Source of the DNA: Octopus bimaculoides
Lineage: Eukaryota
DNA: 35,085 nt
Reading direction: 5' to 3'
Assembly (NCBI RefSeq): GCF_001194135.2
Contig: NC_068993.1
Coordinates: 7,693,346-7,728,430, forward strand
Shown: in pieces, positions 1 to 35,085 of the stretch
Layout: each line of letters opens with the position of its first letter
Position numbering within the stretch: position 1 is the first letter of the stretch
Made by a program: the position numbers and the translations under genes
The notes under the pieces: generated by a model
What the model was told of the DNA's origin: nothing
The model's database searches: none
What the model saw: only the letters and a program-made list of their open reading frames with translations

Positions 1-13207: not shown

Positions 13208-13283
13208 AATATATATGTGTGGGCCTACTTAATCCCAAATTTTTAAACATGTGTGAGTGAGTGTTAGTGTGAGTATGTGTGTG

Positions 13284-13314
<31 letters not shown>

Positions 13315-14093
13315 ACACATACAGTAATACACCGACCCATACACACATATATAGAAATTGACTATTTGCATATGTGCATAAATATCTAGCTGTATATGTG
13401 TGTGAATGCTTATAGACATACGAGTATGTGCACACGCGCGCTAACGTGTGTGTGTGCGCGAGCATGTGCGTGCGAGTGTGTGTGTATGATTGCATTAACG
13501 AGTTTATGTGTGTATAAATAGGTTTATTTGTCTATGTCTATAATTCTTAAACTGTCGCGTATGATAGCATGTAAATATTTTAGTTATTAATACGTAGGAG
13601 TGTTGGATATAAGTGTATAGAGACATATCTACGTTAATTACTTATTAATCACTCTGTATGGCTTATCACGCGCGTACTGGATCATACCTTCGTTCTACGA
13701 AGTGCTCCTTTTTATCGTTCATTAATGCACAACTGATCTTCGTTTGGTTACTGGAATTCTACGCAAGCCAGGAGCCAACATGAAGTGCTGACGAGGTGTA
13801 CACAGAATGTACTTGTACCCTCAATAATGATACACACGCATACACACACACATACATACACGTGCGCGCGCATGGATTAACGGGCACGCATACGTATGCA
13901 TTTGCATGTAATCCATTTGACAGGATTCATTACAATTTCTGTCTACCCAAGACCACTCGCGATGAACAAACAGGTTGTTGTAAACGAATAACCTCTTATT
14001 CACTCATGTAGGAAATTTAGATCGAGCGCTCCATTTTGCCACCTGGAAAAGAAACTTTCTAGGAGTATATATATATATATATATATATTATAG

Positions 14094-14130
<37 letters not shown>

Positions 14131-14996
14131 NNNNNNNNNNNNNNNNNNNNNNNNNNNNNNNNNNNNNNNNNNNNNNNNNNNNNNNNNNNNNNNNNNNNNN
14201 NNNNNNNNNNNNNNNNNNNNNNNNNNNNNNNNNNNNNNNNNNNNNNNNNNNNNNNNNNNNNNNNNNNNNNNNNNNNNNNNNNNNNNNNNNNNNNNNNNNN
14301 NNNNNNNNNNNNNNNNNNNNNNNNNNNNNNNNNNNNNNNNNNNNNNNNNNNNNNNNNNNNNNNNNNNNNNNNNNNNNNNNNNNNNNNNNNNNNNNNNNNN
14401 NNNNNNNNNNNNNNNNNNNNNNNNNNNNNNNNNNNNNNNNNNNNNNNNNNNNNNNNNNNNNNNNNNNNNNNNNNNNNNNNNNNNNNNNNNNNNNNNNNNN
14501 NNNNNNNNNNNNNNNNNNNNNNNNNNNNNNNNNNNNNNNNNNNNNNNNNNNNNNNNNNNNNNNNNNNNNNNNNNNNNNNNNNNNNNNNNNNNNNNNNNNN
14601 NNNNNNNNNNNNNNNNNNNNNNNNNNNNNNNNNNNNNNNNNNNNNNNNNNNNNNNNNNNNNNNNNNNNNNNNNNNNNNNNNNNNNNNNNNNNNNNNNNNN
14701 NNNNNNNNNNNNNNNNNNNNNNNNNNNNNNNNNNNNNNNNNNNNNNNNNNNNNNNNNNNNNNNNNNNNNNNNNNNNNNNNNNNNNNNNNNNNNNNNNNNN
14801 NNNNNNNNNNNNNNNNNNNNNNNNNNNNNNNNNNNNNNNNNNNNNNNNNNNNNNNNNNNNNNNNNNNNNNNNNNNNNNNNNNNNNNNNNNNNNNNNNNNN
14901 NNNNNNNNNNNNNNNNNNNNNNNNNNNNNNNNNNNNNNNNNNNNNNNNNNNNNNNNNNNNNNNNNNNNNNNNNNNNNNNNNNNNNNNNNNNNNNNN

Positions 14997-15060
<64 letters not shown>

Positions 15061-15847
15061 GCTCACAAACACATTCAGACAGACACTCTCTCTCTCTATC
15101 TCTCTCACTCATGCACACATGTTCATGTTTGAGAGTGTGTTTACATATTCATGTAATACGCTGTGATACACATACGTCTACGACAAACAATCATATAGTA
15201 ATAACATATACGAACATACCGATTCGACATACTACGATATATCGGTTGTTCCATGATACGTGATACACGATACGTTCGTACAACTTCGCTGACGTTTAGA
15301 AGAAACAGCAATATTGAAAAGAATAGGCAATTTAGCGTAGGAAAATTCTCAATCCACAGGAGTGAAGATAGCGATACTATATTTCCTAATTCTTGTAGAC
15401 ATTGGTTATGCCCTCCTTTTGCTTAAATTGGATCAAGTTGGGTTTGATTCTGAAAACTGTCGTATTCGCTTCAACTTATGATATATCGCATTTTAATTGA
15501 AGTTGATAGCTAAGGCATCTTGCTAAAACATCAACTCTGTTGATAGTGACAAGACGATTCTTTATATATGACCTGAGCAGTAAACACTAGCAATGAAAAA
15601 TAACAAGGAGGCCAATTCTTCATCTTCTTTGTCCCTCGTCTCTCCGCATCGTCTGCCGTTATTTATTTATTTATACATTTGTTTAATTTTGTGTGTGTAT
15701 GTATGTGTATGTGTGTATGTGTGTGTGTAGAAGTATGCATATCAGAATCTATATACTTCATTAACTTGGAGATTTTCATCATGTTTATTACACACACACA
15801 CATATAGATATATATATATATATATATACATATGTATATGTATGTAT

Positions 15848-15902
<55 letters not shown>

Positions 15903-16679
15903 NNNNNNNNNNNNNNNNNNNNNNNNNNNNNNNNNNNNNNNNNNNNNNNNNNNNNNNNNNNNNNNNNNNNNNNNNNNNNNNNNNNNNNNNNNNNNNNNNN
16001 NNNNNNNNNNNNNNNNNNNNNNNNNNNNNNNNNNNNNNNNNNNNNNNNNNNNNNNNNNNNNNNNNNNNNNNNNNNNNNNNNNNNNNNNNNNNNNNNNNNN
16101 NNNNNNNNNNNNNNNNNNNNNNNNNNNNNNNNNNNNNNNNNNNNNNNNNNNNNNNNNNNNNNNNNNNNNNNNNNNNNNNNNNNNNNNNNNNNNNNNNNNN
16201 NNNNNNNNNNNNNNNNNNNNNNNNNNNAAAAAAACGGGGAAGAAAGAAGAGAAAAAAAGGTGAAAAGACAAAATGAAAAACAGTAAACAAAGGAAATAAA
16301 TGGAGGTGGGTTGGGGATTGAAAGAAAATTCACAGCAGAAATGCTTTTTTTAATATTATTATTCGGTAGTCTTATTTTTATCACGTGTTTTCACTGCACT
16401 ATTGAGCGCAGCTCTGCGTGCCTTGGGTATGTGCTGTGGTTTGCTGTGGTGCTCTTACTTTCACTGTATGGAAAGTGTTTTACGTAGGATGTGTGCAGTG
16501 CCTAGTAGTGCTATTTTCTTTATGTTGTATATACTTGGTGTTTTTACTATGTATTTGTCTGATTGATTTTTTTAAATCACAATCTATACACCTACTATTT
16601 TATGAATTGTTTCTGTTTTTAGGCCCCACATTCGAGTTACCTCTATTTCCAGGTCTTTGCATTTTGAAATTTTCTGTTA

Positions 16680-16724
<45 letters not shown>

Positions 16725-16997
16725 CATTATTCTGCTTCCCCCTTCTCTTCCTGGGCGTAGTAAAATGTCTGAAACAAGAAACAGATGAAAGATACTGCTT
16801 GTATTAATGGGACTGCTGTCTTCGTCATGAGAGAAAGCAACAATCAAGACGAGAAGTCCAGTCTGGCCAATAGTAACTGTTCAGCTCAGACATATAGATT
16901 GTATCAAGTTATGTCCCTTTAATTTCTGAGTTTAAGATCCGTCGCTGTCGAATGAATTTTATGTTTCGATCATTCCTTAATTGTAAAATAATGTTCA

Positions 16998-17300
16998 TGA
17001 CCCAGTGGTTAGGGAATTCGGCTCAAGATCGTAAGTTCGTGAGTTCGCCTGCTCGCGGAGCGTTCTCCTTTGGGCAAGTAATTTTATTTCTTGTAGCTCC
17101 CGTCCACCCATGTGGCAAAAATGAGAAGTACCCGTATTTCAAAGGGTCAGCCTTGTCGCTTTCTGTGTACCGCTGAACCTCCCTGAGAACTATGTGAAGG
17201 GTACACATGTCTGTAGAATGCTTGTCCGTTAATTTCACGAGGAGGTTCTTCTGCTGATTGGATTAACTGGACCCTCGTCGTCGTAACCTACTGAGTGCCA
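16998..17300 (+). mobile_element. tRNA-derived SINE sharing its 3' module with family C
   Basis: A-box-like tgacccagtgg and B-box-like gagttcg. From 17128 it aligns to 26014-26195 (gtatttcaaag..cagccttgtc...gagaacta.gt.aagggtacac.tgtctgt...ccctcgtcgtcgtaacc...gagtgcca). Confidence 0.85.
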
Positions 17301-17429
17301 GTTATAACTGTGGTCGTAACATACGTACTACTCAATAAAATCGAAGATTTACAAAATCGGGAGAGTAACGGAAAAAATATATTGTGACGTCTATTTATGT
17401 ACCTTTAATTTCTGACTTCAAAACCTTAA

Positions 17430-17530
17430 TGTGTTGGAGTTCGTCTTTCAACCTTTTGCGGTCGATAAAATCTAAGTGCTAATGAAGTACTGGGGTTGAT
17501 TTAATGAGCTATCCTCCACCCCACTTAAAA
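17430..17530 (+). mobile_element. SINE family B remnant
   Basis: tttcaaccttttgcggtcgataaaat...gtactggggttgatttaat. Confidence 0.6.
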
Positions 17531-17842
17531 GACTATACCCGTAACAGGAATTGTTTTGATCAGACACACCTTCATCACCCAATACTTTCGATCACGTGCC
17601 TATATTAGGAAGAAATATGGTTTTAAGTCTTTGAGTTTAGCAGATAAATCGTTTTGTTTCAAATTGGAATCAATCATTTATTGTATTGATTTCAATCCTT
17701 TCTGTAGAATTTACATTATTAAAAAAAAAATGTGCTTATTGTGGAATTATTAATGCTATATCTGAAAAGAAAAAAAATGAAGGAGGAAGTAGAGCACCAG
17801 ATAAAATACTTTGCTATTTAGTTGTATTTCTTTACGTTGGAA

Positions 17843-17910
17843 GTTCGGTTCACACAAAAGTCGGTTTGGCCTTTTCCCTGTCGAGGAAGATCAGTCAAAT
17901 AATAAGATCG
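17843..17910 (+). mobile_element. SINE family B remnant (very degenerate)
   Basis: gttcggttcacac..aagtcggtttggccttttccctgtcgagg resembles the B-box/central block. Confidence 0.4.
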
Positions 17911-17990
17911 ATTTAACAAAATACGCACTTCCTTAAAACCAGTGCGATGGTGGTACGTCGGAGGTCATTATTTTTAGATTATAGAAAACA

Positions 17991-18125
17991 GTGAGCTTGC
18001 AGAATCGGTAGAGCAACCAGGGAAAATGCTTTACGAAGATGCTTCTGCTTCTTCATTTTCCGAGATCAAATTTCACTCGGGTTATTTTTGCCTTTCATCC
18101 TTTCAAGTTAGTTAAAATATCGGTG
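17991..18125 (+). mobile_element. SINE family B remnant
   Basis: gagcttgcagaatcggtag...gaaaatgcttt...tttgcctttcatcctttc. Confidence 0.7.
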
Positions 18126-18214
18126 ACATACTGGTGACTTTGTACCAAAATTACTAAGGACATGGTGGTGTATCTGTCACGGTCTTCGGTAAAAACTTAG
18201 ATCTTTGCAGCATT

Positions 18215-18345
18215 GGTTTTGTTTCTTTAGCTTCTGAGTTCCACCCTACGTAGGTAAACCTTGCCTTTCATCCTTTCAGAGTCGATAAAATAAAGTACTC
18301 ACCTTCGAAACTGCTGCACTTGTGCTTAAATTAGAGACCGTTATT
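18215..18345 (+). mobile_element. SINE family B remnant
   Basis: ttctgagttcc...cttgcctttcatcctttcagagtcgataaaataaagtac. Confidence 0.7.
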
Positions 18346-18362
18346 CTTTCCCAATGAAAAGG

Positions 18363-18399
<37 letters not shown>

Positions 18400-18881
18400 G
18401 GAATGCGAGAAAGAAAGAGACTGCGTCAGGGATAGAAGAAGAAAGAGAACAAATCTGAAAGACTAATGAAAAATGTCACTTATTATTTAGAAGGAATTAT
18501 ATGTAAATGTGGTGATTGGTTGACGGAATATTTGAAAGCATTAGTGAACTATAGATTGAAATGTGTGTTAATACATGTAAGGGTATTGTTTCGAAGCTAC
18601 AGGCTGGAGAATGTGATGTGATTAATATATCACAGTACTTTTCTATGTCCAACTATTCACATTTTGGTGTTGAAATCTGCTTGCGTGATCGGTTGTAATA
18701 TGATCTGCGTTTCCAGTACGAAAGTATGGAAGCATGTGAGTGAAATGATCATTCAATGAGTTATGATATTAATGCCAAGCGCTTTAGAGTCCTGGCATCT
18801 TCTGAACGTTTTGACAAGGTGTCGTCACAACATCCTAATATGGATATTCGTCCTCTATGCCTTGATATAAGAACATACAGT

Positions 18882-19087
18882 AAGGCCAGAATCGTGAGCA
18901 TGCCGGTTAAAATGCTTACTGTCACATTGTCTGTCTTTATCTACTGAGCTCAAATTCTACCGAGGTTGACTCTTCCTTTCATCTTTATAGAGATCGATAA
19001 AATAAGAAGCAATTGAACATTGGATGTCAATGTAATTGACTTATCCCACCCGTAAATTGCTGGCCTTGCGCCAAAATTTGAAGCCGG
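18882..19087 (+). mobile_element. SINE family B, near full length
   Basis: ggccagaatcgtgagcatgccggttaaaatgctta...ctgagctcaaattctaccgaggttgact...cctttcatc...gatcgataaaataag...ggccttgcgcc. Confidence 0.8.
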
Positions 19088-19455
19088 TATAAAAACATAG
19101 AATGTGTATGCTGGTGTGTGAATACATTGCGTTATCGGTTTGGGCTTTTGTATTCTGGGAACAACGCTGGCGGTCACTCTCTACTGGCTCAAGACGGAAG
19201 TCTTTTTTCTTTTATCATGAACGTCAGTGGTATGAAGGCAGAAATTTTGCTGCATTGATCACTGTCATTATTCTTCGAACTCTTACCACGATCTGAGAAC
19301 ATACGTGAAAAATGCATGGTCAATCTCGGCAAACGAAGTGTCAGTATAGTTAGATTTTAGGAACTTACGAAATTAGTGAAAACGTGGCTTAGAAGATATG
19401 TGAATGCATAACTGGTAGTAGCGGAAGAAAAATGATTTAACTGAAATATTTATCG

Positions 19456-19632
19456 TGTGTGTCTGTGTCTATTTCCTTCACCACCGCTTCACAACCACTT
19501 TTGGTTTGTATACCTGCTCGTAACTGAGCGCTTCGAAAATTGAGACGATAGAATATGTACAACATAAAACCATTTCAAGGCGGTGCCCCAGCATGGCCGC
19601 AGCCCAATGACAGAAACAAATAAAAGATAAGA
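19456..19632 (+). mobile_element. SINE family A 3' half
   Basis: cgtaactgagcg.ttcg...gatagaat...aaggcggtgccccagcatggccgcagcccaatgacagaaacaaataaaaga. Confidence 0.8.
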
Positions 19633-19751
19633 GACAACAGATAAAGCTATTTTAAGAAAATGATATTTATTTTTTCTTATATCGAACAATATTCACCATT
19701 TTTGAAATTTTCTTTTCTACTTCTTCCTCCACTTTAAATGTGCACACTTCT

Positions 19752-19801
<50 letters not shown>

Positions 19802-20212
19802 NNNNNNNNNNNNNNNNNNNNNNNNNNNNNNNNNNNNNNNNNNNNNNNNNNNNNNNNNNNNNNNNNNNNNNNNNNNNNNNNNNNNNNNNNNNNNNNNNNN
19901 NNNNNNNNNNNNNNNNNNNNNNNNNNNNNNNNNNNNNNNNNNNNNNNNNNNNNNNNNNNNNNNNNNNNNNNNNNNNNNNNNNNNNNNNNNNNNNNNNNNN
20001 NNNNNNNNNNNNNNNNNNNNNNNNNNNNNNNNNNNNNNNNNNNNNNNNNNNNNNNNNNNNNNNNNNNNNNNNNNNNNNNNNNNNNNNNNNNNNNNNNNNN
20101 NNNNNNNNNNNNNNNNNNNNNNNNNNNNNNNNNNNNNNNNNNNNNNNNNNNNNNNNNNNNNNNNNNNNNNNNNNNNNNNNNNNNNNNNNNNNNNNNNNNN
20201 NNNNNNNNNNNN

Positions 20213-20840
20213 GATTTTCCGGAATCCGGCTTACTAGTTTTTCCGAAACAGAAGTGGATACTTTGATCAACATTCTCTAAAATTAAACAAATATCAAATT
20301 TAATTATTTAGTTATGTTAAATACAATAAAGCGTGGCGATGCGGCAAGAAGCGTTTGCCTCCTAACCTCATGGTTCCCGGTTTAATCCCCCTGTGTGATG
20401 GCTTTCGCAATTTTTCTTCTCCTATAACCTCGGACCGACAAAGGCCTTGTCAGTGGATTTGGCAGACGGAAATTGAATGAATCCCACCGTGTGTGTGTGT
20501 GTGTTTGAGTGTGTGTGTGTGTGGGGGGGACATCTTCGTGGCTGTGTTTGTCAGCCTTCACTGCTTGGCAACAGGTGTTGGTGTGTTTACGTCACCATAA
20601 TTTAGCGAATCAGCAAATCGGCAAATGAGACTGATAGAATGAGTACCTAGCTGAAAAAAAACCCCAAAAAACTAGAAGGGTCGATTAATTCGATTAAAAA
20701 AATTCTTCAAGACTTTGGCCCAGCATGACCGTACTCTAATGACTGGAGCTTGTAAAGCATAAAAAGACACCTATGTAAGATGATGCGGATTATAAGGATT
20801 CCGGACTACCAGTGTCCAGAGAATCGGCGTTGTAACTGTA
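20213..20840. mobile_element. Probable pogo/Tigger-like MITE interrupted by a family A SINE
   Basis: The right end gtccagagaatcggcgttgtaactg|TA resembles pogo-type TIR ends (…ccggataatcgagg….actg|TA). ccggaatcc (20219-20227) is inverted to ggattccgg (20796-20804). The left terminus is lost in the gap. Confidence 0.4.
20331..20766 (+). mobile_element. SINE family A, full length, degenerate
   Basis: Collinear with 5768-6150, including the head, internal (TG)n and 3' block. Confidence 0.85.
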
Positions 20841-21351
20841 TCTATATTAATTTATTTATTTAATTTTTTTTCTCTCCTTAAGCATCCTTTATCTCAAAGT
20901 TATTCCTTCTTTCATTTACATGTTTTCATTCACAATTGTTTCAAATCTATTCCTATGGGATTAGCTGTGCGTGTGTGGGTTTAGCCGTGTTGTTACCTCG
21001 CATTCACAAAATCATTAGACTCTCCCTAATCTACTCGGCACCGTCCATTTTTCATTCGTTCTTTCAGCCATTCTTCTTCGATTTCTTTCAGCCTCGTTCT
21101 CAACGTCAGGCTTTTTTTTTTTTTTTTGTTCTCCCGTTGTAGAACATCCTTCCACAATTTCCTCTTTCGCTCCTCAATGTTCTCCTATTGGACTAATTTT
21201 CTTTCGCCCAAAATACTAATCATCCATTTTCATTTTGTCTTTTAATCTTGTTCTTCAACTATTTCTTCTATTTTCCTCCACCATTTCATTCTTTTCACTA
21301 TTCTCCTTCATCTTTTCTTCATCGTATTTCTCCTTCCCCTTACTTATCCTC

Positions 21352-21432
21352 TTTCTTCTTCTTCTTCTTCTTCTTCTTCTTCTTCTTCTTCTTCTTCTTC
21401 TTCTTCTTCTTCTTCTTCTTCTTCTTCTTCTT
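21352..21432. repeat. (CTT)n microsatellite within a pyrimidine-rich tract; second (CTT)n at about 21787-21864
   Basis: Seen directly. Confidence 0.95.
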
Positions 21433-22555
21433 TTCTTTCGTCCGTTTTCTCTTGGTTTCCTTTCTGTTGTCGTTATTATAACTTCGCTGGTTCGCTCTTC
21501 TCTCACGTCCTTCTGTCTTTCTTCTTTTTTCCTCTTTCATTCCTTTTTTATTTCTTTCTTTCTTTCTTTCTTTCTTTCTTTCATTGCCCTCCTTCTTTCT
21601 TACTATACCTTTTTCCTCCCTTTTCAACATGAAGTTTATTCTCCCCATGCAAAACAACCACCACCACCACCACCCCTAACACCATTCCCACCTCTTCTTT
21701 CTCCTTTCCTCACACCCATTTCTTCCCTTCTTCCTTTCTTTCTTCCTTTCTTTCTTCACTTCTTCCTTTTCCTTCCTTGTCTTGTTTTCTTCTTCTTCTT
21801 CTTTTTCTTCTTCTTCTTCTTCTTCTTCTTCTTCTTCTTCTTCTTCTTCTTCTTCTTCTTCTTCGTGCCGTTCTTTCCCATTCACTCTTTTATTCATTCC
21901 TCTTCCCCCCACCCCCCATCTTCATTTTGCTATTTCCCAAAACCAAGTCAGGTCTTTTCCAAAAATATTGCTAATGCCAGTTGCTAGGCGACTCATTCTC
22001 GCATCGTTTGGCTTTGATAGAGAATCGCAGCCAGAAGCGGGTATGATTGATGGCCGACATTGATCAGGTGACGGCAATGCTTGGATGGGTGGCTGGCCGA
22101 TCGTTAGGTTGGTATGCTGGCTAGAAGGAGAGCAAAGCTTCAACATAACACTCACATGCTCTTGTACTCACACGCACACACGTACACACATACACACGTA
22201 CATAAACACACACTCACGCACACACACATACACCCCCACACACACACACACACATATATATATATGTATAATATACTCTATGAAAGATAACATGTACACA
22301 TGCATACACAAATAAAGTAAAATACAAGCAGTTTTACACGCACACACACACACACACACACACGCTCACACACATACACTCACACACACACATTCACACA
22401 TGCGCTGAGTAAAGTAAAGTAACATGCATTCATACATACACATACACACACAGACATACACACGCACAAACTCAAACGCACACTTACATACACACACATA
22501 CTAAATGACAAAAGTAACGCACTACAATCATACGCATTTATACATATATATATAT

Positions 22556-22631
<76 letters not shown>

Positions 22632-22647
22632 ATATGTATATATATAC

Positions 22648-22680
<33 letters not shown>

Positions 22681-24158
22681 CACATATATATATATGNNNN
22701 NNNNNNNNNNNNNNNNNNNNNNNNNNNNNNNNNNNNNNNNNNNNNNNNNNNNNNNNNNNNNNNNNNNNNNNNNNNNNNNNNNNNNNNNNNNNNNNNNNNN
22801 NNNNNNNNNNNNNNNNNNNNNNNNNNNNNNNNNNNNNNNNNNNNNNNNNNNNNNNNNNNNNNNNNNNNNNNNNNNNNNNNNNNNNNNNNNNNNNNNNNNN
22901 NNNNNNNNNNNNNNNNNNNNNNNNNNNNNNNNNNNNNNNNNNNNNNNNNNNNNNNNNNNNNNNNNNNNNNNNNNNNNNNNNNNNNNNNNNNNNNNNNNNN
23001 NNNNNNNNNNNNNNNNNNNNNNNNNNNNNNNNNNNNNNNNNNNNNNNNNNNNNNNNNNNNNNNNNNNNNNNNNNNNNNNNNNNNNNNNNNNNNNNNNNNN
23101 NNNNNNNNNNNNNNNNNNNNNNNNNNNNNNNNNNNNNNNNNNNNNNNNNNNNNNNNNNNNNNNNNNNNNNNNNNNNNNNNNNNNNNNNNNNNNNNNNNNN
23201 NNNNNNNNNNNNNNNNNNNNNNNNNNNNNNNNNNNNNNNNNNNNNNNNNNNNNNNNNNNNNNNNNNNNNNNNNNNNNNNNNNNNNNNNNNNNNNNNNNNN
23301 NNNNNNNNNNNNNNNNNNNNNNNNNNNNNNNNNNNNNNNNNNNNNNNNNNNNNNNNNNNNNNNNNNNNNNNNNNNNNNNNNNNNNNNNNNNNNNNNNNNN
23401 NNNNNNNNNNNNNNNNNNNNNNNNNNNNNNNNNNNNNNNNNNNNNNNNNNNNNNNNNNNNNNNNNNNNNNNNNNNNNNNNNNNNNNNNNNNNNNNNNNNN
23501 NNNNNNNNNNNNNNNNNNNNNNNNNNNNNNNNNNNNNNNNNNNNNNNNNNNNNATATATATATTATCATGCAAGAATAAACATACGTGCACAGACGAAAG
23601 GCACGGCAGCACACATGCACACAGAGACACATTCACACACACACGCACTCAGACACACACACACACGCACACGCACACAACCGCGGACAGACACATACAC
23701 ACACACATACGTTCACACACGCGAACATAGGCACACCCACTTACACACACGTATGCATATGTATGCAAACATATGCGCATGCGCCTAGCGAAAAAAGAAG
23801 AAAAAATAGCATGCGCACATGTATTACACACAGATACAAAATAACATAATCACAAACATATGTTTATACACCTTCACGCACAAACACACACACAAACACA
23901 ACAAGAAAAAAACATGCGCACTCACTCATTGAAAAAGCCATGCTCTGATACAAACGCACTAAGTTATACTATCATGTATGTACAAACATACGCTCACACA
24001 CAAACGCAGACACACATACACACGCACGCGCACACACACGCAGTGAGAATCCGTGCACGGGTACATAGCTACAATGATGTATCGTCACACACACATTCGA
24101 ACATACGCGCACGCTCAAACGCATAAGCACACACATGCACACACACACAAACGTACGT

Positions 24159-24189
<31 letters not shown>

Positions 24190-24225
24190 CATATATATAT
24201 ACATATATATGGATATATGTATATA

Positions 24226-24272
<47 letters not shown>

Positions 24273-24833
24273 NNNNNNNNNNNNNNNNNNNNNNNNNNNN
24301 NNNNNNNNNNNNNNNNNNNNNNNNNNNNNNNNNNNNNNNNNNNNNNNNNNNNNNNNNNNNNNNNNNNNNNNNNNNNNNNNNNNNNNNNNNNNNNNNNNNN
24401 NNNNNNNNNNNNNNNNNNNNNNNNNNNNNNNNNNNNNNNNNNNNNNNNNNNNNNNNNNNNNNNNNNNNNNNNNNNNNNNNNNNNNNNNNNNNNNNNNNNN
24501 NNNNNNNNNNNNNNNNNNNNNNNNNNNNNNNNNNNNNNNNNNNNNNNNNNNNNNNNNNNNNNNNNNNNNNNNNNNNNNNNNNNNNNNNNNNNNNNNNNNN
24601 NNNNNNNNNNNNNNNNNNNNNNNNNNNNNNNNNNNNNNNNNNNNNNNNNNNNNNNNNNNNNNNNNNNNNNNNNNNNNNNNNNNNNNNNNNNNNNNNNNNN
24701 NNNNNNNNNNNNNNNNNNNNNNNNNNNNNNNNNNNNNNNNNNNNNNNNNNNNNNNNNNNNNNNNNNNNNNNNNNNNNNNNNNNNNNNNNNNNNNNNNNNN
24801 NNNNNNNATATATATATATATATATATTAGATT

Positions 24834-24884
<51 letters not shown>

Positions 24885-24989
24885 GGATGGATATACATAA
24901 ACATATATACAAAATTGTATATATGTCTGCAGACATCATCATCATCGTTTTCATTGTCGAGGTAATGAGGATCTGCAGTTACACACCTC

Positions 24990-25416
24990 GCCTCTTTCTA
25001 TCCTTTTTCATCATCATCATCATCATCCTCATCATCAACATCATCATCATCATCATCATCACCACCATTTCTACATAGAACTGGTGTTTAACCACTTCAG
25101 CTAATGCTGTTGTTACCGAAACGCTACCATGCTTACTCCCAATCTATTTACAACTAATTTTCCTGCCAATATACAACCAATGCTTATAATACAACTAACA
25201 ACTACTGTCGATACCACCACCACTGCTACTGTTACTACGACCACTACCACTACAACCACCACCACCACCAACACCACCGCCACTAGTAATGCTTACTGCT
25301 ACTACCACTATGACTACCACTGTCACTGCAAGTACTGCTATTACTACTAGCACTGCAGCTACTACTACTATCACTACAACCATTACCACGTCCTATCACT
25401 AGCTTACTACTATTAC

Positions 25417-25450
<34 letters not shown>

Positions 25451-25470
25451 GCCGCTGCTGCTGCTGGCGC
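24990..25470. repeat. Degenerate trinucleotide low-complexity tract (CAT/CAC/ACT/GCT)
   Basis: Seen directly. Confidence 0.9.
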
Positions 25471-25659
25471 TACTTTCCAAAACAAGCATCCGGGTGCTTC
25501 TTTTTATCCCTTTGCCTTCATCTCGTCTTCACCTTGTCTTCGCCTCCTCTTTACCTCCGCTTCGCCTCCCCTTCACCTCCTCCCCATCCTTCTCGTCCTC
25601 CTACAACTACTCCTCGTGTTCATACTTCTTGAACCATTCGCGCAATTGTCGGGAGAGTA

Positions 25660-25763
25660 AGGTACTTGAATTTATCGGCTCTACCTGCCTGGTCCTTATT
25701 CTGTCGACCCAGAGAAGGATAGAAACAAACATCGACCACGGCGAGATTTGAACTCAGAACGTA
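25660..25763 (-). mobile_element. SINE family B fragment
   Basis: cttattctgtcgaccc...aggatag...tcgaccacggcgagatttgaactcagaacgt. Confidence 0.7.
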
Positions 25764-25826
25764 CCTGTTATACGTCCACTACAATCTATACAGCATATCA
25801 TACACCTACCTTATACTTCTGTGTGT

Positions 25827-26195
25827 GGAGGCGCAATGGCCCAGTGGTTAGGGTTGCGGACTCGCAGTCATAGGATCTCGGTTTCGATTAACGGACTGGG
25901 CGTTGTGAGTGTTTATTGACCGAAAACGCCTAGAGCCCCGCGAGACTCCGGCAGGGGGTGATGGCGAACCCTGCTGTACTCTTTCATCACAAATTTCTCT
26001 TCCTCTTTCTGTTGTACCTGTATTTCAAAGACCCAGCCTTGTCACACACTTTGTCACGCTGAATCCCCCTGAGAACTACGTTAAGGGTACACGTGTCTGT
26101 GGAGTGCTCAGCCACTTGCACGTTAACTTCACGAGCAGGCTGTTCCGTTGATCGGATCAACTGCAACCCTCGTCGTCGTAACCGACGGAGTGCCA
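25827..26195 (+). mobile_element. tRNA-derived SINE family C, full length
   Basis: A-box TGGCCCAGTGG (25837-25847), degenerate B-box GGTTTCGATT (25880), and a 3' block shared with 16998-17300. Possible decayed TSD: tacttctgtgt (25814-25824) and tatttctatgt (26199-26209), 9/11 identical. Confidence 0.9.
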
Positions 26196-26229
26196 TAGTA
26201 TTTCTATGTATTCGTTTCAAATTTTGGCT

Positions 26230-26348
26230 CAAGGAGGTAGCAAGTAGGTCGATTACAATGGCCCCAGTGCTAAACTGGTGATTATTTTATTGACCCCGAA
26301 AGGAACAAAGGCAAAGTCGACCTCGGCGGAATTTGAACCCAGAACGTA
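26230..26348 (-). mobile_element. SINE family B fragment
   Basis: ttattttattgaccccgaaagg..caaaggcaaagtcgacctcggcggaatttgaacccagaacgt. Confidence 0.85.
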
Positions 26349-26594
26349 GAGATGTTAATATCTCTACTAACATTGATTTCTAACATTAGTATAAGTTTGG
26401 AAAATTTTTGTGGAAGAATTTACATTGCTAATTTGACAAAATTCTGTACTTGGCTGGTGCGTTATTTTAGAGTTCCTCAAAAGATGCGTGCCAAAATCGC
26501 TTCCCCGTGATTTGAACTCAGAACACAAACGTGCGTTTCTTAGTTCCACCGTATTACAGTTTCTCTTATCTACCTTCCAATTTCTCTTTCCTAT

Positions 26595-26798
26595 TCTAAG
26601 TACAAGGCCGGAAATTTTGGGGGAGGGGGCTAGCCGATTAGATCGGCCCCAGTATGCTACTGGTCTTATTTAATCGACTCCGAAAGGATGAAAGGCAAAG
26701 TCGACCTCGGCGGAATTTGAAATCAGTACGTACAGACAGACGAAATACCGCTAAGCATTTCACCCGGCGTGCTAACGATTCTGCCACCTCGCCGCCTT
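26595..26798 (-). mobile_element. SINE family B, best-preserved copy
   Basis: The minus strand reads aaggcggcgaggtggcagaatcgttagc (A-box) ... ttcaaattcc (B-box-like), then gtcgactttgcctttcatcctttcggagtcgattaaataag. From memory this resembles the conserved central domain of Meta/Deu-type SINEs (unverified). Confidence 0.9.
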
Positions 26799-26828
26799 CT
26801 ACCTCCCAAATACTGCCATTAACACCCC

Positions 26829-27174
26829 TGGCCACCTAACACCCCTGACTGCAACCCCGTTGTTTATTATGTGTGGGACGCAGTTGGGCCAGAGACCAAC
26901 AAAACTCCTTGTAACACGAAAGATGAACTGAAGGCAAGGATTATCGCAGCATTCGCCAAGTTAAACAAAGAGACCTCCCCAAATAAGTTGCAGGAGATAC
27001 CAAAGTCGTCTGGAAACCGTGGTTGAAGCCAATGGCGATTTTATTCAATAAATTTACTCTTTAGTATTTCATGAGATTTTTATGTTATTTTGGTAAATAT
27101 ATCTGTTAAAATGATCTCAGTGTTATTTTTATTTTGGAGTAATTTAGACGACAATTTATTCGCCGCATTCAGTA
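26829..27174 (+). mobile_element. Tc1/mariner DNA transposon 3' fragment (transposase C-terminus, 3' UTR, right end)
   Basis: WPPNTPDCNPVVYYVWDAVGPETNKTPCNTKDELKARIIAAF...; after a frameshift, CRRYQSRLETVVEANGDFIQ* (stop 27049-27051). Matches the WPPxSPDLNPLDYxVW / RLxAVxxAxG motifs. Ends ...ttcag|TA at 27172-27174. Confidence 0.85.
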
Positions 27175-27249
27175 TATATAGTGTCTTTTTTCTATGAATC
27201 TAACATTTCTATAAATGTGTAGGGATGTTCTCTCTTTCACTCACTCTTT

Positions 27250-27285
<36 letters not shown>

Positions 27286-27674
27286 NNNNNNNNNNNNNNN
27301 NNNNNNNNNNNNNNNNNNNNNNNNNNNNNNNNNNNNNNNNNNNNNNNNNNNNNNNNNNNNNNNNNNNNNNNNNNNNNNNNNNNNNNNNNNNNNNNNNNNN
27401 NNNNNNNNNNNNNNNNNNNNNNNNNNNNNNNNNNNNNNNNNNNNNNNNNNNNNNNNNNNNNNNNNNNNNNNNNNNNNNNNNNNNNNNNNNNNNNNNNNNN
27501 NNNNNNNNNNNNNNNNNNNNNNNNNNNNNNNNNNNNNNNNNNNNNNNNNNNNNNNNNNNNNNNNNNNNNNNNNNNNNNNNNNNNNNNNNNNNNNNNNNNN
27601 NNNNNNNNNNNNNNNNNNNNNNNNNNNNNNNNNNNNNNNNNNNNNNNNNNNNNNNNNNNNNNNNNNNNNNNNNN

Positions 27675-27735
<61 letters not shown>

Positions 27736-27843
27736 AATGCAACTATCTTCGACCTTGTCATATACAGGATATAATCTCTTTATTGTTTCATTGAAACATT
27801 TCTTTAATCTACAAATACATTTAGAAGTACACACACAGACACA

Positions 27844-27887
<44 letters not shown>

Positions 27888-27888
27888 G

Positions 27889-27925
<37 letters not shown>

Positions 27926-28214
27926 CATATGTCTATGTATGAATATATGTATAGCTGTACGTATGCATGTATTTATAGGTGTATGTATGTATGTATAATG
28001 ATAACAGCGACGTTGACAGTTGTAACTGTGTCCCATCAGTAATACTTTCATGTGTAGATTCAACATATTTTATCATTCACTTTGATTGATACGTTTCCGT
28101 CCAATGGACATGACTTCTGAATTAAAGTACATGTATTAGTTTCATTCATGTTTTCGTAATACCGATGTACTGATGTACGGCTCTATACTCTTTAATTACT
28201 ATATACATACACAC

Positions 28215-28252
<38 letters not shown>

Positions 28253-29131
28253 NNNNNNNNNNNNNNNNNNNNNNNNNNNNNNNNNNNNNNNNNNNNNNNN
28301 NNNNNNNNNNNNNNNNNNNNNNNNNNNNNNNNNNNNNNNNNNNNNNNNNNNNNNNNNNNNNNNNNNNNNNNNNNNNNNNNNNNNNNNNNNNNNNNNNNNN
28401 NNNNNNNNNNNNNNNNNNNNNNNNNNNNNNNNNNNNNNNNNNNNNNNNNNNNNNNNNNNNNNNNNNNNNNNNNNNNNNNNNNNNNNNNNNNNNNNNNNNN
28501 NNNNNNNNNNNNNNNNNNNNNNNNNNNNNNNNNNNNNNNNNNNNNNNNNNNNNNNNNNNNNNNNNNNNNNNNNNNNNNNNNNNNNNNNNNNNNNNNNNNN
28601 NNNNNNNNNNNNNNNNNNNNNNNNNNNNNNNNNNNNNNNNNNNNNNNNNNNNNNNNNNNNNNNNNNNNNNNNNNNNNNNNNNNNNNNNNNNNNNNNNNNN
28701 NNNNNNNNNNNNNNNNNNNNNNNNNNNNNNNNNNNNNNNNNNNNNNNNNNNNNNNNNNNNNNNNNNNNNNNNNNNNNNNNNNNNNNNNNNNNNNNNNNNN
28801 NNNNNNNNNNNNNNNNNNNNNNNNNNNNNNNNNNNNNNNNNNNNNNNNNNNNNNNNNNNNNNNNNNNNNNNNNNNNNNNNNNNNNNNNNNNNNNNNNNNN
28901 NNNNNNNNNNNNNNNNNNNNNNNNNNNNNNNNNNNNNNNNNNNNNNNNNNNNNNNNNNNNNNNNNNNNNNNNNNNNNNNNNNNNNNNNNNNNNNNNNNNN
29001 NNNNNNNNNNNNNNNNNNNNNNNNNNNNNNNNNNNNNNNNNNNNNNNNNNNNNNNNNNNNNNNNNNNNNNNNNNNNNNNNNNNNNNNNNNNNNNNNNNNN
29101 NNNNNNNNNNNNNNNNNNNNNNNNNNNNNNN

Positions 29132-29189
29132 GAAGAAGAAGAAGAAGAAGAAGAAGAAGAAGAAGAAGAAGAAGAAGAAGAAGAAGAAG
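29132..29189. repeat. (GAA)n microsatellite at gap edge
   Basis: Seen directly. Confidence 0.95.
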
Positions 29190-29558
29190 AATGTATACAT
29201 TCCTTTCTTTAGAGGGAAAATGTGTTGTTATTTTTTTATTTTTTATTATTTATCCTCATTGGTGAATTTATTTTCCAATAAGGCACCGATAGTAATGGTC
29301 AAAGAATTTTGTCCAAGTAAAGGGAAACTACAAAACAAGAAAATGAATATTTTGTGTATTCAAATTCAAATGACAAACAACATTAACCAATCCCTAAACA
29401 ATATTATTATAAAGGGGTTCAAAAGAGAATGAAAATGGATTTTGCTTTTTAAATCTAAAACATAAAAATGTGACGTCATTAATAATATTAAATGATATTG
29501 AAAAAAATATCAATTTGTGAAAGAAAATTTTTGCATTATTATAGAATCACGCATTCAT

Positions 29559-29890
29559 ATGGATCTTAAAGTGATGGCCGACAGTTGGATCTTAAGAAAA
29601 ACAGCCGTCCTTGTACATGAAGGAAACATGCGTCATAGCAGAAAACGTAATACAATTCCTAACGGAATACTTCATGAAGATGGGCGAAGGAATTATGGGA
29701 CAATGATATTTAGGTTCAGTTCCCATAAGGCAGAGCAAGTAGGAAATGCCGCAAGGGATGACTTCAAAGATATTATGAAATACTTAATTTTACTTCTTAA
29801 TCGCATCAAAAAGGACTCGTTTTGGCGAATTGGGGAGTTTAGTTTTCTGGAGATTTGGCGAAAGAAATATCGTTTGGGCATGTGTAGCTG
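29559..29890 (+). mobile_element. Possible DNA-transposase C-terminal remnant plus subterminal sequence
   Basis: VMADSWILRK...RHSRKRN resembles the W..MMADYCW.LKR...RKR C-terminus of a widespread invertebrate transposase family (recalled; superfamily not assigned). Confidence 0.3.
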
Positions 29891-30174
29891 AGTGTTTTAC
29901 TGTAAGATTCTTTTCTCAAGCATAAAATCTCTTTAACATGAAGGGTGCAGTAAAATCAAAATAAAATAAGCAATTTTTGTGTACTAGCTTTAGTCTTTAT
30001 AAACTAAAGATAAACTAATGATACATCTGTAGTATATTCTGGATTAGCTATTTTATGGCTGCTACAGTCAAAGTGGATGGAGATTTTGTCTTCTTTTCTT
30101 TTCTTCTCGTTTCACTTCTTACGTCAACTTCTCGTTTTTTTTTTTTTTCTCATGTTTTCTCATAGACCAGCATT

Positions 30175-30540
30175 CTGTAGCCTCGGCACGACCTTGTGAG
30201 TGGATGTGGTAGACGGAAACTGAATCCAAACAAAGAAGAGCAAACAAGAAAAAACAAAAACGCGTGGATGTGGTACTAATAATGTATTATTAGGCGCTCA
30301 GAAAAGGAAAGAAAGAGGATTTAACTTTCGAGCTAAGCTCTTCTTCAGAAATAGAGGAAAGTCCAAAAGAAGGGAAGACGGAGGAAGAAAATCGCCAACG
30401 ATGGACACATGGTTACATCGTTGAAATGGCCGGAAGGGAAAGGGTGAAGAAAAAAAATATATATGTAAATATATACCTATGTATTTGTCCCATCCTCCAT
30501 CGTTTGTCAACCGATGTTGGTGTGTTTACGCCCCCGTAAG
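30175..30540 (+). mobile_element. SINE family A fragments (30175-30230 and 30480-30540) separated by unrelated sequence
   Basis: agcctcgg...ccttgtgagtggatgtggtagacggaaactgaa and gtatttgtccc...aaccgatgttggtgtgtttacgcccccgtaa. Confidence 0.75.
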
Positions 30541-30591
30541 NNNNNNNNNNNNNNNNNNNNNNNNNNNNNNNNNNNNNNNNNNNNNNNNNNN

Positions 30592-30623
<32 letters not shown>

Positions 30624-31119
30624 GTACACACTCATATATGTATGGGGTATCGTATTCGAGTGTTTGTGTGTAATGATATGCATCTGATTTCTGTGTCTAT
30701 ACGTAGACAACGGTGTGCGAGACTATGCAACAAATGAACATATCTGATAGCATTGTGCGTTTCAGTCGATCGTGCAAAAAAGTAATATATTTGATTGTGT
30801 GTAAGAGGAGGGGAAAAATAAAACATGTTTCTCGTAAAACAACAATGGATATCATAAAAGGTTGTGTCAAATTGACGTGAATGCGTGTGAAGTACAATTT
30901 GTTATTGAGAAAACAAATAGGTAAAATTTACTACGATGGAATTATAAAGTCAAATACACCATAGATAAAACAGAATTTATCTGTTTAGAACAAATTGTGT
31001 TGGAGTGAATGAAATGGAATAAAAGTTGGTTCATGAAAAATTTTGGAATGTCAGAATAATGATTAAGCTAAAAGTAAGCTGGATAAGAATTTGTGTCATA
31101 AATTATATTCTTATGGTGA

Positions 31120-31340
31120 GGAAAATGTGTGACTGTGTGGTCAGGAGTTTTTTGGGGTTTTTTTTTTTTGCAACCACGTTTCCGGTTTCAGTTCCATTCC
31201 GTAGCACACTGAGCAAGTGTGTTCTAATCTAGACTCGGGCCGACCAAAGACTTATGGGAGGATTTGTTAGACGGAAACTGAAAGAATCCTGTCGTGCATA
31301 CATACACATATATTTGTGTGTGTGTGTGTATGTGTGTGTG
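31120..31340 (+). mobile_element. SINE family A 5' half
   Basis: gactgtgtggtcaggag...caaccac...ccggtttcagttcc...gagcaagtgt...ctcgggccgaccaaagac...agacggaaactgaaagaa, then (TG)n. Confidence 0.8.
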
Positions 31341-32285
31341 GGGTCTGAATGTGTCTTAGAGTGTGACTCATCAGAGTCCGTCTTGTGCACGGTGGACAGC
31401 GTCCGTTTACTTTATTAAAAGATATTAATTTCCTTAAGAAAAATGTGGTTAGAATTTTAATAAAGAAATCATAGATTTAAAGTAGTTTATATTTCTGAAG
31501 ATTCACGATAGGATGATTTCTTGGTGTCGTTTTTAAAGTGTCGGTGGTGAAATTCAAAGTTGGTGGTCGTTTTACTGCTGTCTGTTAATCAACGAAATTT
31601 TTTTTCTTACAATTTCTTTCAAATGCACAAACACCTCTAAGTGTAATAATGTTCTTAGTGCAAAAATGTATGGAGTTGAATATAAACTTTGAATATTTTA
31701 TTGTAGAGTAGCATATGGGATTTCTGGTTGAGAGTGAGCGTTTTATTTGAGCTTAAAAGACATATGGAGTTATTTGTGATAGGGTGAATAAATTTGAATG
31801 GAATTATTCTAATCTGCATCTCATATTTAAACTTTGATAATGGATATAACTGTAATCAAGTGTTTACACATTAAGTTTAGTGAACGTTTCATTGTCGTGA
31901 CTTCTGGTCTCCTTAAAAACCTGGTCGTTTGAAATTTAAGTAGATATATTCTAGGAAAACATTTTTGTTTTAAATTCTCAACACTTTGGGGGTGATAATG
32001 GTGTTTATGAATACTTTAATGGTATACAATTTTTAAACATTTATAATGGGAGTTCATATTGCAGAAGAAAAATTTAGATTGTAAAAGAATGAAATTTAAG
32101 AACATTTGAATTAGCTTCAACAGTTGTAGAGAAAAACATGTGTGAAAAACTATGGAGGTTTTTTTATGAATATTATCATCTGTGTTGGGTGTTAAAGTTA
32201 CGTTATAAACTCACAGGAATTTAATGTGTAATTTGTTTAAAATATCAAATTCAACTGTGCTGCTGATATTAACACAATATTTCGA
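31341..32285 (-). mobile_element. Decayed Penelope-like retroelement 3' portion (GIY-YIG remnant and degenerate hammerhead)
   Basis: The minus strand gives VYNVTLTPNTDDNIHKKTSIV (32210-32148; GIY-YIG-like VY...YIG), IPYATLQ*NI...TPY (from 31721) and RCLCI*KK (from 31636; cf. KRCxLCLxEK), and ends at a CUGAUGA-GUC..GAC motif. Confidence 0.5.
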
Positions 32286-32332
32286 TCCAATTCTGACATC
32301 GAAGGTATTTTATTTCATGATCATATACATAA

Positions 32333-32860
32333 AATTATGGGCCTATATCTGCGACTTCACACATCAGTAAAGTCATGGAACGAATAGTCAGAGGGTAAGT
32401 AATCGCATTCCTTGAAGAAAACGACTTGCTGAGTGATACCCAGCATCGTTTTCGACCAGGTAGGAGCTATATCAGGCAGCTCCTACAGCACTATAACTGA
32501 GTGTTGAAGTAGTTACTTGACAACTCAAATGTGGATGTAATGTGCCTTGACTTTGCAAAAGATTTTGATAAAGTCGATCATGATATGATATGCTACAAAC
32601 TGCATAGCTGGAAAGCTTGGAGAGTGGTTACATGACTTTCTGAAAGATAAAAGTCAGGCAGTGCTGGCCAAGGGTGCCACCTCAAAGGAAACACAAATAG
32701 TGAGTGGTGTTCCACAGAATGCCGTCTTAAGACCATTGCTTTTCATAGTGGCCCTCGTAGATATGCCGTCAGCTTCCCGGATAGTCACCCTTGCTAGCTC
32801 CGAGACGACACGAAAGTCTTGCAGAAAATACAAAACATTGCTTAACAAAGCCATCGTAAT
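32333..32860 (+). mobile_element. CR1-type LINE reverse-transcriptase fragment with stops and frameshifts
   Basis: NYGPISATSHISKVMERIV...QHRFRPGRS..QLL...DVMCLDFAKDFDKVDH...GEWLHDFL...SGVPQNAVLRPLLF...DDTK: the canonical NYRPISL, QHGFR, LDFAKAFDKV, GVPQG.VLGPLLF and (Y/F)ADD motifs. Confidence 0.95.
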
Positions 32861-32934
32861 NNNNNNNNNNGTATGTATGTATGTATGTATGTATGTATGT
32901 ATGTATGTATGTTTATATATTCAGCTCACATACA

Positions 32935-33090
32935 CATCCTCGTAACTTAAAGTTTCGGCAAAAGAAAAGCGATAGCATAAGTACCGACTATAAAATTATA
33001 AATACCGCACTCAATTTGTTCAACTAAACCCTTCCTGGCAGTGCCCCAACATGGCCGCAGTCCATGGATTCAAACAAGCTAGTAAAACAT
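32935..33090 (+). mobile_element. SINE family A 3' half
   Basis: cgtaactta..gtttcggcaaaaga...gatagcataagtac...atttgttcaactaaa...ggcagtgccccaacatggccgcagtc. Confidence 0.8.
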
Positions 33091-33625
33091 AGATGGCAAA
33101 AGATTAACGTTCATCCCATAGTAGAGATCTTAACACATACATTTTTGCTAGAACGCCATGCGATAGATTTCTGAACACGGCTTAAGATTCGTATTTCATA
33201 AACAGTTCATGTTTATTTTTTTCATTTATTAATAACATAAAATATATATTGAATATATCTATTAATACTGATATAAATTTTCATTCTGTGTTTAATGTAA
33301 ATTAAATATTTATCTTAGAACAAATTTTGTAGAGATACATCTTAAAAAGTTAACATTCTTTTTTTCCAACTTAATAATAATCATGAATTTTTGTTCAACT
33401 TCCTAACTAAAATTAATCCATTTTAAATTAGAAATAATATTTTATTGACATTCTGCTAAAATCATTTAAATTTCATTTTCTAATTCCAATTATCAGTGGC
33501 CATCAATAAATATTTTTATACAAAAGAATACTATTGTTTTCAAAGTTACAGAAATTATATTCATATGTGTGTATTTAAGTCGTTATACTAATTAAAATTA
33601 TATATATATATATACAATATATAAT

Positions 33626-33752
33626 GCAAATAATTAGAAAATGGAGAAAAACATTGATTAACCAGCACATCGATTGGACCATATTATAAAGCTTGGTCCA
33701 ATCGAAGTGCTGGTGGCTTGTCTATATTTTTCTCCATTTTCTAATTATTTGC
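33626..33752. other. 127-nt foldback (inverted repeat); candidate pre-miRNA, dsRNA hairpin or MITE
   Basis: 33626-33651 is the exact reverse complement of 33727-33752 (26 bp). 33661-33681 pairs with 33694-33714 (20/21). Loop of 12 nt. Confidence 0.85.
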
Positions 33753-34068
33753 CTTGGTTCCTGATAAGCTTTTGTTTATCCTATTGTTACCTGCGTTCGA
33801 CATATGGTGACCTTACATACCATTGCCCGGGGATAACACAGGTAACGGATACATCGCAAAGGAATTGTCTAGAGATATATACCAGCCATATACATATATA
33901 GAGTCGTAGGTGAAAGCAATATAATGCAACAGAGATTTATACAGAATCATGGGGTGCAAACTAACCGGGATATAATATATTTTGGCTTTGATGAGTGGTT
34001 GTCTCTTTCTCATCTCCCTCTCTCTCCCTCCCTCCCTCCCTCTCTCCCTCTTTCCCTGTATATAGAAA

Positions 34069-34108
<40 letters not shown>

Positions 34109-35085
34109 ATGTGTGTGTGTGTGTGTCTATGTATACATATATAAACCAAAATGCACATGTTTCCAATTGTTATGGCAGTGTAGATGCGTCCAACTCTGCA
34201 TTCCTGTATTCGACATGGCTTGAGAATAGCCATCATAACACCAGACTGGCTAATAAGTTGAATCCGCCCCACCATATAAATTTTTTTGCATTCCTCTCTC
34301 TAAGTTTGATGAAAAGAATTGGGAGCGTCGAATTGCGTAATAGGGCGCACCGGCTTACGTGATAGTACCTCATATATTCTTCAATTTTTGCTTGAGATTT
34401 AAACTGAGAGAAACCTATTTGCTATTTCTAGCAAACTTCTCGAAAATGTAGAGGCTACATTTTTTTACAGTGGGCCTGTATTACGTAATCTGTGGGGTGA
34501 AATAAATTTTGAAAGCAGGATTATTTATGTAAGAAACACTGTCCTCATACAATGCAATATTTTTAATTGATTCGATATAATAAATGCTGGATTCTTCAAA
34601 GGAATACAACCCATTTAGTTATATTTAAAGGCAAACCTTTTTTCATTCATTACTAACCAGAGTTAAACAACGATGAGGAATTATGAATCGTTATTGCGTA
34701 ATTTGATTTAAAGAAAATAAAAGGGGCCATTGTGAGGAATCAAGGCCTTACCATTCTGTAAAGGGAACAAATTTGTCCCTTTGTTTTTTTGATTTTATAT
34801 GTTATTTACATAGATCGTCTCATAAGTGCACACGCGCAGACTCACGCAAGTGCGCATACGCACATACGCAGGCCTAGAAAGTGAGACAGAGGAAGAGAGA
34901 GGGAGGGAGAGAGAGGGATGGAGAGAGAGATGGTGAGAGAGAGAGTGGGATAGAGAAATGGGAAGTAAGAGTGAGACACACATACGCACACAAAACACAC
35001 ACTAACTCCCATGTTATACACACACATTTACATTTACTTGCATCAATGCGCTCTGATGATTATACGAAAGGGTTTATATATATAT

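What the first reader, a model, noticed from the sequence alone, without database searches (positions are those of the whole stretch)
33626..33752. 127-nt near-perfect hairpin with pre-miRNA geometry
Seen: a perfect 26-bp outer stem (gcaaataattagaaaatggagaaaaa / tttttctccattttctaattatttgc), a 9x12-nt internal loop, a 21-bp inner stem with one mismatch (accagcacatcgattggacca / tggtccaatcgaagtgctggt) and a 12-nt loop. It lies in otherwise AT-rich sequence, with no second copy and no obvious TSD in the window. Known: coleoid cephalopods have many lineage-specific miRNA families and very extensive ADAR A-to-I editing of dsRNA. Inference: the inner 54 nt has Drosha/Dicer-like dimensions. The 3' arm UUGGUCCAAUCG.. 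shares UGGUCC with the miR-133 seed but is not miR-133. It could be a novel miRNA, an hpRNA/endo-siRNA source, an editing substrate or a small foldback MITE.
Basis: partly seen in the sequence, partly recalled or inferred. Interest (0 to 1): 0.7.

Follow-up and report, generated by a model that had tools for sequence, protein, structure and literature searches.

The report
Orphan nested DNA palindrome, unproven microRNA
The 127-base hairpin is real and far beyond chance, but it looks like a young inverted repeat made at the DNA level in repeat-rich non-coding sequence, and nothing testable here shows that it is a microRNA gene.

Summary
There is a perfect 26-bp outer stem, a 9x12-nt internal loop, a 21-bp inner stem with one A.A mismatch, and a 12-nt loop. 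The RNA fold is -71.5 kcal/mol (z = -16). It is the longest perfect inverted repeat in the window that is not low-complexity; 200 composition-preserving shuffles never exceeded 17 bp.

The opposite strand folds equally well (-72.0 kcal/mol) and there are no G.U pairs. This symmetry points to a DNA-level palindrome, with no sign of RNA-level selection.

It matches no Rfam family. The best hit is mir-15 at 27 bits against a gathering score of 57, on both strands. There is no second copy in the window and no target-site duplication. An ORF that runs through it has no relatives.

The inner 54 nt are pre-miRNA sized. However, the basal architecture is not the canonical roughly 35-bp pri-miRNA stem.

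My best reading is a young local inverted duplication, probably from two nested template-switch events. The main rival is a palindromic foldback MITE. Function is unproven. Genome copy number, conservation and expression could not be tested because no cephalopod genome or small-RNA data were reachable. Interest is low to moderate.

The parts
33626..33651 (.). Outer 5' arm, 26 nt, A-rich, GC 23%
   Evidence: Perfect reverse complement of 33727-33752.
33652..33660 (.). 5' side of the internal loop, 9 nt (CATTGATTA)
   Evidence: Not complementary to the 12-nt 3' side. The minimum-energy fold places only 5 weak pairs here.
33661..33681 (.). Inner 5' arm, 21 nt, GC 52%
   Evidence: 20 of 21 positions complementary to 33694-33714, with one A.A mismatch at 33669/33706.
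33682..33693 (.). Apical loop, 12 nt (TATTATAAAGCT)
   Evidence: Unpaired in the RNA and DNA folds on both strands. It contains no UGU or GUG motif.
33694..33714 (.). Inner 3' arm, 21 nt. Together with the last loop base it carries UUGGUCC.
33715..33726 (.). 3' side of the internal loop, 12 nt (GGCTTGTCTATA)
   Evidence: Its reverse complement, TATAGACAAGCC, is unrelated to the 5' side beyond 4 of the first 6 positions.
33727..33752 (.). Outer 3' arm, 26 nt, T-rich
   Evidence: Perfect reverse complement of 33626-33651. A CNNC motif (CUCC) lies at 33732-33735.

Best explanation
This is a young, nested inverted repeat made at the DNA level. It is present once in this window and lies in AT-rich, repeat-laden non-coding sequence.

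The most likely origin is local inverted copying during replication (template switching). One event of about 21 nt made the inner stem and loop. A later event of about 26 nt extended the repeat outwards, leaving the unrelated 9- and 12-nt segments as an internal loop.

If the region is transcribed in either direction, the RNA would fold into an interrupted duplex of about 57 bp that Dicer or ADAR could act on. It is therefore raw material for a small-RNA gene (a proto-hairpin), not a demonstrated gene.

Shown: the structure, its statistical significance, its strand symmetry, the lack of a target-site duplication, and the lack of any family match. Inferred: the template-switch origin, the order of the two events, the young age, and neutrality.
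For: 1. The structure is far beyond chance.
2. Both strands fold equally well, at -71.5 and -72.0 kcal/mol. All 46 pairs in the two stems are Watson-Crick with no G.U. This is what DNA-level copying produces.
3. The differences between the arms are not spread as decay of one long palindrome would predict. 46 of 47 stem positions match, while one contiguous 9x12-nt block is essentially unrelated. That fits two separate copying events, or one event plus one complex mutation.
4. The outer stem is perfect and the inner stem has one mismatch, consistent with outer being younger than inner.
5. No target-site duplication of 4 bp or more exists at any boundary within 6 nt either way, as expected for template switching and not for a recent cut-and-paste insertion.
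6. The arm lengths of 21 and 26 nt are in the range reported for template-switch mutations. Reported cases include a 28-base event, loci hit twice, and multi-switch events (PMC10710096). Template switching is also reported to expand existing inverted repeats (abstract of PMC13100816).
7. No Rfam family reaches threshold. An ORF through the hairpin has no relatives and no Pfam match.
Against: - No outgroup or ancestral sequence was available, so no template-switch event is actually demonstrated.
- One copy in about 30 kb of ungapped sequence does not exclude a dispersed family of up to several thousand copies in a large genome.
- The inner stem is compositionally distinct (GC 52%, against 23% for the outer stem and 17% for the left flank). 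That could equally mean imported, transposon-derived sequence.
- Young functional miRNAs are also near-perfect and strand-symmetric, so the symmetry does not argue against function.
Confidence: 0.5

Rival explanations
1. It is one copy of a small palindromic (foldback) MITE. The 26-bp arms would be the terminal inverted repeats and the inner hairpin the internal sequence. This resembles human Made1, whose copies gave rise to the mir-548 genes.
For: - It is small (127 bp), has perfect 26-bp terminal inverted repeats and no coding capacity, and sits next to a (TA)n tract in AT-rich DNA.
- The inner part has a different base composition from its surroundings.
- The window is full of transposon remains: an RVT_1 fragment and several dispersed repeat families.
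- Made1 is a nearly perfect 80-bp palindrome that forms stable hairpins (PMC1784062).
Against: - No target-site duplication of 4 bp or more exists at any boundary within 6 nt either way. The only 2-3-nt matches are at chance level. With arms that are 26/26 identical, a duplication should still be intact.
- There is no second copy in the window, whereas the abundant families here occur 2-4 times.
- An ORF through the hairpin shares no words with any of 5.8 billion predicted proteins. This is weak evidence, because that collection appears to hold almost no cephalopod sequence.
Confidence: 0.27
2. It is a functional, lineage-specific small-RNA gene. It could be a miRNA whose pre-miRNA is the inner 54 nt, or a short hairpin-RNA source of siRNAs. 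It could also be an ADAR substrate.
For: - The inner stem-loop (21 bp plus a 12-nt loop) is pre-miRNA sized.
- A CNNC motif lies 17-18 nt beyond the 3' end of the inner stem.
- A Dicer-compatible 3p start at 33692 would give the seed UUGGUCC.
- Octopuses have about 90 novel miRNA families, and their count is described as an underestimate (PMC9699675).
- Hairpins born by template switching or from MITEs have become miRNAs in primates (PMC10710096, PMC1784062).
Against: - The basal architecture is non-canonical. A 9x12 internal loop sits where about 11 bp of lower stem should be, followed by a 26-bp perfect helix. Total length is about 57 bp, against the preferred length of about 35 bp.
- There is no UG at position -14 and no UGU/GUG in the loop.
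- The best Rfam score is 27 bits against a gathering score of 57, and it is equal on both strands.
- There is no strand asymmetry and no G.U pair.
- No evidence of transcription or conservation is available.
- My rough estimate: two comparable inverted repeats occur in about 30 kb. That implies very many such hairpins genome-wide against about 164 annotated miRNA genes, so the prior is low.
Confidence: 0.1
3. It is an assembly artefact: a falsely joined inverted duplicate in a gapped draft assembly.
For: The window is a draft with ten N gaps totalling 4,967 nt.
Against: - The nearest gap (32861-32870) is about 755 nt away.
- The two arms are not identical. They differ by a mismatch and by unrelated 9- and 12-nt segments. 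A fold-back artefact would not produce that.
Confidence: 0.03

Closest known systems
Hairpins created by template-switch mutations, some of which became primate miRNA genes (Monttinen, Frilander and Loytynoja 2023, PMC10710096)
   Same: - Perfect inverted copies of a few tens of nucleotides next to their template.
- No target-site duplication.
- A single locus.
- Repeated hits at one locus are possible.
- A very large drop in folding energy.
   Different: - No ancestral state is available here, so no event is demonstrated.
- The total stem of about 57 bp with a large internal loop is longer than the roughly 35-bp stems that became miRNAs.
- No expression is known.
Made1 palindromic MITE / hsa-mir-548 family (Piriyapongsa and Jordan 2007, PMC1784062)
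   Same: - A short, nearly palindromic element.
- Long terminal inverted repeats.
- A highly stable hairpin when transcribed from either strand.
   Different: - Made1 is a Tc1/mariner-type MITE, which by my recollection inserts at TA and has thousands of copies.
- Here there is no target-site duplication, no second copy is seen, and the arms are interrupted by an asymmetric internal loop.
Canonical bilaterian miRNA genes, including the novel coleoid families (Zolotarov et al. 2022, PMC9699675)
   Same: - A stem-loop whose inner part has more than 16 paired positions.
- A loop of more than 8 nt.
- A CNNC motif downstream.
   Different: - There is no continuous lower stem.
- No family match exists; mir-15 is sub-threshold and strand-symmetric.
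- No reads or second-species support exist, which that study required.
Rfam mir-15 (RF00455)
   Same: It shares CAGCAC(A)U and a hairpin of similar size, giving 26.7-27.1 bits.
   Different: - The score is far below the gathering score of 57.3 and is equal on both strands.
- The seed would be ACCAGCA or CCAGCAC, not AGCAGCA.
- By my recollection the family is restricted to vertebrates.

Membership tests
Canonical animal miRNA gene (MirGeneDB-style criteria) | A hairpin with at least 16 paired positions in the miRNA duplex and a loop of at least about 8 nt | tested here: met
   The inner stem has 20 of 21 positions paired and the loop is 12 nt.
Canonical animal miRNA gene (MirGeneDB-style criteria) | A pri-miRNA stem of about 35 bp, with about 11 bp of lower stem below the Drosha cut and single-stranded flanks | tested here: not met
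   Below the inner stem lies a 9x12-nt internal loop and then a 26-bp perfect helix. The whole stem is about 57 bp. The 35-bp preference is cited from PMC10710096.
Canonical animal miRNA gene (MirGeneDB-style criteria) | Reads from both arms with uniform 5' ends and 2-nt 3' overhangs | not testable with these tools
   No small-RNA data were accessible.
Canonical animal miRNA gene (MirGeneDB-style criteria) | Presence in a second species, or a match to a curated family | tested here: inconclusive
   - Rfam 15 gives no hit at the gathering score. The best hit is mir-15 at 27 bits against 57.
- The arms are not in the held supplements of PMC9699675.
- A positive-control miR-133 site was also absent from that text, so that check is uninformative.
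MITE (miniature inverted-repeat transposable element) | Terminal inverted repeats, small size, no coding capacity | tested here: met
   The arms are 26-bp and perfect, the element is 127 bp, and an ORF through it has no Pfam match.
MITE (miniature inverted-repeat transposable element) | A target-site duplication flanking the element | tested here: not met
   No direct repeat of 4 bp or more exists at any boundary within 6 nt either way. The 2-3-nt matches are at chance level.
MITE (miniature inverted-repeat transposable element) | Many dispersed copies in the genome | not testable with these tools
   - There is one copy in the 35-kb window.
- No cephalopod genome is in the searchable collections.
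- The 19-mer scans returned only one-arm chance matches in bacterial and metagenome DNA.
Hairpin created by a template-switch mutation | A perfect inverted copy next to its template, with no target-site duplication | tested here: met
Hairpin created by a template-switch mutation | An ancestral or outgroup sequence that lacks the inverted copy, with the change better explained by a template switch than by point changes | not testable with these tools
   No orthologous sequence could be obtained.
Hairpin-RNA (hpRNA) endo-siRNA locus | A long inverted repeat (hundreds of bp in the Drosophila examples, from my own knowledge) that gives phased 21-nt siRNAs | tested here: not met
   The arms are only 56 and 59 nt and are interrupted. 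siRNA production is not testable.

The most novel reading that the evidence does not exclude
A very young proto-miRNA caught just after birth. Two nested template-switch events would have built a hairpin whose inner 54 nt is Dicer-sized, and whose 3p arm in a Dicer-compatible register carries the deeply conserved miR-133 seed heptamer UUGGUCC. If it is transcribed, for example inside an intron, it could immediately engage an existing muscle and neuronal target network in one octopod lineage.
Probability: 0.04. Interest if true: 0.6.

Novelty: new member of a known kind. Interest (0 to 1): 0.2.

Why it matters
If it is only a neutral palindrome, it is one more example of the raw hairpins that replication errors or foldback elements scatter through large, repeat-rich genomes. 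Its main use would be as a caution for miRNA prediction from sequence alone.

If genome-wide and small-RNA data showed it to be single-copy, lineage-specific and processed, it would be a concrete invertebrate case of de novo miRNA birth by template switching. That would bear on how coleoid cephalopods acquired their unusually large set of novel miRNA families.

Tried and rejected
1. Rfam at gathering thresholds on the whole window gave nothing. The permissive scan gave mir-15 at 27 bits on both strands and MIR408 at 19.6 bits. I rejected both as chance: they are far below threshold, strand-symmetric, and one is a plant family.

2. I searched for the arm 19-mer in metagenome, viral and bacterial/archaeal collections. 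It returned 50 loci, each matching one arm only, over 19-25 nt, with no hairpin. The 19-mer reads as GPIDVLV. I recognise that as a short-chain dehydrogenase coding motif, so I treat these hits as coincidence.

3. The ORF through the hairpin (33674-33901) is not on record and has no homologue. Two neighbouring ORFs are not on record either.

4. I tried to reach cephalopod genome sequence through the nearby reverse-transcriptase fragment. It returned one 796-bp metagenome contig at 65% identity, which was a dead end.

5. Supplements of Zolotarov et al. contain no match to the arms or to candidate seed sites. A miR-133 positive control was also missing, so this negative carries no weight. A full-text search for the arm sequences found 0 papers.

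6. Two direct repeats were considered as target-site duplications of a larger element or as template traces: ATATAATGCAA at 33619 and 33919, and CATTTTCTAATT at 33474 and 33735. By my own estimate, about one exact 11-mer repeat is expected by chance in this AT-rich 1.8 kb, so I rejected both.

7. A 3-nt TGC flank is explained by the self-complementary GC ends.

8. No tRNA-derived feature was found.

9. Literature searches for octopus MITEs and for cephalopod hairpin editing substrates gave nothing specific.

10. I could not confirm the source organism with any tool. The dispersed SINE-like repeat resembles, from my memory only, an abundant Octopus element.

Full report
**Observation**

- A 26-nt arm, GCAAATAATTAGAAAATGGAGAAAAA (33626-33651), and its perfect reverse complement (33727-33752).
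- Inside these, unrelated segments of 9 nt (CATTGATTA) and 12 nt (GGCTTGTCTATA).
- Then 21-nt arms at 33661-33681 and 33694-33714 that pair at 20 of 21 positions. The exception is A opposite A.
- A 12-nt loop at the centre.

As RNA, the + strand folds to -71.5 kcal/mol, against -21 +/- 3 for dinucleotide shuffles (z = -16.4). As DNA it folds to -46 kcal/mol (z = -14). The hairpin survives unchanged when 100 nt of flank are added on each side.

A sliding 130-nt fold of the whole window places it at the top among sequences that are not microsatellites. A scan for perfect stems found the 26-bp stem to be the longest one that is not low-complexity. In 200 block-wise shuffles no stem exceeded 17 bp.

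**What the sequence says about its nature**

Three properties point to an origin at the DNA level, with no sign of shaping by selection on an RNA.

1. The antisense strand folds as well as the sense strand, at -72.0 against -71.5 kcal/mol. All 46 pairs of the two stems are Watson-Crick, with no G.U pair. G.U pairs and bulges are what make older RNA genes strand-specific.
2. The differences between the arms are clustered, not scattered. 46 of 47 stem positions match, while one contiguous 9x12-nt block is essentially unrelated; only 4 of its first 6 positions could pair. Uniform decay of a single long palindrome would not give this pattern. It calls for two nested copying events, or one event plus one complex mutation.
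3. The outer stem is perfect and the inner stem has one mismatch. This suggests the outer repeat is the younger. At one difference in 47 pairs, the whole structure is young.

**Surroundings**

The window is a gapped draft, with ten N runs totalling 4,967 nt, dense with microsatellites. It contains degraded mobile elements:
- A frameshifted reverse-transcriptase fragment at about 32338-32860 (RVT_1, 43.8 bits).
- Several dispersed repeat families present 2-4 times each.

No tRNA genes, no Rfam families and no convincing exon were found.

The hairpin sits directly after a (TA)n tract. The left flank has 17% GC and the right flank 39%. The hairpin is not part of any repeat family seen in the window.

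I could not verify the source organism with tools. The dispersed SINE-like repeat resembles an abundant Octopus element, but only from my memory.

**Test of the miRNA reading**

The inner 54 nt do have pre-miRNA dimensions. The features examined were:
- A CNNC motif (CUCC, 33732-33735) lies 17-18 nt past the inner stem.
- There is no UG at position -14 and no UGU/GUG in the loop.
- The pri-miRNA architecture is not canonical. Animal pri-miRNAs strongly prefer a stem of about 35 bp (as stated in PMC10710096). From established knowledge of Microprocessor, that means about 11 bp of lower stem below the cut.
- Here the putative cut site abuts a 9x12-nt internal loop, followed by a perfect 26-bp helix, for about 57 bp overall.

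On family membership, Rfam's best match is mir-15 at 26.7-27.1 bits against a gathering score of 57.3, found equally on both strands. It reflects hairpin shape plus the shared CAGCAC, not membership.

UUGGUCC would be the seed of a 3p species starting at 33692, but no mir-133 model matches even at E <= 10.

The held supplements of the octopus miRNA study contain neither the arms nor the candidate seed sites. A miR-133 control site was also absent, so that negative is uninformative.

That study required reads and presence in a second species before calling a novel miRNA. Neither can be checked here.

**Test of the MITE reading**

Terminal inverted repeats, small size, AT-rich setting and lack of coding capacity all fit. 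The defining target-site duplication does not: there is no direct repeat of 4 bp or more at any boundary within 6 nt either way. With 26/26 identical arms, a duplication should not have eroded.

The 11- and 12-nt direct repeats nearby are at the number expected by chance in this AT-rich stretch.

Copy number in the genome is the decisive criterion and could not be measured. The DNA collections hold no cephalopod genome. The arm 19-mer found only one-arm coincidences in bacterial and metagenomic DNA. ORF-based look-ups found nothing, and the protein collection evidently lacks this organism. One copy in about 30 kb of ungapped sequence only excludes an extremely abundant family.

**Most likely explanation**

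I favour local inverted copying by replication template switching (confidence about 0.5). The reasons are:
- It produces perfect stems of a few tens of nucleotides in one step.
- It leaves no target-site duplication.
- It can strike one locus twice or involve several switches, and has been shown to create hairpins that later became miRNA genes in primates (PMC10710096).
- It is also described as expanding existing inverted repeats (abstract of PMC13100816).

A 21-nt event followed by a 26-nt event a few bases further out would give precisely the nested architecture seen here. This is inference; no ancestral state was available.

The rivals are:
- A palindromic foldback MITE of the Made1 type (PMC1784062), at about 0.27. 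It is supported by the distinct composition of the inner stem (GC 52% against 23% for the outer stem) and by the transposon-rich setting.
- A functional small-RNA gene, at about 0.1. Origin and function are separate questions, and either origin could have yielded a gene.
- An assembly artefact, at about 0.03. It is disfavoured because the arms are not identical and the nearest gap is about 755 nt away.

**Verdict**

This is a real, striking and statistically secure hairpin, but an orphan. It has no family, no detectable relatives, non-canonical Microprocessor geometry and a strand-symmetric fold. It is best filed as a young DNA palindrome, raw material for a small-RNA gene and not a demonstrated one.

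Novelty: a new member of a known kind. Interest is low to moderate (0.2). It would rise substantially only if small-RNA reads and a single-locus, lineage-specific history were shown.

Noticed in passing
window 1-116: A second inverted repeat that is not low-complexity. It has perfect 18-bp arms, GGACATCTCCTCCAGCTG and CAGCTGGAGGAGATGTCC, separated by 80 nt, and a 130-nt fold of -55 kcal/mol. It touches the window start, so it may extend further left. It could be the ends of a small DNA transposon or another template-switch product.
   Followed up: partly
window 32338-32860 (+): A degraded reverse-transcriptase fragment with stop codons and one frameshift (RVT_1, 43.8 bits against a cut-off of 29.6). 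It ends at a 10-N assembly gap. Its only database relative is a 65%-identical ORF on a 796-bp ENA metagenome contig.
   Followed up: yes
window 685-816, 5806-6099, 20364-20661, 31171-31347: Four copies of a dispersed SINE-like repeat at 66-74% identity, each next to a microsatellite. From memory it resembles an abundant Octopus element. This was not verified with any tool.
   Followed up: partly
window 17128-17300 / 26014-26195; 26250-26352 / 26635-26736 / 2688-2804: Two further dispersed repeat families at 70-83% identity, inside the GC-richer block at 25.4-27.1 kb. The translation at 26823-27023 reminded me of a mariner-type transposase C-terminus, but Pfam gave no match.
   Followed up: partly
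window, ten N runs (11837-12480 ... 32861-32870): There are 4,967 N in ten gaps, most of them flanked by microsatellites. The window comes from a fragmented draft assembly, so local structure near the gaps should be treated with care.
   Followed up: no
window 33661-33681 / 33694-33714; loci L001-L050: The inner-arm 19-mer occurs in about 50 bacterial, metagenomic and viral contigs as a single-arm match of 19-25 nt. It reads as GPIDVLV, which I recognise as a short-chain dehydrogenase coding motif, and I regard it as coincidence. The coding identity of those loci was not checked.
   Followed up: partly
window 2932-2953 / 3056-3077: A 22-bp perfect inverted repeat, ATACATACATGCACACATATAT, lies inside a large imperfect palindromic microsatellite block at 2963-3396. 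It probably arose from the microsatellites.
   Followed up: no
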